Of a stretch of DNA of 64,000 bases, positions 1-64,000 are shown one piece after another. The DNA lies in contig CAWGKD010000022.1 of the NCBI GenBank assembly GCA_963823125.1, positions 13,416 to 77,415 of the forward strand, given 5' to 3'. Each line of letters opens with the position of its first letter. Position 1 is the first letter of the stretch. The position numbers and the translations under genes were made by a program. The notes beneath the pieces were generated by a model. That model searched no databases and was not told the origin of the DNA. It saw only the letters and a list, made by a program, of their open reading frames with translations. Origin of the DNA: an uncultured Bacteroidota bacterium (GTDB lineage: Bacteria > Bacteroidota > Bacteroidia > Chitinophagales > Chitinophagaceae).

Positions 1-748
1 TATCCACTCCTAAACTTCTATTTATAAATCCGTCATTTCTTAATGAATCATATCCGCTTGCTTTTAAATTACCATTCGGGTACATGGTAAAAATAGAATT
101 TCCACTTCCACCGATATAATCAATGAAATTATTAACTAAACTTACCGGAATGGTAGTAAGGCTACCAGCCTGCACAACTCCTGCCGAAACCTGCGTTACC
201 CCATTTTGAAATATATATAATTTTTGGGCAGGAACAGAAAAAGTATCACAAGTAGTTATTTGTGTTGTTGTATCTGTACCGCAAATTTTTAAATGGGTGG
301 AATCTATAAAAGAAACAGTTGCAGTTGCATTAAAAATATTATTAGTAATAAAATGAAATGTATCACACGAATTTGCGCCCGTACAAATCTGAACAGTAAC
401 AGATGAATCAATCTGATTAATAACCTGAACATTTGTTATTGATGTATTGTAGATATTATAAATAGTATTGTTTGTTACTGATGTCTGCTGAATCCATTTT
501 TTAGCTGTGGAATCTCTTACCCATAAAGTACCATCGGGAGTAACTATAACCGAAAAAGCATATTGACTTATTCTTTGAGTATTAGCGGAAGTTGTATCGT
601 GATAACTGAAAATGACAGGTCTTAATTTTGTGCCGCCTTTTGAAGTCAATAAAGTGCTGTCAGAACTTATACTTTGATTAAGCGGATATTGGGCAAACGA
701 AACAATTGCACAAAACAAAAATGATAATATAAATAATATTTTTTTCAT
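1..748 (-). CDS. Secreted protein, 5' part of gene (open to the left window edge)
   Basis: Absent from the ORF track because it is open to position 1. Minus-strand ATG at 748-746, 2 nt after the stop of the upstream gene, reads MKKILFILSFLFCAIVSFAQ/YPLNQSISSDSTLLTSKGGTKLRPVIFSY... This is a hydrophobic signal peptide with an ...FAQ end typical of Bacteroidota. Confidence 0.55.
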   Translation of the reverse strand, partial: MKKILFILSFLFCAIVSFAQYPLNQSISSDSTLLTSKGGTKLRPVIFSYHDTTSANTQRISQYAFSVIVTPDGTLWVRDSTAKKWIQQTSVTNNTIYNIYNTSITNVQVINQIDSSVTVQICTGANSCDTFHFITNNIFNATATVSFIDSTHLKICGTDTTTQITTCDTFSVPAQKLYIFQNGVTQVSAGVVQAGSLTTIPVSLVNNFIDYIGGSGNSIFTMYPNGNLKASGYDSLRNDGFINRSLGVD

Positions 749-749
749 T

Positions 750-1277
750 TTAAACTGGTATTAATCCAATTAATTCACCTGTTACAACTGCCGGAACTGA
801 AATAAATTGCGCTGTTGTTGGATTCCATGAAAAATAACTTGGTTGGTCAGTTACCTGACTTTGTGGTATTCCATTTCTGGTATAAATTAAATTATATTTT
901 GCAAAATTTGCTATCGTTGCTATGCTTTGACCATTGACTAAAAATGAAGAATCAGTAACTTCAAAATAATATGGTGATGGTGCATTTGCCGGAGGGGTAA
1001 CAGGTGGAATATTTCCTCCACTTCCATTATTAACTATATACCATGCTTTCCAAACATTATAACAAAGAGATAATAAATAAAGTGATGTTGCCAGAAGTGT
1101 CGGATTGGTTGGATTAATATTATACATCCATTGTACTGCTTTTCTTTCTAAATATAAAGTTATACCCCAATTAGGGTCTAACCTTGCGCCAAACATAGTT
1201 CCTTTTGAAATATTATCACTTACAAGATACTGGCTTACTTCGGCTATCTCAATTATTTGTGGAATAGTATATGCCAT
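750..1277 (-). CDS. Hypothetical virion-module protein (175 aa)
   Basis: Track ORF. Start overlaps the stop of the 1277..1798 ORF and it is tightly packed in a co-directional operon. No motif recognised. Confidence 0.6.
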   Translation of the reverse strand: MAYTIPQIIEIAEVSQYLVSDNISKGTMFGARLDPNWGITLYLERKAVQWMYNINPTNPTLLATSLYLLSLCYNVWKAWYIVNNGSGGNIPPVTPPANAPSPYYFEVTDSSFLVNGQSIATIANFAKYNLIYTRNGIPQSQVTDQPSYFSWNPTTAQFISVPAVVTGELIGLIPV

Positions 1278-1798
1278 TAAAAATAATCATTTTGATTAGT
1301 CGTCATTTGTGTTGCCATATCCAGACTTTCTTGTGCTGTATAAGTATCACCAGCCCATGAAATAGCCTGATTTGCATTATCAATATTCACTCTTAATCTG
1401 ATTTTATTCATGTAATAATTTGTGTCTTGCAAAATGGTTGGATCGGATGTTTGATTTTGTGTTAATGTATAATACGCATTTTCGTTGTTATAAGTAAAGC
1501 TGAATGGTATTGTAACAGAATAAAGAACAGTATTACTAACATCTAAATACTGAACAGTAATTGAAGGTGATGTATCTTGAGTAAGTACATTTAATAAAAT
1601 AGGAGTAGCCAATGGTAAAGGCCAAATAGAATAAGTATTACTATTTCCAGTTTGAACCAGATAAGTACCATTGGCTGTTAAAATAAATATACGGCGTGAA
1701 ACGATTGCGCCATCACTACCAGCACTTGTATCAGTAAAAAATATACCTGCTGGATTGCCATACTGTTGTACGGCTGTGAAATTTGGACTAAAACTCAT
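1277..1798 (-). CDS. Hypothetical virion-module protein (173 aa)
   Basis: Track ORF, co-directional and tightly packed. No motif recognised. Confidence 0.6.
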   Translation of the reverse strand: MSFSPNFTAVQQYGNPAGIFFTDTSAGSDGAIVSRRIFILTANGTYLVQTGNSNTYSIWPLPLATPILLNVLTQDTSPSITVQYLDVSNTVLYSVTIPFSFTYNNENAYYTLTQNQTSDPTILQDTNYYMNKIRLRVNIDNANQAISWAGDTYTAQESLDMATQMTTNQNDYF

Positions 1799-1840
1799 GG
1801 TAATTCAATGTATTGGTTAAACAAAATTAGTTTAAAATTC

Positions 1841-2011
1841 TTACATATTTTTCTTCTTTTTTACTCTGATTTTTACTTTCTTCTTATGTTCTGGTAATCC
1901 TTTAATATTTGGTGTTTCATGCGCCCATGTGTCTGCTTTATCCTGCATTTCTTTACCAAGATAACCGCCAAAGGATGCTTTCATTTGTGCTTTTGATTCA
2001 AAAGGAGGCAT
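1841..2011 (-). CDS. Small Lys-rich protein (56 aa)
   Basis: Below the track threshold. ATG at 2011-2009 reads MPPFESKAQMKASFGGYLGKEMQDKADTWAHETPNIKGLPEHKKKVKIRVKKKKNM*. It fills an otherwise empty gap. Confidence 0.35.
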   Translation of the reverse strand: MPPFESKAQMKASFGGYLGKEMQDKADTWAHETPNIKGLPEHKKKVKIRVKKKKNM

Positions 2012-2015
2012 ACAT

Positions 2016-2240
2016 TTAAGATTTAAAAGGTTTATCTTTAAAAAGTTCTTTTGCTTTTGCTGCTATATGGTTTGAATGTACTACTTCATCAAATAATTCT
2101 GGTTCTATATTTTCATAATAAACGGTTTGAAAACTATACGGCACAGAATGATTATATCCGATAATACATAAATGTCTTTCTCTGTCATATCCAATGAATG
2201 TTACTTCTCTCCCGTTTACATATTTGAAGTCCTTGCACAT
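2016..2240 (-). CDS. Hypothetical protein (74 aa)
   Basis: Track ORF, co-directional. Confidence 0.5.
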   Translation of the reverse strand: MCKDFKYVNGREVTFIGYDRERHLCIIGYNHSVPYSFQTVYYENIEPELFDEVVHSNHIAAKAKELFKDKPFKS

Positions 2241-2370
2241 TGTCTCATTTTTATTGTTAAACTTTTTTTCTTTTTAACTAACCACAAAACAATTTTATAA
2301 TTACCAAATCTTAAAAAGATATTTAAAATCTTCGTATAAAAATTAAACCAAAAATTATAATACTTCCATT

Positions 2371-3426
2371 TCATTTTCCCATAACATAATTAAATATGAG
2401 TGGACATACAATACTGGCATCGCTTTCAATTATGAATTTAGGCGTTGTCTTATCTATCTTGCTCCAAGTTTGTTTTTCGTTTGGTACTGCTCCACTATAA
2501 GAGCCATAACTTGTTGTCGAATCACTGATTTGGGCAAAATAACTCCAAAATGGTGTTTCTGGTTTCTTTAAATCTAACTTCAATAATGGGACAGCGCAAA
2601 TTGCGAAGTCCCCAGAAATTCCGCCTCCAATTTGGAAAAATCCAATTCCTTCTCCTTTTGCCCATTCAGGATATTGCTCACATAACCAAACCATATAATC
2701 AATTCCATTTTTTACAGTGGATGATTTTAATACTCCATCATAAACTTCTGAAGCAAAAATATTTCCAAGTGATGAATCTTCCCATCCCGGAACAACTATT
2801 GGTAAATTTTTTTCTGCTGCTGCCAACATCCAACTATTTTTAGGATCAATTTCATATTTGTCTTTTAAATCTCCGCTTAATAATAATTGGTATAAATATT
2901 CATGTGGGAAATAAGATTCTCCTTTCTTTTCTGTTTTCTCCCAAAGATTAAACATTAATTTTTCAATCACTTTCATTGCCTGTTTTTCAGGAATACAAGT
3001 ATCGGTAACCCTATTCAAATGTTTTTTTACTAAATCTTCTTCATCGTCAGGTGTTAAATCTCTGTATTCTGGTATTACTACATAATGGCTATGCGCAACT
3101 AAATTAAAAACATCTTCTTCTAAATTTGCACCCGTACAAGATATTGCGTGTATTTTGTTTTCTCGAATCATTTCTGCAAGTGAAATCCCAAGTTCTGCTG
3201 TACTCATTGCACCTGCTAATGAAACTAACATTTTACCGCCTTTATCAATAAGTTCTTTGTAGGCTTTGGCTGCATTTAATAATGTGGCAGCATTGAAATG
3301 TTTGTAATTTTCTTCAATGAATGAAGATATTTTACCATTGGATTTTGGTTTTTCAACTTCCTTATCCTTCGCTAAATGCTTCTTCACCCTTATCTTTATT
3401 CTTTTCATTAAACTATCTGTTGCCAT
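2371..3426 (-). CDS. Deoxyhypusine synthase-like (DHS / homospermidine synthase family) protein
   Basis: 351 aa. LVSLAGAMSTAELG, ISCTGANLEEDVFN, FFQIGGGISGDF and YSGAVPNEKQTWSKI line up with the NAD-binding and catalytic-lysine (..SWGK) blocks of the DHS family. Confidence 0.7.
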   Translation of the reverse strand: MATDSLMKRIKIRVKKHLAKDKEVEKPKSNGKISSFIEENYKHFNAATLLNAAKAYKELIDKGGKMLVSLAGAMSTAELGISLAEMIRENKIHAISCTGANLEEDVFNLVAHSHYVVIPEYRDLTPDDEEDLVKKHLNRVTDTCIPEKQAMKVIEKLMFNLWEKTEKKGESYFPHEYLYQLLLSGDLKDKYEIDPKNSWMLAAAEKNLPIVVPGWEDSSLGNIFASEVYDGVLKSSTVKNGIDYMVWLCEQYPEWAKGEGIGFFQIGGGISGDFAICAVPLLKLDLKKPETPFWSYFAQISDSTTSYGSYSGAVPNEKQTWSKIDKTTPKFIIESDASIVCPLIFNYVMGK

Positions 3427-3447
3427 TTTTTTACTTACCTCCTTCTT

Positions 3448-3903
3448 TTATTTTTCTCCAAATAAATCTTTTTTAGTTTGCTTTGTAGCTTCTTTTTGCG
3501 CTTCACTTAATACCTTTGCTTTTTCATTATCGGATAATTTGTCAATACTTTTTTCTTCAAAGCCGCCATTTATTGCTTTGGTTAATTCTGCATCTGTTTG
3601 TGGAATAGCAACATGATAAACAGGGTTTCCTTCCTTGTCTTTGTATGTTTTTACATACACACTCCTATTTTGTTTTATATTATCAAGTACGTTAGCTAAG
3701 TTTTCAAAATGGCGTCTTGCATAATTAGCTTGTACTTCCGGCGTTTCTTTACTTAATTTATCTTCAATCATTTTATCTTCCTGTGTTATATTTTCCGATG
3801 TTGGTGCGGTACTTGGCAATTCCATTTTCCATTTATCTTTTACCCATGATACTCTTGGGTCTTTTATTTGTTCAGGAGTATAATTAGGTTGTTTGTCTTT
3901 CAT
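3448..3903 (-). CDS. Hypothetical protein (151 aa)
   Basis: Track ORF, 21 nt upstream of the DHS-like gene on the same strand. Confidence 0.6.
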   Translation of the reverse strand: MKDKQPNYTPEQIKDPRVSWVKDKWKMELPSTAPTSENITQEDKMIEDKLSKETPEVQANYARRHFENLANVLDNIKQNRSVYVKTYKDKEGNPVYHVAIPQTDAELTKAINGGFEEKSIDKLSDNEKAKVLSEAQKEATKQTKKDLFGEK

Positions 3904-3907
3904 TTGT

Positions 3908-6772
3908 TCATTGATTCTTATGCCTGTTGTCCCTTCTGAATACTCCAGATATTATCCCATTTAATATTATTCCTGCATTGGGGTTACTTATTCCATTTTG
4001 TTCCATTTGTTCTTTTATGTTATTATAACCACCTTCTAATGGTATAGGTGCAAATTTTGCAAAATATTCTTTCATGCTCAATTTATGATTCCATGAATGA
4101 AGTGGTTTGTCATTATAAAATGGCAATGTATTTCCTTCGTAATCATGATGTGATCCAATGTCGGCAATATCTCCCATACCAGGAGAAAGTTTACCTCTTA
4201 CATATTTTGTGGAATAATCTTCCCATGATCCTAATATTCCCTTATCCCCTAATTCTTTTTGAGATTTAAACGGCGTTGCGAACATTCTATATATAAATCT
4301 AAATACACCTGTCATACCAGAACTTAATCCTATACTTTTACCAAATCCTTTAAAATCTAACCAATCTCCTTTAGATGAAAATGGATTTAAAAGGTTTATT
4401 TTTTGATTAGAACCAGTTGCAGATAATAAACCCTGATTAAAACCTAATGCAAGCATATAGCCACCTACAATTCTCGCTGCTCTTTGTACCAAAAATTTTG
4501 CTTGCATTTTTTCAGATGAAGTGGAATTTTTAAAATTGGATAAAGTAGATAATGATTTGCCAACATCTTTAATTGAAGCCCATCTTGAACCTTCTAATTT
4601 TAATGCAAAAAAACTTGCATCAGCCGCCTTACCAACAGTAGAACCTTCTCTGAATATTGGCTTAATGCTTCCTGTCATATGGTTTACCATATCGGCATAA
4701 GTTCTCAGCAAATCTTTATCTTTTTTTTCTACATTTGATAATTGATCATAATAATACTGCATTACATCCTGCCTGTGTGGTTTTAATATATCAAATCCAC
4801 GCCTACTTGCTTCTTGTAAATCACCTACCCAAGTATTTTTTAAAAGAGTATTTGATAAAAGATAATCTTCATAAGTTGTTGATGGGTCATTATGTAACCC
4901 AACCGAATTAAATAAATGGAAGGTTGGTTTATTTTTCAAATCTTGCATTGCCTTCTCATAATATTTAGGAGAACCGTAAAGTTTATATGTCTTTATAAGA
5001 TTGGTATAGTATATTTTTGCAAGTTCTGGATTACTTTCAAATTTACTCATACCTACATGGGTTTCCATTGGGACTGTACCATGTCCAAATACCTTTAATG
5101 CTCTCGGAATTGCCGTTAATGCTTTTAGTATCTTTATTCCTTTAGAATCACCTTCTGCAAGAATATATAGTTCCGCATTTCTTTTTAATTGATTTCTTTT
5201 ATATTGATTTTCGTACATTTTATCGGTAGTATTTTTTACCGATTTTTCACTTGCTATTGCGTGTTGTATTTGTGAAGTCGTTAATCCCAAATCAGCAGCA
5301 CTACTTTTAACGGCGGCATCAAATTCTTCTCCTTTATCCATTTTTTTATTTATATAATCCCAAATGTCTTTTGCATCTTTAGGATCAAATACATTATCTT
5401 TTTTATCTAAAAATTTTTCAACTAAATCATAGTATTTTTCTGATTCTGTTTTAATGGATTGTTTAGGAATAGCAGCTTTTGATTTTTCTCTTATACCATA
5501 AGCATCTTCTAAATTTTTTATCTTACTTTTTAAATCATTGTATTCTTTCTTTTGGCTTTCAGAGAAATCATACTCTTTTGTTTCTTTATCCTTAATTTTA
5601 CCTTTTTCTAAATTCTCAAGCCGTTGCCTCATTGATTTCAACTTTCTTCCTTCGGGAGTATTATCTAATTGTTTCTGATAATGATCTGAAAGTTGTGTTT
5701 CTAATTTATCTTTATCATTTTTAGATAAAGACCTGTACCAATCTGTATCTTTTATTTTTTCTACGATTGCCTTTACTCCATCTACAATATCTCCCGTTTT
5801 TTCTATGGCTTTTGCGCCAAATTCAACTAAATCATTCCATGACATACCTTGTATTTTAATTGGTATATCATTCCCATTCTCATCTTTAAATGTAAATGGT
5901 TTTGTTTTTAATTTTCGGAAAGCATTAGCGGCTTTTTGAAATGTTCGTTCTGGCACATTCTTTTTCTGTGAAACATTCTTTCTTAAAACATCAAATTCTT
6001 TTTGAAGATTAGAATACTTTTCTGATAAATCTTTTAATTCTTTTGATTGTTTTAAGTTAGGTTCTTTGCCGTTTGAATTTTCAAATTTTCTTTCTAAATC
6101 AACAACATCACCTGTATTTATATCGGTTGCACCCATCATTGTTTTACCTATATTACTCCATGCTGTTTGCATGGGCTTTACAACTTCATTATACCATTTT
6201 CGTTCAGTAGCTTTAACTTCTTTATATTCAGGTTTACCATAAGCATTTTTAGTGGCTTTAGCTAATTCATTATATTTATATCTTACTAAAGACATTGCAT
6301 CCTCTGAAATAGCCCCTTCTTCTTTAAATTTTTTTGCTGCATCATCTGGATTTTTGCCTTCTTGCACTAACTTTTTACCATTTGATATTGCTTCTTTTAA
6401 ACTTATTCCTTCTCCTCTTTCTGGTAATGCTTCCCCAAGTTTTTTTGCTCTCTCTGTTTGTTTTTCGTGAGAAATGCCAACTGTTTCTTCTTTGCCTGTT
6501 GGTTTGATATTCGTATCATATTTTTCAGGTTGTTCGACCTTCTTTTCTGTTTGCTCGGAAAGTTTGGCGGATTTTGTTTCATTGATGTGTGTGAATATTT
6601 TATCGAGATTATTTAATGTTTCATTTTTAAAATCTGATACTGCTTTAATGAATTTTTGAGTATTTTCAGGCGAATCTGTACCATCACTTTTAAAATCAAT
6701 TCCACTCTTTTGATTTAAAAGATTATGAAGCGGACTTCCTTTCAATTTACCCAAACAATCGGTTATTGCCAT
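3908..6772 (-). CDS. Large virion/internal protein (954 aa)
   Basis: Long uninterrupted ORF. The N-terminal half is Lys/Glu-rich and coiled-coil-like; the C-terminal third is Gly-rich and hydrophobic. Function not recognised. Confidence 0.7.
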   Translation of the reverse strand: MAITDCLGKLKGSPLHNLLNQKSGIDFKSDGTDSPENTQKFIKAVSDFKNETLNNLDKIFTHINETKSAKLSEQTEKKVEQPEKYDTNIKPTGKEETVGISHEKQTERAKKLGEALPERGEGISLKEAISNGKKLVQEGKNPDDAAKKFKEEGAISEDAMSLVRYKYNELAKATKNAYGKPEYKEVKATERKWYNEVVKPMQTAWSNIGKTMMGATDINTGDVVDLERKFENSNGKEPNLKQSKELKDLSEKYSNLQKEFDVLRKNVSQKKNVPERTFQKAANAFRKLKTKPFTFKDENGNDIPIKIQGMSWNDLVEFGAKAIEKTGDIVDGVKAIVEKIKDTDWYRSLSKNDKDKLETQLSDHYQKQLDNTPEGRKLKSMRQRLENLEKGKIKDKETKEYDFSESQKKEYNDLKSKIKNLEDAYGIREKSKAAIPKQSIKTESEKYYDLVEKFLDKKDNVFDPKDAKDIWDYINKKMDKGEEFDAAVKSSAADLGLTTSQIQHAIASEKSVKNTTDKMYENQYKRNQLKRNAELYILAEGDSKGIKILKALTAIPRALKVFGHGTVPMETHVGMSKFESNPELAKIYYTNLIKTYKLYGSPKYYEKAMQDLKNKPTFHLFNSVGLHNDPSTTYEDYLLSNTLLKNTWVGDLQEASRRGFDILKPHRQDVMQYYYDQLSNVEKKDKDLLRTYADMVNHMTGSIKPIFREGSTVGKAADASFFALKLEGSRWASIKDVGKSLSTLSNFKNSTSSEKMQAKFLVQRAARIVGGYMLALGFNQGLLSATGSNQKINLLNPFSSKGDWLDFKGFGKSIGLSSGMTGVFRFIYRMFATPFKSQKELGDKGILGSWEDYSTKYVRGKLSPGMGDIADIGSHHDYEGNTLPFYNDKPLHSWNHKLSMKEYFAKFAPIPLEGGYNNIKEQMEQNGISNPNAGIILNGIISGVFRRDNRHKNQ

Positions 6773-6775
6773 CTT

Positions 6776-7621
6776 TTAATATTCATTTATTAACCAATGT
6801 GATAATGCTATTACCAATTCTTCTTCTTCCTGTCTTTGTCGTTTTAATCTTTTTTTTCTCCATTCTTCTTCTTCACTATCATAACTCATTCCACCACCAC
6901 CTGCTGTTACATCAGGACTTGGTGAAGGAGTTGGCGGTACGTTGTGATGTATTACCGCATCAATAATATCATCGGCTGTACTACTTTCTGTTACATAAAT
7001 TACTTCAAGTGATGCCGAATTTTCTGTTTCAGTTGCATTACCACTTTCTGTAATTGTTGCCGATAATTCTTTAATCGAACTTTCAATATCAATCGCATCT
7101 GCACTTTCTGTTATATCAGCCGATTTTAATACAACTGCCGATACTAAATCTGTTGCACTCCCTTGTTCAGTTATGTTCGCCGCCTCTTTATCTAAAGAAC
7201 TATTTACATCAGTTGCATTTGCTGATTCAATTATTGATGCAACTAATTTCTTTACTGCCGTTTCAACTTCTGTTGCATTACCACTTTCAGTAATTGTTGC
7301 AGCAAGTTTTTTAACCGCACTTTCAACTTCAACCGCATTTCCACTTTCTGTAATAGTAGCTGCCAACTTTTTGACAGCACTCTCTATTTCCGTTGCATTA
7401 CCCGCTTCTGTTATTGTGGCTGCTAACTTTTTAACAGCAGTTTCAATCTCTGTTGCATTTCCACTTTCAGTAATCGTTGCTGCTAACGCTTTAACAGCAC
7501 TTTCAACTTCACTCGCATTGCCACCTTCTGTTATACTTACATTATATACATTGCCACTTGATGGTTTTGCATCACCAGCAAAATAAGGTTGCCCAAAATA
7601 ATCACCACCGAATACCGACAT
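6776..7621 (-). CDS. Repeat-containing fibre/decoration-like protein (281 aa)
   Basis: Nine consecutive 20-aa repeats (consensus NATEVESAVKKLAATITESG) followed by an acidic/basic tail EEEEWRKKRLKRQRQEEEEL. Confidence 0.7.
   Translation of the reverse strand: MSVFGGDYFGQPYFAGDAKPSSGNVYNVSITEGGNASEVESAVKALAATITESGNATEIETAVKKLAATITEAGNATEIESAVKKLAATITESGNAVEVESAVKKLAATITESGNATEVETAVKKLVASIIESANATDVNSSLDKEAANITEQGSATDLVSAVVLKSADITESADAIDIESSIKELSATITESGNATETENSASLEVIYVTESSTADDIIDAVIHHNVPPTPSPSPDVTAGGGGMSYDSEEEEWRKKRLKRQRQEEEELVIALSHWLINEY
6983..7522. repeat. About 9 tandem 60-bp coding repeats
   Basis: The periodicity is visible in the protein (see 6776..7621). It also explains the spurious antisense ORF 7173..7586. 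Confidence 0.8.
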
Positions 7622-7663
7622 TGCATTTCTTTATTATTATTTCACTAAATTTATTTTATCCAT

Positions 7664-8842
7664 TTATTGATTATTGAAAGTAACTGCATTATTTCTGTCT
7701 GCAATAGATTTTCTTCTTCTGCCTCTTTGATATAATATATTGTTCATCCAAGCCACGTTAGTTTGGGAATAAATATTTATACAAGTTGTAAGCGTACCAT
7801 TAAATGTTACAATGGGTCTTCCGCCACTTGCGTCAATTCTCGTAAATGAAGCCAATACATTACAGGTAGTTGCCGCATTTTGTAATGTTAGAATTGCTTT
7901 TACTGAACCACTATCTGATGTAAATAATTGTATTGCCCCTATTCGTGAATTAAAACAATTAAATGCGGTAGTAATGGTATATGTAACACCGTTAACAAGA
8001 GTGATAGTTCCGTTTGCCGTTACTGTTTGAGAAAAAGTAGCACAACTCCAACCCGAAGTACCAGCGAATGTTTCAGTACCATTTGCATTCATAGAAAGAG
8101 TTCCGGTACATGATAATAATGAATTGATGGTAGTTGTTGCAGATGCCGTATTGATTGTTATATTATTCCATATTACAGGATTTGTATTAAGAGTATTATT
8201 CCCAGACAATGTTAAAGTAGAACCAGTTGTAGTAATTGTTCCTGAAGAATAAGTAAGTGTTCCAGAACCATAATTTACGGCTCCAGAAACAGTAATAGTA
8301 CCAGCTAATGTTAATGATGTAAGTGTATTAGTGCCTGTACCCGTCCATGTCCCACCCGTTATTGTCGTAGCTGCTGAACCTGTCGTTGTATTGTTTATAG
8401 CTAAACCACCAACTGATAAAGTTTCTGATGTTGTATGATTTATGGTTGTGGTCGTTGTAGAACAAGTGAGCGTTCCTGAAATTATCCAGTTATTTGTAAG
8501 TAAAGTTTTTGTACTACTTACTGAAAATGTAACATTGCCGGGAAATGTCATTCCTCCCGAGTTTATTGTACTCGTTGCATTTATTGTTAACTGTCCTGCA
8601 TTTTGTGTTCCGGGTAATGAATAAGTATGGGCAGTATTATCCGTAAAATTCCCCGAAACCGTCCATGTTATATTTGAATTAATAGTGAGCAATGCTGTAT
8701 ATCCAGACGTAAAAGTTACCGATGCTGCTGCTGCTGTGGCTGTAATTGTGCAATTTGTATTCCCAAAAGTTCCTGCGCCATCGAAAGTAACTGCATCAGA
8801 TGAAGTTGGTGCAGCACCAACAGAAGTTCCTCCGGAAGTCAA
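7664..8842 (-). CDS. Thr/Ser/Gly-rich beta-helix-like fibre/adhesin (at least 392 aa)
   Basis: Low-complexity T/S/G/N-rich sequence (..GTLTYSSGTITTTGSTLTLSGNNTLN..). The track start is a TTG. The frame is open 24 codons further upstream with no ATG/GTG/TTG. Confidence 0.6.
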   Translation of the reverse strand: MTSGGTSVGAAPTSSDAVTFDGAGTFGNTNCTITATAAAASVTFTSGYTALLTINSNITWTVSGNFTDNTAHTYSLPGTQNAGQLTINATSTINSGGMTFPGNVTFSVSSTKTLLTNNWIISGTLTCSTTTTTINHTTSETLSVGGLAINNTTTGSAATTITGGTWTGTGTNTLTSLTLAGTITVSGAVNYGSGTLTYSSGTITTTGSTLTLSGNNTLNTNPVIWNNITINTASATTTINSLLSCTGTLSMNANGTETFAGTSGWSCATFSQTVTANGTITLVNGVTYTITTAFNCFNSRIGAIQLFTSDSGSVKAILTLQNAATTCNVLASFTRIDASGGRPIVTFNGTLTTCINIYSQTNVAWMNNILYQRGRRRKSIADRNNAVTFNNQ

Positions 8843-8921
8843 CGACCACGCCGTCGTCGTAGAATAATTTGCGCCTCCCGCACCACTTATAAAAAATCTG
8901 GCCGCAATAATATACCTCCTT

Positions 8922-9356
8922 TTATTTTACTTGTTCTAAATTTTGTTCTTTAAGTAATAATAGTAATTCATTCAACTCTTTTTCTGTTGCATCCTCTAAA
9001 AAAGTATGATTATCATGCACCAACTTTTCAGGGAAAGCCTTATCTGTTCTTGTAAACCATATCCATCTTTCATAAATCCCTAAATATAGATAACCAAACT
9101 TTTCAAATAATGGATTATAAACGATATTCCCTTCAAGCGGAACGCCATTCTTTCCATTTTCATCGTGTGGTTGAAACTCTAAAATTTCCTGAATCATTTT
9201 TTCTTTACTCATAATTTCTGTTTTTACTTTCACTTTATTTTTACAATTACCGCATTCAATAGTTACAAATCCACAAGCCACATTTATCTGTCCTGCTATT
9301 TTAGGAACTTGTATTGGTTTATGACATTTATTACAGTAAACAATCTTTGGTATCAT
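8922..9356 (-). CDS. Zinc-ribbon protein (144 aa)
   Basis: N-terminal CNKCHK...CGFVTIECGNCKNK, two CxxC pairs. Confidence 0.55.
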   Translation of the reverse strand: MIPKIVYCNKCHKPIQVPKIAGQINVACGFVTIECGNCKNKVKVKTEIMSKEKMIQEILEFQPHDENGKNGVPLEGNIVYNPLFEKFGYLYLGIYERWIWFTRTDKAFPEKLVHDNHTFLEDATEKELNELLLLLKEQNLEQVK

Positions 9357-9359
9357 ACA

Positions 9360-9713
9360 TTAAACTATTGCATTAATGAACCCTGTAATTACAACTACAT
9401 TAGCTACGCTGGCAAATGCTGTAACAACTGTTCCATTATCAAGTATTGCACCATCTACTACTAAAAATCTTCCTTGTTTAAAGGGTATATTTAAAATTAT
9501 ATTATCATCAGGAACGGTTGTGCCACCAAGTTCTATTGTTAATGTCACGTCTGCTGTATTTCCATTATACGCATAAAGCCAAATTTCATCCCATGATGAT
9601 GTACCTGAAACAGAGGTGTGAATTGTTGTTCCTACGGATGACGTAGCGACAACTTTTATACCCCTTCCATTTGTACTACCACTTAATTTATTTTTAGTAA
9701 CCGCTTGTGCCAT
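9360..9713 (-). CDS. Hypothetical small structural protein (117 aa)
   Basis: Track ORF, 3-nt gap to its neighbour. Gly/Thr/Val-rich, beta-type composition. Confidence 0.55.
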   Translation of the reverse strand: MAQAVTKNKLSGSTNGRGIKVVATSSVGTTIHTSVSGTSSWDEIWLYAYNGNTADVTLTIELGGTTVPDDNIILNIPFKQGRFLVVDGAILDNGTVVTAFASVANVVVITGFINAIV

Positions 9714-9732
9714 AATACAAAATTAAAATAGT

Positions 9733-10530
9733 TTACGAAAAAACCTGATTAAATAATACTGTTGCAAAACTATAATCAGCTATACTTGTACTATACGATG
9801 GGAATGTCATTACTGTTGCATCCGTACCCGCCAATGTCAATGAATTATTTACTGTTAAAACTTTACCGTTCACATAAACAGTTCCATTATATTGTGATGT
9901 GTCCCATGTTCCGGCGGCAGGGCTATTTACTGTCAATACAAGTATTATGCAAGTATTAGGTGCTAACGTCCAAATCAACCCTCCTCCATTTGCATTGATA
10001 GTTACTATTCCTGTTGAATCATTATCTACCAAATAACATTGACCAACCGATAACGTAGTAGCATCTGGAAGTACAAGCGTTTGAGTTGTCGAACCCGTAA
10101 ACTGTGTAAAATACGGAGATGCGTTTGTTAAAGTAGTTGTACTCCCTGCCGTTGCAACTGCCTGATAACCTAAATTAATAGATGGAGCAGTTACAATCCC
10201 TGTAAATACAGGCGAACTTTCGATATCAGTAAAAGTTTTTACGGTCATGGTAGCAGCAATCTGATCGCCAATAACTATTGATCTTGCACTTGTACTTTCC
10301 TGCGCTCTTACGATTGTAAGTGTATCAGTAGATATTCCGGTAACTCTTACAATTTCAGCATTGGTAGTAAGTGGATTTGCATTTGTAGCCCATACTGTCG
10401 CATTGAATGGAGGTGTAGGAAATAATGCTCCCTGACCAGCCGTTACAACAAGTGATGTACCAGAACTCGCAGGACTTGGAGCAGTCGCTACTAAAGAATA
10501 TGCAAGATTTTTATGTGCGTCAAAAGCCAT
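9733..10530 (-). CDS. Tail-fibre-like protein (265 aa)
   Basis: Ala/Thr/Gly/Ser-rich beta-type composition. Sits in the fibre cluster. Confidence 0.5.
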   Translation of the reverse strand: MAFDAHKNLAYSLVATAPSPASSGTSLVVTAGQGALFPTPPFNATVWATNANPLTTNAEIVRVTGISTDTLTIVRAQESTSARSIVIGDQIAATMTVKTFTDIESSPVFTGIVTAPSINLGYQAVATAGSTTTLTNASPYFTQFTGSTTQTLVLPDATTLSVGQCYLVDNDSTGIVTINANGGGLIWTLAPNTCIILVLTVNSPAAGTWDTSQYNGTVYVNGKVLTVNNSLTLAGTDATVMTFPSYSTSIADYSFATVLFNQVFS

Positions 10531-10539
10531 AATTTTATT

Positions 10540-11433
10540 TTATAAACTTGCGGTGTAAATCAAACTTTTATTATTTACTATATTACTTATATGCGCCTTT
10601 GATAAATTAAATTGTTCACACAACTTTGTTTGCATCCCATGTTCTTTACCCTTCTCACGAATAAAATTTATATCAGTTACAGAAAGTCTTGTTGGTTGTC
10701 TTAATGCTGCCGATCTGCGGTTTTCTGGGTTAGCAAAAAAATTCTTTGTTACTACTGAATTTTTAGCCCTGTTTTCTGGATTAGAAAAATATGCCTTTAC
10801 CCTTTCTGATTGCTTTGCTTGATTTTCGAGATTACCCCATCGCTTTTTAGCCCCGACTGACATATTTTTTCTAACCGATTCGGACGACAGAACATCGGTA
10901 AATTTTTTCTTAAAATCTGATTCACTGAACATCTTTTTAAGAGTTGCAGATGTTTTATTTTTAGCTTCTTCTGATCGCATAATACCCTTGTGCGCATCTG
11001 ATATTTTCTTTCTTACTTCTGGATTATCTCTTGCAATTTTAGATGCCTCCATAACTCTTTTTTTGTATTCAGGATTAGACATTAATTTTTTAGCCGTTTC
11101 AGACATCCGATTTCTTTCCTTTTTTGAAAACTTTCTCCCTCTTGATGGAGCAGTTGAATCAAACGTCATATTGTAAAACATATTTTTATTAATACACTCA
11201 TCTAATAAAATTTGCTCCTCTTTTTTAAGTTCTGGAATAGATACTTCCTTTAATATTTCAAAAACAAAAGAACCTTCTCTATATTTATTCCATGCTCTTT
11301 GCAGCCTTATACTATGATGCCTATTTGACCGCAAATCTCTTATATGCTCTTTAAACCTTTTGTTTATATTAACTGAAGAACCGATATATTTATTGCCATT
11401 AGCAACATTCCGTATTTCATATACTCCTGTCAT
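10540..11433 (-). CDS. GIY-YIG homing endonuclease with NUMOD-like repeats
   Basis: GVYEIRNVANGNKYIGSSVNINKRFKEH...R...N matches the GIY-(10)-YIG core. It is followed by repeated basic helix motifs (SEEAKNKTSATLKK, SESVRKNMSVGAKKRW, PENRAKNS...). Confidence 0.8.
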   Translation of the reverse strand: MTGVYEIRNVANGNKYIGSSVNINKRFKEHIRDLRSNRHHSIRLQRAWNKYREGSFVFEILKEVSIPELKKEEQILLDECINKNMFYNMTFDSTAPSRGRKFSKKERNRMSETAKKLMSNPEYKKRVMEASKIARDNPEVRKKISDAHKGIMRSEEAKNKTSATLKKMFSESDFKKKFTDVLSSESVRKNMSVGAKKRWGNLENQAKQSERVKAYFSNPENRAKNSVVTKNFFANPENRRSAALRQPTRLSVTDINFIREKGKEHGMQTKLCEQFNLSKAHISNIVNNKSLIYTASL

Positions 11434-11459
11434 ATATTTTACTTTATATAACCATTATA

Positions 11460-12272
11460 TTACAATGAAGCTGTGTAACTTACGCTTATCGTATCTGTTG
11501 CTACGGTTGCTTTGTCACCGCCCGTAAACAAACCAGCCGAATACAAAGTACCGGAGGTATTATCTATTGTCGAAACTGCCCCAGATCCGAACACAATAAA
11601 ACATCCTTTTACCGTACCTGAACTTGTTATAGCAAACGCTAAAGGTGCTGAAAGAGCTTTGCTTCCGCTTGCTGCCCCTGACCATGCACAAGTCGGTCTT
11701 GGTGCGGTATAAGATGGCGCATTTGCGTTCCCAGCTTCTGTCCAGTCACCATGCGAACTCATAGTATCTGTTGCAAGTGTTCCAACTCCGGTACAAGTTA
11801 AAGTAGTTGAAGATACGGTTTGTGATAAGTTTACAGTAGCAGTACCCGTACTATTGTTTGGATTTGTGCCAAGCCCTGTAACATAAGTTCCTGCCGTTAC
11901 ACCTGTTCCTGTAACAAGTTGCCCTATTACCATTGTACCTGAAGTATAACCTGTAATATTCATTACATAGCCATTAATTACTCCTGTTCCTACAAATGGA
12001 GTTCCTGGAGATGTATAACCAACAGAAGATATTAAGCCCATATACGGACCGGTTACGGTATAAGCAGAACCCGCTAAATAAGTATCGAGGGCAAGATTTT
12101 TACCTACTGTGGTTACTACGTTATCAATGGTATCTTCCCATTTTAATTTACCGTCTGCATCAAAACACTTGACATAATATGTGCCATGTGCTTCGATTAT
12201 TTCGCTATGTGTTGAACGCCTGATTATACAGGCATCAATATTGTCTTTTGTTGACGATTTTTCGTTTTGCAT
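11460..12272 (-). CDS. Fibre/baseplate-like structural protein (270 aa)
   Basis: Gly/Thr/Ser/Ala-rich beta-type composition. Lies next to the homing endonuclease. Confidence 0.5.
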   Translation of the reverse strand: MQNEKSSTKDNIDACIIRRSTHSEIIEAHGTYYVKCFDADGKLKWEDTIDNVVTTVGKNLALDTYLAGSAYTVTGPYMGLISSVGYTSPGTPFVGTGVINGYVMNITGYTSGTMVIGQLVTGTGVTAGTYVTGLGTNPNNSTGTATVNLSQTVSSTTLTCTGVGTLATDTMSSHGDWTEAGNANAPSYTAPRPTCAWSGAASGSKALSAPLAFAITSSGTVKGCFIVFGSGAVSTIDNTSGTLYSAGLFTGGDKATVATDTISVSYTASL

Positions 12273-12280
12273 TTTTTATT

Positions 12281-12859
12281 TTATTTATAAACAGGAATAA
12301 TTTCTTTTAAATTACCAAAATTATCTCTTTGTATTTTCATGGATAATAATTCTTTTTTTATTTCTTTTGATTCAATTTCCTTTGGCATATCAGATTGAGA
12401 AAATACTTTTTCAACCAACTGATTATTTTTTGCAATCATGCCTACAATTAATTTATAACATTCCACAATATATTTATCATCATTGTCTTGGGGAATGTTT
12501 TTTAATAACTCAATAATTGTTTCATTTTGGCCTGATATACTTTCTGCAATAGATTCTAATGGTTGCAGATTGACTTCTATTTTTGGATTTACGGTTACGG
12601 TGGGAGGTTTTATTTTTGTAAATTCAGAAATAGTTTTTGATATTGATTCTGAAATTTTGTTTCCTAAATCTTTATCAAAATGCTCTGTTTTTTCCTGATT
12701 ATCCAAAATGTCTGATGCTATCTCCTGAAATGTTTTAAGCAGAACCCCTACTGCATTCATGGAGAACTGAGCTTTATTATTAGTGACCTTATTGTTTAAA
12801 TCTTCTAAGGCTTTTATTTCAGCTCTTTTAGAGGCGATATAATCAATGGGTTCATTCAT
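12281..12859 (-). CDS. Hypothetical protein (192 aa)
   Basis: Track ORF, co-directional. Confidence 0.55.
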   Translation of the reverse strand: MNEPIDYIASKRAEIKALEDLNNKVTNNKAQFSMNAVGVLLKTFQEIASDILDNQEKTEHFDKDLGNKISESISKTISEFTKIKPPTVTVNPKIEVNLQPLESIAESISGQNETIIELLKNIPQDNDDKYIVECYKLIVGMIAKNNQLVEKVFSQSDMPKEIESKEIKKELLSMKIQRDNFGNLKEIIPVYK

Positions 12860-12895
12860 GTTTCAGATTATAAAGTTACTTAATTTTTGTTGTTT

Positions 12896-15800
12896 TCACA
12901 CTTGATTAACTCCTGTCAAACAATCCAATAAATCCTTTAATGCCGCATACCTTTCTCTGCCTTGTTTTATCATTCCATCGGCACGTTTTGGCACTTCACG
13001 GTCAACTAAATTACCCTCTTTATCAAAAGTGAAAGGTATTTTAGCATCACTCGTTTCTTTCTCTATTGGCTGATTTATTAACCTGTCTTCTTTTTGTTGA
13101 ACTGTTTCTTCGGGTTGTGGTTTTTCAGATACAGTAGATTCTTGTTTTTTTTCTTCAATTGGTTTTCGCCCTAATTGTTTATAAATTTTATCAATATCTT
13201 CCTGTTTTAAATTACCGGCATCTTTTTCCATTTGGATTTTTTTGTCGAGTAATTCATGAAGCTGTTTTAATCTTTCAGGGTCAACATCCCTTCCTTTATA
13301 CTGACCAATTTCTTGTAAATATTTATCTAATTTTCCTTTTTTAATTGATTCTTTTAATGGTTCTCCCGTTCCTTTATCAAAAGATTCTTTTATTTTTTGT
13401 GCAAATTCAGAAAACGATTCGGGAGTTTTTATTTTATAATCAATACCTAATTTTTCAAGAATGGTATTTATAAATTGAATAAAAGGATTTTGTTTTTCTT
13501 TTGGTATATCGTTAATGTCTATTTTCCCTTGTGCTATATGTGTTAATAATTCTGTTATCCCTTCTGGTGCTTGTTGCGTGTATGGATATTGTTCAGCGTG
13601 TGCCAAAACAGCGTCCATACCTTTAACACCATTCATTTGTGAAGATATTTTTCCCCATGCTGAACTTGCGTCTTTCCAACTTGTACCAATAGCATCCGCT
13701 ACAATAGGATGAATAACTTCATGAATGGCTGTCTTAGCTGAATTGGTTCTTTTTATTTCTGAAAGATTGAGTAAAATTCTATGCTCACCATTTGCTTCCA
13801 TGTTGGCAGTACCCCTCGAACCTCTTGTACCACCTGCTTTCTCAAATTCTTTATCAGTATCATAAGTTTCAAGTGTAGCTTTTGGGTAAAGACTTTGTAA
13901 TACTGATTTGGCTTTTGAAACATAATTATCAATATCGGATTGATTACCTGAACTTAAAACTTTATTAGATATATCTTCGCCTTTTACGTTACCATTAATT
14001 TCATTTAAAATATCATCTATTGATACTTCGTGTATTGGTCTGTCAAGAACAGAAGTTCCTTTTGCAGATACAGTAGATTCTTGTTTTGGTGTTGGTATTG
14101 ATTTTTCGTTTTCTGCTAATTTTTTTATTCCATCAGGTACTTCTAATCCTGCACTTTCTATTATTTTTTTCACATCATGGCCGCTCACCCTTCCTTCTTT
14201 AATCCATTTTTCATATTGACCACCAGATTCTGCGTTTTTATTAATTGTATTTTTTATATCCTGCTTTAAATCATCAATAGTAAATCCAGATTCTTTTGCT
14301 TTTTTGATTGCTTCTGTTCTTTTCCCAACTTCTTTTTGTAGTTCACTTAACTTATCAAGTGCATTATCTACATCATAGTCTTCCACATATTTTGAAAATT
14401 CATCATAAACATTCTTGGTCATATCTTCTCCGGTATTAGCCATGTAATTACTAATACTATCAAATAAGTCCATTATTTCTTTTTTCTGTTCTTCTGTCCC
14501 CGTTTTTGCCAAAACATCCTTTACCTTATTAATTTGTTTTTGTGCTAATTGAAGGGATGTTTCATTGTGTTCAATAATACTTTTATTAGCATCTTTTAAT
14601 AAATCTATGGATGGTGAAGCTATTTCAACTTGCTTACCAAACAAATTCATAGCACTTGATTTTTTTTCTCCTTTTAAATCAACATCTTTATTCAATATGG
14701 TTTTAGTTTTTTCTTCGTCAGGTTCTTCTTCTATATCTTTTAATAATCTTAAATCACCTTCTCTCTTTTTTTGTCGTTGATATTTTTCATACATTTTTTC
14801 TGCCATTGGATAAGCATCATTAATATCTAAATCAACTCCTTGCTTAGAAAACGAATCCATAAGTTGATCTGCTATTGCGCCGACTTTATCCATTTCCTCT
14901 AATTTAGAATCTTCAATAGGCGTATATTCCTTACCTCTTAAAAATAGACTTTCTTTTAAGCTATTTATTAAATCGTTTGCTTGGTCGGTAGTTAATTCAT
15001 CTAAAAATGGCTTATCTAATGATTGCCGAATCATCTTATTTGTTTCATAATCTTTATCGAATGTAGGTGTCTTTCCACCACCACCCAATCCAGTACCTTG
15101 TTGTTGTGTTTTTTCTTCTCCACTAACTGTTGTAGATTTTGATTTTTCGGATGTTTTAGGAATATATTTTGCCTGCTCATTTATTTGTTCTCCTTTATTG
15201 TTTCTAAAAGATTGTTCAAACATCCCTCCTGCACTATCATAATTAGCAGGGGAAATCCCAACTCCTTCAATATTTTCTCTCTGATTTCTATATTCTGGTG
15301 ATACATCAGATGAAAGTATTAAAGGAGTACCATACATCTTACTACCATCATCATTTATTTCAAACGGATGTATTTCTACGGTTTTACGCCCAGTCCTATT
15401 GCTTGTTGAAACATTTACTATTTCATATCCATTCCCACTTGGAAATTTTATCTCATCGCCAACTTTTGCATTATCTACAATCCATTTACCTAAATGGGAT
15501 GGGTCTTGAGATTTTTTTGATTTGCTACCAGCATTAATAAATCCTTCATTTCCCACTGCTTTTTCTACACTAACTGTTGTAGTGGATGGTTGTTCTGTTG
15601 GCTGTTCGGGTTGTGGATTATTTAAAATATCTTGCTTTTGTTGTTCAATATCTTTTACTGCATCTTTATTTGCCAATGTTTTATCTGGAATATTTTTATT
15701 AGCATCCTCTGTTACTTTACCTTTTAATGATAAAGCTAAAAATCTTTGTTTCTGCTCATTTGATAATTTAGTATTTTTATTTAATTCATCATTGACTTGT

Positions 15801-17755
15801 TTTATATGGTCAAGATTGGATAATTTTTCTTGTATAGTTGGGTCTTGCGGATTTTTCTGTAATTGTTCGTTTAAAATTTGTTTGATATAATCGTAACTAT
15901 CTGCCATTTGTTGATAAGCCTTACCATCAAGTGTTATATCTGGTTGCTTAATTGCTTCACCAAATGAACTCATTGCCGCTAATCCTGCACCTGATAATAA
16001 ATTAGTCAGATAGTTGTCTATTAAACCTTTGCTATCTTGTTCTGATTGTAAATTTCTACTACCCGAAGCTGCATCTAATCCTTTATGCAAATAATTATAT
16101 GCGGTTAATACATTTGCTGTCTTAACTGCTTCTTTTGGTAATGAACCTATATATTTATTAACCTTATCTAAAATCATTGGTTTTACTTCCGCTTGTTCAA
16201 TATCACCACTTGCTAAACTTGAAATTGTTTTTTGTATTTCTGGTTCAAGTGTTTTTTTAGCTTCCAGCATTTTATTTACGGGAAGCAATTTCATTAATGA
16301 AGCGTCAAGCGTAGTACCTAAAATTGAATATTCGGTTCTTAATGCTTTGCTTTTTGCATCATCTCCGGGATATAATTGCGCTGCTCTATCCTGATTACCG
16401 CTTTCAAACATTAAAACCATATTAGCTTCTTCGGGTACGCCCGCCAATCCGCCTAATAACATAGGCGCAACCGAAGCAACAGTAGTTAATGGTTTTTCAA
16501 ATGCACCTTTTAATCCTTGTGGTTCTACACTTGAGGTAGCATAAAGTTGTTGATCTTCTCTTGCTTTTTTATCTTGTTCGTTTTCTATTAATCCTAAATT
16601 CTGCGGTAAACTATTCCCATTTGGGTCTAAGAAATTACCAGTAGCGACATTAAGAATATTACGCATTGATTTGTTGTATTGTTCAGCACCCCTATTCAAT
16701 GAATATCCTATTTGATGTGCAAAATCTGTCAATGGTATTATTCTATCAGCGTGTCCAGCTTCAACTACTGGTCTAATATTTTGTTTGTAATAATTCATTT
16801 CCCTATACGTCCATGTACCGTTTTTAACAAGCAAATCTGCCGCCTTATCTGTTTTATCTACTCCCGGATTACTATACAACCAACTATTCATATTGTTATC
16901 TTCCATTATTTGCCCTAAATCTGTTCCTAATTTTTTATTGGCATAAGTCGGATGATTAACATATAAATTGTCTTTTGCTATTTGATATTGCTGCCCGAAT
17001 TGTGGATTAGTCTTTGCCTTTTGGATAATATCAGGATTATTCAATCCTTCGTCTATCAATGTGCCAGCTTTAGCATCTCCCGTTTCATTCGCATTTTTGC
17101 CACCATAAAGATTAGTAGCAAAATCATCGAAGTTTTGATATTTATTAGCAGCATCATCAATCGTTCTTTTCTGTTGATATTTTTGTAATGCTAATTGTGT
17201 AGTTAGGTTTTGCGGCAATACACCTTTAATCCAATCCAATGGATGAGCATCTAAATTACCAATATCGGTATTTAATTTTTTATCAATTTGATTTTTTATA
17301 TAATTACCCGCATCTGTACCATCTGAAAAACCGTAATTTTTAATTAACTGTTGTTGCTTATTAAGTACAGCCAATTCAGTTTGTGCGCCAAAGTCTTTTG
17401 GATTATCTTGGGTAAGTTTAAGAAGGTCTTGCTTTTTAGATTCTAAATCATTTACTTTATTACCTATAAAATCATCATTATTATTTATACTTGGTAATTG
17501 CTGTGATTGATTATAAGATTGCAAGGGAGTATCAAATCTTCTTACAGCTTCATTTTCAATTTCTTTATCAGAAGGAATTGTATCTGGTTTAGCAGTAATA
17601 CCTTTTGGCAAATTTGTAGGTAAATTATTTTGCGGGGTAACACCCAAAAAAGATTTAACCTTATCTACCTGAATATCTTTTGGTATAGAAGGAACTTTAT
17701 TAACACCACTACCTACGTTTGATAGTTGGCCATTGCCATTCAATGTACCACCCAT
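12896..17755 (-). CDS. Giant polyvalent-type virion protein with HExxH zincin motif (1619 aa; probably begins at 17886 through a frame change)
   Basis: 4.86-kb uninterrupted ORF. TAIHEVIHPIV (HEVIH encoded at 13709-13723) is a zinc-metallopeptidase signature. Long Lys/Glu/Gln-rich linker regions. Confidence 0.75.
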   Translation of the reverse strand: MGGTLNGNGQLSNVGSGVNKVPSIPKDIQVDKVKSFLGVTPQNNLPTNLPKGITAKPDTIPSDKEIENEAVRRFDTPLQSYNQSQQLPSINNNDDFIGNKVNDLESKKQDLLKLTQDNPKDFGAQTELAVLNKQQQLIKNYGFSDGTDAGNYIKNQIDKKLNTDIGNLDAHPLDWIKGVLPQNLTTQLALQKYQQKRTIDDAANKYQNFDDFATNLYGGKNANETGDAKAGTLIDEGLNNPDIIQKAKTNPQFGQQYQIAKDNLYVNHPTYANKKLGTDLGQIMEDNNMNSWLYSNPGVDKTDKAADLLVKNGTWTYREMNYYKQNIRPVVEAGHADRIIPLTDFAHQIGYSLNRGAEQYNKSMRNILNVATGNFLDPNGNSLPQNLGLIENEQDKKAREDQQLYATSSVEPQGLKGAFEKPLTTVASVAPMLLGGLAGVPEEANMVLMFESGNQDRAAQLYPGDDAKSKALRTEYSILGTTLDASLMKLLPVNKMLEAKKTLEPEIQKTISSLASGDIEQAEVKPMILDKVNKYIGSLPKEAVKTANVLTAYNYLHKGLDAASGSRNLQSEQDSKGLIDNYLTNLLSGAGLAAMSSFGEAIKQPDITLDGKAYQQMADSYDYIKQILNEQLQKNPQDPTIQEKLSNLDHIKQVNDELNKNTKLSNEQKQRFLALSLKGKVTEDANKNIPDKTLANKDAVKDIEQQKQDILNNPQPEQPTEQPSTTTVSVEKAVGNEGFINAGSKSKKSQDPSHLGKWIVDNAKVGDEIKFPSGNGYEIVNVSTSNRTGRKTVEIHPFEINDDGSKMYGTPLILSSDVSPEYRNQRENIEGVGISPANYDSAGGMFEQSFRNNKGEQINEQAKYIPKTSEKSKSTTVSGEEKTQQQGTGLGGGGKTPTFDKDYETNKMIRQSLDKPFLDELTTDQANDLINSLKESLFLRGKEYTPIEDSKLEEMDKVGAIADQLMDSFSKQGVDLDINDAYPMAEKMYEKYQRQKKREGDLRLLKDIEEEPDEEKTKTILNKDVDLKGEKKSSAMNLFGKQVEIASPSIDLLKDANKSIIEHNETSLQLAQKQINKVKDVLAKTGTEEQKKEIMDLFDSISNYMANTGEDMTKNVYDEFSKYVEDYDVDNALDKLSELQKEVGKRTEAIKKAKESGFTIDDLKQDIKNTINKNAESGGQYEKWIKEGRVSGHDVKKIIESAGLEVPDGIKKLAENEKSIPTPKQESTVSAKGTSVLDRPIHEVSIDDILNEINGNVKGEDISNKVLSSGNQSDIDNYVSKAKSVLQSLYPKATLETYDTDKEFEKAGGTRGSRGTANMEANGEHRILLNLSEIKRTNSAKTAIHEVIHPIVADAIGTSWKDASSAWGKISSQMNGVKGMDAVLAHAEQYPYTQQAPEGITELLTHIAQGKIDINDIPKEKQNPFIQFINTILEKLGIDYKIKTPESFSEFAQKIKESFDKGTGEPLKESIKKGKLDKYLQEIGQYKGRDVDPERLKQLHELLDKKIQMEKDAGNLKQEDIDKIYKQLGRKPIEEKKQESTVSEKPQPEETVQQKEDRLINQPIEKETSDAKIPFTFDKEGNLVDREVPKRADGMIKQGRERYAALKDLLDCLTGVNQV

Positions 17756-17788
17756 TCCACCAACTACTGCACCTATGCCACCATCTTC

Positions 17789-17797
17789 TTTTTTTTT
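17789..17797 (-). other. A9 homopolymer (sense strand) separating an upstream start codon from the 1619-aa frame
   Basis: ATG at 17886-17884 lies 6 nt after the stop of the upstream gene. It opens MPIGDQIDDQLLPPPPSKKQGGVDLLPPPPKKKKMVA*. A -1 shift on CCA AAA AAA AAG joins it to ...KKKEDGGIGAVVGGMGGTLNG of the giant ORF. Confidence 0.6.
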
Positions 17798-17892
17798 GGA
17801 GGTGGTGGTAGCAAATCAACTCCACCCTGTTTTTTACTTGGTGGAGGAGGTAATAATTGATCGTCTATTTGGTCACCTATTGGCATTTAACT

Positions 17893-19311
17893 TTATTTAA
17901 TATTATAGCCATTTGATATGTAATACTGTTTCAATTCATCTAAATTATATCCTTCATAACCCTTAGTTCCTATAAGTGATTTTAAGGTATTTAAAGATAC
18001 TGTCTTTGTTTTTGGTTGTTTAACACCCGGTTTAAGATTTGTAACATTTCCTATTTTTGACGTATTTGGTTTTTGTAGGTTAGCTGTTTTCTGTAATACT
18101 GTTCCGTAATCTACTGGTGTGTTATCCCATTTTATATTTTGTGGATTGTCTATATCTTTTTTACCAAAAATAAAATTACCATCATTATCTACTTTAACAA
18201 CACTATTAGATGTCATTTCTCTACCGTAAATTGATTTATACATTGCTGGTGTTAAAGTAACATTACCTTGTTGATCTTTATGACTTATAATGTTATCTAC
18301 TGTTTGCCTGGTATCTGCTAATATTGTTGCAGGGTCAATCCCTTGCGCTTTCTCTCTTGCATTAGCTAAAGACATTTTAGCTGCCAATCCAAATTCTTTT
18401 TGTTCACCTTCGGTTGCTACATTTCTTGCTTTCATAATTCCCATTGCCATCAACATCTTTTGGGTGTCATTCCCTATGTTATCATTTGGGAAAATTGATT
18501 TATAAGCTGCATTGGCTTGTGGATAAAAATTTGGATCATACAGTAAATTTTCAGCTTGGTTTTCTTTTTCTGTTCCTTTTGCAAAAGCAGCATATTGCAT
18601 AACACCTTGTTTAATCTGGTCATCCCTAAATTTTGTAATGGTCGGTGTGTAAACATATCCTTGTGAATCCACTCTTGGCTTTTTTGATGTGTCTGTTATC
18701 GGCTTTGGTTTTATATTTTGAAAAGCTGAATTAAAAAGTTGTTCTTCCTGCAAAGGACTAAAAGCTGGTTTATTATAAGATATATTATTTATATTTGGAT
18801 TTCCTCTTTTTGGATCATAAATAGACATAGAATTTCGGTTAAAAATATCCATATCTGAATTAGGTGTCCATGAATCAAGATTATTCGGGTCTTCTAATTT
18901 ACCTGTCGGATGCCACGATTTGTTTAACCGAAGTTGGTCTGCTTTTAAATCTTGTTCATGTGCATTTTTTGATAATTGAGTATCATTAAGCAAATCGGTG
19001 TGCATTTTATTAAACTGTGTTGTAGTTGCATAATTATCTAATTTGGGATTTTCAAGATATTTTCTGTTTTGCGGATTTAAAGCAAACTCTTGTAAATTAT
19101 TTAGTTTTTGCGACCACCCATTCTGAATATCCTGCGTTCTCATCCCTGTTGGTGTCGTATCTGATAAAACCTTCTGATAATATTGGTCAAGTGCATCACG
19201 TTTGGCTTGCTGATGAGCCATTAATTGAGCATAGAAATTTACGGATGGTTCTGTATCGAATTTAACAGCTCCACCTGTGAACATACTTTCTAAACCTGTA
19301 TTGGTTGGCAT
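17893..19311 (-). CDS. Hypothetical virion protein (472 aa)
   Basis: Track ORF, tightly packed. Confidence 0.65.
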   Translation of the reverse strand: MPTNTGLESMFTGGAVKFDTEPSVNFYAQLMAHQQAKRDALDQYYQKVLSDTTPTGMRTQDIQNGWSQKLNNLQEFALNPQNRKYLENPKLDNYATTTQFNKMHTDLLNDTQLSKNAHEQDLKADQLRLNKSWHPTGKLEDPNNLDSWTPNSDMDIFNRNSMSIYDPKRGNPNINNISYNKPAFSPLQEEQLFNSAFQNIKPKPITDTSKKPRVDSQGYVYTPTITKFRDDQIKQGVMQYAAFAKGTEKENQAENLLYDPNFYPQANAAYKSIFPNDNIGNDTQKMLMAMGIMKARNVATEGEQKEFGLAAKMSLANAREKAQGIDPATILADTRQTVDNIISHKDQQGNVTLTPAMYKSIYGREMTSNSVVKVDNDGNFIFGKKDIDNPQNIKWDNTPVDYGTVLQKTANLQKPNTSKIGNVTNLKPGVKQPKTKTVSLNTLKSLIGTKGYEGYNLDELKQYYISNGYNIK

Positions 19312-19328
19312 TTATTTTAATAAATTTT

Positions 19329-19979
19329 TTATGGTGTTAAATATCCTCCCGTATGAACATAATCAACATTTGGAGGAGGTAAATAAACACCATTATTACC
19401 ACCACCCTGACTATACATTTTATTAATCATTTGATATTGCTGTGCTGAATTTAAGCCTCCAAATATGTTACTTAACCCTGCATTCATAGTTTGATTACCT
19501 CCTGCTGCTTGTCCTGCATATAAATCAGCTTTCATTTGGAATGGCATAAGTTTATTATACTGATAAGCCATTTGGTCTTGCTGTGCCTGCATACCTGCCG
19601 CTTGTCCTAACATCCCGAATCTTTGATTTTGCTGCCCTTCGGCTGCTGTTCCTGCATTAAGCGAAGCATCATTTGCACCCTGTACTAAATTACCGACACC
19701 AGCCAATGCACTACGCCTGTCTTGCAAAGCATTTAATCCTGAACCAACATTTCTTCCAATTTGGTTTTGCTGATTTCTGTATAATGAAGTTGAATACGGA
19801 TTAACATTATATCTCTGTAATGCTGTCTGGTAATAGTTTGCTATGGATGGGCTTTCAGTATATTGTGGTGCATTTTGTAAGTTAGATAAATAATTCTTTC
19901 TCCCTTTGGCTGCTCCTATTGCGCCAAAAATACTTTGAAGCGCACCTGCACCTGCTCCTATAATTGCTGTTGTTGGCAT
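19329..19979 (-). CDS. Gly/Gln/Ala-rich internal virion-like protein (216 aa)
   Basis: N-terminal MPTTAIIGAGAGALQSIFGAIGAAKG, then Gln/Asn/Gly-rich low complexity. Confidence 0.55.
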   Translation of the reverse strand: MPTTAIIGAGAGALQSIFGAIGAAKGRKNYLSNLQNAPQYTESPSIANYYQTALQRYNVNPYSTSLYRNQQNQIGRNVGSGLNALQDRRSALAGVGNLVQGANDASLNAGTAAEGQQNQRFGMLGQAAGMQAQQDQMAYQYNKLMPFQMKADLYAGQAAGGNQTMNAGLSNIFGGLNSAQQYQMINKMYSQGGGNNGVYLPPPNVDYVHTGGYLTP

Positions 19980-20398
19980 GATTCTAATATTGTTACGTTA
20001 TCAATTAAAACATTCAAACCGCATTTTTCTAACCATTGTATTGCCCTTGTATTATAATCAAATAAAATACACTTAAAGTTATTGCCAATCTGTTGTTTTA
20101 TTAATTCAAAAAACTCTTTTAAATTTTTTTCATTTCTGTACTGTTTATTTAAACCAAAACTTATCAGTAATTCAGGTGAAAAAACAAAATAACCTACCTT
20201 CTCTTTTCCATCTAAAATTCCAATAATCGTTTTTGGTTCAGGTAAAAAAAATATTTTTTCTTGCACATTATCACAAACATCATTTATTGTTTTTACCTTA
20301 TATTTTTTATCATAACATTTCAGTATTTCGTAATCATCTTCAAAAGCATTATCTAAATATTCTCTTAATTCATCTGTATTTATTTCAATGACATTCAT
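19958..20398 (-). CDS. GNAT-family N-acetyltransferase-like protein (146 aa)
   Basis: C-terminal ...FKCILFDYNTRAIQWLEKCGLNV resembles the GNAT motif (N.rAi.lYek.GF). Only one motif was seen, so confidence is moderate. Confidence 0.45.
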   Translation of the reverse strand: MNVIEINTDELREYLDNAFEDDYEILKCYDKKYKVKTINDVCDNVQEKIFFLPEPKTIIGILDGKEKVGYFVFSPELLISFGLNKQYRNEKNLKEFFELIKQQIGNNFKCILFDYNTRAIQWLEKCGLNVLIDNVTILESCQQQQL

Positions 20399-23041
20399 TT
20401 ATTTAGGTGTTATTGCGCTTTCTACCCACTTAGCCGAAATACTATTCAAAAATACGAAATTTGATGCGCTTTTTTTAGTAAGTCTTATCTTAATCCAACT
20501 TCCCTTTAAATAATCACCATTCAAAACACCTCCGATACTATTACTATCCCTAAGAAAACTTGCATTTTGTTTTCCTTCAAGTAATTTAAAATCCTGTGGT
20601 ATTAAATTGCTTTGTTGCGGTGTGCTTCCATAACTCATAAGTTCAGTTGTTATTTCATCACATTCCCATACATCACTTGCCGATTCTTCAAGTGTTTGCC
20701 ATGTTTTTTTATTAAGCGGTGAATCATTAAAAACACCTTCTATATAGGCATCATATTGTGTTCCATAAAAATTGCAATAAACTGGATTATTGTGTGTCCA
20801 TAACTGACCATTTTTAAAACTTACCAGTAATGTTCCTAAACTTTCCATTCCTTCAGGATAATATGGTGTTTTACATTCAAATCCTTCTGATTGATCTCTT
20901 GTTTCATTAAATATAATAGTAACTGGGTTTTGCTGAAAAATAACTTTTGTCGCTGCATCGGGTGAGCCTCCTAAATCTGTTTCTGCATTATTTGAATAAG
21001 TTGTTGTTGTATTATCATTTATCTGTGCAATCTGATTATATACTCCGCTTGTTCCAAGTGTCCTGTAAATCCTTCTCGCTGTTACTGTCGGGTCTGATGA
21101 TATTGGTATGGCAGTAAGATTAATTGTTCTATTTGACAAATCAGTTACTTGTGAATTACTCGGAAGGCTAACAGGAGATTCCTGCCCAAGTCCATTAACA
21201 AAAGTTATTTCATAGCTGTAAGTATTCCCAACTGTAAGCAATCCTCCTGCTGCTAATGTTGCTATGGGTGCAGTTGTTGGCGCAACAATAACATAATTAT
21301 ATCTTGTTATGTTTTCAAATGCTATGATGTATTTATTGGTGAAAAAATCAAAACATCCGTAAACGGTAGGATCGCCTGTATAAACTCCCCCTTGCGGTGG
21401 AATGCCGGTATTTAATGTTTTTGCATAAGCCTTTAATTGATTAACAAAAAAAGAATTGCACTCATAGAGTACGGATAGTTCAGTCATACCATCCTGACTT
21501 AACCGTACACAAACTCCTTTATATGGGTCAATAAAATATTTTGCGTATCCATGATAAGCGAAACATTCAGGTATATCACCTATCCCGTATTTACCTTTAT
21601 AAGGATACATTATTTTATTAAGAAGCGTAGTACTATTGGCTTGTAATGGATTGCCTTCGGTGTCCTGAATAATCTGCATATATACAGGCACAATACCTAC
21701 CTCAAATTTGTGAAATACATACAGATAATTACCTTCAATAAATAATTTTCTTACGTCCCCGTTATCTCTTGGATATTCGTCAAAATCTGTTGGAAAGAAA
21801 ATATTCGTCTGATTGACATTTGTATCTTGCTGATATGCGCCACCAAATCGTATAAGGGTTGGGAAATAAGTTTGCTTTGCATTGGGATCAATAACAAATG
21901 GTCTTCCTATTCCCTGAACCTGAGATGGATAAAGATCAGAAACAGATTGATCCATTATCCATGTAGGAGATGCTAAAAATGTTGTAGGAACGCTATTAGT
22001 AACTGAATAGGTTCTTGTCCTTATATAATAATCTCCCCTTACGAAATTATAAATAGCTGGCTGAGTTCCAAAAATCTGATCTTGCGTCATACCACCATGC
22101 GCCCTGTTTGCTGTGCCTGCATTAAGTACCGGATAGTTTTCTCCAAACTCAAAAAATATCTGTTGTGTAGAATTTGTGTTTGGCGCAGGTGTATAAATTT
22201 CTATATAATAATTATCAAAACCAGTTGTATTAAAATTTACAAGTGATGAATCATAGGGTATTTTTATAAATGTATTGGCTGAATAAGCAATACCATTAAT
22301 AGTTGGATTTACCAGTAATGATACAATCGGGAAATCAAGTGTTTTACCACTACCGCTATTAATAACTGTTCCGGCACTGCCCAAAACATAAAGTCCAAGT
22401 ATTCTCACTCTGTCACCATCTAAAAATTCATAAGCAGAAAAATTACTTGTATTATTTTGCAGGGATGTAATTTCAAGATAAGCATAAGCAAGTGTACTAT
22501 CTTTTTTTGTTGTATCGGATATGCAATCTATCGAACTAAGAAAAGTAAGATTAGTGCTTCTTGCCCATGAAAATTTAGTTGCCCAGATTGGAGGTTGATG
22601 AAAAATATTAAATGTGATCTGTGGAATTTTCATTTCTGTTCCCCCTGTGGTATCTTGTTCTGGCATTAAAAGTGCCATTGAAGATGCTTCATACTGAGAA
22701 CCATCCGTAACTCCAAAATCATCAAAATAATTAAGTACAAAGCTATATCTTGCTTTATGTTTATAACCTCCAATATCTACATCTGAAACTGATGGAGATG
22801 ATGATACGATAGTTACGGTCAGATTAATTGTTTGAATAATTAAATTATTTACTGTTATACCTATTGTATTTAATGGGATAGTATTATCTGGATCGTTATC
22901 TGTACTTGTATAAGCATTAAATCCAACTGCATTTGTTCTTATATCATTTCTGAAAAAGTTTACCATATCCTGGATAGTATCTGTCCCATTCCATGAATAA
23001 AATGAACTATAAGTATATACTGTACCAAATGTATAGCTCAT
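20399..23041 (-). CDS. Large tail/baseplate-like protein (880 aa), possibly the C-terminal part of one gene with 23124..24245
   Basis: Long ORF. Its frame stays open upstream across the whole 82-nt gap and 60 nt into the preceding ORF. Confidence 0.7.
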   Translation of the reverse strand: MSYTFGTVYTYSSFYSWNGTDTIQDMVNFFRNDIRTNAVGFNAYTSTDNDPDNTIPLNTIGITVNNLIIQTINLTVTIVSSSPSVSDVDIGGYKHKARYSFVLNYFDDFGVTDGSQYEASSMALLMPEQDTTGGTEMKIPQITFNIFHQPPIWATKFSWARSTNLTFLSSIDCISDTTKKDSTLAYAYLEITSLQNNTSNFSAYEFLDGDRVRILGLYVLGSAGTVINSGSGKTLDFPIVSLLVNPTINGIAYSANTFIKIPYDSSLVNFNTTGFDNYYIEIYTPAPNTNSTQQIFFEFGENYPVLNAGTANRAHGGMTQDQIFGTQPAIYNFVRGDYYIRTRTYSVTNSVPTTFLASPTWIMDQSVSDLYPSQVQGIGRPFVIDPNAKQTYFPTLIRFGGAYQQDTNVNQTNIFFPTDFDEYPRDNGDVRKLFIEGNYLYVFHKFEVGIVPVYMQIIQDTEGNPLQANSTTLLNKIMYPYKGKYGIGDIPECFAYHGYAKYFIDPYKGVCVRLSQDGMTELSVLYECNSFFVNQLKAYAKTLNTGIPPQGGVYTGDPTVYGCFDFFTNKYIIAFENITRYNYVIVAPTTAPIATLAAGGLLTVGNTYSYEITFVNGLGQESPVSLPSNSQVTDLSNRTINLTAIPISSDPTVTARRIYRTLGTSGVYNQIAQINDNTTTTYSNNAETDLGGSPDAATKVIFQQNPVTIIFNETRDQSEGFECKTPYYPEGMESLGTLLVSFKNGQLWTHNNPVYCNFYGTQYDAYIEGVFNDSPLNKKTWQTLEESASDVWECDEITTELMSYGSTPQQSNLIPQDFKLLEGKQNASFLRDSNSIGGVLNGDYLKGSWIKIRLTKKSASNFVFLNSISAKWVESAITPK

Positions 23042-23123
23042 TAATAGCGTAACATTATTAAGTAATGATATATTTCCTGTAAATAAAACCTGCGAACCAT
23101 GATATTGATGCGGTAATGGGTCT

Positions 23124-24245
23124 TCAAATTTCCATCCAAATACATTTATTAAATAAGACAGTGATATGGCATTTGAATTTGCAATAAGAGCAATCAGAAG
23201 ATGTTACATCCAGTGTTTCTCCAAAATCATAATCTTCTGTTTCTGCTGCATAAACAAGTATATTACCATTAGGTAATGCTTGTGTATATGCACTCTTTGG
23301 AACATAAGAAAAAAGTAAAATACTTTGCTGAATATCTGTGTAAGGGTAACTGCTGTCATTAAAAAACTGATAAGTATAAAATGAATTGGATGAAATAGCT
23401 AAATCTGCTTTTATAAGTGTGGCAATCAAAAAGAAATCTGAAAAAGTTGTAACAATACTTTGTTCTGCTGCAATTTCAATCTGAGTACAATCTGCATTAC
23501 CTGTTTGAACAGTAATATCAATCCTGTTATTTTTGGTAGGGTCTATGTTTACCGATATGTCGTCTGGATTGGGTGGCGAAAACAATTTACTGAGTGGCGA
23601 CCAGCAACTTTTTGTAAAATCTTTATAAACATACCTGTATTTAATAAGGTATAACTTATTTTTCAGATTATTTACAATAATAGTACCATCACTTTGATAG
23701 GTACATAAGGGAGCAATAAGCCCCATTGGTCTGTTTACCGTTAGATACTCTAATATCCAATTACTGCCATATAATTGATTAATAGCATCCTGAACATTCA
23801 ATACCATTGGATAGTTTAATCCATCTGACCAGAAAAGTAAATCACCCTCATCCCTGTAAATAATATCAATATGATTTATTCTGTATGATGGATTAAAAGT
23901 TAAAATGTCAATGTTATTTGAATCTGTAATACTTGCTAAAAGTTTATTTATTGTGTTAGAACCATTATCGTAATAAAGAATAAGATGATACCCATTACTG
24001 TTCCATATCATAAAATAGATACGATTTCTGATTGGGTCTGCTTTACTCCCTATTCTTTTATTTGTACCTGCCGGAAGTGTATAAGATACAAGTTGATTGC
24101 CGACAATATTTGATACTACTTTCTGTTGTCCAGAACCTTGCGCACTCCGGGTAATATTTAATCCATCGCTAAAATCTCCGGGCTGTATCCGGAATGGATT
24201 TGCGTCTAAATTTAATTTACCATCAAATATTCTATTTGACAACAT
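23124..24245 (-). CDS. Tail/baseplate-like protein (373 aa), possibly the N-terminal part of a fused gene
   Basis: Track ORF. The last ~25 aa (SSDCSYCKFKCHITVLFNKCIWMEI) look out-of-frame compared with the rest. Confidence 0.65.
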   Translation of the reverse strand: MLSNRIFDGKLNLDANPFRIQPGDFSDGLNITRSAQGSGQQKVVSNIVGNQLVSYTLPAGTNKRIGSKADPIRNRIYFMIWNSNGYHLILYYDNGSNTINKLLASITDSNNIDILTFNPSYRINHIDIIYRDEGDLLFWSDGLNYPMVLNVQDAINQLYGSNWILEYLTVNRPMGLIAPLCTYQSDGTIIVNNLKNKLYLIKYRYVYKDFTKSCWSPLSKLFSPPNPDDISVNIDPTKNNRIDITVQTGNADCTQIEIAAEQSIVTTFSDFFLIATLIKADLAISSNSFYTYQFFNDSSYPYTDIQQSILLFSYVPKSAYTQALPNGNILVYAAETEDYDFGETLDVTSSDCSYCKFKCHITVLFNKCIWMEI

Positions 24246-24438
24246 TTGGGTCTGGCGTTTTATTTTGCTCTTTCGTTAATTCTATATACTTTACTTTATC
24301 AAATTTGTTACTATCATTTAACCCTAATTCAGTAGCACAACTATCACAAACAGTTATCCTGATACCACTTCCTTTTTGGAAATAAGAAGTAAGTTCATCT
24401 ACTCTTTTACCACACCTGCAAGAAACTTTATTATCCAT
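24232..24438 (-). CDS. Small zinc-ribbon protein (68 aa)
   Basis: CRCGKR...CDSC, two Cys pairs. Confidence 0.5.
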   Translation of the reverse strand: MDNKVSCRCGKRVDELTSYFQKGSGIRITVCDSCATELGLNDSNKFDKVKYIELTKEQNKTPDPNVVK

Positions 24439-24440
24439 AT

Positions 24441-24707
24441 TTACATCATTCCTCCTGTTTCTATTGCTTCAATTTTATCAATAATAGTATAAGGTTGCCC
24501 ACCATAAATTAATCTATATAAAACATCGGGATTATAAAACATTACCGATTGGCCTACTAATACACTTGGAATACCTCCTAAAAGAACCTGATCTACTATA
24601 CCAAACAAAAGATTGGTATTATCTGGCACAACTCCTGAAATTCCATTCAAATTTCCAGCTCCATATATAGAAATATATCCGGGTGGCAATATAATAGGCA
24701 GGCTCAT
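24441..24707 (-). CDS. Hypothetical protein (88 aa)
   Basis: Track ORF, 2-nt gaps on both sides. Confidence 0.55.
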   Translation of the reverse strand: MSLPIILPPGYISIYGAGNLNGISGVVPDNTNLLFGIVDQVLLGGIPSVLVGQSVMFYNPDVLYRLIYGGQPYTIIDKIEAIETGGMM

Positions 24708-24708
24708 T

Positions 24709-25476
24709 TTATCCTCTTATTGTTGGTCTTGTAAATTCCTGTGAACTTTGGTATGCCTCATCAATTTTAAACGGTGAATATTGTCTCATGGCATTTCTTC
24801 TGGCATTACTGAAATCTTCTTTTAAATCTCTGTTTATACCGACTGCACCACGTTTTACATTCATCGCTTTTTTATCTTTCCACCATATCCATGCTATTAA
24901 TGCTTCACGAAAAAATAATGGTAAATAATACTCCTGATCTTCCTGCGGACTTACAAGACACTCAACCATTAAATAAGAAAATTCAAAATCTTCATTTAAT
25001 AATAAAATACCATTTACGTTATCATATTTATAACCACCAACAAAAGGCGCACCGCTTGGTAGTCCAAATAAATCCGTATAAGTTCCATTTGCCCAATAGT
25101 TATACCACCAGCCACCGTTAGCAGGTAACTCCCAATTAAAAATAGTATTGTCCTGTGTTCTGGCTAAACGGTCAGGAAATAAATCAGCATAAGTGGTTAA
25201 TTTATTATTATAATAAAGTGGTATTACTTCTCCTTTACCATTTAAAATACCTGCTTTAATAACATTTAAGCAATTACTTGGTAATTGAACGGTGAAGGTT
25301 GCGCTAACAGGGAGTTTTACAGTTTGTATCTGATAAAAAAAATCAATACCCATATTTTCAAATCCACGAAAAGCAATATCAAATACTTTCTTGTATCTAT
25401 GAATTGATTGTTCACTTTCACCGAGATAATCGTTAATTACCGAATCAAGACTTATCATTGCCATGTGCTGACCCAT
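24709..25476 (-). CDS. Hypothetical head/neck-module protein (255 aa)
   Basis: Track ORF, tightly packed. Confidence 0.6.
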   Translation of the reverse strand: MGQHMAMISLDSVINDYLGESEQSIHRYKKVFDIAFRGFENMGIDFFYQIQTVKLPVSATFTVQLPSNCLNVIKAGILNGKGEVIPLYYNNKLTTYADLFPDRLARTQDNTIFNWELPANGGWWYNYWANGTYTDLFGLPSGAPFVGGYKYDNVNGILLLNEDFEFSYLMVECLVSPQEDQEYYLPLFFREALIAWIWWKDKKAMNVKRGAVGINRDLKEDFSNARRNAMRQYSPFKIDEAYQSSQEFTRPTIRG

Positions 25477-25480
25477 AATA

Positions 25481-25744
25481 TTATTCCAGTGCTATAATAG
25501 CTTTATCTTCCATTAAATAATATTTTTCTCCGTTTTCTTCAATTAATCTACCCCATTGATGAACACGAAAGCCAATAGTATTTTCTTTTAGTTTCATAGG
25601 ACGGATTTTTGTTCCTTGACCAACTGATACTATTAATCCTTTATCAGATTCTCCTACTATACTATCTGGTACAATTATTCCATGTTCTGAAGTAGCATCT
25701 CCTTTGAATGGTTTAAATAATATATTATTACCGTATGGTTTCAT
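25481..25744 (-). CDS. GroES-like co-chaperonin
   Basis: MKPYGNNILFKPFKGDATSEHGIIVPDSIVGESDKGLIVSVGQGTK...YYLMEDKAIIALE follows the Cpn10 pattern (lkPlgdrvlvk..e.e.kt.gGIvlP......kG.VvavG.G). Start moved to the ATG at 25744, just after the upstream stop at 25746-25748. Confidence 0.65.
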   Translation of the reverse strand: MKPYGNNILFKPFKGDATSEHGIIVPDSIVGESDKGLIVSVGQGTKIRPMKLKENTIGFRVHQWGRLIEENGEKYYLMEDKAIIALE

Positions 25745-25745
25745 T

Positions 25746-26381
25746 TTATGTTGTTTTAATTTCATCTGTATTTCCTTCTTCAGCAACAACAGGTTGCATC
25801 CTTTGAAATCCTAATTGTGATTTAATATATTCTACAATAATTGGCGAATAATCATCAGGTATATTTATTGTACTTGATAAATCTGTGCTATCACCACCTG
25901 AAACCATTGTTACACTTGCCGTATATTGATTTAATAAAATAGTAGATATTGCATATAGATAAATTCCCTCTGAATAATAAAGAAGTTTATTTGGAATACG
26001 CCTCATTGAAGTCGTATATCCCCTTTCATTTGTTGATAATGGAATGCAATCCAAACTTATTTTGTTATCACTGCTTTTAAATTTCAGGCTTGCTACCCCT
26101 TCATCTTTGCCTATCCCAACTGGTATTTGTGGAAGTGTTATTTTCCATAAAAAGTTTTCATCTTGTGTTACTGCCAGTCCTTTGAAAGTTGTATAAAACC
26201 CATTATTCACATACGCTATGGCTTCTATTTGTGCTGATTCTTTATAACATTGTTTCGCTGCGATGGCGCAAGCATCTTCTAACCATAAATTTATAAGACT
26301 AAATGTAATAGTTGATTCATCGGGTATGTAACCGCCGTAAATTTGTCGCAATGTTTGTTCCAGAAATGTTTGTCTTGTCAT
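25746..26381 (-). CDS. Hypothetical head/neck-module protein (211 aa)
   Basis: Track ORF, overlaps its neighbour by 4 nt. Confidence 0.6.
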   Translation of the reverse strand: MTRQTFLEQTLRQIYGGYIPDESTITFSLINLWLEDACAIAAKQCYKESAQIEAIAYVNNGFYTTFKGLAVTQDENFLWKITLPQIPVGIGKDEGVASLKFKSSDNKISLDCIPLSTNERGYTTSMRRIPNKLLYYSEGIYLYAISTILLNQYTASVTMVSGGDSTDLSSTINIPDDYSPIIVEYIKSQLGFQRMQPVVAEEGNTDEIKTT

Positions 26382-27049
26382 TGTCCTCTTTGTTTTATTT
26401 CTTCTGCATATTGAGCCACTTCTGCTGACTGAAGGTTTACACCAACAAGTCTTAATGCTCTTGCGATAATTTCAAATAAAGCCAAATCATCCCATACGGG
26501 TTGTGTACTTTTTGCCGGATTATAAACGGGTCTGCCATTAATATCTGTATCATAACCCCAAACCATATCGGGAGGGGTACGCACATAATTTAATTTTGCA
26601 TTGGCTATACTATTAGGGAAAAATCTGAAATTTTCATATTCCAATAAATAAATTGGGTTAGTAGCAATCGGGTCAATCACACTTCCATAAACAAAAGAAA
26701 AATTATGCTGGTCAATATACCTTATTCTTTTATACCCATAGATGCTCCACATAGCATCTGTTTGAAGATAATCACCAGGATAAGGAGAAAATCCGGTAGT
26801 ATCAATGTTAAGATTATAGCCATAAATAATTGGCGTTAAACGTTGACGAACTACCGAATTTTGTCCAAGTTCAACCCTTGCTATTGGCCTGCCTGGAGTA
26901 TAATCCTGCATGATGCCAAGCAAATAAGCTGCATAACTTCGCTGACCCTGATTAATGGTTGTTTGGAAATCATCTGGTGAATAATAACCTCCGGTCACAT
27001 TTTTACCGATAATATACTGACCCAAAAGATATACTTCATTTACATCCAA
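26378..27049 (-). CDS. Hypothetical head/neck-module protein (223 aa)
   Basis: Track ORF. Confidence 0.6.
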   Translation of the reverse strand: MDVNEVYLLGQYIIGKNVTGGYYSPDDFQTTINQGQRSYAAYLLGIMQDYTPGRPIARVELGQNSVVRQRLTPIIYGYNLNIDTTGFSPYPGDYLQTDAMWSIYGYKRIRYIDQHNFSFVYGSVIDPIATNPIYLLEYENFRFFPNSIANAKLNYVRTPPDMVWGYDTDINGRPVYNPAKSTQPVWDDLALFEIIARALRLVGVNLQSAEVAQYAEEIKQRGQ

Positions 27050-27060
27050 ACAAACCTCCT

Positions 27061-27978
27061 TTACTTTTTATTCGTTACTTGTTGTAATTGATCTAAAAAT
27101 CTTTTACCATCTTCAGAAGTAGAATTTAAAGCCAGTTCAACAAGATATTCATGTGTATTTCTTCCAACGGGTATTCTGGCTATAAAACCACCTGCACCCC
27201 ATGTTACATTTCCTGAATGACCACCTAAATCAATAAGATTTTCTGATATTGCTTTTCGTATCAGATACGATACTTCCACTTCTTTTGAGTTAAGTGATTT
27301 TTTAAACCTTGCAGGATTTCTTTTGGCTGCTATAATATATTCCTTTCTTATTCCTTCGTCTGTTTTTGGAATACCAAATTCATCAAATGCGGATATACCT
27401 AAATAATTAGCGTGTTTACGCATTGGTTCTACTTCAACTTTTGATGCTTCAATAGCCATTTCAATTTCCTGCATTTCTTTTTTCAGGGCTTCTTCCTGTT
27501 GCTTTCTTGGATTATACTCATAAAATTCATAACGGCTTCCTGTTTTTCTGTTAGGTGAACCAATGTTATGCCTTGTGAGTGATAAAAATTCCAACCCGGA
27601 TTTATCGGATTTCGGTATTCTCAAAATTCTTGCACCTCTTTGGAAAGTAAATGTTCGTTGATTGTTTTTAACATACTCAGGCGGTAAATCTTTCTGATCT
27701 TTCATCCAGATAGATTCTACTCCCGACAAACATCTTATTCTTTCTACTCCATTTGTTTTTGGATTAACCACATCATCCACCCCGTGAATATGAATACCTC
27801 CTTGTTTTGTATTATCTACTGGTTTAAAAATCACAAATTCTTCTTCTTTAAATTGATTATCATTAATAGCCCAATCCGTTACTTGTTGTACATCGGACGG
27901 ATAGCCATTATCTACTGGTTTTTCGCCATCTCTGGCAAAAGCTAAATCACCTGAAGTGATTGGTTTATCTACTGACAT
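27061..27978 (-). CDS. Hypothetical head-associated protein (305 aa from ATG 27978)
   Basis: The track ORF starts at a TTG inside the terminator hairpin. The first ATG (MSVDKPITSGD...) at 27978 is more plausible. Confidence 0.6.
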   Translation of the reverse strand: MSVDKPITSGDLAFARDGEKPVDNGYPSDVQQVTDWAINDNQFKEEEFVIFKPVDNTKQGGIHIHGVDDVVNPKTNGVERIRCLSGVESIWMKDQKDLPPEYVKNNQRTFTFQRGARILRIPKSDKSGLEFLSLTRHNIGSPNRKTGSRYEFYEYNPRKQQEEALKKEMQEIEMAIEASKVEVEPMRKHANYLGISAFDEFGIPKTDEGIRKEYIIAAKRNPARFKKSLNSKEVEVSYLIRKAISENLIDLGGHSGNVTWGAGGFIARIPVGRNTHEYLVELALNSTSEDGKRFLDQLQQVTNKK

Positions 27979-28064
27979 TTTATTTTGTTTTTTATAGTTA
28001 CAGTTTAAGGCCGTTATGCCTCCCAAAATATTCGGGATTGTTTTAAGATGTATTTTTAAAAATA

Positions 28065-28094
28065 GTACCTGCAACCATCTTTCGTTACAGGTAC
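28065..28094 (-). terminator. Intrinsic terminator after the putative capsid gene
   Basis: GTACCTG-N16-CAGGTAC 7-bp stem, followed on the minus strand by TATTTTTAAAAATA. Lies 14 nt after the stop at 28108. Confidence 0.6.
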
Positions 28095-28107
28095 TTATAA
28101 TAACATA

Positions 28108-29523
28108 CTAAAATCCTGCTCCAACCATGATAAATTGATTCCCGGCAACAAGACGTATGCCTGCATATTGTATCATGCTCACATAATCAATCATTGTACC
28201 GTCAGTTGGGTTTTTAGAACCACCACCATGTTGCCATACACGGATACCGTTTCCGGTTGTGCCTCCGCCTACGGGATTTTCTTTCATGATAGTTATGTTC
28301 TTGTAAACCTTAGATGAGTTTCTTGCATCTGGTACTTCGCCCATTGGACAAATGATACCAAAATACCTGAAATAATCCTGATCGGGTGTTTTACCTGTTG
28401 AAACTTCAGTGTTAAACAATCTTGCCTGCTTTTTTGCCCTGAACATATACTCATCAATTTTCATTGATTGTACTCCATAAGCAATAGCAGCTTCTTCTGA
28501 ATTTTCATTCTTACCCCAAACCCATGCACCAGCCGGATATTGCTGGAAAATGCCATCACTGAATGATTGTCTTTGGTAAATATCCATCATCCATAAATTG
28601 TCTTTGGCACATCCGTTAACATCCATGATACGGGTTATTTCGTGAAGTTTAGAAAAATCAATAGTTAAATATCCTACCTGTTCACCTTGAGCAAGTACAG
28701 AAGGAATAAATCCCTGAGTACCTACCGTTGTAGAAGAATTTAACCCGGTATTGGTTACAACATCACCTTTCATCAATTTGTTTTCACAGTTATTGATGTA
28801 GCGTTTATTTGTATAAACCAATCCTTTGTAGGTAAAATAGCTTGTACCTGCCTGACCTCCACCTGCTGGTTCACTGCCAGTTACTCCGCTATCATACCAT
28901 ACTTCTGTCATTTCTGCCCTGTCAGTAGCAGCCCATGTATCTCTCATTTCGGTAGTGGTATTGCTCATTGCCTGATCGAGTGGTATCAAAGGATTGATGT
29001 CGCTTGATGCTTCACCGGCATCCATCTGACCACCAAAAATCAAAATATCATTAGCAACAACACTTGCCGTTGTAGTAGCTTTTTTAGGGCGTGCTGTAAA
29101 CTGAAAAGCATACGCCGTAGTAACGGGTATTGTCAAAATTTCCCACTCAATGTTATCCTTTGCACCACGAAGTGTTTCACCAACCCTCAAAGGACTTTGT
29201 GTACCCGCATTGAAGTGGTCGCCTGCTGAAAGAGTTAAAGTTATTGTACTTCCAAGTGTAGATGTTTGAGTAGCACCTGTGATTGTAATTCCAGGCATTA
29301 ATTTACCCCTGTTTTGATACCAGTTGAAAAGACGATTGGTTGTAATTTCCATGCCTCCATAAGTGGACAACCAGGGAGTAAATAATTCATCTCCATAAAT
29401 TTCTGTAAATCGTTTGTAATACGATGGCTTTAATAATTGCAACTGCGATACCAATGCCCTTGTTGCGTTTGGCGCACTGATAACACCGGGTTGCAATATA
29501 TTCGCCGTAGGTATTCCTGCCAT
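28108..29523 (-). CDS. Putative major capsid protein (471 aa)
   Basis: Called on position and size only: directly downstream of the scaffold-like gene and followed by a strong terminator. No motif verified. Confidence 0.55.
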   Translation of the reverse strand: MAGIPTANILQPGVISAPNATRALVSQLQLLKPSYYKRFTEIYGDELFTPWLSTYGGMEITTNRLFNWYQNRGKLMPGITITGATQTSTLGSTITLTLSAGDHFNAGTQSPLRVGETLRGAKDNIEWEILTIPVTTAYAFQFTARPKKATTTASVVANDILIFGGQMDAGEASSDINPLIPLDQAMSNTTTEMRDTWAATDRAEMTEVWYDSGVTGSEPAGGGQAGTSYFTYKGLVYTNKRYINNCENKLMKGDVVTNTGLNSSTTVGTQGFIPSVLAQGEQVGYLTIDFSKLHEITRIMDVNGCAKDNLWMMDIYQRQSFSDGIFQQYPAGAWVWGKNENSEEAAIAYGVQSMKIDEYMFRAKKQARLFNTEVSTGKTPDQDYFRYFGIICPMGEVPDARNSSKVYKNITIMKENPVGGGTTGNGIRVWQHGGGSKNPTDGTMIDYVSMIQYAGIRLVAGNQFIMVGAGF

Positions 29524-29552
29524 AATTTTAAATTTTAATTGTTAAAAAAAAC

Positions 29553-39004: not shown

Positions 39005-39603
39005 ATAATTGATTTTAGTTCGTTATTTACCCGTTCAAACTCTGATTCTATATTACTGCAATTAAAAGCAAAAAATGCTCCCACATTTAAAGTGGGATGA
39101 AATTTTGGCAAAACTATTGTTGCCCATCCTTCAAAATCTTCCGGCAACCATCCTGATTTATGACTATCTGGATTAGTGTCAGTTTCAATCGTTGTCATAT
39201 AATCTCCAAGTGGAGTAAAAATTATCCGCTTATCAGAATCTAATCCCATTAATAATAAAAGTTCAATCCCTTTTTGTTTTGATAAATGTTCGATACCATC
39301 CGAACAAATACTTACGTCATAATGCTTATCGGTATTGTTTAAAAAATCAAACACATCACTATTAATAAAATATTGTTGTTCATTTTGGTTATCTAATTTT
39401 CTGTCGAGTACATCAACATAAGTCCTTTCCTTAAATTCTAAATACGGAGTATTTGGCGCATGATAACACATGAGATCAACCATGCTTTTATCTTTTGTAT
39501 CTCCGCAAATTGATCTTAATATTTTCAAATATATCTCTTGACTGCCAATTATATTATCAATTATTATCTGCATTATTTTTGATAAGTTTATTAATTGCGC
39601 CAA
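39001..39603 (-). CDS. SAM-dependent methyltransferase-like protein (200 aa)
   Basis: YDVSICSDGIEHLSKQKGIELLLLM...RIIFTPLG resembles the post-motif-II region of Methyltransf_11/23-type enzymes (D.v.c..vlEHl). Weak. Confidence 0.4.
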   Translation of the reverse strand: MAQLINLSKIMQIIIDNIIGSQEIYLKILRSICGDTKDKSMVDLMCYHAPNTPYLEFKERTYVDVLDRKLDNQNEQQYFINSDVFDFLNNTDKHYDVSICSDGIEHLSKQKGIELLLLMGLDSDKRIIFTPLGDYMTTIETDTNPDSHKSGWLPEDFEGWATIVLPKFHPTLNVGAFFAFNCSNIESEFERVNNELKSII

Positions 39604-40981
39604 CTACAACATCTGAATCTGTTTTACAGCATTGTAAATATTTATCTGTTCCTTTATAAGCACATTCTTTACCAGCCGTACCCCCCTGAATGTGCCAACA
39701 TCCGCTTTTTTCACACTTGCCCTGAATAATTTCTACGTTTCTTAAATCAGGATGTATATAATCAGGGTTAACACTACCAAAAAATATTACACTTGGTATA
39801 TTATAAGCTACTGCAATATTACTTGGGGCTGAATCTACGCCAATAAATAGTGAAGCTCCGGCAATTACAAATTTCATAAATCCGATGGATGGTGTATTTA
39901 TTTCTATCCCACATTTTTCATGCTCGTTTCTGCTTACCTGAATAACTAAATACCCTTTATTTTCTAAATATCTTTGTACTGCCACCCAATTAATGCCATG
40001 TACGTTTCTGTGTTCTTGTTCCCTTCTGTCTAAATGAATGACACAATATTTTTTAAACAACCTTGTATTATCATCCACCAACGGGTAAAGTTGTGGTTTT
40101 GATAGTTTATAATCTTTAATGCCGCAAAATTCAAAATAAGATTTTAAATAATTCTGACCCGGTTTGCTTTCATACGACATATCCAGATTTATTTGTTTCT
40201 CCGGTTTTATCCTTTTTGAATTAAACATTGAAATATGAGTAACGGGAAAATAGTGTTGTGTGTATAATTCGAAAAATGGTTTCGGAATATCCAAAACTAT
40301 ATTATATCCTTTCATTGCATAATATCGCATGACTGGTTCTAAGATAAGGCAATCACCTAACGCTGCTGATCTTTTTAATATTACGGTTGGATGATATGGA
40401 GGATAAAAGTTACCATGAAATCCCATTGTAGGTTTGCATGGTTCTCTTAATTCATAAGCAAATCCTTCACATATTTCATCTGTAGCCCATTTTAATTGAT
40501 ATTGTTTTTCAAGATAATCTCTATATGTTCTACAAATTTGAGCATCTTCTGGATTGGTAGCTTTTATTAAATCGTCTTGCCCAATAGCATCAAGAAGTTT
40601 TTTGCTTTTCCATGAATAGCCTCCATTACCGTTAGCATATCCATCATTTTCTAACCACAAAGCACCGCACCAATCGTAATCATAAAGCCTTTCATCAAAT
40701 AGTTCTCCGTTTGTAGTCCACCCGTCATGTTGCACGTTTAAAATGTATTTCGTTGTTATGTGTTTCCATAATTCTTTAACACAAAAAAAAGAGTATTCTT
40801 TTTTAGATGTTATGGTTTTTATTTGTATTACTTCAATACCTTCAATATCCAATGGGATGTCCGTAAAAAAAATAACTCTATCAAATTCATTTTGAGCCAT
40901 GCTTTTTTGCAAAGCAGCAACCGATTTACCATAATAGTAACAATCTATACAAACAAGAGATGTGTTTTCTATTTTTTTCAT
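39557..40981 (-). CDS. Two-domain protein: unknown N-terminal domain plus family-9 (heptosyltransferase-like) glycosyltransferase
   Basis: VILKRSAALGDCLILEPVMRYY and LFIGVDSAPSNIAVAYNIPSVIFFGSVNP match the two GT9 signature blocks (iR.sAlGD.il..P; .igNDSGp.HlAaAlg.P.v.lFG.t.P). Confidence 0.6.
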   Translation of the reverse strand: MKKIENTSLVCIDCYYYGKSVAALQKSMAQNEFDRVIFFTDIPLDIEGIEVIQIKTITSKKEYSFFCVKELWKHITTKYILNVQHDGWTTNGELFDERLYDYDWCGALWLENDGYANGNGGYSWKSKKLLDAIGQDDLIKATNPEDAQICRTYRDYLEKQYQLKWATDEICEGFAYELREPCKPTMGFHGNFYPPYHPTVILKRSAALGDCLILEPVMRYYAMKGYNIVLDIPKPFFELYTQHYFPVTHISMFNSKRIKPEKQINLDMSYESKPGQNYLKSYFEFCGIKDYKLSKPQLYPLVDDNTRLFKKYCVIHLDRREQEHRNVHGINWVAVQRYLENKGYLVIQVSRNEHEKCGIEINTPSIGFMKFVIAGASLFIGVDSAPSNIAVAYNIPSVIFFGSVNPDYIHPDLRNVEIIQGKCEKSGCWHIQGGTAGKECAYKGTDKYLQCCKTDSDVVVGAINKLIKNNADNN

Positions 40982-41124
40982 CTTTTTCTTTTATCTGTGT
41001 TTACCAATCCTGTTACAGAAGACCACCTATACCCGGTTTTTATCATCCATACAGTAGTTGTAGAAACATTATTATCAATCGCTATTTGCTGTTCTGTTTT
41101 TTCTGAATTATTTAATTCTTTCAT
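40978..41124 (-). CDS. Small HTH-like protein (48 aa)
   Basis: Below the track threshold. Reads MKELNNSEKTEQQIAIDNNVSTTTVWMIKTGYRWSSVTGLVNTDKRKR*. Its stop overlaps the next ATG (ATGA). Confidence 0.4.
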   Translation of the reverse strand: MKELNNSEKTEQQIAIDNNVSTTTVWMIKTGYRWSSVTGLVNTDKRKR

Positions 41125-41431
41125 TCTGGATTTTTATATTAAACATTAAATACTTTACATATTTTTTCCTTGCATTTTCTAAATTAAGACATGATACATA
41201 AAGGCAATTATCATTTACTAATATTTTCTTTTTTACTGCTTTGCTTTCAAATGAAACATTTATTTCTTCGTATTTAGCCTTAATAATTTCTCCTGTGCTG
41301 ACATTGATTTCAAACATTGTGTGTCCTTTGTACGGAGTTATTCTATCAAGTAACTTTTTTGATTCAACCTGGATTTCCTGTTTTACTTGTAGCTTATCAT
41401 TATCTTCTAATATAAATTTATCAACCTTCAT
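41108..41431 (-). CDS. Hypothetical protein (107 aa)
   Basis: Track ORF. Confidence 0.5.
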   Translation of the reverse strand: MKVDKFILEDNDKLQVKQEIQVESKKLLDRITPYKGHTMFEINVSTGEIIKAKYEEINVSFESKAVKKKILVNDNCLYVSCLNLENARKKYVKYLMFNIKIQNERIK

Positions 41432-41624
41432 TATTAATTCTGTTAAATGAAATATTGTCTTTTACTTTTATGTCTTTGGGCTGAAACTCCCAAATTTCTC
41501 CGTTATCACATATTATTGTAAACAACTTTGATGTTTCTGTGCCAAATTCAGTTACTAACCATATTGCTCCACAACCTTTCGGGGTGTTCACTTCAACTTT
41601 ATTTTCAAGTTCCAATATAAACAT
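41421..41624 (-). CDS. Hypothetical protein (67 aa)
   Basis: Track ORF. Confidence 0.5.
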   Translation of the reverse strand: MFILELENKVEVNTPKGCGAIWLVTEFGTETSKLFTIICDNGEIWEFQPKDIKVKDNISFNRINNEG

Positions 41625-42427
41625 TACCGATTTATAAGTTTATTAAAATAATATTGCAATCCTCCATTATGATAAAACGAGTATGCTTGCTTACCAACCG
41701 GAATAACATTTGGCATCATTGGAAATATTTCAAGTATTCTTGGTACTTTTAAAGATTCAGCAAGTTGAAAACAAAAACTCTGATTCCCTAAAAAGAATTT
41801 ACATTGTTCAACTACTTTTGCCAACTCTAAAAAATCTTTAACAACAAGTAATTCTATATTCAAATTCCATTGCTTACAAAAATAATCTCTTTCTTCAGGA
41901 AGTCCGGCAAACAATAATTGTTCTTCGTGTTTTTTTAAAAAGAAATAAGTTGCTGTAAAATTTCTGTACCGTAGCGTAAAATTTATCAATATTCGTCCGG
42001 CATATTTATTTTCCACTTCCGGTAAAAACAAAGATTTTTCAGATAAATCATTAGCCATATCAGGAAATGCAAATTCAGGCCAATTTCTCAAATTCCCCTT
42101 TGGTTGGTTGGTAAAAATTTCCATTCGTATTTTATCAAGGTCAACGTCTGTTTCTTGCCCGGAATAAATAATAAAATCTTCAACATATTCCTGTGATAAT
42201 AATAATGGACGCAGCATATCAAACATTAAATTTGGCATACAAACGGGTTCGTCAAATTCATTACCAAATGGATGTTCGCTACCGATATATCCTCCCCCAA
42301 CCATGTTCAACCGTTGGTATATAATTGCTTTTTTACCATTCTCTTTATAAATTTCTCTTATACCTGGCAAATAAGAAATCAGATCACCCGCCGGACTACT
42401 CGTTTTAAATTTTATAAAATCTCCCAT
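41624..42427 (-). CDS. Second GT9-like glycosyltransferase candidate (267 aa)
   Basis: SSPAGDLISYLPGIREIYK and FFLGNQSFCFQLAESLKVPRILEIF parallel the two GT9 blocks seen in 39557..40981. Confidence 0.45.
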   Translation of the reverse strand: MGDFIKFKTSSPAGDLISYLPGIREIYKENGKKAIIYQRLNMVGGGYIGSEHPFGNEFDEPVCMPNLMFDMLRPLLLSQEYVEDFIIYSGQETDVDLDKIRMEIFTNQPKGNLRNWPEFAFPDMANDLSEKSLFLPEVENKYAGRILINFTLRYRNFTATYFFLKKHEEQLLFAGLPEERDYFCKQWNLNIELLVVKDFLELAKVVEQCKFFLGNQSFCFQLAESLKVPRILEIFPMMPNVIPVGKQAYSFYHNGGLQYYFNKLINR

Positions 42428-42428
42428 A

Positions 42429-42458
42429 TTTGTATGTTCAATATTTTAATTATCTTTG
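42429..42458 (+). promoter_or_regulatory. Bacteroidota-type promoter (TTTG-N18-TATCTTTG)
   Basis: TTTG at 42429-42432 and TATCTTTG (TAnnTTTG) at 42451-42458, 57 nt upstream of the ATG at 42515. Confidence 0.45.
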
Positions 42459-42514
42459 ACGTGTTAACAAGCCGGGAACAAACTGGTATCTTTAACAATT
42501 AAATTTAAAAAATC

Positions 42515-42772
42515 ATGGCTCTCACAAGTCGAATTGTAGCAAACATTTATGGCAAAAATGGCAACCCTATTGAAAAAACAACAGGAACGCCAAATGGCCG
42601 TATTAATTACTTTTCAAACGATGATAGTACCTTTTACACATCTAACGGCGAATCTTTCAACGGTGTTGTTTGTAACAGCATCATTGAGGTTTTCCCACAT
42701 GGATTAAGAGTAAATTCAGACCTTTATTATGCTGTTGAAACAATAGCACAACTTGTTACAAACGGCATTTAA
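42515..42772 (+). CDS. Hypothetical protein (85 aa), stand-alone plus-strand gene (moron-like)
   Basis: Track ORF with its own promoter-like motif and terminator, embedded between minus-strand blocks. Confidence 0.55.
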   Translation: MALTSRIVANIYGKNGNPIEKTTGTPNGRINYFSNDDSTFYTSNGESFNGVVCNSIIEVFPHGLRVNSDLYYAVETIAQLVTNGI

Positions 42773-42797
42773 TTAAAAGAACTTCATTTGTTTGTTA

Positions 42798-42820
42798 CCC
42801 CGCTAAACAAGCGGGGTTTT
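42798..42820. terminator. Bidirectional intrinsic terminator
   Basis: CCCCGC-TAAACAA-GCGGGG followed by TTTT. Lies between convergent genes ending at 42772 (+) and 42819 (-). Confidence 0.7.
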
Positions 42821-43001
42821 AATGTTTTATTTTCTCTTTTTCGGTTTGAAATTGATTCAGTTCTTCACCTAATTTTTTTTGATGACCGTCTATTCTGTCA
42901 TGCAACCACGACCCCACCAAATGATAAGTTTCAATGGCATCGGGTAGTGTTTGTTTGGCTAAAATAGCCACCAATTTTTCTAAACATTGTTCTTTTGTCA
43001 T
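42819..43001 (-). CDS. Hypothetical protein (60 aa)
   Basis: Track ORF. Confidence 0.45.
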   Translation of the reverse strand: MTKEQCLEKLVAILAKQTLPDAIETYHLVGSWLHDRIDGHQKKLGEELNQFQTEKEKIKH

Positions 43002-43020
43002 ATAATTTCAGTATTTAATT

Positions 43021-43182
43021 TTAAATTAACCAACATTCTTTTGCGTAAACATAGAAGCAATCTTTTTTAAGTTGCCTGATTTCTTTTTTAGCTTGTTCAT
43101 TCCATGAAGATTTTATAACCTGACCAAGATGGTCGTAACTGTGATTCTTCTTTGTTTTCTTTTTGGGTTTGAAATCTTTCAT
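43021..43182 (-). CDS. Small basic protein (53 aa)
   Basis: Below the track threshold. Reads MKDFKPKKKTKKNHSYDHLGQVIKSSWNEQAKKEIRQLKKDCFYVYAKECWLI*. Confidence 0.35.
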   Translation of the reverse strand: MKDFKPKKKTKKNHSYDHLGQVIKSSWNEQAKKEIRQLKKDCFYVYAKECWLI

Positions 43183-43700
43183 GTTTCAGCGTTTAGTTTT
43201 GCGTAAATTTTAAACTCGTCAAGATACTTGTGTTTTTCTTTTATTTCTGATTCAAAAGCCAAAAACCTGTGAACCGCCATGTCCCAAACCTGCATTTGTG
43301 AAAATTTGTCCAATCTGTGTGAATCCTGATGACAGCCACAGAAAGTGCCCAAAATGACGAAATTTAGCGGATGGGTACTTACGGACGTAAAAATGGACTT
43401 TAGGGCAAATGATGTGGCCACAGAATGCCTGTAATGCGATTCTGGGATGCTTTCCCCACAATTCCAACAGGTCGGGTTGGGTTTTATGAATTTTTCGATA
43501 ATATGGTCAAACCACCTGTCTAAGTCGTTTTTGGATTCTGGTTTTGGTTCGTCCTTTAGTTTATCGAAGTGTTTTTGAATTGCAGAACGGCGGTCAACAT
43601 CGGTACGGCAATATTGATGTTTCTTGCAGTATCTTATTCCGGTTATTCGATCTGTTCCGAAAACAGGGTAATTACAATTTTTATGCTGGCATATTTTCAT
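43179..43700 (-). CDS. Cys/His-rich zinc-finger protein, NinG-like candidate
   Basis: MKICQHKNCNYPVFG...YCKKHQY...CWNCGESIPESHYRHS...HPLNFVILGTFCGCHQDSH. Start moved from the track TTG to the ATG at 43700. Confidence 0.45.
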   Translation of the reverse strand: MKICQHKNCNYPVFGTDRITGIRYCKKHQYCRTDVDRRSAIQKHFDKLKDEPKPESKNDLDRWFDHIIEKFIKPNPTCWNCGESIPESHYRHSVATSFALKSIFTSVSTHPLNFVILGTFCGCHQDSHRLDKFSQMQVWDMAVHRFLAFESEIKEKHKYLDEFKIYAKLNAET

Positions 43701-43710
43701 CTTATTGATT

Positions 43711-43897
43711 TTATTTACCAAAACTCCATTTTTCTGGTTTTTTAAAATATTTTTTCAGCCAATCAATTACTGCGTATATTTCTTCCCTTATTTAGCTTAT
43801 CTTCCCCACTGACTTCACACGCAACACTAAAAATCGGTCTTTCGGGTAATATAGATATTTTTTTATTGTTGATTTCCAGCCACATTATTATTTCCAT
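43711..43897 (-). CDS. Small protein readable only with a +1 shift at AAT AAG G GAA GAA
   Basis: ATG at 43897 reads MEIIMWLEINNKKISILPERPIFSVACEVSGEDKLNK. The 0-frame then stops after 7 codons, whereas the +1 frame continues EEIYAVIDWLKKYFKKPEKWSFGK* and ends 11 nt before the next ATG. Confidence 0.4.
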
Positions 43898-44100
43898 AAT
43901 GTTATCGTATTGATTTTATTAAAAAATGTTCTTGTTTTCTATTTCATCAGCCAATTAAATATTAGTTCTGCATCTTTTAATAAATCATCAAGTTGTGATG
44001 TTGGATTTATTTCATAAGCCAATCTTATGGCGATTGCTTTAATGTTGGCTAAATCTTTCGGATTCATAATTTTTAATTTTAATTGTTAAAAAAATAATTA

Positions 44101-44277
44101 TCAAATACTTTTTATTAAAAAATGTTCTTCCCATTCACATTTAGAAATCTTATATCCTTTTTTTAAAAATTCACCCCATCTATAAAAATTTTTAAATTCT
44201 TCTAATTCTTTTAAAGTATCAGCATGAATAATATAAAAACCTCTTTGCCTTATTATTTTTTCAATGAGTTCAATCAT
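44101..44277 (-). CDS. Hypothetical protein (58 aa)
   Basis: Below the track threshold. Reads MIELIEKIIRQRGFYIIHADTLKELEEFKNFYRWGEFLKKGYKISKCEWEEHFLIKSI*. The ATG abuts the upstream stop. Confidence 0.4.
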   Translation of the reverse strand: MIELIEKIIRQRGFYIIHADTLKELEEFKNFYRWGEFLKKGYKISKCEWEEHFLIKSI

Positions 44278-44484
44278 TTATTTTAATGATTTTTTAATTA
44301 ATTCATTTGCCTTTTTAATATCCACAATATATTTTTCTGCTCTTTCTTTTGTGTCAAAAACCCTAATGACAAAATCAAGTGGTTGCAATCCCAAACTAAT
44401 CATTACACTTAACATCGTTTCTCTATCTACTCTTTCCTGAATTGACAAGTCGTGGCTTTCTTTATTTTCACAAACACAAAACAT
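44278..44484 (-). CDS. Hypothetical protein (68 aa)
   Basis: Track ORF, 3 nt downstream of the primase-helicase gene. Confidence 0.5.
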   Translation of the reverse strand: MFCVCENKESHDLSIQERVDRETMLSVMISLGLQPLDFVIRVFDTKERAEKYIVDIKKANELIKKSLK

Positions 44485-44487
44485 AAT

Positions 44488-46407
44488 TTAAAATTCTTCA
44501 AAATCTTTTTGCGGCATCCAACCATTAATATCCGGATTTTTTTTAACTTCATCGTATGGTATAAATTCTTGACTTTCCTTTTGTTTTTCGGCATTCGTTA
44601 ATAGTTTCGCCAACTTAGGGTCGCATGGCATTTCATTTGATACCGGATTTGCAAACCGTTTTTTTGACCAAACCAATGTAAGGGGAAAATTGCCAAGTTG
44701 ACCACCCGTTCTTTTTCTTTTTAATTTTTGAACATATATTTCGACCTCTGGACTATTTTTATCTTCGTGAAATCTTGGCCTGTAATACGAAATTATTTGG
44801 TCACACTTATTCGCCCACATTGCGCCACCGGCAATATCGTAAACATCAACTATTGGCAAAGATTTGTCGTTGTTGTAATTTGGGTTCTTAGGGTGGGCTA
44901 CAATATTATAACAAACTCTGTTAAGCAGTGCAAATCGTTTAATATCTTTTAATACTTCGGATAGGTATTGGTCTTCCCTTTGGTATGGCTTTTGGATATG
45001 GTCAAGCTGATTGAATGGGTCTATCATTACCCCATCTATTCCTTTCTTTAAAACTAAGTATCTAAATTTCTCATTTATTGAGTTAATGTCGTGGCTATCT
45101 TCTGGATATACATAAAAAATATGTTCACCAATGAAATGACAGGCCTGCGAATATTCATTTTCGGTCATTTGATTTAGCCATTTACCAGCATACATTTCTA
45201 CCAAATCGTCATAAAAATCGTTTGCCGGATAGTTTTCGGGCGAAAAAACACCCCATCGCCAACCATCATAAATACTTTTAGTTAGCATGATCTGAAGCAT
45301 AAAAAAGGTTTTCCCATGATTTCCGTAACCAGTACAAAGGGTTATGTCACCCTTTTTCCACCTAAAGTATTCATCCATAACGTCAAATCGTGTTGTTGGG
45401 GCTATCTGAACGCCCTTTTTAAAGTTTTCAAGCATAGACGGGAAAATGTCGGCAAGGTCATAAACACCCTCTATTGGGATGCTCTGTGAGGTCATTACAG
45501 CCGTTTTTACGGCTTCTTTCCCAAAATGGTACAAAACCTCGTTAAAATCCTTACATCGCCTTTTTACCCCGTTTCCGTTCGTTACAGCGTGTTCTATGGG
45601 ATATGATATGGTTTTGCATCGTTCAACACCCAATCTTCTGATTAATTCATCTTTCAGGGCATCTCCGGCAGCATCTGCGTCCGTTGCAATTACGATTTCG
45701 TGCAAACCGATAAGCCAATCTGAGCAATTGTCTAAATAATCGAGTTTTTGATTGCCAGAACTTGCCCCGTTTGGAACAGAAACAACCGCCCAATCTGAAA
45801 ATTCGGCGTTTTTAACTTCTCCGGTTTCTTCATCCACAATCGGGTCAACCCCAAAACCAGCCTCGTAAACACTCATGCAATCAATTTCGCCTTCTGTAAT
45901 GATTATTTTTTTCTTTTCACCGATAGTTTGCAGGTTGTATAAAATCAACTCAGCGTCTTTCACCATCCTAAAATTTTTCCTACCGTCCCTGAACTTTATA
46001 TTAACGATTTCACCATCCCGTAAGTACGGAAAACAAATGCAGCTTTCTTCTTTTCCGGTTTGTGGCATCCATTCATTTTTCCCGAAAATCATGAACTTAT
46101 CAAGCGTTTCTTTTGATATTTTTCTTCCATCAAACCACTTGATAATCTTTTCTTTAAGTGCAATATTTTTTACTAAGTGTTGTGGTGGTTTTTGATATTC
46201 TTTCTTCGACATTTTACTAACAAAAGCCCTTACATTTCCTTTCCATCCGCAGTTGTGGCAACGATATTCTCCCGTAGTAATATTAACAGATAACGGTCTG
46301 TCTGCCTTGTTCTTACGATTATCTGAACATTGCGGACATTTGGTTTTTTCCTGACCACCCCTTCTGGTAAGTTTAATTCCCAAATCAACCAATTTGTCAA
46401 AATACAT
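44488..46407 (-). CDS. Bifunctional DNA primase / SF4 replicative helicase (T7 gp4-like architecture)
   Basis: Three elements: a zinc finger CPQCSDN...YRCHNCGWKGN, a TOPRIM block IIITEGEIDCMSVYEAG...ATDADAAGD, and a Walker A site CTGYGNHGKTFFMLQ with a DnaB/gp4-like C-terminal half. Confidence 0.85.
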   Translation of the reverse strand: MYFDKLVDLGIKLTRRGGQEKTKCPQCSDNRKNKADRPLSVNITTGEYRCHNCGWKGNVRAFVSKMSKKEYQKPPQHLVKNIALKEKIIKWFDGRKISKETLDKFMIFGKNEWMPQTGKEESCICFPYLRDGEIVNIKFRDGRKNFRMVKDAELILYNLQTIGEKKKIIITEGEIDCMSVYEAGFGVDPIVDEETGEVKNAEFSDWAVVSVPNGASSGNQKLDYLDNCSDWLIGLHEIVIATDADAAGDALKDELIRRLGVERCKTISYPIEHAVTNGNGVKRRCKDFNEVLYHFGKEAVKTAVMTSQSIPIEGVYDLADIFPSMLENFKKGVQIAPTTRFDVMDEYFRWKKGDITLCTGYGNHGKTFFMLQIMLTKSIYDGWRWGVFSPENYPANDFYDDLVEMYAGKWLNQMTENEYSQACHFIGEHIFYVYPEDSHDINSINEKFRYLVLKKGIDGVMIDPFNQLDHIQKPYQREDQYLSEVLKDIKRFALLNRVCYNIVAHPKNPNYNNDKSLPIVDVYDIAGGAMWANKCDQIISYYRPRFHEDKNSPEVEIYVQKLKRKRTGGQLGNFPLTLVWSKKRFANPVSNEMPCDPKLAKLLTNAEKQKESQEFIPYDEVKKNPDINGWMPQKDFEEF

Positions 46408-46541
46408 TAAAAAAAATTTAAAAGGTTTTTTCCTTAAGAATCCTTAATCCAAAATATTTTAATCTTCATATTCTGTATTCATTTTCATTTCCATTTTCCA
46501 TATGTGAACACTTGTGATTTAACATATGTAAAATCATATGA

Positions 46542-46850
46542 CTACACACCTGTTCTGTTTTTCCTTCTACTTTCAGTAAACCTTTTTCTCTTATTAACTT
46601 CATTTTCAAGTTTTTCATTATAAAAAAGACCATCCCCGTTAGATTTAAATTTTTTTTTTAATTTGCCTTCCCAAATTTTATCATAATCGTCTTTTCCTAA
46701 AATGGTTCTAATTTCTTCTAAACTAATTCGACCATTGTTAAATTGTGCCATTAATAAATCCATATAAGCACCCTTTTCATGTCTTGTAAAAGTAAGTGTT
46801 CCGCCAAGCCAATCGCCAGGGAAAAATAAAAAAGCGGGGTCTTTGGACAT
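46542..46850 (-). CDS. DUF1376-family protein
   Basis: AFLFFPGDWLGGTLTFTRHEKGAYMDLLMAQFN matches the characteristic FYPGDWL....Ls.eE.GaY..LL N-terminus. Confidence 0.65.
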   Translation of the reverse strand: MSKDPAFLFFPGDWLGGTLTFTRHEKGAYMDLLMAQFNNGRISLEEIRTILGKDDYDKIWEGKLKKKFKSNGDGLFYNEKLENEVNKRKRFTESRRKNRTGV

Positions 46851-47041
46851 TATTTTTTGATATTTACATTCAGAAGATCATTAATTCTGTTTATTTCTTC
46901 CTCTGTAAACGGCACATCGCCATTCATTTTTTTTGAAACTTCTGTTTCATGAATGCGGGCATTCAGAGCCAACCAGCGTTGTGTTCTGCCATCCAACGCA
47001 ATTTTAACTTGCTCTGGTATTGATAAAATTGTTTTTTCCAC
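46850..47041 (-). CDS. XRE/Cro-type helix-turn-helix regulator (63 aa)
   Basis: ...GRTQRWLALNARIHETEVSKKMNGDVPFTEEEINRINDLL has the HTH_3-like pattern. It is the first gene of the leftward unit, facing a divergent intergenic region. Confidence 0.6.
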   Translation of the reverse strand: MEKTILSIPEQVKIALDGRTQRWLALNARIHETEVSKKMNGDVPFTEEEINRINDLLNVNIKK

Positions 47042-47175
47042 TATGAATTTTTTTTAAGTTGATAGCAAAATAACAAATCGTTGTTTAAATTACCAAATTT
47101 ATTTTATTTTCAAGTTTTTTGAAAAAAGTTTGGTATATTCAAATAAGTTACTTTATTTTGGTGAAAATTTTAAAA

Positions 47176-47400
47176 ATGACAATAACAAAAATACAATTCT
47201 CAAAGACGGTTGAAAGTTCAGTTTTGGGTGCTGGGGTATGGGTTAAAATTGGGCTGGAATCAGAAGTTGAACCATCCGATAATGTAGAAAACTGCATTGA
47301 TATTTTAAAACAAACCGTTGATGGCGCACACGAAAAATATATGCCGCAAAAAGCAACAGGAGATATTTATTTTAATGTTTCAACTCAAAAATCAGAATAA
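47176..47400 (+). CDS. Hypothetical protein (74 aa from ATG 47176)
   Basis: The track ORF starts at a TTG (47119). An in-frame ATG at 47176 is preferred. Confidence 0.5.
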   Translation: MTITKIQFSKTVESSVLGAGVWVKIGLESEVEPSDNVENCIDILKQTVDGAHEKYMPQKATGDIYFNVSTQKSE

Positions 47401-47406
47401 TTATCC

Positions 47407-48108
47407 ATGCTATTAAAAAGTAAAATAACAGATATTCAGCCTTCGATTGACCCGAAAATTAATGAGCAATATGTTAATGCTCGTTTGGGTAAATTTACTG
47501 CAAGTAGAATTAGTTGTTGTATGATGCCAAAAGGAATTGGTGATAGCGGAAGGTCTTATATTCGTTCTCGAATTTTTGAGGATTTGTCCGGGGTAAGTTC
47601 AGATAAAAACATAAGTACAGAAGACATGGAATGGGGATTACAATACGAAAGAGAAGCCCTAAAAATGTTTGGTGAATTAAAGGAGCTTAATTTCTTAATG
47701 GTTCAAAGGGTTGTTTGTGATAAGGATTCAAAATTTGGTTGTACCCCTGATGGACTTTGGGTGAAAAGTGAAAGTTCAGATAAGCTGTCTTACGAAGTTT
47801 CAACAGTAGAAGTAAAATGTTTTCAGGCTGAAAATCATATTAAGTGCGCTTTGTGTTCCACTCCAGAAGAAATAAAAGAAAAAAATTCATCCGCATACTG
47901 GCAAACCGTTATGCAAATGGACGAGTGTGGCGCATTGGTTGGTTATCTGTGCTTTTTTCATCCATTGATGAAGTCTGGTGGATTTAGGATAATAGAATTT
48001 AGGAAAATAAACCTTATCCCCGATTTTAAACTTTTGACCGAAAGAAAAAAAGAAACTTTAAAAATTTATGAGCAAGAAAAAGAAATATTGCTTAGTATTA
48101 AAAATTAA
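47407..48108 (+). CDS. YqaJ-type (lambda-exonuclease-like, PD-(D/E)XK) recombination exonuclease
   Basis: RLGKFTASRISCCM..., GLQYEREALKMF, GCTPDGLW and STVEVKCF follow the YqaJ pattern (TaS; E; D; E.K). Confidence 0.7.
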   Translation: MLLKSKITDIQPSIDPKINEQYVNARLGKFTASRISCCMMPKGIGDSGRSYIRSRIFEDLSGVSSDKNISTEDMEWGLQYEREALKMFGELKELNFLMVQRVVCDKDSKFGCTPDGLWVKSESSDKLSYEVSTVEVKCFQAENHIKCALCSTPEEIKEKNSSAYWQTVMQMDECGALVGYLCFFHPLMKSGGFRIIEFRKINLIPDFKLLTERKKETLKIYEQEKEILLSIKN

Positions 48109-48115
48109 TTAACAA

Positions 48116-48304
48116 ATGATATATAACACCATAAAAGAATATCTTGAAGAAAAATACAAATGGATGTTGCTGCCATTGAGTGTTGTTAAAGGTGAAATAG
48201 TTGGTGGATATGTTGAACCTCCAAAATATGAAGTACCGATAAAAGCCAATCCTGACGGAACTAAAATTTGCAGTGGATGTAAACCATTTAAAAAATCAAG
48301 ATAA
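48116..48304 (+). CDS. Hypothetical protein (62 aa)
   Basis: Track ORF. Confidence 0.45.
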   Translation: MIYNTIKEYLEEKYKWMLLPLSVVKGEIVGGYVEPPKYEVPIKANPDGTKICSGCKPFKKSR

Positions 48305-49242
48305 TGAACGAAAACACATCAGTAGAACTTGTAAAAGCTAACTTTAGTTTAGAATTATCTAAAATACGTTATCAAGATGCTTTGCAAAATATTTCCGATC
48401 TTGAAATAACAAGAGATAATATTCCCGATGCACAGGAAAAACTAAAGCAAGCCAGAAAAATATTAACCAAATTTGACGAGATTAAAACCGCAGGTAAGGC
48501 AGAGGCTTTGGCTATTTGTAAAAATTGGGATGCAGCTTATCGGGATTTAAAAACGCCATTTGAACAAGTTTTAGCCGAAAAAGGACAAAAAGTGTCCAAA
48601 ATTGATGCCGAAATTGAAGCTGAAAGGATGGCTATTGAAAGAGAAAATAATCGGGTGCAAGCCATCAAACAAAGCATTGATACGTTCTTTTTAGACCAAA
48701 GTAAGGCCATTGCCAACGCAAAAACAGTCGAAGAACTGACAAATATACAGCGTTTGGTAGGTAGCAATAAGGCGAACAAGTCAAGATATGCTGAATTTCT
48801 TCCCACACTTGCAGAAAAGGCTCAAATTTTGGATGAAATAATAAAAGCCAAGAAAGATGCCCTGAAACAAATGGATGCCTTAAATCGCCTTAAAACGGGT
48901 TCTGATGAAGAAGTGTTGGCGGTCATGGAACAAAAAGAACAAATTGATCAAAAACTAAGCGAAATTGGCGAAAAAGCGCAAACAACGGCAATAAACATGG
49001 CAATTAATGAACCTGAAAATGCTGTTGAGGTCATGCAAGAAGCCCCAAAACCATCAAGAAGTTGGTGGACTTGGGAGGTAAAAGATGCCAAAGAAACACT
49101 AAAACGGATGCCTTCTTGGATAAATTTAGAACCCAATAAAGCCATCATTGATGATTATTTAAAGGCAAAAAAGGCAGAAGGTATAGAAGTTGAAGAATTT
49201 ACTTTTGCCGGAATACGGTTTTTCTTAAACAAAAAATGGTAG
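48304..49242 (+). CDS. Coiled-coil protein (312 aa); position next to the exonuclease hints at a recombination partner
   Basis: Track ORF, Lys/Glu/Ala-rich helices. No annealase motif recognised. Confidence 0.55.
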   Translation: MNENTSVELVKANFSLELSKIRYQDALQNISDLEITRDNIPDAQEKLKQARKILTKFDEIKTAGKAEALAICKNWDAAYRDLKTPFEQVLAEKGQKVSKIDAEIEAERMAIERENNRVQAIKQSIDTFFLDQSKAIANAKTVEELTNIQRLVGSNKANKSRYAEFLPTLAEKAQILDEIIKAKKDALKQMDALNRLKTGSDEEVLAVMEQKEQIDQKLSEIGEKAQTTAINMAINEPENAVEVMQEAPKPSRSWWTWEVKDAKETLKRMPSWINLEPNKAIIDDYLKAKKAEGIEVEEFTFAGIRFFLNKKW

Positions 49243-49604
49243 TTATGCCTGAAATAGAAATTCACGAACACGAAACAGATCAAGACACAGAAACCTTCTT
49301 AAACGAAAAAAGAGAAGATTTTAAAAGTGATGCTTTGTTCTTATTGCATTTGCTTTACAGAGGTCATAGATTAAATGGCAGGCAAGTTGAAATGTGGGGT
49401 ATAAATTCAAGAAGGCTTCGGGAGTTGGTTGTGTCGCACAAGGAAGTAAAAAAAGAATGGAAAATTGAAAATGGCAAAAGGGTTGTTATGGAATATTTTA
49501 TGCAAATACCAAAGCAAGAAACAAAAGAGAGTTTACAGAATTGGTTTCGGGCATACCAGGGAAGAAAAAGGACAACCAGCCTCCATTCAACAGAATTTAT
49601 TTAA
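49236..49604 (+). CDS. Hypothetical protein (122 aa)
   Basis: Track ORF. Confidence 0.5.
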   Translation: MVVMPEIEIHEHETDQDTETFLNEKREDFKSDALFLLHLLYRGHRLNGRQVEMWGINSRRLRELVVSHKEVKKEWKIENGKRVVMEYFMQIPKQETKESLQNWFRAYQGRKRTTSLHSTEFI

Positions 49605-49623
49605 CCATTAACTTATAAATACT

Positions 49624-49932
49624 ATGGATAAGATTTCAAAAGAAGATGTGTTGAAAAACTATACAAGCAATGATTGGCTTACGGACGACAGAGCAAAAGA
49701 AGCAATGGATGAATGGGCAGAAATAATATCCAAAGAAAGAGCTATTGGTATTATTGAATTGATAAATGTCTATGATGAATATATTTCATTACTTTCAAAT
49801 AATCCTGCTGAAAGTATGGCTTATGTTCATGGTTTTCGTCATTCAGAAGAAAACATTGAGAAGGGTAAACGGCTGCGAGAAAGAATTAGTTTGTTGAAAG
49901 TAAATCTTGAAACATTAAAACAAAAACCATGA
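49624..49932 (+). CDS. Hypothetical protein (102 aa)
   Basis: Track ORF. Start context ACTTATAAATACTATGGATAAG and N-terminus MDKISKE.. are shared with 51350 and 53313. Confidence 0.55.
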   Translation: MDKISKEDVLKNYTSNDWLTDDRAKEAMDEWAEIISKERAIGIIELINVYDEYISLLSNNPAESMAYVHGFRHSEENIEKGKRLRERISLLKVNLETLKQKP

Positions 49933-50207
49933 GTGATATTACAGAAGGAAATAAAATTGAAGTTACTATAAAACGGGTAGTTGGTTCACTAATTAAATAT
50001 GAAAGAGATAATGAGGGACTGAGAGATAAATTAGAAGTACCATATAGAAAGAAATGGGCAAATGCAAAATTTACATTGCCATCTGGAAAAAAGAAATGTG
50101 AAGAATTTGGATATGAACAGGCAGATGAAGAAATTATTTCTATGTTGAATAAGCGTTATTCTAATTTCAGAAATTTATTCGCTATTGATAAAACAACATT
50201 AAAATAA
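49929..50207 (+). CDS. Hypothetical protein (92 aa)
   Basis: Track ORF. Its first 13-17 nt (ATGAGTGATATTA..) recur as dead-end remnants at 51798 and 53590. Confidence 0.55.
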   Translation: MSDITEGNKIEVTIKRVVGSLIKYERDNEGLRDKLEVPYRKKWANAKFTLPSGKKKCEEFGYEQADEEIISMLNKRYSNFRNLFAIDKTTLK

Positions 50208-50365
50208 AGAAATTGAGTTTTTGAAAAAAGACATACTATCCGGCTTAAAAGAATTAGCGGCAAAAGACGAAAAAGTATTGTTGCCGTTGTTTTTCACAAT
50301 GGCATACAATACGGTGTTAGCTTTAGTTGCCTTGCGTGGGATTTATTAACGAAAATTAAAAGACA

Positions 50366-50581
50366 ATGACAAAACAAGAAGAAAACTACTTAGTAAAAGA
50401 AAGGGCTGAAAATGATGTTAAACAACACGGAACAGCTCAAAAAGCAATTGAACATCTAAAAAAAGAACTGAATGAATTTGAAGCCCTTTGGAGCAGATAT
50501 TCCTCTGATTGTTTGGGACACGGGATTACTTGCACACGATTGAAAATTTCGTGGTTAGAACGTGGGCTGGCAGGCAATTGA
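50366..50581 (+). CDS. Hypothetical protein (71 aa)
   Basis: Track ORF. Confidence 0.45.
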   Translation: MTKQEENYLVKERAENDVKQHGTAQKAIEHLKKELNEFEALWSRYSSDCLGHGITCTRLKISWLERGLAGN

Positions 50582-50637
50582 AGCTAACACCTGTATTTGC
50601 GAAAGTAAACTATAAATACTATGAATGCTAACGTTTT

Positions 50638-50750
50638 CGTATTGGCGAAGTAAGGGAATTGGCATTACCGCAGCATTTAATGAAAAACAAATGATAACAA
50701 ATTATTCATCAGCTCAATAAAGATTGTCAAGCCCTTATTTTGGCAATACG
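50638..50750 (+). ncRNA. Leader hairpin element, copy A (19-bp imperfect stem, 75-nt loop)
   Basis: CGTATTGGCGAAGTAAGGG (50638-50656) pairs with CCCTTATTTTGGCAATACG (50732-50750): 18/19 including two G.U. Homologous to the elements at 52816 and 56437. Confidence 0.5.
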
Positions 50751-50782
50751 GTTGTTGTGCGTTCGTGCTAAATTATTATGTT

Positions 50783-51286
50783 ATGAAAATGAAAGAAATT
50801 ATTTCCGAAAACGAAGCAGAAAATATTGAAGATTGTCTGCTGTGTAAAACACATGAGGAAGCGTATAAAAAAATTCCTGATGGCATTGTTTGCCCATACT
50901 GCAAACATAATAACGAATATGTAGATATAAGTGATTATACGGTTGTTGGTATGACTAACAGTTATGACCCTGAACAAAGCATTGCTAAATATCCTGTATT
51001 TACTTGCATTGAATGTGGTGAGCATATTGCCTTAATACCTGAAAAGGTTAATTATAATGGCAACCATGATGTTTATTATACCGGCGGCAATGATTACTTG
51101 AATGACGATGATGAAAACAAAATTTTCACAGAGGCACAAGAAAAAATTGAAGCCTCGTTAAACCAATGGAAGGAGCGGATTGCGGCTGGTGAAAAATTAG
51201 AAGCCTTTTATCCTGCACTTTGGATTAAAAGAGATATTACCCATGCTATTGCAAGTTATCTATACGAAAAAGGTTTGAAGAAGTAA
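50783..51286 (+). CDS. Zinc-binding protein (167 aa from ATG 50783)
   Basis: CLLCKTH...CPYCKHN...CIECGEH. The track ORF begins at a GTG (50765). Confidence 0.55.
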   Translation: MKMKEIISENEAENIEDCLLCKTHEEAYKKIPDGIVCPYCKHNNEYVDISDYTVVGMTNSYDPEQSIAKYPVFTCIECGEHIALIPEKVNYNGNHDVYYTGGNDYLNDDDENKIFTEAQEKIEASLNQWKERIAAGEKLEAFYPALWIKRDITHAIASYLYEKGLKK

Positions 51287-51339
51287 GGTGTGTTCGAGCA
51301 TGACGCACAACACCTGTATTTGCTAAACGTAAAGTAAAC

Positions 51340-51606
51340 TATAAATACTATGGATAAGAAAATTTCAAAAGAAGTGTTTGATAAATATTATGAAATCTAC
51401 CGAAATTTAGAAAGAAATCCTGCCATCCCAGTAGAAGCAAGGGGTATGATTTATGTAGCAATGTCCGAATATGCTTATATAATGGCTATTGGATTTGCTG
51501 ATTGGGCTTCTGAAAATGGGTATGAAATGCTTTTTGGATGTAAGGCTTGGGAGAAAGCGGGCAATGAAAATCAACTTTCAACCGAACAACTCTATGACAA
51601 GTATAT
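51340..51606. repeat. Dispersed duplication, copy 1 (partner 53303-53569)
   Basis: About 267 bp, identical except for one substitution that I noticed (gcttAtat / gcttCtat). Covers the start context and the first ~85 codons of 51350 and 53313. Confidence 0.85.
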
Positions 51607-51625
51607 TTCTGAAACATTAAAATAA
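51350..51625 (+). CDS. Hypothetical protein (91 aa), paralog of 53313..53597
   Basis: Track ORF. The protein is identical to its paralog over ~85 aa. Confidence 0.6.
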   Translation: MDKKISKEVFDKYYEIYRNLERNPAIPVEARGMIYVAMSEYAYIMAIGFADWASENGYEMLFGCKAWEKAGNENQLSTEQLYDKYISETLK

Positions 51626-51630
51626 AAGTT

Positions 51631-51801
51631 ATGCGAATTGAAATTCCCACTGGTGGCAAGCCAGTAAAAGACCGAGACATCAGAGCCATATATGTTTTGG
51701 ACAAAGGTTTGCAGATGTGTACGGACAGAATGTTAAAAGCTAATATTGATTTTGCACTTTCAAAATATCTATCCGATAAAAAGAAAAAACAAAAACCATG
51801 A
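51631..51801 (+). CDS. Hypothetical protein (56 aa)
   Basis: Below the track threshold. Reads MRIEIPTGGKPVKDRDIRAIYVLDKGLQMCTDRMLKANIDFALSKYLSDKKKKQKP*. Confidence 0.4.
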   Translation: MRIEIPTGGKPVKDRDIRAIYVLDKGLQMCTDRMLKANIDFALSKYLSDKKKKQKP

Positions 51802-51830
51802 GTGATATTATTTAAGTTCTTTTAAATTAT

Positions 51831-51962
51831 AAGGTAAGATGGAAGCAACAAGGCTGCGAAATGAGGGTTGCATAAAGGAACGCAGCATCCGGTCTTGGAC
51901 AGGCAGATACCAAACTGCGAAAAGACTTTTGAAAAAAATAATAACTCATGCCATCTTACCTT
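51831..51962 (+). ncRNA. GC-richer 132-nt island closed by a perfect 12-bp stem
   Basis: AAGGTAAGATGG (51831-51842) pairs with CCATCTTACCTT (51951-51962). An internal GCTGCG-N22-CGCAGC stem is present. Track ORF 51839..52048 runs through it and looks spurious. Confidence 0.45.
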
Positions 51963-52003
51963 ATTTAAGTTCTACGTTGTGGGTGAATCACGTTAAACCC
52001 TCT

Positions 52004-52061
52004 CCCTTCGGGGATAAGTTCTTTAAATTCTATTTTGTTAACTTTTAAAAATAAAAATATG
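52004..52061 (+). repeat. 58-nt regulatory cassette, copy 1 (identical copy at 53773-53830)
   Basis: CCC-TTCG-GGG tetraloop hairpin, then ATAAGTTCTTTAAATTCTATTTTGTTAACTTTTAAAAATAAAAATATG. It ends at the start codon of the downstream gene in both copies. Confidence 0.8.
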
Positions 52062-52199
52062 AAAATTAAAATGTTTAAACGGGGCGTTGGTAACGGATGG
52101 GAAATAAACTTTATTGGTAAAGTTTATAGCTTCCGATTTGCCAGACACCAAATTGCTTTTTGGAAAAATTATAACCCTATTTTCGATATCATATTTTAA
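52059..52199 (+). CDS. Hypothetical protein (46 aa)
   Basis: Below the track threshold. Reads MKIKMFKRGVGNGWEINFIGKVYSFRFARHQIAFWKNYNPIFDIIF*. It is preceded by the 58-nt cassette and followed by a terminator-like hairpin. Confidence 0.4.
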   Translation: MKIKMFKRGVGNGWEINFIGKVYSFRFARHQIAFWKNYNPIFDIIF

Positions 52200-52207
52200 C
52201 ATTCAGG

Positions 52208-52252
52208 GAAGATGGTAAGCCATCCCAAAATACGCAATCATCTTCTCTTTTT
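52208..52252 (+). terminator. Terminator-like hairpin with a competing inner hairpin (second copy at 54044-54088)
   Basis: GAAGATG-N24-CATCTTC followed by TCTTTTT. The 5' arm can instead form GATGG-TAAG-CCATC. The same ~75-nt cassette (AACATTCAGGGAAGATGG...) recurs at 54034. Confidence 0.5.
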
Positions 52253-52269
52253 AATTAATTAAAAACTAA

Positions 52270-52563
52270 ATGTATATGTCAAATGAATTAGGAATTGGCC
52301 TTTCCCCATTAACAGAAAAAATTTATGTTGGGAGGCAAAATAAAGTAAAAAGAATGTGGGTTGGTGAAAAGAAAGATATTACAGATAATTTTTTAGATGT
52401 AATGTTTGCATATCTAAAGGATAGTGATGTTAGGACGATAACAACAACTGATAATAACGGAGGGAAAACAAAACATTTTTTTATTCATTTAAAGGATGAG
52501 GAAAAAAGTTTATTAAGTATGATGAAGTTCATACAAAAAGAATTGAAAAATATTAAACCCTAA
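52270..52563 (+). CDS. Hypothetical protein (97 aa)
   Basis: Track ORF. Confidence 0.55.
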   Translation: MYMSNELGIGLSPLTEKIYVGRQNKVKRMWVGEKKDITDNFLDVMFAYLKDSDVRTITTTDNNGGKTKHFFIHLKDEEKSLLSMMKFIQKELKNIKP

Positions 52564-52794
52564 ATGTATATGGATATACCAGATAACACAAATAAACAGA
52601 TAGATAAAAAGCAGGTAGCATTGAAAGAAGTATCAATAGCGTTTGCTGAATTTTTAGACGAAGATTGCATACGAAGTTTTAAGGGATGGCTATTAAGAGA
52701 CCCTTTGACCGAATACGATGGAACAGAGTTTCAGTTAGATGAGTTATATGATTATTGGCGGGAAAAGATACTATCTGAAAGTGCAGAAGGGTAG
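52564..52794 (+). CDS. Hypothetical protein (76 aa)
   Basis: Track ORF. Confidence 0.55.
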   Translation: MYMDIPDNTNKQIDKKQVALKEVSIAFAEFLDEDCIRSFKGWLLRDPLTEYDGTEFQLDELYDYWREKILSESAEG

Positions 52795-52815
52795 CCTTGC
52801 GCCTTACGTTGGTGC

Positions 52816-52873
52816 TTTACGCGGGGGCAATAAGGAAACTTCAACCTGCGTACTGTGTCAGCCCTTGCGTAAA
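52816..52873 (+). ncRNA. Leader hairpin element, copy B (13-bp stem, alternative fold possible)
   Basis: TTTACGCGGGGGC (52816-52828) pairs with GCCCTTGCGTAAA (52861-52873): 13/13 with two G.U. Alternatively TACGCGGG pairs with CCTGCGTA (52845-52852). Confidence 0.5.
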
Positions 52874-52928
52874 ACACTTTGTTGGCTGCTGTACGGTAAG
52901 ATAATTATTAAACTGTCAAAATAATAAA

Positions 52929-53261
52929 ATGAGAAAGTCAAAAGAAATAGCAAATGAAATATGTATTGTTTATGCAGATGCAATTATGCAAGAAAATTGG
53001 GAACTTTTCACTAAAAAACTTTCAGATGTATTTATGGAAGTTGCTGTGAAAGATGTTCAAGAGTTAAGACAAATGCGTAATGTAAAAACCGATAATGGTT
53101 TGATACCGATTTTTAAAGAACAACGTCAAAAGTATAATGCTATTTGTAAAGTAGTTAATACTGTCAAAGTTGATTTGCTTTCAATAACTGATTTTGACGA
53201 AGTAATAAAAGAGATTCATCCAAACATTTACGACTGGTATGTTTCGCAGGTTGTAGTATAG
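52929..53261 (+). CDS. Hypothetical protein (110 aa)
   Basis: Track ORF. Confidence 0.55.
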   Translation: MRKSKEIANEICIVYADAIMQENWELFTKKLSDVFMEVAVKDVQELRQMRNVKTDNGLIPIFKEQRQKYNAICKVVNTVKVDLLSITDFDEVIKEIHPNIYDWYVSQVVV

Positions 53262-53312
53262 CAGCCAACGTCTGTATTTGCGAAACGCCAAGTAAATAAA
53301 ACTATAAATACT

Positions 53313-53597
53313 ATGGATAAGAAAATTTCAAAAGAAGTGTTTGATAAATATTATGAAATCTACCGAAATTTAGAAAGAAATCCTGCCATCCCAGTAGAAG
53401 CAAGGGGTATGATTTATGTAGCAATGTCCGAATATGCTTCTATAATGGCTATTGGATTTGCTGATTGGGCTTCTGAAAATGGGTATGAAATGCTTTTTGG
53501 ATGTAAGGCTTGGGAGAAAGCGGGCAATGAAAATCAACTTTCAACCGAACAACTCTATGACAAGTATCTTGAAACATTAAAACAAAACCATGAGTGA
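53313..53597 (+). CDS. Hypothetical protein (94 aa), paralog of 51350..51625
   Basis: Track ORF. See the duplication feature at 51340-51606. Confidence 0.6.
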   Translation: MDKKISKEVFDKYYEIYRNLERNPAIPVEARGMIYVAMSEYASIMAIGFADWASENGYEMLFGCKAWEKAGNENQLSTEQLYDKYLETLKQNHE

Positions 53598-53827
53598 TAT
53601 TACATACCACAATCTTATTTAAGTTCTTTTAAATTATTGGTTGTGAGTTGGGCAAGTAAAATCGGTTGTAATACCGGGTGTACCACTTGACAGAGACAGC
53701 GCATGGTTACGAGATTTAACTCAAGATATTGCGAAAAGCCACACAAAAGAAGGTGGATGCTTGCAGCCAATTCCCTTCGGGGATAAGTTCTTTAAATTCT
53801 ATTTTGTTAACTTTTAAAAATAAAAAT

Positions 53828-54025
53828 ATGGAGAAAAAATTGTTTTTCACTTATGACAACGGAGATCAACCAGTAACTGCCAAATTGGATGCTGTAATTG
53901 AAATGCTCAAAGTAGATGCAGAAGAATTAGAAAAGCATCCTGAAGATATTGAGATGTTCGTATTTGATATTACTCCGATATTTATGACACAAAAAGAATT
54001 TGAGGAATTACCGGAAGCCTATTGA
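53828..54025 (+). CDS. Hypothetical acidic protein (65 aa from ATG 53828)
   Basis: The track ORF begins far upstream inside non-coding cassettes. The ATG at the end of the 58-nt cassette (MEKKLFFTYDNGDQ...) is preferred. Confidence 0.5.
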   Translation: MEKKLFFTYDNGDQPVTAKLDAVIEMLKVDAEELEKHPEDIEMFVFDITPIFMTQKEFEELPEAY

Positions 54026-54108
54026 AGTTCTTTAACATTCAGGGAAGATGGTAGTGCATCCCAAAATACGCAATCATCTTCCTTTTTAATCAATTAAAAA
54101 TAAAATAT

Positions 54109-54690
54109 ATGATACCAGATGATATAACGAAAAAGATTGAAGCCGAAAGTTTAAAATGGTTTGACACCCCAAATCCTATTTATAGAGAACTCTTCAATAA
54201 AGGTGGAGAATTTGGTTACTATCTTGCCCAAGATCAGCTAAAAGAACTATTTACTAAAGACCCGATTAATTTTCTATTAGCTAATGCAATGAAACTTGGA
54301 CATGAATCAATGGTTATTCTTTTGGAATCTCTTTATGAAAGAACTGACAACAGATACAAGAAAGAGATAAAAGAAAAAGATAAAGAAGTTGCTGAATTGA
54401 ATAACTGGATTAATGACCTGCAAAGTGGAATGTATGTTAATTGTGTTTACTGCGGCCATAGATATGGGCATGAAAAAGATACACCCGTTTCAATGGCAGA
54501 TGTTTTGAAAGAGCATATTGAAAAATGTCCAAAGCATCCAATGTCTATATTGAAATCAGAATTAGCAGAGAAAGAAAAAGAGATTGCTGACCTTCTTTCA
54601 AAATATGAACAGCTATGTAGATTGTATGAGAAAGCTCAATTAGAGATTGCTGAATTGAAAGATAAGTTGAAGAAATATATAAACAAATAA
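54109..54690 (+). CDS. Coiled-coil / zinc-binding protein (193 aa)
   Basis: CVYCGHRYGH...HIEKCPKHP flanked by heptad-like Lys/Glu-rich segments. Confidence 0.55.
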   Translation: MIPDDITKKIEAESLKWFDTPNPIYRELFNKGGEFGYYLAQDQLKELFTKDPINFLLANAMKLGHESMVILLESLYERTDNRYKKEIKEKDKEVAELNNWINDLQSGMYVNCVYCGHRYGHEKDTPVSMADVLKEHIEKCPKHPMSILKSELAEKEKEIADLLSKYEQLCRLYEKAQLEIAELKDKLKKYINK

Positions 54691-54692
54691 TT

Positions 54693-55238
54693 ATGAAAGA
54701 AATTTGGAAAGATATTCCCGGATTTGAATCAGAATATCAGGCATCCACATTTGGTAGAGTTAAATCGTTAGATAGAATTTCTATTTCAAATAGAGGACAA
54801 TTGGGGTATAAAAGAAAATTAAAAGGGAGAATAATCATACCTAATATTAATATTCATGGCAGACAAGTAATTAGGCTTGCTAAAAACTGTGAAATACTTT
54901 CTACCCATATAAGTAGAATTATTGCACTAACATTTATACCTAATCCAGAAAACAAACCCACCGTGAATCATATAGACGGGAATCATTTAAATAATAGACC
55001 AGAAAATCTTGAATGGGCTACATACGCAGAAAATTTTTATCATGGTGTTGATACTGGGCTTATAAAAGTCAGGGGCGAAAACAACTATTTCGCTAAATTA
55101 AAAAATAAAGACGTTTCTAAGATAAGAGTACTTTTAAGCAACGGTATTAAAAGAAGTGAAATTGCATCATTGTATGGAGTATCTTATGGAACAATTTATG
55201 GAATTGATAAAAAATTATATTGGTCTAAAACAGTTTAA
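54693..55238 (+). CDS. HNH homing endonuclease (NUMOD4 + HNH + C-terminal HTH)
   Basis: IWKDIPGFESEYQASTFGRVKS (NUMOD4-type), VNHIDGNHLNNRPENLEW (HNH) and IASLYGVSYGTIYGI (HTH-like). Confidence 0.8.
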   Translation: MKEIWKDIPGFESEYQASTFGRVKSLDRISISNRGQLGYKRKLKGRIIIPNINIHGRQVIRLAKNCEILSTHISRIIALTFIPNPENKPTVNHIDGNHLNNRPENLEWATYAENFYHGVDTGLIKVRGENNYFAKLKNKDVSKIRVLLSNGIKRSEIASLYGVSYGTIYGIDKKLYWSKTV

Positions 55239-55285
55239 ACAATTCAAACAAGAAAATAATCTATAACCAATAAAACTTTAAATTT

Positions 55286-55453
55286 ATGCAAGATCCAAAA
55301 CAAGTCAATGAATTTCCAATTATGGATGACAGCCCCTTAAATAACGGTTATGGTTATGGAAGATGGGGCGATGAAGATATTGAAGAAGATGAAGAAGACG
55401 AAGAAGAAATAGAAAACGATGACCTTGAAAATTTTGAATTATGCCACGATTAA
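55286..55453 (+). CDS. Small very acidic protein (55 aa), paralog of 57311..57484
   Basis: Below the track threshold. Reads MQDPKQVNEFPIMDDSPLNNGYGYGRWGDEDIEEDEEDEEEIENDDLENFELCHD*. Shares ...EIENDDLENFE (and the underlying nucleotides) with the second copy. Confidence 0.5.
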   Translation: MQDPKQVNEFPIMDDSPLNNGYGYGRWGDEDIEEDEEDEEEIENDDLENFELCHD

Positions 55454-55671
55454 ATATTGAAAGACAAGGAAAGTTAGAACCACTAAGACTTTCGGTTGCT
55501 AAAAAAGAAATTATGTCATTGGGCTGTGAGATAATTTTTGAATGTGATACGAGAATAGAATTTATGTTTAATGATAAATTGGTTAAGTATTATCCGTATT
55601 CGGGTTGGGCAACGGGCGCATCCATTAAAGATGGACGTGGTTTACAAAATCTGTTAAAACAATTAAAATGA
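55441..55671 (+). CDS. Hypothetical protein (76 aa)
   Basis: Track ORF. Confidence 0.55.
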   Translation: MPRLNIERQGKLEPLRLSVAKKEIMSLGCEIIFECDTRIEFMFNDKLVKYYPYSGWATGASIKDGRGLQNLLKQLK

Positions 55672-56057
55672 AAAATATATTATTTATTCTTTTGTTGGTT
55701 AGTGATTTTTGTTTTGCGCAAAGTCCAGATACTATTATTTTAGATAAACCATGTTGCCCTGATTCTATCTTACATTCATCTGGGTTTGGATCGGTTTATT
55801 TATCTATTGTTAAAAATTCCGATTCGTCCATAACAATTACAGCAAGACAAATAGATACGGTTCGTGTTATTATGCTTGTGTGTGATACGTCTAACCAATT
55901 TTATTCTATACATAGCGATACGATAGTTGGTACATTAACAGGATGGGTGTCTTGGCAATTCGGGTATGATGTAAGAGAAAACAACGAACATCTTTATTAT
56001 CTTGATGAAAATAAAAAACCATTAAATAAAAATATTGTTGTATGGCAAGTAAAATAA
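55668..56057 (+). CDS. Secreted protein (129 aa)
   Basis: MKNILFILLLVSDFCFAQ/SPD, a signal peptide with ...FAQ, as in the gene at 1..748. Confidence 0.6.
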   Translation: MKNILFILLLVSDFCFAQSPDTIILDKPCCPDSILHSSGFGSVYLSIVKNSDSSITITARQIDTVRVIMLVCDTSNQFYSIHSDTIVGTLTGWVSWQFGYDVRENNEHLYYLDENKKPLNKNIVVWQVK

Positions 56058-56356
56058 AAAATATATTTAAGCGGTTGTTTCACAAAAATAAAAAAGATGG
56101 TGTAGCAGAAACATTCGTAAGGTTAAGAGAAATAGGCAGTTCTTGGAATGATACGATTTGTGTTTGTAGAGAATTAATGAGAGATGATCCATGCTATATA
56201 AATTGCAAGGAATTTTTTGATGAATCTCTTGCGAATAGTTTTAAAGAAAGAACATTAACCCAAACAACAAAAGCATCTGAGGTTAATGAATCAGAACAAT
56301 CAGATATTTTTGAACAATGGAAATCAATAACAAGAAATGGAGATTATAAAGAATGA
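56042..56356 (+). CDS. Small basic/acidic protein (104 aa), paralog of 57481..57696
   Basis: Shares KNIFKRLF near the N-terminus and TTKASEVNESEQSD.F.QWK.IT at the C-terminus with the paralog. Confidence 0.55.
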   Translation: MASKIKNIFKRLFHKNKKDGVAETFVRLREIGSSWNDTICVCRELMRDDPCYINCKEFFDESLANSFKERTLTQTTKASEVNESEQSDIFEQWKSITRNGDYKE

Positions 56357-56436
56357 TGGAGGTAAATAAAATTTGGTAACTATATACTTATTGACCCTGA
56401 AAGTGTGGCGTGGGAAAAAATAACATATAACGTTTT

Positions 56437-56509
56437 CGGGCTTGGCGAAGGTGGGCTTGTAGGATGCTCAATTTTAGCAGAATGTTTCTGCCCACTTTTG
56501 CCAAACCCG
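56437..56509 (+). ncRNA. Leader hairpin element, copy C (20-bp imperfect stem, 33-nt loop)
   Basis: CGGGCTTGGCGAAGGTGGGC (56437-56456) pairs with GCCCACTTTTGCCAAACCCG (56490-56509): 19/20 including two G.U. Confidence 0.55.
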
Positions 56510-56549
56510 TGTTACAAGCAGTACGGATTATTAACAACGAATTTTTAAA

Positions 56550-57299
56550 ATGGAAGTAAACAAAATATATAATGAGGATTGTTTGGAAACCCTAAAAAGG
56601 TTGCCTGATAACTTTATTGATTTAATGCTTACAGACCCACCGTATAATGTAACAAGGAATGAATGGGATAAACCTATTGATTTAGATGTTTTGTGGTTGG
56701 AATGGCATAGAGTAGTAAAACCAAATGGTGCAATAGTAATTACATCACAGCAACCTTTTACAACTGATTTGATTAACAGCAATAGAAAGTATTTTAGATA
56801 TGATTTGATTTGGGAAAAATCAAGATGCACAGGATTTTTAAATGCTAACAAAATGCCAATGAGAAGCCACGAACATATTTTAGTATTTTACAAAGAACTG
56901 CCAATATTTAACCCACAAAAAACAAAGGGAAATCCAAACCATATTTCTAATGGCAAAATATCAAGTAAGGGTAAAAATAACAATTACGGAAACTTTGAAC
57001 AATTAGCAAGATTTAGAACTGAAGATAAGTTTCCAAAATCAGTTATTTACTTTGAGCAAAACGACCCAAATGTAATAATACATCCTACTCAAAAAAGTTT
57101 GGATTTATTTAGATGGCTGGTGCTTTCTTATTCAAATGAAAATGATTTAATATTTGATGGGTATATGGGAAGTGGCACAACCGCCGCTGCGGCTATAATG
57201 GAGAAAAGGAATTTTATTGGTAGTGAAATAGATGAAGAATATTTTAAACTTTCACAAAAAAGAATTTCGTTACTAAAACAACAACCAACATTAATCTAA
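56550..57299 (+). CDS. DNA N6-adenine/N4-cytosine methyltransferase (beta class, DPPY)
   Basis: LMLTDPPYNV (motif IV) is N-terminal, HPTQKS is central, and FDGYMGSGTTAAAA (motif I) is C-terminal. No cognate restriction gene seen. Confidence 0.8.
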   Translation: MEVNKIYNEDCLETLKRLPDNFIDLMLTDPPYNVTRNEWDKPIDLDVLWLEWHRVVKPNGAIVITSQQPFTTDLINSNRKYFRYDLIWEKSRCTGFLNANKMPMRSHEHILVFYKELPIFNPQKTKGNPNHISNGKISSKGKNNNYGNFEQLARFRTEDKFPKSVIYFEQNDPNVIIHPTQKSLDLFRWLVLSYSNENDLIFDGYMGSGTTAAAAIMEKRNFIGSEIDEEYFKLSQKRISLLKQQPTLI

Positions 57300-57310
57300 A
57301 TTTATTTTTT

Positions 57311-57484
57311 ATGAGTATCTTAAATCCCAAAGAACCCAATGGGTTTTCAAATCTCGGTGATGAAGGAACTAATAATGGGTATTGGATAACTATGTTTGAT
57401 GAATTTAATGGGTTAACTTATTGCCAAGAAATTGAAGATGACAAAGAAATAGAAAACGATGACCTCGAAAATTTTGAAGCATGA
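57311..57484 (+). CDS. Small acidic protein (57 aa), paralog of 55286..55453
   Basis: Below the track threshold. Reads MSILNPKEPNGFSNLGDEGTNNGYWITMFDEFNGLTYCQEIEDDKEIENDDLENFEA*. Confidence 0.5.
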   Translation: MSILNPKEPNGFSNLGDEGTNNGYWITMFDEFNGLTYCQEIEDDKEIENDDLENFEA

Positions 57485-57696
57485 AAAATATATTTAAGCG
57501 GTTGTTTGGTTGGTTAAGAAAAAAAGAAAAACCAAAAGACAAAGAATGGATAAAAAAATATATGAAGGAACATTACAAAGAATTTCAAAAATCAAAACCA
57601 TTAACCCCAACAACAAAAGCATCTGAGGTTAATGAATCAGAACAATCAGATACATTCAATCAATGGAAAGACATAACACAAAGAGATAATGATTGA
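57481..57696 (+). CDS. Small basic/acidic protein (71 aa), paralog of 56042..56356
   Basis: See 56042..56356. Its stop overlaps the start of the second methyltransferase. Confidence 0.55.
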   Translation: MKNIFKRLFGWLRKKEKPKDKEWIKKYMKEHYKEFQKSKPLTPTTKASEVNESEQSDTFNQWKDITQRDND

Positions 57697-58339
57697 ACTA
57701 TTAAATATAGACTGCATGGATTATATGAAAGACTTGCCTGATAAGTCTATTGACCTTGCAATAGTTGATGTTAATTATGGGATTCAACAAGACGGAAGAA
57801 ATAATCATAGCAGGGGTGTGTTGGCTAAATCAAAAGATTATCGGAATAATTCAAGATACGACAATGGAAGTCCAGATATTTCTTATTTCAACGAATTATT
57901 TAGGGTTAGTAAAGAACAAATAGTTTTTGGTGCAAACCATTTTATTAGCAAACTTCCTTTTGATAGTTCGTGCTGGATTGTTTGGGATAAGCAAAATGGT
58001 GATAATGATTTTGCGGATTGTGAACTTGCATATACCTCATTTGATACATCAGTAAGAATATTTAGATTTAGGTGGCAAGGAATGTTACAGGGTGATATGA
58101 AAAATAAACAAGAACGAATACATCCAAATCAAAAACCTATTCAACTTTACAAATGGCTATTAAAGAACTACGCCAAAGAAGGTGATAAAATTTTAGATAC
58201 TCATCTCGGTTCGGGCAGTTCGGCAATAGCAGCTTATGACATGGGATTTGATTTTGTAGGATGTGAGCTGGACAAAGATTATTTCGATGCAATGATGAAA
58301 AGGTTTAACAATCATAAAATGCAGGGAACATTATTTTAA
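57689..58339 (+). CDS. Second beta-class DNA methyltransferase-like protein with atypical motif IV (DVNY)
   Basis: IHPNQKP and ILDTHLGSGSSAIAA (motif I) fit the same family. The position of DPPY is occupied by LAIVDVNYG. Confidence 0.65.
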   Translation: MIELLNIDCMDYMKDLPDKSIDLAIVDVNYGIQQDGRNNHSRGVLAKSKDYRNNSRYDNGSPDISYFNELFRVSKEQIVFGANHFISKLPFDSSCWIVWDKQNGDNDFADCELAYTSFDTSVRIFRFRWQGMLQGDMKNKQERIHPNQKPIQLYKWLLKNYAKEGDKILDTHLGSGSSAIAAYDMGFDFVGCELDKDYFDAMMKRFNNHKMQGTLF

Positions 58340-58429
58340 AAAAAACAGCTAACTCTAATATAGATATTGATTTTTTTTGTTTATAAAAAGATAACTTGGT
58401 TATTAATTAAAATATATAATTTTACATCA

Positions 58430-58912
58430 ATGTTTGGGCGGCACAGAAAAAAAGAAGTTGAAGTAATCTTTGTTGAAGAAACGGAGATTATTATTGTGGA
58501 AGAACATGAGTATCACCGCCACCCGAAAGTAAGAATGGTATTAATTCAAAATTGTAATAACTCAAAATCAATTATTATGTCCCTATCAATTGTATCAAAT
58601 CAGAAAGCACAAATCATTATCGGTTTAGTGGATGCAACCACCTTAAATCCGGTTACGGCAACGTCAACAGGCGAAACCGAAGTAATAGACAATCTTTCGG
58701 TAGCAACCGTAGATGCGTCTAATAATGTTGTTGGGGTAGCAGCAGGAACGTGCAACCTTACCTCAACCGCAACCTGGACTTATACGGACGCAAATACAGG
58801 TCAACCAGTAACAACTACACTTTCAGTAGTTACCCCAATTACGGTTACGGCTGTGATTGTAGCTGAAACTGTTAATATGGTTGTTACTTTTGGAACACCA
58901 GTAGCCCAATAG
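58430..58912 (+). CDS. Protein with Ig-like (BIG2-type) C-terminal domain
   Basis: ...NNVVGVAAGTCNLTSTATWTYTD... resembles bacterial Ig-like group 2 strands. The track start is a TTG (58367). The ATG at 58430 is used here; the ATG at 58577 (MSLSIVSNQ...) is an alternative. Confidence 0.45.
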   Translation: MFGRHRKKEVEVIFVEETEIIIVEEHEYHRHPKVRMVLIQNCNNSKSIIMSLSIVSNQKAQIIIGLVDATTLNPVTATSTGETEVIDNLSVATVDASNNVVGVAAGTCNLTSTATWTYTDANTGQPVTTTLSVVTPITVTAVIVAETVNMVVTFGTPVAQ

Positions 58913-58969
58913 AAAGTTTCTCATAAACAGTAGTTTCATAATGGTTACGGAAAATCGGGCGGTATTTTT

Positions 58970-59260
58970 ATGCTGCCCTTTAATTGTCTTTGGTATATGA
59001 GTGAACATTATAAATTAGCGCAACTTAATTCATACTACTACACATGGTTAAGAAACAATGAGCAGAAAAAGGCTATGGCGCAGCTTCAGGAGGTTATCAC
59101 GCTGCACCCGTCCGAAGAAAGGCAAATCTGTAAACAGTTTGGGTGTGGCGCATCCCTGACCTTACAGGAAAGGCTTGCTGGCGATAAATGCACCTCACAC
59201 AGTACAGAGCAGCCAGCCGTTGATCTGCCAAAAGATGGCATCTATTTAGTTGTAGAGTAA
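58970..59260 (+). CDS. Hypothetical protein (96 aa; ATG at 58997 alternative)
   Basis: Track ORF in a locally GC-richer stretch, followed by a terminator-like hairpin. Coding status uncertain. Confidence 0.35.
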   Translation: MLPFNCLWYMSEHYKLAQLNSYYYTWLRNNEQKKAMAQLQEVITLHPSEERQICKQFGCGASLTLQERLAGDKCTSHSTEQPAVDLPKDGIYLVVE

Positions 59261-59273
59261 AAAAATGGTTTGT

Positions 59274-59303
59274 ACCCGTCAGCGATGGCGGGTTTGTTGT
59301 GTT
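59274..59303 (+). terminator. Terminator-like hairpin at the end of the rightward unit
   Basis: ACCCG-N10-CGGGT followed by TTGTTGTGTTT, 14 nt after the stop at 59260. Confidence 0.45.
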
Positions 59304-59490
59304 TAAAAAACAAATACTGCCGTATGTTAATGAGGTTTTAACTGAAAAATTGTGGTGATGGGTAAACGATATTAGAAGCAAGTGTTTAATTTCAGCACTT
59401 CTTCGGTTCAGGTATCTCTGGCCATCCCCACTCATCGTTTCATAATTGCCATTATGGTTACTGAATTAACTAACCACCACCACAAAGAAC

Positions 59491-59775
59491 TTACAAACCG
59501 TATGTTGCTGCCTTTACAGCCCACATAGCAGCTTCTTCATAGGCTGTTTGCGCTAACGACCAAAGACGAATAGCTTCACCTTTGGCGTTATCATTCCATT
59601 GCTTTTGTTTTACATCCCTAATGCCAAATTCGCAAAAATCAATAATGGATGCGGATTCTTTTTTAATATCATCCACATTTGACCTGATTTCTTTTTGTTC
59701 TACTACATTGAAACTTACTCTTATTCTACTTTCCCCCTTTGTTGGCGGCGGGGCAACGCCATTTTGTACTTCCAT
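59491..59775 (-). CDS. Hypothetical protein (94 aa)
   Basis: Track ORF. Confidence 0.5.
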   Translation of the reverse strand: MEVQNGVAPPPTKGESRIRVSFNVVEQKEIRSNVDDIKKESASIIDFCEFGIRDVKQKQWNDNAKGEAIRLWSLAQTAYEEAAMWAVKAATYGL

Positions 59776-59779
59776 TTTA

Positions 59780-60040
59780 TTATGATTTTTTGGTTAAAAA
59801 TTCATCTTCATCTCCTTCTAAATATGGCGGCAATTCTATCGTATCAATGCCAATTTTATTCATCTTTATTCTCAATGATTTTCCAGCAATAATCATTTCT
59901 TTTAACTGTTTTCTTGTTTCTGGATTCCAATTAATATTTTGGTCTTTAGATGTATCTTCTAATAATTCAATCTGGGATATAACAGCCATTGATAAAAATT
60001 TAGCTTCGTCTGGTTTTAAATAAAGTTGCTTTACTTCCAT
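59780..60040 (-). CDS. Hypothetical protein (86 aa)
   Basis: Track ORF. Confidence 0.5.
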   Translation of the reverse strand: MEVKQLYLKPDEAKFLSMAVISQIELLEDTSKDQNINWNPETRKQLKEMIIAGKSLRIKMNKIGIDTIELPPYLEGDEDEFLTKKS

Positions 60041-60083
60041 ATTATTTTAATTTTCAATCAGCATAAAAACTGTTTACTGTGTT

Positions 60084-60566
60084 CTATTGTTCTGATTTTA
60101 ATAAAAAATTATTTGAAATAACCTTAAAACTAATTGTTCGTTGATGGTTGCGTATAACAATTCCCTCTCTGTTTGAATTTTGATTTAATAAAGATTTACC
60201 GTCAGCAAATGAAATTAATTCATAAACGGTGTCTGGTAATTTAAAATCAGTATGTATGAACGGGACACTTTCTATATCAAACGATTTTATTAATTCCCTA
60301 AACTCATTTAATGGTAAGTATCTTTGTTCGTCAATATCAAAAACATTGAAAAATTTAACCTGTTGACCTTTTAGTTTATAAGGATTACCTTGTATACCTT
60401 CCCCGACACATTCACCTTGTAAACAAATATTCTTACCTGAATTTTTTATTTTTTCTTCAAGTTGTAAATGTCGTGCTATTTTCCAAAAAGTATTACCATC
60501 ATTTTCAATTAATTCAATATTCCTTGAACAAACACCAAATGTGCCATTATTTACATAATATGTTAT
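60084..60566 (-). pseudogene. ATP-dependent RNA ligase, C-terminal ~160 aa only (5'-truncated at the tandem array)
   Basis: The frame has no start codon, so it is not in the track. It reads ..SITYYVNNGTFGVCSRNIEL...ICLQGECVGEGIQGNPYKL...VPFIHTDF...NREGIVIRNHQRTISFKVISNNFLLKSEQ*. GEcvGegIQ.N, REGIVIR and SFKVISN.FLL resemble nucleotidyltransferase motifs III-V of DraRnl/Rnl5-type ligases. Motif I (KxDG) is missing. Confidence 0.55.
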
Positions 60567-63500
60567 GGATATAAGTCGAATTTATACAGGAATTGCATGA
60601 AATAATGGACAAAAATGGGTAGAAAAATCATTTTCATGTTATAAGTCTATTTTTAGGCCTTACCCAAGAAATGGAAAGAAATTTGAAACATCTGGGTGGC
60701 AACACTCGACAACCAACATGTAGTTTATTGGTTTTTTAATTCTAAAAAAAGGAAACGAAGTCTGAAAAACACGAGACTTGACATGGTGTCATGATATGAT
60801 ACTTAGAGGCTGTGGTAAAAAGTTGACAAGGTTTCGCAAAAGTTGTCACGTACGTTGCTTAGAAACCGAAGCATCTCCGAGGAATGAACGTGGTTTCGAG
60901 AGGGAACGGAGCAGGTTAGAAGCCGAAGTGACGGTTGAATCGTCGTTTGACCTTGAACCATTTTGTACACTCAACATACGACATAGCATGTTCGATGTTA
61001 CAATTTGGTATTTTTCTGGGTCCGTTTGCTATTTTTAATTCATTAATTGCATTTCTAGGCCTTTTAATGGATATAAGTCAAATTTGTACTGCAAGTGCAT
61101 GAAATAATGGACAAAAATGGGTAGAAAAATCATATTCATGTTGTTGAGTCTATTTTTAGGCCTTACCCAAGAAATGGAAAGAAATTTGAAACATCTGGGT
61201 GGCAACACTCGACCACCAACATGTAGTTTATTGGTTTTTTAATTCTAAAAAAAGGAAACGAAGTCTGAAAAACACGAGACTTGACATGGTGTCATGATAT
61301 GATACTTAGAGGCTGTGGTAAAAAGTTGACAAGGTTTCGCAAAAGTTGTCACGTACGTTGCTTAGAAACCGAAGCATCTCCGAGGAATGAACGTGGTTTC
61401 GAGAGGGAACGGAGCAGGTTAGAAGCCGAAGTGACGGTTGAATCGTCGTTTGACCTTGAACCATTTTGTACACTCAACATACGACATAGCATGTTCGATG
61501 TTACAATTTGGCATTTTTCTGGGTCCGTTTGCTATTTTTAATTCATTAATTGCATTTCTAGGCCTTTTAATGGATATAAGTCAAATTTGTACTGCAAGTG
61601 CATAGAAATAATGGACAAAAATGGGTAGAAAAATCATATTCATGTTGTTGAGTCTATTTTTAGGCCTTACCCAAGAAATGGAAAGAAATTTGAAACATCT
61701 GGGTGGCAACACTCGACAACCAACATGTAGTTTATTGGTTTTTTAATTCTAAAAAAAGGAAACGAAGTCTGAAAAACACGAGACTTGACATGGTGTCATG
61801 ATATGATACTAGAGGCTGTGGTAAAAAGTTGAGAAGGTTTCGCAAAAGTTGTCACGTACGATGCTTAGAAACCGAAGCATCTCCGAGGAATGAACGTGGT
61901 TTCGAGGGAACGAGCAGGTTAGATGCCGAAGTGACGGTTGAATCGTCGTTTGACCTTGAAACATTTTCTACACTCAACATACAACATAGCATATTCGATG
62001 TTAAAATTTGGCATTTTTCTGGGTCCGTTTGCTATTTTTAATTCATTAAGTGCATTTCTAGGCTTTTAATGGATATAAGTCAAATTTGTACTGCAAGTGC
62101 ATGAAATAATGGACAAAAATGGGTAGAAAAATCATATTCATGTTGTTGAGTCTATTTTTAGGCCTTACCCAAGAAATGGAAAGAAATTTGAAACATCTGG
62201 GTGGCAACACTCGACCACCAACATGTAGCTTATTGGTTTTTTAATTCTAAAAAAAAGCAAACGAAGTCTGAAAAACATGAGACTTGACATGGTGTCATGA
62301 TATGATACTTAGAGGCTGTGGTAAAAAGTTGAGAAGGTTTCGCAAAAGTTGTCACGTACGATGCTTAGAAACCGAAGCATCTCCGAGGAATGAATCGTGG
62401 TTTCGAGAGGGAACGGAGCAGGTTTGAAGCCGAAGTGACGGTTGAATCATCGTTTGACCTTGAAACTTTTTGTACACTCAACATACAACATAGCATGTTC
62501 GATGTTACAATTTGGCATTTTTCTGGGTCCGTTTGCTATTTTTAATTCATTAATTGCATTTCTAGGCTTTTTAATGGATATAAGTCAAATTTGTACTGCA
62601 AGTGCATGAAATAATGGACAAAAATGGGTAGAAAAATCATATTCATGTTGTTGAGTCTATTTTTAGGCCTTACCCAAGAAATGGAAAGAAATTTGAAACA
62701 TCTGGGTGGCAACACTCGACCACCAACATGTAATTTATTGGTTTTTTAATTCTAAAAAAAGGAAACGAAGTCTGAAAAACACGAGACTTGCCATGGTGTC
62801 ATGATATGATACGTAGAGGCCGTGGTAAAAATTTGAGAAGGTTTCCAAAAGTTGTCACGTACGATGCTTAGAAACCGAAGCATCTCCGAGAAAGAATCAT
62901 GGTTTCGAGAGGGAACGGAGCAGGTTAGAAGCCGAAGTGACGGTTGAATCATCGTTTGACCTTGCAACTATTTTGTACACTCAACATACGACATAGCATA
63001 TTCGATGTCCAAATTTGGCATTTTTCTGGGTCCGTTTGCTATTTTTAATTCATTAAGTGCATTTCTAGGCTTTTAATGGATATAAGTCAAATTTGAACTG
63101 CAAGTAGATGAAATAATGGACAAAAATTGGTAGAAAAATCATATTCATGTTTTTGAGTCTATTTTTAGGCCTTACCCAAGAAATGAAAAGAAATTTGAAA
63201 CATCTGGGTGGCAACACTCGACAACCAACATGTAGCTAATTGGTTTTTTAATTCTAAAAAAAGCAAACGAAGTCTGAAAAACATGAGACTTGCCATGGTG
63301 TCATGATATGATACGTAGAGGCCGTGGTAAAAAATTGAGAAGGTTTCGCAAAAGTTGTCACGCACGATGCTTAGAAACCGAAGCATCTCCGAGGAAGAAT
63401 CATGGTTTCGAGAGGGAACGGATCAGGTTTGAAGCCGAAGTGACGGTTGAATCATCGTTTGACCTTGCAACTTTTTCTACACTCAACATACGACATAGCA

Positions 63501-64000
63501 TATTCGATGTCCAAATTTGGCATTTTTCTGGGTCCGTTTGCTATTTTTAATTCATTAAGTGCATTTCTAGGCTTTTAATGGATATAAGTCAAATTTGAAC
63601 TGCAAGTAGATGAAATAATGGACAAAAATTGGTAGAAAAATCATATTCATGTTTTTGAGTCTATTTTTAGGCCTTACCCAAGAAATGAAAAGAAATTTGA
63701 AACATCTGGGTGGCAACACTCGACAACCAACACGTAGCTAATTGGTTTTTTAATTCTAAAAAAAGGAAACGAAGTCTGAAAAACATGAGACTTGACCATG
63801 TAAGAGTGTCGATGATATGATACGTAGAGGCTGTGGTAAAAAATTGAGAAGGTGTCGCAAAGTTGTCACGCACGATGCTTAGAAACCGAAGCATCTTCGA
63901 GGAATGAATCGTGGTTTCGAGAGGGAACGGATCAGGTTTGAAGCCGAAGTGACGGTTGAATCATCGTTTGACCTTGAAACTTTTTGTACAATCAACATAC
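60567..64000. repeat. Tandem array of a ~502-bp non-coding unit, 6 full copies plus 1 partial, continuing beyond the window
   Basis: Unit starts (GGATATAAGTC) lie at 60567, 61069, 61572, 62071, 62576, 63078 and 63580. The copies differ by substitutions and 1-3-nt indels that break every ORF in at least some copies. Confidence 0.95.

Follow-up and report, generated by a model that had tools for sequence, protein, structure and literature searches.

A SpeY-type gene of the deoxyhypusine synthase family in a crAss-like phage, probably an auxiliary gene of the host homospermidine pathway

Phages and eukaryotic viruses depend on polyamines, and homospermidine is the main polyamine reported in bacteria of the Flavobacterium-Cytophaga-Sphingobacterium group. 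The bacterial enzyme SpeY converts two agmatines to N1,N9-bis(guanidino)homospermidine (G44G), from which a ureohydrolase then makes homospermidine (PMC13625781). All bacterial SpeY enzymes tested, including one from Bacteroidota, form G44G from agmatine, and SpeB-type enzymes carry it on to homospermidine (PMC13625781); the substrate of SpeY is agmatine and not spermidine or putrescine (PMC10981699, PMC13625781). The Thermus enzyme CdmS is described as differing from human deoxyhypusine synthase (DHS) only at Asp243 and Asp316, positions at which it has F204 and L286, and its E293, the equivalent of Glu323, binds the guanidyl group (PMC10981699). The homospermidine synthases (HSS) known from viruses, those of chlorovirus PBCV-1, Ralstonia phage phiRSL1 and Imitervirales, are non-homologous to this family, putrescine-dependent and related to carboxyspermidine dehydrogenase (PMC9992855). 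A sequence-only reading of the DNA described here had taken the chlorovirus enzyme for a paralogue of DHS, but it belongs to the non-homologous bacterial HSS type (PMC9992855). Phages also carry SpeD-derived arginine/ornithine decarboxylases and other polyamine genes (PMC9992855, PMC10407285), and a systematic survey of viral polyamine enzymes did not find a homologue of SpeY in viruses or phages (PMC9992855).

We find a SpeY-type gene of the DHS family (hereafter the DS gene) at positions 2371..3426 on the minus strand of the window, the whole 64,000-nucleotide stretch of DNA that was analysed, which is part of an 81.6-kb contig of a crAss-like phage with phage genes on both sides of the DS gene. 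The 351-aa product is a genuine DHS-family protein, as the sequence-only reading had proposed: it matches Pfam DS (PF01916) with E 3.9e-41 and 141.7 bits (cut-off 27), the alignment covering residues 43-347 of the product and profile positions 10-287 of 288. That reading had named a profile search returning another fold as one way to overturn the assignment; the matches in Pfam, NCBIfam and PDB are to the DS family only, and the AlphaFold (AF2) monomer model (pLDDT 86, pTM 0.84) confidently predicts the DHS fold. When the PDB was searched with this model, 50/50 of the top-ranked matches listed were DHS (TM 0.66-0.71). The putrescine-dependent bacterial and viral HSS was considered as an identity and rejected, since the protein has no homology to it. 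The best NCBIfam match is named 'homospermidine biosynthesis protein', with scores under the equivalog cut-offs of NF002699 (90.5 bits, cut-off 500) and NF001980 (107.9 bits, cut-off 450); the chromosomal DS copy of the presumed host likewise scores under both (83 and 101 bits), and these models simply do not extend to the Bacteroidota-type DS subfamily. Because the equivalog cut-offs are missed, it is the subfamily context and not a curated equivalog that forms the basis of the SpeY assignment. A Shine-Dalgarno-like AAGGAGG (3438..3444, minus strand), read from the sequence, lies 11 nt upstream of the DS ATG, and a promoter and terminator scan of the locus gave nothing remarkable.

In HMM alignments to solved DHS structures, the catalytic lysine is K323 (codon 2458..2460, minus strand), corresponding to human DHS K329 and CdmS K299 and invariant in 24/24 aligned homologues. 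The stretch '..PNEKQTWSK', proposed earlier as the catalytic-lysine context, does align with '..EAISWNK/..EAVSWGK' of solved DHS, TWSK falling on SWGK/SWNK. Relative to the human enzyme, K329, W327, E323, E137, D238 and D342 are kept as K323, W321, E317, E104, D217 and D336, while the spermidine-binding residues D243, H288 and D316 are replaced by N222, D273 and Y310. Of the NAD- and spermidine-binding residues, whose conservation the sequence-only reading had proposed to check, the acidic NAD-site residues E137, D238 and D342 are thus the conserved ones; the fourth, D313, is Tyr307 across the bacterial subfamily, and the spermidine side is replaced. Y307 and Y310, which stand for human D313 and D316, lie in an active-site loop (residues 304-311, TTSYGSYS; 2494..2517, minus strand) that has low confidence in the monomer model, and the motifs GGGI[AS]GDF and SYGSYSGA are common to phage and cellular subfamily members. 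Compared with human (PDB 1DHS/6XXM) and archaeal (8PUT) DHS, the phage protein has the fold (TM ~0.7), the NAD-site residues and the Lys context in common, but it is only 16-22% identical, and no match to eIF5A/aIF5A turned up when the entire assembly, with the phage contig, was searched with PF01287. With Asp243, His288 and Asp316 lost and eIF5A absent from both phage and host bin, a true eIF5A-modifying DHS was rejected, and with it the idea of a hypusine enzyme using spermidine.

The phage enzyme belongs instead to the bacterial SpeY subfamily. SpeY is recognised by the loss of Asp243 and Asp316 with the Glu323 equivalent kept, and the phage protein has N222, Y310 and E317 at these positions; with Thermus thermophilus CdmS, Anabaena SpeY and Winogradskyella algicola SpeY it has in common the PF01916 fold, the catalytic Lys, Trp and Glu and the absence of both spermidine-binding Asp residues. 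One difference counts against this assignment, namely that compared with CdmS the phage subfamily also swaps human His288, which is Asp throughout the subfamily (Asp273), and Asp313 (Tyr307). Cellular Bacteroidota DS genes are found in clusters of arginine decarboxylase (ADC) and DS, with or without SpeB (L023, L057, L059, L090, L173), and three cellular members are fused to AdoMet_dc/SpeD-type domains. From this shared cluster architecture, and from the conservation of a single DS gene across the sampled Bacteroidota (copies mutually 84-93% identical), we infer that these genes are orthologous to validated SpeY, with a reaction that is likely the same; a genome scan for the Winogradskyella SpeY, seeded with a Flavobacteriaceae sequence, did not recover it among the 80 loci returned.

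The phage copies form a separate group within this subfamily. The DS protein of the window is 70-81% identical to phage homologues and 63-68% identical to cellular Bacteroidota homologues, and the phage clade is monophyletic (SH-aLRT 100), with none of the 79 sampled cellular sequences inside it. Its branch lies outside the clade of these cellular sequences, the deeper forks are not supported, and it could not be placed in one Bacteroidota family. The phage copies are under purifying selection (dN/dS 0.05-0.17). A shift in their specificity is possible, because they are far more divergent from the cellular Bacteroidota copies than these are from one another and because the residue preceding the catalytic Lys, a Gly in cellular copies, is variable among them.

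The phage gene is probably a copy of SpeY serving as an auxiliary metabolic gene that would boost the homospermidine pathway of the host, by analogy with the cellular enzymes. We infer its substrate, product and physiological purpose, and assign its activity by family membership. Polyamine synthesis had been listed among several roles in the sequence-only reading and is the one that the evidence for a SpeY-type subfamily favours, whereas nothing positive speaks for a role in modifying translation factors or virion proteins. As in human DHS and Thermus CdmS, NAD+ would oxidise the primary amine of agmatine, and the resulting 4-guanidinobutylidene group would be held as an imine on Lys323, handed to a second agmatine and reduced by the enzyme-bound NADH, giving G44G ('diagmatine'). 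Expression of the gene would coincide with that of the late genes, and the added enzyme would increase the supply of polycations during genome replication, translation and packing.

The ADC and SpeB associated with cellular subfamily members are both missing from the phage: a search of its contig for arginase/agmatinase, ornithine/arginine decarboxylase, agmatine deiminase and SpeD found none of these, leaving SpeY alone. Because the phage has no other polyamine enzyme, agmatine would have to be supplied by host arginine decarboxylase and G44G processed to homospermidine by a host ureohydrolase of the arginase family. The co-binned bacterium, which is the presumed host from co-binning only, has its own DS gene (65.7% identical to the phage copy), an ADC-like gene and an arginase-family gene (C3:615492-616403), all three located elsewhere than the phage contig. 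A search for a CRISPR spacer or shared DNA linking phage and host gave only one 27-nt near-match, which falls in coding sequence of the chromosome and outside any array. The two arginase-family genes of the host score best as arginase or only weakly, so that no dedicated agmatinase was identified among them.

We consider it unlikely that the phage protein is instead a classical DHS-like homospermidine synthase, which would use spermidine or putrescine as aminobutyl donor and putrescine as acceptor, with no agmatine intermediate, in a reaction that plant HSS and eukaryotic DHS can carry out. Fold and catalytic Lys, Trp and Glu would be no different in such an enzyme, and the name of the top NCBIfam match would suit it. 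On the other hand, the residues that bind the amino groups of spermidine, Asp243 and Asp316, are N222 and Y310 here, every bacterial SpeY tested needed agmatine and a ureohydrolase (PMC13625781), and the cellular relatives cluster with, or are fused to, arginine decarboxylase. A putrescine route is not evident in the host either, because no agmatine deiminase was found there in addition to the lack of a dedicated agmatinase.

The phage SpeY also differs from the cellular enzymes in an added N-terminal tail, and it is on this tail and on the genomic setting that the idea of a virion cargo turns. Residues 1-30 (MATDSLMKRIKIRVKKHLAKDKEVEKPKSNGK; 3337..3426, minus strand) form a Lys-rich, virus-specific tail that cellular homologues lack: ahead of the conserved ISxF motif, cellular sequences (n=157) have a median of 3 aa and those from viral contigs (n=51) a median of 17 aa. 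Residues 1-27 have pLDDT <50, with a short predicted helix at 5-16, and translation of the tail is necessary because M7 is followed by no in-frame Met before M66, which already lies within the conserved core. A K-I-R-V-K-K motif is common to this tail and the C-terminus of the nearby ORF 1841-2011. The DS gene lies in a long minus-strand late block with portal, virion proteins and a muzzle protein carrying crAss_MUZ_C, as the sequence-only reading had recognised in placing it within the virion module, although its immediate neighbours have no recognisable function in Pfam or PHROGs. The acetyltransferase-like (GNAT) gene that was assigned to the same module (19958-20398) has no GNAT match in Pfam, and a six-frame PF00583 search of the genome gave 13 matches, 0 of them on the phage contig.

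If the tail were a packaging or targeting signal, the enzyme could be a component of the particle or leave it along with the ejected DNA, instead of simply being a late product in the cell; this reading is about location and would be compatible with SpeY chemistry. In line with this, the window DS gene is found amid late genes whose products are giant (954 aa and 1619 aa), and in related phages it comes directly after the muzzle protein (L176), beside a 2885-aa polyvalent protein (L016) or near a 3001-aa polyvalent protein with three genes between (L017); several viral DS clades, independent of one another, have disordered N-terminal tails, and the K-I-R-V-K-K motif could be read in the same way. 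However, the tail sequences are not conserved between the viral clades, the cassette lies among head genes in L015 and among small non-structural genes in L016 and L177, and a position in the late operon is no proof of incorporation into the particle. We regard virion cargo as improbable.

Downstream of the phage SpeY gene lies a partner, a gene of 74 aa (2016..2240, minus strand) that is assigned to the KTSC domain family at the profile level: Pfam KTSC (PF13619) is matched by 4/5 aligned homologues (best E 6e-6), the window copy alone not reaching E<1, and a five-sequence profile matches PDB 7x8c, a 'KTSC domain-containing protein', with E 7e-7. KTSC-domain proteins have been described as DNA-binding partners of HerA-type systems (PMC9503650). 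Compared with other KTSC proteins (PF13619, PDB 7X8C), the phage subfamily was found only beside phage DS genes (12/12 database matches), and it has an extra leader of ~42 aa, which in the window is a separate overlapping frame. This is a 52-codon ORF (2216..2374, minus strand) whose ATG overlaps the DS stop (ATGA); its counterparts in L017 and L175 are likewise ORFs of their own, and in L015 and L176 it aligns with the first ~42 aa of a longer KTSC ORF, in frame with the rest. The interval 2241-2370, read earlier as a 130-nt AT-rich spacer, is thus coding, with homologues at the same place in related phages, and its RNA structure is not significant (z = -1.25). The KTSC gene is downstream of the DS gene in 14/14 loci with context, while the genome position of the cassette varies. 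The viral N-terminal tails and the dedicated KTSC partner are left unexplained by a simple metabolic-gene model.

The linkage to KTSC allows a further reading, in which the enzyme would alkylate a protein lysine or other macromolecule, placing an aminobutyl or guanidinobutyl group on a phage or host protein with KTSC as target or adaptor. The enzyme-imine chemistry of the family permits a protein-Lys acceptor, the partnership with KTSC persists despite the shifting position of the cassette, the viral copies have the extra tails, and the phage clade is unusually divergent close to the catalytic Lys. Against this, phage and host have no eIF5A homologue, the active site bears the signature of the SpeY enzymes, which act on small molecules, and no KTSC partner accompanies the three other viral DS clades. 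The idea that KTSC is itself modified in a hypusine-like way was rejected, the Lys-bearing loop of relatives having no Lys in the window copy. We consider protein alkylation very unlikely. A broader proposal, also of low probability, is that the phage SpeY, its tail, the ~42-52-aa leader and the nucleic-acid-binding-type KTSC protein would work as one unit and be more than a metabolic booster, either making a guanidino-polyamine directly on or for the phage genome (condensing DNA or loaded into virions) or alkylating a Lys of KTSC or another phage protein in a hypusine-like way; the alkylation option, if true, would give bacterial viruses their first known deoxyhypusine-type protein modification.

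That the gene is mis-binned or chimeric bacterial DNA, or a decaying and functionless passenger, is hardly credible: the assembly is a draft (23 contigs, with completeness and contamination estimated at 92.3% and 1.5%) and the contig ends have no terminal repeat, but phage genes flank the DS gene on a long contig, its nearest relatives are on other phage contigs in a clade apart from the cellular sequences, all catalytic positions are kept at a dN/dS of ~0.1, and one related phage locus (L220) has a Cys...His-Asn intein inserted in the active-site loop, precisely at the junction of the residues equivalent to Y310 and S311.

As a probable auxiliary metabolic gene, the phage SpeY would follow the same logic as the viral HSS and be directed at the same end product, homospermidine. 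It would also resemble the phage SpeD-derived decarboxylases in providing a lone host-derived step with the rest coming from the host, although the step and the fold are different and SpeD, ADC, agmatinase and deiminase are all missing from the window phage. Homologues with phage neighbours are found on at least 10 phage contigs, and viral DS homologues on 39 IMG/VR contigs and at least 14 metagenomic loci. A PHROGs scan of the DS ORF and nine neighbours gave no family for the DS gene, tblastn of the protein against 50,697 GenBank phage records gave no match, and we found no report of a viral SpeY in GenBank phages, PHROG families or the searchable literature. Contrary to the earlier survey (PMC9992855), SpeY is thus present in phages of environmental Bacteroidota known only from uncultured sources, crAss-like phages and others. 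The agmatine-dependent route to homospermidine, defined only recently, is thereby extended to the virosphere, and there is a suggestion of which step limits during infection. The linkage to DS gives the uncharacterised KTSC domain its first testable functional association, and the tails, the KTSC partner and the intein offer phage-only handles on whether viral SpeY does more than the cellular enzyme.

The 351-aa product of the minus-strand ORF at 2371-3426 matches the Pfam deoxyhypusine synthase (DHS) profile PF01916 (DS) over nearly its full length (E 3.9e-41), and the PDB chains that it matches are archaeal and eukaryotic DHS. For a structure model built from a 24-sequence alignment (mean pLDDT 86), the 50 best-ranked PDB matches are without exception structures of DHS (TM scores about 0.7, identity 16-22%). 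These results bear out the family membership proposed in the sequence-only reading, and its placement of the catalytic-lysine motif also holds, as TWSK323 aligns with SWGK329 of human DHS and with SWNK of archaeal DHS in HMM alignments. AAGGAGG lies 11 nt upstream of the ATG, and the first Met beyond M7 falls within the conserved core, so that translation must include the unusual N-terminus.

The likeness to DHS extends to only part of the active site. Mapped on human DHS in 1RLZ numbering, an approach that reproduces the known D313, D316, E323, W327, K329 and D342, the equivalents of E137, D238, E323, W327, K329 and D342 are kept (E104, D217, E317, W321, K323 and D336), whereas D243, D316 and D313 are replaced by N222, Y310 and Y307, and K287-H288-H289 by G272-D273-F274. 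These replacements are not phage-specific, since GGGI[AS]GDF and SYGSYSGA occur in every cellular relative and also in every distant representative (38-57% identity). Every mapped catalytic and cofactor-site position is invariant across the 24-sequence alignment. The active site of Thermus CdmS/SpeY, a bacterial DHS homologue, has been described as differing from that of human DHS exactly at Asp243 (Phe) and Asp316 (Leu), with agmatine bound through its guanidyl group by the Glu323 equivalent (PMC10981699). The window protein resembles CdmS in that the D243 and D316 equivalents are lost in both, to Asn and Tyr in the former, and in that both retain the Glu323 equivalent.

Every bacterial SpeY tested makes N1,N9-bis(guanidino)homospermidine ("diagmatine", G44G) from two agmatines (PMC13625781, September 2026), including that of the Bacteroidota species Winogradskyella algicola, whose gene is clustered with those for an ancestral-type arginine decarboxylase (ADC) and the ureohydrolase SpeB. 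SpeB-type ureohydrolases convert G44G to homospermidine, and neither eukaryotic DHS nor bacterial HSS makes G44G (PMC13625781). Our database search returned a first tier of about 15 proteins (70-81% identical to the window protein, 347-373 aa, encoded on contigs no longer than 80 kb) and a second of thousands of "deoxyhypusine synthase family proteins" of about 325 aa (63-69% identical) from Chitinophagaceae, Sphingobacteriaceae and other Bacteroidota. The cellular proteins are 84-93% identical among themselves across the sampled Bacteroidota lineages. An ADC homologue adjoins the DS gene in 9 of 157 cellular loci, directly upstream of it in a Flavobacteriaceae MAG, and four of the nine (Bacteroidales, Marinilabiliales, Roseivirga sp. 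and Saprospiraceae MAGs) also have an arginase-family gene. Three subfamily members, 44-53% identical to the phage protein, carry an N-terminal AdoMet_dc (SpeD-type) fusion (P0121, P0124 and P0147), a fold shown to have acquired an arginine decarboxylase function by neofunctionalisation in SpeY clusters (PMC10407285). In P0121 (756 aa) an NNMT/PNMT-type methyltransferase domain lies between AdoMet_dc and DS. The cellular loci thus have the architecture of the agmatine-dependent pathway, and orthology of the subfamily to experimentally validated SpeY is strongly implied. Scores of the phage protein and the host protein alike are far under the NCBIfam equivalog cut-offs; those models do not cover the Bacteroidota-type subfamily.

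The assembly comprises 23 contigs (3.55 Mb). The window covers positions 13416-77415 of contig C22, which has 81,638 bp and a GC content of 33.5%, compared to about 36.5% in the large contigs. Its long minus-strand block encodes a portal (31385-33796), a terminase fragment, several "virion structural" PHROGs, tail-fibre-like genes, a GIY-YIG homing endonuclease and an 880-aa protein whose match to the crassvirus muzzle C-terminal domain exceeds the Pfam cut-off. Relatives with the same DS gene carry crAss_MUZ, crAss ring and polyvalent giant proteins, and on both grounds the element is a crAss-like phage. The DS gene lies at the distal end of the block in the orientation of the late genes, downstream of genes for 954-aa and 151-aa proteins without assignable function. 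The earlier wording, "embedded in the virion module", describes it fairly, although its immediate neighbours cannot be annotated. The gene at 19958-20398 (minus strand), taken earlier as GNAT acetyltransferase-like, has no acetyltransferase match, its sole match being a sub-threshold one to DUF6434 (E 7e-4), and we reject the proposed GNAT link. Another ORF of the late block, about 1083 aa long, runs from 2-748 (minus strand) into contig positions 10915-13415; its N-terminus is signal-peptide/lipoprotein-like, MKKILFILSFLFCAIVSFAQ, an unusual feature in a structural gene of a phage.

In a maximum-likelihood tree of 120 sequences, the window protein and 16 phage or metagenomic homologues form one clade (SH-aLRT 100), which falls outside the one formed by 79 cellular Bacteroidota sequences. 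L010-L012, a second viral clade, and L013, a third lineage, branch apart from it. This makes the gene a phage-borne lineage of old standing, as opposed to a recent acquisition from this host, whose own copy groups with Chitinophagaceae. Pairwise dN/dS inside the phage clade is 0.05-0.17, values that are approximate with dS saturated. A profile scan of IMG/VR gave 39 viral contigs with a DS gene (47-70% identity); we found none in GenBank phage records or PHROG families. A survey of viral polyamine enzymes did not detect a SpeY homologue in viruses (PMC9992855), and our literature search found no later report of one. The chlorovirus homospermidine synthase, offered earlier as an analogy, is a non-homologous enzyme. 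A separate viral clade in IMG/VR (L203-L215, L013/L198; 47-61% identical) shares the conserved N-terminal leader MLPRE(M/I)K-x-P-x-(E/D)VKL-x-G. Two IMG/VR contigs classed as viral (L200, 39.9 kb; L202, 130 kb) have an arginase-family gene directly upstream of DS, a pair that may be a viral module for two steps or else cellular sequence inside IMG/VR.

A small gene of one family follows DS in all 10 window-clade loci with enough flank, while the other neighbours vary: in L176 the cassette comes after the muzzle gene, in both L017 and L175 after the gene for an 816-aa protein, in the window after the 954-aa and 151-aa genes, and in L015 it lies between head genes. The window member (2016-2240, minus strand) encodes 74 aa; four of its five aligned homologues match Pfam KTSC, and the family profile matches PDB 7X8C, a "KTSC domain-containing protein" (E 7e-7). 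A search of 5.8 billion proteins with this subfamily profile found only 12 members, and each one with context adjoins a phage DS gene, with an FMN-reductase gene (FMN_red, PF03358) in between in L219 and L220. We found no KTSC neighbour in cellular DS loci or in the other viral DS clades. The stretch of 122-130 nt from DS stop to KTSC start, previously read as an AT-rich spacer of 130 nt, is coding, and its length is conserved across seven loci. It forms the N-terminal part (about 42 aa, in frame) of a longer KTSC protein in L015 and L176, and a separate 52-codon ORF in the window, L017 and L175; that of the window (2216-2374, minus strand) overlaps the DS stop by ATGA and ends about 25 nt into the KTSC gene in a different frame. 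The split recurs in L017 and L175 and so reflects either two genes in a conserved arrangement or a site of programmed frameshifting.

The stretch that precedes the conserved ISxF motif has a median length of 3 aa in cellular loci (n=157) versus 17 aa in viral ones (n=51), and the viral tails are clade-specific (MLPREMK..., MPFFRSVKQ..., and a Lys-rich tail in the window). Residues 1-27 of the window protein are modelled as disordered, with one short helix. KIRVKK occurs in this tail (RIKIRVKKH; 3385-3402, minus strand) and at the C-terminus of a 56-aa ORF two genes downstream of DS (KVKIRVKKKK; 1841-2011, minus strand), and six-frame translation gives three K[IVL]R[IVL]KK motifs on the phage contig versus 1.7 per million aa in the remaining assembly. 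The DS gene of L220 (3-2078) carries an intein of about 435 aa (CISGDT...VFIHN|S; Cys ... His-Asn|Ser) in the active-site loop, placed precisely between the Y310 and S311 equivalents.

The presumed host, from the same assembly, has a DS gene on contig C16 (324 aa, 65.7% identical to the phage copy), alone among housekeeping genes. On contig C3 it has an ADC-like gene (at 858382; best NCBIfam match speA) and an arginase-family gene (615492-616403) that shares 50% identity with the gene next to SpeY in the Roseivirga locus. Agmatine deiminase, SpeD and eIF5A were not found in the host assembly. The phage contig has none of these three, nor ADC or an arginase-family gene, and therefore the phage supplies the SpeY step only. 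No CRISPR spacer match linking phage to host was found, so that beyond the grouping of the host copy with Chitinophagaceae in the tree the link is one of binning only.

A plain metabolic model leaves unexplained why the viral copies have N-terminal tails, why a KTSC gene is their dedicated partner and why the phage clade is so highly divergent, even at the residue just before the catalytic Lys. For these reasons we give a small probability to the cassette being a unit associated with DNA or the virion, or one that modifies protein in a hypusine-like way. The best-supported reading is that the phage gene is an auxiliary metabolic gene for a putative SpeY-type diagmatine synthase, a chemistry that family membership and the active-site signature point to. 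Such an enzyme would feed the homospermidine pathway of the host in late infection. As phages generally depend on polyamines (PMC9992855) and the gene lies in a late operon, its purpose may be to supply polycations for DNA packaging, replication or translation.

Follow-up and report, generated by a model that had tools for sequence, protein, structure and literature searches.

Integron attC sites range from about 50 to 150 nt, which is also the size of the elements described here. In phage T7, each intercistronic junction of the early operon carries one RNase III hairpin, an irregular stem of ~20 bp with an asymmetric internal loop, and these hairpins are related to one another. Clusters of attC sites without an integron integrase (CALINs) have been described in virulent phages with methyltransferases as cargo (Qi et al. 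2023, PMC9892861). One of the sites predicted in that study, P12002L_attC1, is the only one of six phage sites without verified IntI1 recombinants. Hardly any integrons were reported for Bacteroidetes with IntegronFinder 2.0 (PMC9024848). Finally, in the PeSL (promoter-early stem-loop) elements of T4-type phages, which are mobile regulatory cassettes, an early sigma-70 promoter is joined to a terminator, and homologous recombination is their presumed mode of action (PMC2839356, PMC4122927).

Here we analyze three hairpins (A, B and C) found in a 64-kb window (the whole stretch of DNA that was analyzed). We propose, with a probability of roughly 0.6, that these hairpins are attC-like folded single-strand recombination sites bounding gene cassettes.

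Three hairpins of a large Bacteroidota family

The sequence-only reading of the window had pointed to three stems whose arms differ in sequence and stay complementary. All three stems are found at the positions it gave (Table 1), with 16 Watson-Crick pairs, two G·U pairs and one mismatch in A, 11 Watson-Crick and two G·U pairs in B, and 17 Watson-Crick pairs, two G·U pairs and one mismatch in C. Each stem is also the minimum-energy fold of its element (RNAfold). The single-sequence folding z-scores are modest (-2.2 for A, -1.3 for B and -3.2 for C) and, for this reason, a lone hairpin is not compelling. Such scores would suit chance inverted repeats in AT-rich intergenic DNA, an explanation to which we give practically no credence: it is refuted by covariance-model E-values of 5e-15, 2e-9 and 2e-3, together with covariation in hundreds of homologues.

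The covariance models (R1-R3) define a TAACG...TGTTA hairpin family of Bacteroidota. None of them was trained on C, and R2 and R3 were built without any sequence from the window. R2 scores C at 73.5 bits (E=5e-15) and B at 24.9 bits (E=0.0017), R3 scores C at 70.3 bits (E=2.6e-12), A at 56.1 bits (E=2.1e-9) and B at 25.9 bits (E=0.003), and R1 gives 60.5 bits for C. A, B and C are the three best model matches on both strands of the whole window, which contains no other significant match on either strand. This result confirms that all three hairpins belong to a large Bacteroidota hairpin family, and their placement by independent models supports the attC-like reading.

Table 1 Features of the window
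Feature	Position	Strand	Parts or description	Basis
Element A, long class	50629..50757	+	TAACG 50629-50633; spacer TTTT 50634-50637; 5' arm 50638-50656; loop 50657-50731 (75 nt); 3' arm 50732-50750; TGTTG 50753-50757	R3 score, minimum-energy fold, alignment to family
Element B, degenerate	52804..52896	+	TTACG 52804-52808 (AAC mutated to TAC); 5' arm 52816-52828; loop 52829-52860; 3' arm 52861-52873; TGTTG 52880-52884; tail GCTGCTGTACGG 52885-52896	R2 and R3 scores, second- and third-best match of the window
Element C, intact	56428..56526	+	TAACG 56428-56432; spacer TTTT 56433-56436; 5' arm 56437-56456; loop 56457-56489 (33 nt); 3' arm 56490-56509; TGTTA 56510-56514; conserved tail CAAGCAGTACGG 56515-56526	Covariance-model scores, near-identical module in contig L137
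Ten-codon ORF	50621..50653	+	ATG AAT GCT AAC GTT TTC GTA TTG GCG AAG TAA	Read from sequence
167-aa gene	50783..51286	+	3' of A; no confident family assignment	Pfam-type domain search
110-aa gene	52929..53261	+	3' of B; no family assignment	Pfam-type domain search
31-codon ORF	56464..56559	+	Starts at loop ATG of C, ends 10 nt inside methyltransferase gene
N6/N4 DNA methyltransferase	56550..57299	+	Directly 3' of C	Pfam PF01555, E=2.9e-33
YqaJ-like exonuclease	47407-48108
Promoter/start-like motif copies	49609, 50606, 51335, 53298

The three copies do have common flanks, which are less uniform than first described. The 5' flank reads TAACGTTTTCG in A and C and TTACGTTGG in B, and the 3' flank TGTTACAAGCAGTACGG in C and TGTTGGCTGCTGTACGG in B; that of A is TGTTGTGCGTTCGTGC, which lacks GTACGG and has ATTATTAT instead of ATTATTAA. 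A second pairing proposed for B (52818-52825 with 52845-52852) exists with 8 bp and is ~5 kcal/mol worse than the main fold. Energetically inferior and without counterpart in the family, it does not bear out the idea of two exclusive, riboswitch-like folds. The ends of the elements read TAAC...GTTA in C, TAAC...GTTG in A, in which AAC and GTT are retained and the outermost pair is T·G, and TTAC...GTTG in B. C is intact, A nearly intact and B degenerate; judging by its lost AAC, B is probably dead as a recombination site. The ten-codon ORF of Table 1, whose ATG belongs to a repeated promoter/start-like motif, enters the 5' arm of A; as read from the letters, it marks a junction just 5' of TAACG.

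In an alignment of 137 homologues, which was fitted to the model structure and hence favours pairing, 96.9% of cells are paired compared to 72% in shuffles and only 39-55% in slid controls. Both sides have changed in 620 cells (166 in shuffles). In the long stem, all pairs but one (16 of 17) covary and 96.1% of cells are paired. The compensatory changes expected of a selected single-strand structure, RNA or ssDNA, as suggested from the three copies, are thus present on a large scale. The GAAG:TTTT segment with its two G·U pairs, also singled out early on, turns out to be family-wide (pairs in 134/136 and 82/136 sequences).

Family members consist of (Y)TAACG, a short spacer, the covarying stem, a variable loop and TGTTA. 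The outer helix TAAC/GTTA (P1) is invariant (136/136 homologues) and closed by G·T, and the unpaired spacer is asymmetric (3-5 nt 5' of the stem, 0-2 nt 3' of it). The inner helix of 17-24 bp is free in sequence, with pairing kept and two conserved G·T wobbles; stems of 14-24 bp align with no gaps, and there is no conserved bulge in the model consensus. Terminal loops measure 5-95 nt, the long ones being made of about three 19-21-nt repeats. The folding strand is set by the G·T pairs (36 G·U versus 10 A·C at non-conserved columns) and is the more stable strand in 159 of 200 cases with DNA parameters. A covarying stem, an invariant P1 and a folding strand defined by G·T pairs are in line with folded recombination sites.

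Hairpin arrays and their polarity

Hundreds of copies are found in one-per-gene arrays in Flavobacteriia phage contigs and Bacteroidota chromosomes. The viral search yielded at least 120 stretches matching the pattern, with 215 model matches within them. Carriers include cultured Flavobacterium and Polaribacter phages; for example, Flavobacterium phage mumin9-1 has 11 copies in a module of methyltransferase and small genes. Scanning a genome collection added at least 120 stretches, nearly all of them from Bacteroidota, and in these the model has 132 matches organised in arrays. DNA methyltransferase is the typical cargo of the family, and the chromosomal cargo is cassette-like (MepB-like, Mrr, HEPN, DUF2971 and LuxR-type). 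Such arrays, with one site per gene in both phages and chromosomes, argue for cassette-bounding sites. The window itself fits less well: only three sites occur in 6 kb, separated by several genes, and two of these sites are degenerate.

Phage and chromosomal arrays differ in polarity. Based on a home-made descriptor, on which all counts of polarity, stop codons, ATGs, T-runs and breakpoints given here rest, 94% of the flanking ORFs in phage contigs are on the folding strand (422 same-strand versus 27). In Bacteroidota chromosomal arrays the folding strand is antisense to the ORFs (211 versus 19), as it is in 74 of the 75 bacterial loci showing a majority orientation. In this, the window resembles the phage contigs, its coding strand being the one that folds. 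The phage polarity is thus opposite to that of chromosomal arrays and canonical integrons, which counts against the attC-like reading.

With the phage folding strand being the coding strand, the same hairpin is also present in the mRNA, and its G·U-containing, more stable version is the one transcribed. In 79 of 285 phage cases, the upstream gene ends with the TAA of TAACG as its stop codon. Many long-class copies have an A-rich leader and an ATG ~21 nt before the 3' arm, and in 113 of the 215 long-class phage copies the loop ATG opens a long ORF and is the start of the next gene; in relatives, it is fused in frame with the downstream protein. A run of five or more Ts follows 23% of copies, directly 3' of the GC-clamped base helix. 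These features suit an RNA role, and the phage hairpins would likely have a secondary effect on expression.

Given this reversed polarity and the start and stop codons, an RNA-level role stays a live rival. Accordingly, the phage hairpins could be intercistronic mRNA elements that insulate cistrons, show an unstructured start region in the loop, stabilise the transcript or have it processed like the RNase III hairpins of T7, and attenuate transcription where a U-run follows, their likeness to attC being due to common ancestry or convergence. The stem of B, kept despite the lost AAC triplet, would also fit. The resemblance to the T7 hairpins extends to the irregular ~20-bp stem, the asymmetric internal loop, the intercistronic position and the relatedness in sequence and structure; it does not extend to the sequence-invariant outer helix, the antisense orientation in bacteria or the link to a DNA recombinase. 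We nevertheless consider this explanation unlikely. The antisense bacterial copies have the same wobbles, loop repeats and T-run, so that these family-wide constraints cannot be mRNA functions. Moreover, none of the three window hairpins coincides with a called terminator-like site, Rfam gives no match, at gathering score or even at E<=5, and both the recombinase association and the breakpoints at TAAC (below) are left unexplained.

Homology breaks at the TAAC triplet

Using megablast endpoints, which are a proxy only for recombination junctions, we obtained 62 distinct endpoints of alignments near elements of phage contigs, of which 32 are located within -1 to +5 of TAACG (~2 expected) and only ~8 at the element 3' end. 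In the window, the only breakpoint evidence comes from contig L137: C is 94% identical to it over 56427-56526, with homology starting at ATAACG. L137 has no other similarity to the window, and both flanks of the shared 100-nt module are unrelated. The concentration of breaks at TAAC and the discreteness of module C favour site-specific recombination. Nonetheless, one crossover point accounts only in part for the fact that the homology between C and L137 ends on both sides and that one hairpin variant (~119 nt, mean identity 91%) adjoins 18 upstream and 12 downstream gene clusters.

Such a variant, joining many gene pairs, would be expected of conserved intergenic linkers that shuffle genes by homologous recombination, possibly with the help of a phage YqaJ-type exonuclease like the one encoded in the window. 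PeSL (references above) provide the precedent: they are likewise repeated intergenic stem-loop modules at gene-swap junctions in plastic small-gene regions of phages. We find this explanation improbable. The breakpoints cluster within 7 nt at the 5' TAAC instead of being spread over the module or placed at both of its edges, and arms of copies within one array or genome are almost completely different with pairing kept, most copies being too divergent for homologous recombination. Promoter-like sites are not enriched either, with 25 sigma-70-like sites in the window compared to 32 expected in a scan of sigma-70-type sites only, without Bacteroidota-type promoters. No plus-strand promoter-like site is found in or directly beside the hairpins, except for two overlapping matches ~30 nt 3' of C (56544-56573). 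Unlike PeSL, the family thus combines site-specific TAAC breaks with the lack of a promoter consensus and with chromosomal arrays that have a tyrosine recombinase, which shuffling by homology leaves unexplained.

The sharing of the 100-nt module alone between C and L137, with unrelated flanks, would also be consistent with a selfish, MITE-like palindromic insertion targeting ...ATAAC|GTTAT... between genes, as would the near-perfect palindrome that remains of the outer helix when the interior of an element is removed. This is very improbable: the divergence of the arms within a genome is the opposite of recent master-copy transposition, no transposase is associated and the elements keep a strict polarity with respect to genes.

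Tyrosine recombinase beside the arrays

A tyrosine recombinase is found in 20 of ~120 bacterial loci (loci of up to 8 kb), and in 7 of the 8 recombinase loci examined its position and orientation relative to the array are identical. Four phage-type arrays have small recombinases (265-294 aa) at their downstream end. Together with the cassette-like cargo, this association supports the attC-like reading. The chromosomal enzyme matches the integron-integrase model TIGR02249 (E=1e-61, 209 bits) below the cutoff of 265 bits; among solved structures, VchIntIA (PDB 2A3V) is its best relative. It lacks the IntI-specific insertion, aligning to IntI4 in two pieces (35 aa compared to 77 in IntI4); both the missing insertion and the score below cutoff weigh against a canonical integron system. 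Many copies of the associated recombinase have a large N-terminal extension; in one chromosomal example, of Arundinibacter type, the whole enzyme is 558 aa long. No recombinase homologue was found in the 64-kb window, a further point against, and any activity would need a host enzyme or one encoded elsewhere.

P12002L_attC1 is a member of the TAACG...TGTTA family, so that a family member had already been called an attC site (PMC9892861), which is in favour of the attC-like reading; as the sole experimentally tested member, it also speaks against it, having given no verified IntI1 recombinants. The hairpins had been read at first as gene-specific 5' leaders. This interpretation is not supported in the light of the attC call, the location of the next gene's ATG inside the loop in about half of the long-class phage copies, the exact breaks of phage-contig homology at TAAC, the antisense chromosomal copies beside a tyrosine recombinase and the intercistronic location of the element, which starts at or no more than ~13 nt from the upstream stop codon.

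Comparison with integrons

Like attC sites, the family elements are imperfect inverted repeats delimited by AAC and GTT. Their arms vary in sequence and stay paired, an unpaired spacer separates the outer helix from the inner one, and the terminal structure is variable. Like integron cassettes, the arrays have one co-oriented site after each ORF, breaks at the AAC triplet and, in chromosomes, a Xer/IntI-related tyrosine recombinase next to them; they share DNA methyltransferase cargo with phage CALINs. The family matches the attC consensus RYYYAAC/GTTRRRY in part, with the inverted AAC/GTT core ends present, and the endpoints of the relatives agree with the canonical crossover, which takes place at one end only, at its AAC/GTT triplet.

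The differences are equally specific. Canonical attC sites have a ~5-nt unpaired spacer on both strands, whereas that of the family is asymmetric (see above), and they mark the strand by extrahelical L-box bases, which the family stems lack, G·T wobbles marking the strand instead; both differences count against the attC-like reading. In canonical integrons, the cassette ORFs lie antisense to the better-folding bottom strand, as they do in Bacteroidota chromosomes; phages and the window show the reverse. A canonical integron encodes an IntI with the insertion beside the array, compared to a family enzyme without it and a window without recombinase. Also unlike attC are the long repeat-containing loop, the two conserved wobbles and, in phages, the double use of loop and TAAC triplet as start and stop signals.

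By analogy with integrons, the TAACG...TGTTA strand, once single-stranded, would fold; a Xer/IntI-type tyrosine recombinase would bind the folded site and exchange strands at the AAC triplet; and the unit of hairpin plus following gene would thereby move between arrays. More tentatively, and at somewhat less than even odds, Bacteroidota and their phages may have in common a cassette system of integron type that has gone unrecognised, with a Xer-like recombinase clade of its own, distinct sites and inverse phage polarity, in which the hairpin is at once recombination site, stop (TAA|C) and start module.

If true, this reading would explain how small accessory genes, especially the DNA methyltransferases that defeat host restriction, pass between Flavobacteriia phages as discrete cassettes at a defined 4-nt junction, and would tie phage cassettes to large, apparently unannotated arrays in Bacteroidota chromosomes. 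It would carry the idea behind integrons, a site of folded single strand that is recognised by its structure, over to a different recombinase clade and site grammar, with testable rules of site recognition. Such a double role for one hairpin, in recombination and in stopping and starting translation, would be an economical arrangement without a described parallel in integrons. Methyltransferases, as anti-restriction genes, and other accessory genes would then be plug-in units exchangeable between phages and host arrays.

Three hairpins of the window belong to a large covarying family

The stems that the sequence-only reading had described upstream of the genes starting at 50783 (hairpin A), 52929 (B) and 56550 (C) are all present when the window sequence is read directly (table below). 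For each of them the claimed stem is the minimum-energy structure found by RNAfold, with folding energies of -35.8, -32.0 and -38.0 kcal/mol and z-scores of -2.2, -1.3 and -3.2 for A, B and C, while the opposite strand folds more weakly (-27.6, -27.0 and -33.2 kcal/mol). A and C have in common TAACGTTTTCG and the core TTGGCGAAG / TTTTG(S)CAA; their stems differ at 6-7 further positions, each compensated on the opposite arm, in agreement with the claim that the arms diverge while staying complementary. The 3′ flank GC(A/T)GTACGG, thought to be shared by all three leaders, is found in B and C and is absent from A. The alternative fold suggested for B finds no support: its energy is 5 kcal/mol less favourable than that of the main fold, and it lacks conservation. 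Aligning A, B and C alone with MAFFT was uninformative, and Rfam gave no match, whether the gathering score or E ≤ 5 was applied.

All three sit within a module on the plus strand that consists of small genes and two DNA methyltransferases. The window is phage-like (33.6% GC) and encodes portal and primase/helicase genes; the portal's relatives are all distant and come from Cellulophaga and Flavobacterium phages. The phage collection holds no close relatives of the hairpin region, and the neighbouring 167-aa and 312-aa proteins have no relatives in viral contigs. No tRNAs were found, nor, by eye, a Shine-Dalgarno signal before the window genes.

In viral-contig regions upstream of methyltransferase homologues, a hairpin bounded by TAACG and TGTTA recurs at consecutive gene junctions. 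A first covariance model, built on 12 copies, gave 34 matches in these loci. A pattern scan of the viral collection returned at least 120 stretches, some of which may be bacterial rather than viral; searching 80 of them gave 215 model matches at E ≤ 1e-3, these E-values being rough because model calibration was shortened. The viral arrays contain up to 17 co-oriented copies, one every 400-700 nt. Since loci were collected by one sequence pattern and by methyltransferase homology, the representation of cargo and variants is biased.

Among 137 aligned copies, 96.9% of cells are paired, compared to 72% in shuffles and 39-55% in slid controls, in an alignment that was fitted to the model and thus favours pairing. 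The compensatory changes expected of a selected structure are both-sided in 620 cells versus 166 in shuffles, and none of 500 shuffles reaches as high. In the long helix 16 of the 17 pairs covary and the outer helix UAACG/UGUUA is invariant. The GAAG:TTTT segment with its two G·U pairs, first seen in two window copies, is conserved family-wide (134/136 and 82/136 copies). A strict, home-made hairpin descriptor, the basis of all position, polarity and breakpoint counts below, has 497 matches in real sequence and 3 in shuffled sequence. With models free of window sequence, A, B and C are the three best matches in the window: the short-class model R2 scores C at 73.5 bits and B at 24.9 bits, and the long-class model R3, made from phage and bacterial copies, scores C at 70.3, A at 56.1 and B at 25.9 bits. 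Chance inverted repeats are a very unlikely explanation of these hairpins.

Features of the window and of related loci (element-sense coordinates for the hairpin-less junctions)
Feature	Coordinates	Strand	Remarks
Stem A	50638-50656 / 50732-50750	+	16 Watson-Crick, 2 G·U, 1 mismatch
Stem B	52816-52828 / 52861-52873	+	11 Watson-Crick, 2 G·U
Stem C	56437-56456 / 56490-56509	+	17 Watson-Crick, 2 G·U, 1 mismatch
502-nt array	60567-64000		anchors 60567, 61069, 61572, 62071, 62576, 63078, 63580
279-nt duplication	51329-51607 and 53292-53570		99% identity
Duplicated 91- and 94-aa genes	51350-51625, 53313-53597		third paralogue from 49624
Motif abutting ATGs	49609, 50606, 51335, 53298
Repeated intergenic structures in the hairpin-bearing module	51829-51964, 52003-52076/53772-53845, 52195-52264/54031-54100		three structures
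HNH/NUMOD4 homing endonuclease	54693-55238
N6/N4 methyltransferases	56550-57299, 57689-58339	+
Paralogous segments ahead of the methyltransferases	56042-56356 / 57481-57696, 55394-55443 / 57434-57483		86-96% identical
Small tyrosine recombinases	L109 1596-2480; L162 232-1035; L182 4183-5016; L193 1354-2151	same as genes and hairpins
Hairpin-less junctions	L017 6718; L112 5579; L108 2319; L176 12793	L176 minus	TAAC↓TAC or TAAC↓TAG, then A-rich leader and ATG

Other repeats and genes around the hairpins

The window holds further repeated sequences. A tandem array of at least seven ~502-nt units reaches the window end and is missed by Tandem Repeats Finder, whose period limit is 500 nt. A 279-nt duplication has given rise to paralogous small genes. 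The motif CTGTATTTGCGAAA...TAAACTATAAATACTATG abuts gene ATGs; at 50606 the ATG opens only a 10-codon ORF that extends as far as hairpin A, pointing to a junction formed by rearrangement a few nt ahead of TAACG. Further intergenic structures of the hairpin-bearing module are a perfect long-range stem of 14-16 bp around ~105 nt, a TCCC-TTCG-GGGA mini-hairpin followed by AAGTTCTTTAAATT (copies 93% identical) and a GGGAAGATGG...CATCTTC hairpin with a T-run downstream (copies 84% identical). The homing-endonuclease gene lies between hairpin-bearing junctions. Both methyltransferase genes are preceded by paralogous small ORFs, in segments 86-96% identical, and only the first has a hairpin. AACGTT occurs 3 times in the whole window against 17.5 expected from dinucleotide composition, and two of the three are inside hairpins A and C.

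Stop and start signals, and the strand that folds

Long-class elements measure 110-135 nt from TAACG to TGTTA. Their terminal loop of 61-72 nt consists of about three tandem 19-21-nt units, roughly AGCACAAATGTTCAATTT (for example at collected loci L003 6807-6954 and L267 7747-7895), which are conserved in phage and bacterial copies alike and may be protein-binding sites. In 79 of 285 phage cases the upstream gene terminates at the TAA of TAACG itself, and in 86 more its stop codon comes 12 or 13 nt ahead of TAACG. Reading from an ATG in the loop gives an ORF of 40 codons or more in 113 of 215 long-class copies, so that the 3′ arm comes to encode an N-terminal extension of varied recipients (N6 and C5 methyltransferases, YopX). 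Hairpin C does not keep this frame intact: a 31-codon ORF (56464-56559) ends 10 nt into the methyltransferase gene. In 23% of copies, five or more consecutive T occur within the next 25 nt.

The phage hairpin is necessarily in mRNA and bears stop and start signals; an RNA-level role in phages is the main rival explanation, or a second function, to which we give a fairly low probability. Which strand folds is set by the conserved G·T pairs together with the asymmetric spacer. This strand carries 422 of the 449 ORFs flanking elements in phage contigs (106 loci versus 4); at bacterial loci, 211 of 230 are on the opposite strand (74 loci versus 1). The bacterial polarity is that expected of integron attC sites, whose folding strand is the bottom strand, and the phage polarity is reversed. 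The constraints common to the family (an invariant AAC/GTT helix, conserved wobbles, loop repeats and a T-run) hold in both orientations relative to genes. For this reason they point to a role of the DNA strand itself, not of the mRNA.

Several other candidates were rejected. ORFs of 47 and 61 aa cross C and B, but A has a stop, and a protein reading was dropped because the shared 'peptides' NPCY and AKPxLA are conserved nucleotides in different frames. The 33-75 bp between the arms are too short for an invertible promoter, and the arms differ among copies. An N4-type hairpin promoter, a nut/put antitermination site and a gene-60-type translational bypass each face one copy per gene, antisense copies in bacteria and no supporting feature. 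For a host-type promoter in the loop, the Bacteroidota -33/-7 motif was not seen by eye and a sigma-70 scan showed no enrichment. A PeSL-like linker at these junctions is also less likely.

Homology breaks at TAAC

High-identity alignments between different viral contigs provided 62 distinct megablast endpoints near elements. Of these, 32 are located between -1 and +5 relative to TAACG: in half of them homology starts at TAACG, in the other half it ends at TAAC. About 8 are near the 3′ end and 12 inside the element. Several hairpin-less partners read TAAC↓TAC..., then leader and ATG. The four such junctions tabulated coincide exactly with the position of a hairpin in a related contig, and may be attI-like or secondary sites. 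Hairpin C matches contig L137 at 94% identity, and the match is confined to 56427-56526; in that contig a 1605-aa ORF ends at the TAA of TAACG, with an unrelated NPPY methyltransferase downstream. One variant (mean identity 91%) is flanked by 18 upstream and 12 downstream gene clusters, all different. A MITE-like element is a less likely explanation.

Chromosomal arrays are found beside tyrosine recombinases

The same pattern scan in bacteria, with one genome per species, returned at least 120 stretches holding 132 strong model matches in arrays spaced about 600-1100 nt. Among the matches listed, almost all are from Bacteroidota, including Pedobacter, Arundinibacter, Kaistella, Riemerella and Chryseobacterium isolates. 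Their cargo resembles integron cassettes (MepB-like, Mrr, HEPN, DUF2971, LuxR-type). A tyrosine recombinase is present in 20 of the ~120 bacterial loci (each ≤8 kb, among the matches listed). At 7 of the 8 bacterial recombinase loci examined, its gene precedes the array and runs in the same direction as the cassette genes. This recombinase matches an integron-integrase model with E=1e-61 at a score under the cutoff, has VchIntIA as its best solved relative and is without the IntI-specific insertion; the 558-aa Arundinibacter enzyme (L237 2223-3899) has an N-terminal extension of ~290 aa. In Arundinibacter roseus (L237 2223-7791), as in L209, L223 and other loci, hairpin arrays with defence-like cargo stand beside an Xer/IntI-like recombinase. 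At four phage-type arrays the downstream end is occupied by a tyrosine recombinase (265-294 aa) belonging to this broad family, and no recombinase homologue is found in the 64-kb window. An SSB gene as conserved recombinase partner was dropped, with only 2 bacterial loci.

Relation to attC sites and integrons

Cultured Flavobacterium phages share one hairpin variant at 97% identity, and phage mumin9-1 carries 11 copies co-oriented with its methyltransferase/small-gene module. In virulent phages, Qi et al. 2023 (PMC9892861) described attC clusters that lack an integrase. The predicted site P12002L_attC1 from that study coincides exactly with the element located by our model in Polaribacter phage P12002L (30062-29992); it was the sole site of six without verified IntI1 recombinants (PMC9892861).

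In combination with the associated recombinases and the breakpoints at TAAC, the DNA-strand constraints make attC-like, folded single-strand recombination sites bounding cassettes the best reading, with a probability of roughly 0.6. The hairpin strand would fold in vivo, and the array-associated recombinase would catalyse exchange, with cleavage presumably at AA↓C; the sites in the window phage may have such activity. The family departs from canonical attC sites and integrons: its stems have no extrahelical bases, its recombinase lacks the IntI insertion, and the IntI1 assay was negative. As several defining tests failed, we describe it as integron-like and not as an integron.

With IntegronFinder 2.0, hardly any integrons were reported from Bacteroidetes (PMC9024848), and the chromosomal arrays of Bacteroidota seem to be unrecognised by standard integron tools, judging from the literature searched. 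The attC sites of Pseudoalteromonas phage PH101 also read ATAACG...TTGTTAT, and that of Tetrasphaera phage TJE1 reads ATAACA...TTGTTAT (PMC9892861, Table S3); unlike the Polaribacter member, they recombined with IntI1 (PMC9892861). Because these sites share TAAC...GTTA, hairpins of this kind may extend beyond Bacteroidota phages.

Follow-up and report, generated by a model that had tools for sequence, protein, structure and literature searches.

Sequence comparisons strongly indicate that positions 60084–60569 of the window, the 64,000-nucleotide stretch of DNA analysed here, hold a fragment of an Rnl5-type ATP-dependent RNA ligase gene that contains motifs III–V. The fragment abuts a 503-bp tandem array, and the break between the two lies within five nucleotides that they have in common. 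By alignment with relatives, the break point coincides with the intein insertion site of the ligase family. The locus is very probably a real, inactive remnant, and its likely origin is illegitimate, microhomology-mediated joining, plausibly after a homing-endonuclease cut.

Identification of an RNA ligase gene remnant

The window corresponds to bases 13416–77415 of contig C22 (81,638 bp), and the assembly comprises 23 contigs and 3.55 Mb. Because it contains small near-duplicate contigs and indel differences among repeat copies, the assembly appears to be a long-read metagenome bin. C22 is a phage with genes for a portal protein, virion proteins and a primase/helicase; the only relatives that could be recognised, Cellulophaga and Flavobacterium phages, share ~23% portal identity with it. 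The ligase remnant and its motifs are located as follows.

60084–60569, minus strand: Rnl5-type (NgrRnl/DRB0094, TIGR02306-like) RNA ligase remnant, 161 sense codons (SITYYVNNG...LLKSEQ) plus TAG
60384–60422, minus strand: nucleotidyltransferase motif III region, LQGECVGEGIQGN
60150–60170, minus strand: motif IV, REGIVIR
60111–60131, minus strand: motif V, SFKVISN

The original prediction had described a minus-strand frame open to the TAG and free of ATG, GTG and TTG, and translation gave the same result. The frame runs uninterrupted from an array-derived TAA at 60582–60584 down to the TAG at 60084–60086; none of the three codons occurs in the 165 codons between these stops (60087–60581, minus strand) or in the 162 codons, TAG included, of 60084–60569. 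From the serine at 60567–60569 on, the remnant reads SITYYVNNGTFGVCSRN...SFKVISNNFLLKSEQ. The same segment in 18 relatives contains 3–18 ATG, GTG or TTG codons. These codons make up 3.5% on average in the long genes of this phage, and at the phage's own codon frequencies the chance of finding none in 160 codons is ~0.004. Their absence may be due to chance, to AT-biased codon use, or to selection against making a ligase fragment.

The resemblance of motifs III–V to those of ATP-dependent RNA ligases had also been noted from the letters alone, with a profile search proposed as a check, and the matches obtained agree with it. The remnant matched Pfam RNA_ligase PF09414 (E = 5.1e-22, profile positions 14–170 of 171), phrog_968 'RNA ligase' (E = 3.2e-32, profile positions 248–393 of 398), NCBIfam TIGR02306 of the DRB0094 type (E = 1.2e-14), and Naegleria gruberi NgrRnl (PDB 5cot/6vt4 and others; E = 2.4e-28, chain residues 176–336). 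Scored with a family profile made from 17 full-length relatives in phages, it reached 229.6 bits over positions 175–334 of 335. Its TIGR02306 score of 54 bits is below the cut-off of 151.15 bits, as against 196.9 bits for the full-length L002 relative. All 38 family-conserved positions (at least 85% conserved among 215 homologues) are kept, and the interior contains no stop and no frameshift. Like Rnl5-type ligases (NgrRnl, PDB 5cot; DraRnl/DRB0094; TIGR02306; phrog_968), the remnant thus keeps motifs III, IV and V; unlike them, it has no OB domain (PF21189), linker, motif I lysine or start codon, and appears to be what is left of a gene rather than an enzyme.

Missing N-terminal half

When intact, a gene of the Rnl5 family encodes a nick-sealing RNA ligase comparable to NgrRnl of Naegleria and DraRnl of Deinococcus. 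Relatives with an intact gene include 17 IMG/VR loci (36–61% identity to the remnant); metagenome protein P0001 is 72% identical, and full-length phage relatives are 55–72% identical. The full genes span 337–394 codons in 16 of the 17 loci and 447 codons in the most distant one. Intact relatives have an N-terminal OB domain (PF21189; MERKLASI...), followed by ...YVTEKLDGSS(A/S)TFY...FGVCSRN.... The remnant is missing ~175–200 N-terminal codons, comprising the OB domain, the linker and the motif I lysine, which is the adenylylated residue. The frame position where relatives have EKLDG is occupied by *IRLI, and motif I, KxDG, is therefore absent. Having no start codon, the remnant could not be produced by ordinary translation, and since it has neither the motif I lysine nor the OB domain, it would not ligate even if it were made.

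No N-terminal part was recovered by a six-frame unfiltered hmmsearch of C22 73400–75100 (the remnant and array copies 1–2), which returned only profile positions 175–334. There was no second phrog_968 match in the whole assembly (23 contigs), no tblastn match to the N-terminal halves of relatives in the 23 contigs, and no PF21189 OB domain anywhere in the assembly at E ≤ 10. The sequence past 64000, proposed earlier as a place to look for an N-terminal ligase fragment, contained none up to the end of C22, which lies inside the array. A concealed N-terminal half, within the array or masked by an indel, was rejected, as the six-frame profile search gave the C-terminal match only; a by-eye resemblance (FLS...K.D spacing) was attributed to chance. 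The suggestion that correcting an indel near 60560 might expose an intact start was not borne out either, the same search giving no start. Since no indel correction yields a start, the 5′ half has either been deleted or lies in unassembled DNA past the array, and we infer that on balance it was deleted and not displaced. A counterpoint to deletion is that C22 stops inside the array, its far side being beyond the assembly.

The closest relative of the remnant (72% identity) is L131:9588–10606, on the plus strand of a 60-kb phage contig. Between its OB and nucleotidyltransferase domains, the coding sequence of this ligase is divided into two ORFs that overlap in ATGA, owing either to a single-base error of assembly or to a genuine frameshift. 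P0112 and P0203, considered as other natural 'decapitated' ligases, were rejected as a scaffold gap and a contig edge.

Junction with the tandem array

The sequences at and beyond the junction are as follows.

60565–60569, no strand assigned: junction microhomology ATGGA (TCCAT on the gene strand), common to the ligase and to the start of every array unit
60570–60584, minus strand: array-derived in-frame codons TAA ATT CGA CTT ATA, in place of the motif I residues K-L-D-G-S
60565–64000 (C22 73980–81638, locus L137), no strand assigned: 503-bp tandem array, 6.8 copies in the window

The original prediction had placed the array in the position of motif I, with an in-frame TAA five codons upstream of the first ligase-like residue. 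Base-level comparison bears out both, that residue being Ser 60567–60569; the prediction also expected motif I to sit immediately upstream of the ligase-like sequence, and this is supported with a small correction, as homology begins at the second Ser after KLDG and not right after the Gly. Relatives read GAA AAA YTN GAY GGN | TCN TCN GCN ACN TTY TAY, and the window reads TAA ATT CGA CTT ATA TCC ATA ACA TAT TAT. Ligase homology starts at the TCC (second Ser, 60567–60569), and array homology stops after TCCAT, which in the ligase is the Ser codon TCC and the first two nucleotides of the next codon. The break falls somewhere inside the five nucleotides 60565–60569. At a random junction, microhomology of at least 5 nt has an estimated chance of ~0.005.

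The array consists of at least 15.2 head-to-tail copies up to the end of C22, inside copy 16, and extends over at least 7.7 kb, ~10% of the contig. In the phase GGATATAAGTC, the unit begins at 60567. Copies are 88–100% alike and differ at 2 to 61 alignment columns, with variants spread in mosaic patterns; copies 6 and 10 are almost the same, with 2 differing columns. Within its first ~90 nt, copy 1 carries 9 private differences, whereas over the remaining ~410 nt just one column separates it from copy 2. Such a distribution is that of a real array edge escaping homogenisation, as real arrays are aberrant at their edges because the outermost part cannot join in unequal exchange.

These features bear on whether the junction is an artefact of assembly or library preparation, the phage having an intact ligase and the array coming from another molecule or from a minority variant via chimeric long reads. 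Such an origin would fit an assembly that resembles a long-read metagenome bin, with its near-duplicate small contigs and repeat-copy indels, as well as the perfect conservation of the remnant, the end at 60054 of an independent short-read contig of the same phage, and an array seen nowhere else in the collections searched. We nevertheless consider it distinctly unlikely: a 5-nt junction microhomology is not expected of blunt ligation chimeras, the differences in copy 1 follow the real edge pattern, the supposed intact 5′ half is on no contig, and the array G+C (0.35–0.37) is near that of the phage.

Searches with the array unit gave no Rfam match on either strand at E ≤ 1, no intron and no tRNA; its ORFs had no Pfam or PHROG matches and no record in exact-protein look-ups. 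The longest frame in the unit (87 codons) is disrupted in most copies by indels that they share, and no reading frame persists through all copies. No homologues of the unit were found in phage records or in 60 related genomes, its exact 18–19-mers revealed no relative in IMG/VR, and metagenome and GTDB genome collections returned chance 19–22-mers only. A known RNA, tRNA, intron or coding gene was rejected as the identity of the unit for want of Rfam, tRNA, Pfam or PHROG support and of any folding excess; an origin from an intein or endonuclease gene was rejected in the absence of a tblastn match.

A link between an RNA-joining enzyme and an array of RNAs had been raised earlier as speculation. 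In such a functional unit, the ligase would act on array RNAs. The adjacency itself and one base pair of a small hairpin (columns 445/465), which varies among A-U, G-U and G-C, would accord with it. The proposal is nonetheless close to refuted: the remnant has no catalytic lysine, OB domain or start codon; the array has no Rfam family and no tRNA; on either strand its folding energy resembles that of shuffled sequence (z = −0.33 and −0.24); and comparison of the 15 copies gave a covariation term of 0.08 and a single compensatory pair among the 126 predicted. That sole compensatory pair lies in the hairpin RACAU-N11-AUGUY (columns 445–449 / 461–465). The unit also contains the palindrome TGACA-TGG-TGTCA.

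Inteins of relatives close to the ligase break point

That the break coincides with the intein insertion site of the ligase family was absent from the original prediction and emerges from alignment with relatives. The point equivalent to the insertion, at the KLDG|S boundary, is 60572|60573, and the break is 3–8 nt away. P0017, MNYVKIKSIEKINNESLLYDIEVDKTHCFFANDILVHN|SSATFYINND..., is a split-intein C-half fused to the ligase at the residue right after KLDG. P0017 was searched against 1.84 billion cluster representatives, and among the best 150, which were classified, 7 have contiguous inteins at KLDG|S, 20 have an intein C-half followed by the C-terminal ligase part, and 78 are intein-free. 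The occupants of KLDG|S in Rnl5-type ligase relatives include LAGLIDADG inteins, mini-inteins and split 'fractured' forms, which makes this boundary of the phage enzymes a much-used homing site for inteins. The open literature searched contained no description of an intein at this site in these enzymes.

The contiguous arrangement is seen in P0132 (698 aa), which comprises an OB domain, an intein N-terminus, LAGLIDADG_2 (E = 1.7e-27), an intein C-terminus, and RNA_ligase from Pfam position 12. L132, the locus of P0017, contains a complete 'fractured' RNA ligase gene (8111–10600, plus strand) and lies on a 306-kb phage contig. Its first gene has the OB domain and ends ...YVTEKLDG|CLDGNT..., the N-terminal part of the ligase joined to an intein N-half; the middle is a free-standing 335-aa endonuclease-like ORF with weak PD-(D/E)xK-type similarity, an EVNGDYWH motif and a weak PvuRts1I-like match; and the last gene carries the intein C-half, ...ILVHN|SSATFY..., and the C-terminal ligase part. 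In fractured genes (Dassa et al. 2009, PMC2677866), the intein is split and a free-standing homing endonuclease gene separates its two parts; a DNA ligase is among the eight enzyme types listed in that work, but an RNA ligase is not. Like fractured and LAGLIDADG-intein genes, the present locus is interrupted at a conserved catalytic motif, with the homing site of its relatives, KLDG|S, 3–8 nt from the break. Unlike them, the window lacks Hint or intein blocks as well as an endonuclease gene, and array DNA takes the place of the intein C-half and motif I. The intein family PF14890 is absent from the whole assembly, and tblastn with the intein N-halves, C-halves and endonuclease of relatives detected no remnant in C22.

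A second split-intein site lies ~30 residues upstream of motif I, where ...ILVHN|CQNL... replaces ERVQNL (boundary ER|CQNL). Its carriers are P0005, P0014, P0047, P0085 and P0101.

Proposed origin of the remnant

In the origin that we favour, a double-strand break would have been made at or next to the homing site of an intein-free ligase allele and repaired illegitimately, for example after a cut during co-infection with an intein-carrying phage, when no homologous donor for repair was present. The kept end of the ligase would have been joined, via the 5-nt ATGGA, to the outer copy of a 503-bp array lying upstream, and this joining would have removed the 5′ half of the ligase gene together with its promoter region.

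The agent of the break is a separate matter, and we propose a homing endonuclease only tentatively. Homing endonucleases, such as the LAGLIDADG enzymes of inteins, cut intein- or intron-free alleles at or beside the insertion point. For I-Bth0305I, a Vsr-like homing endonuclease, cutting immediately beside its insertion site is described in the cited work (PMC3239194). In T6, breaks provoked by the homing endonuclease SegB result in tandem repeats of 718 bp, microhomology at the junction and a truncated gene (PMC13096335), and this laboratory result makes an association of a homing site, a truncated gene and a tandem array plausible. Like the T6 SegB amplification (Chihara et al. 2026, PMC13096335), the present locus has a sub-kilobase tandem unit, a gene truncated at the repeat boundary, and junction microhomology, and its array lies in a phage accessory or anti-defence region, as in T6 and in the T4 'accordion' tifA (PMC9391042). 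Unlike in the T6 case, the repeat unit does not include the truncated gene and contains no recognisable gene, tRNA, or Rfam, Pfam or PHROG match, the vicinity lacks an endonuclease gene, and the copies, rather than being identical, have diverged by up to ~12%.

Several points count against this origin. The agreement with the intein site was spotted after the fact (~1% chance of coincidence), and neither an endonuclease nor an intein was found in the phage or in the assembled host genome. The loss around the break would also have to be highly asymmetric, with no more than 8 nt gone from one side and 600 nt or more from the other.

We rate as rather unlikely a simple deletion or slippage event between ATGGA repeats present by chance, without an endonuclease and with coincidental closeness to the intein site. 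Microhomology-mediated deletions require no targeted break, and no endonuclease gene was found in C22, both in line with such an event. The end point, however, lies no more than ~8 nt from an intein site, of which two are known in the gene, and by a post hoc estimate a random break in a gene of ~1 kb would fall so near either of them in ~1% of cases; moreover, endonuclease-bearing inteins occupy the site in many lineages.

An interrupted rather than decapitated gene is unlikely. The N-terminal half (OB domain...KLDGS) would then lie just past the unassembled end of the array, with the array, or a single ~500-bp element later amplified between ATGGA repeats, having been inserted into the ligase gene at the homing site. 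C22 does end inside array copy 16, the ligase remnant is undecayed, and all units begin with the ATGGA that ends the ligase part, as if a 5-nt duplication flanked one insert. Against this, the N-terminal half is on none of the 23 contigs, both C22 ends included; the unit has no terminal inverted repeats, no Rfam intron match on either strand, and no match to intein or endonuclease sequences; and, should C22 be circular, the non-coding 570 nt at its start contain no ligase sequence.

Returning to illegitimate joining, the remnant keeps all 38 conserved positions with no decay, and the truncation would therefore be recent relative to the divergence of the array copies. The array probably predates the fusion, which would be recent, because the copies have diverged by up to 12%, the edge copy is the most aberrant, and the remnant is undecayed. 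A broken accessory gene is ordinary by itself. The locus is of interest as a candidate natural case of a homing site acting as a genome breakpoint beside a tandem array, for which the laboratory demonstration (T6 SegB) is only recent.

Neighbouring genes and genomic setting

Two genes follow the ligase remnant.

59780–60040, minus strand: 86-aa gene, directly downstream of the ligase remnant on the same strand, no family match
59491–59775, minus strand: 94-aa gene with an Acb2/Tad1 hairpin domain (PF24729, E = 9.6e-8, 32.5 bits vs a cut-off of 27)

In this minus-strand block the ligase remnant comes first, then the 86-aa gene, and the 94-aa Acb2-like gene last. The Acb2/Tad1 hairpin domain family consists of phage sponges that bind immune signalling nucleotides. 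From its domain match, the 94-aa protein is a candidate phage cyclic-nucleotide sponge against CBASS- or Thoeris-type defences. It has more than 140 relatives on IMG/VR contigs, with ~45–53% identity; Acb2-like loci were found to contain no ligase. For the 86-aa gene no relatives were found in the collections searched, and the neighbours of ligase genes in IMG/VR have nothing in common with C22. Searches with the left-end gene and the portal for a related phage with an intact locus were empty or gave matches too distant (~23% identity), and the collections hold no close relative of the C22 phage to reveal the ancestral state.

An RNA-repair ligase suits an anti-defence block, and its loss may therefore matter for host range. 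The locus flags a small block of this kind (RNA-repair ligase, 86-aa gene, Acb2-like sponge) in an orphan flavobacterial phage that also holds an orphan repeat of at least 7.7 kb. A further-reaching version of the proposed origin, in which remodelling driven by a homing endonuclease from the intein family of this ligase destroyed the gene and also seeded or extended a non-coding 503-bp 'accordion' kept for the neighbouring anti-defence genes, is very unlikely. If it were true, the array would be a multi-copy promoter, a decoy or a source of regulatory RNA for the Acb2-like and 86-aa genes, and the absence of start codons would reflect selection against a dominant-negative ligase fragment.

The left end of the contig, C22 1–570, is non-coding and begins with a G+C-rich, hairpin-like stretch, CCCCAATTAAAGCGAAGCCGGTGGCTTTGGGG; unrelated small genes follow. 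It shows no similarity to the array, and the two contig ends therefore do not overlap. A short-read Logan contig from run ERR11594406 is 100% identical to 58415–60054 and stops at 60054, 30 nt short of the stop codon of the ligase remnant. Its end may be a branch point in the assembly graph (population heterogeneity) or a coverage gap. Where the plus-strand early genes and the minus-strand Acb2-like gene converge, the gap between them contains an imperfect inverted repeat (window 59350–59485) with 15-nt arms, 87% complementary and 106 nt apart, which may be a two-way terminator.
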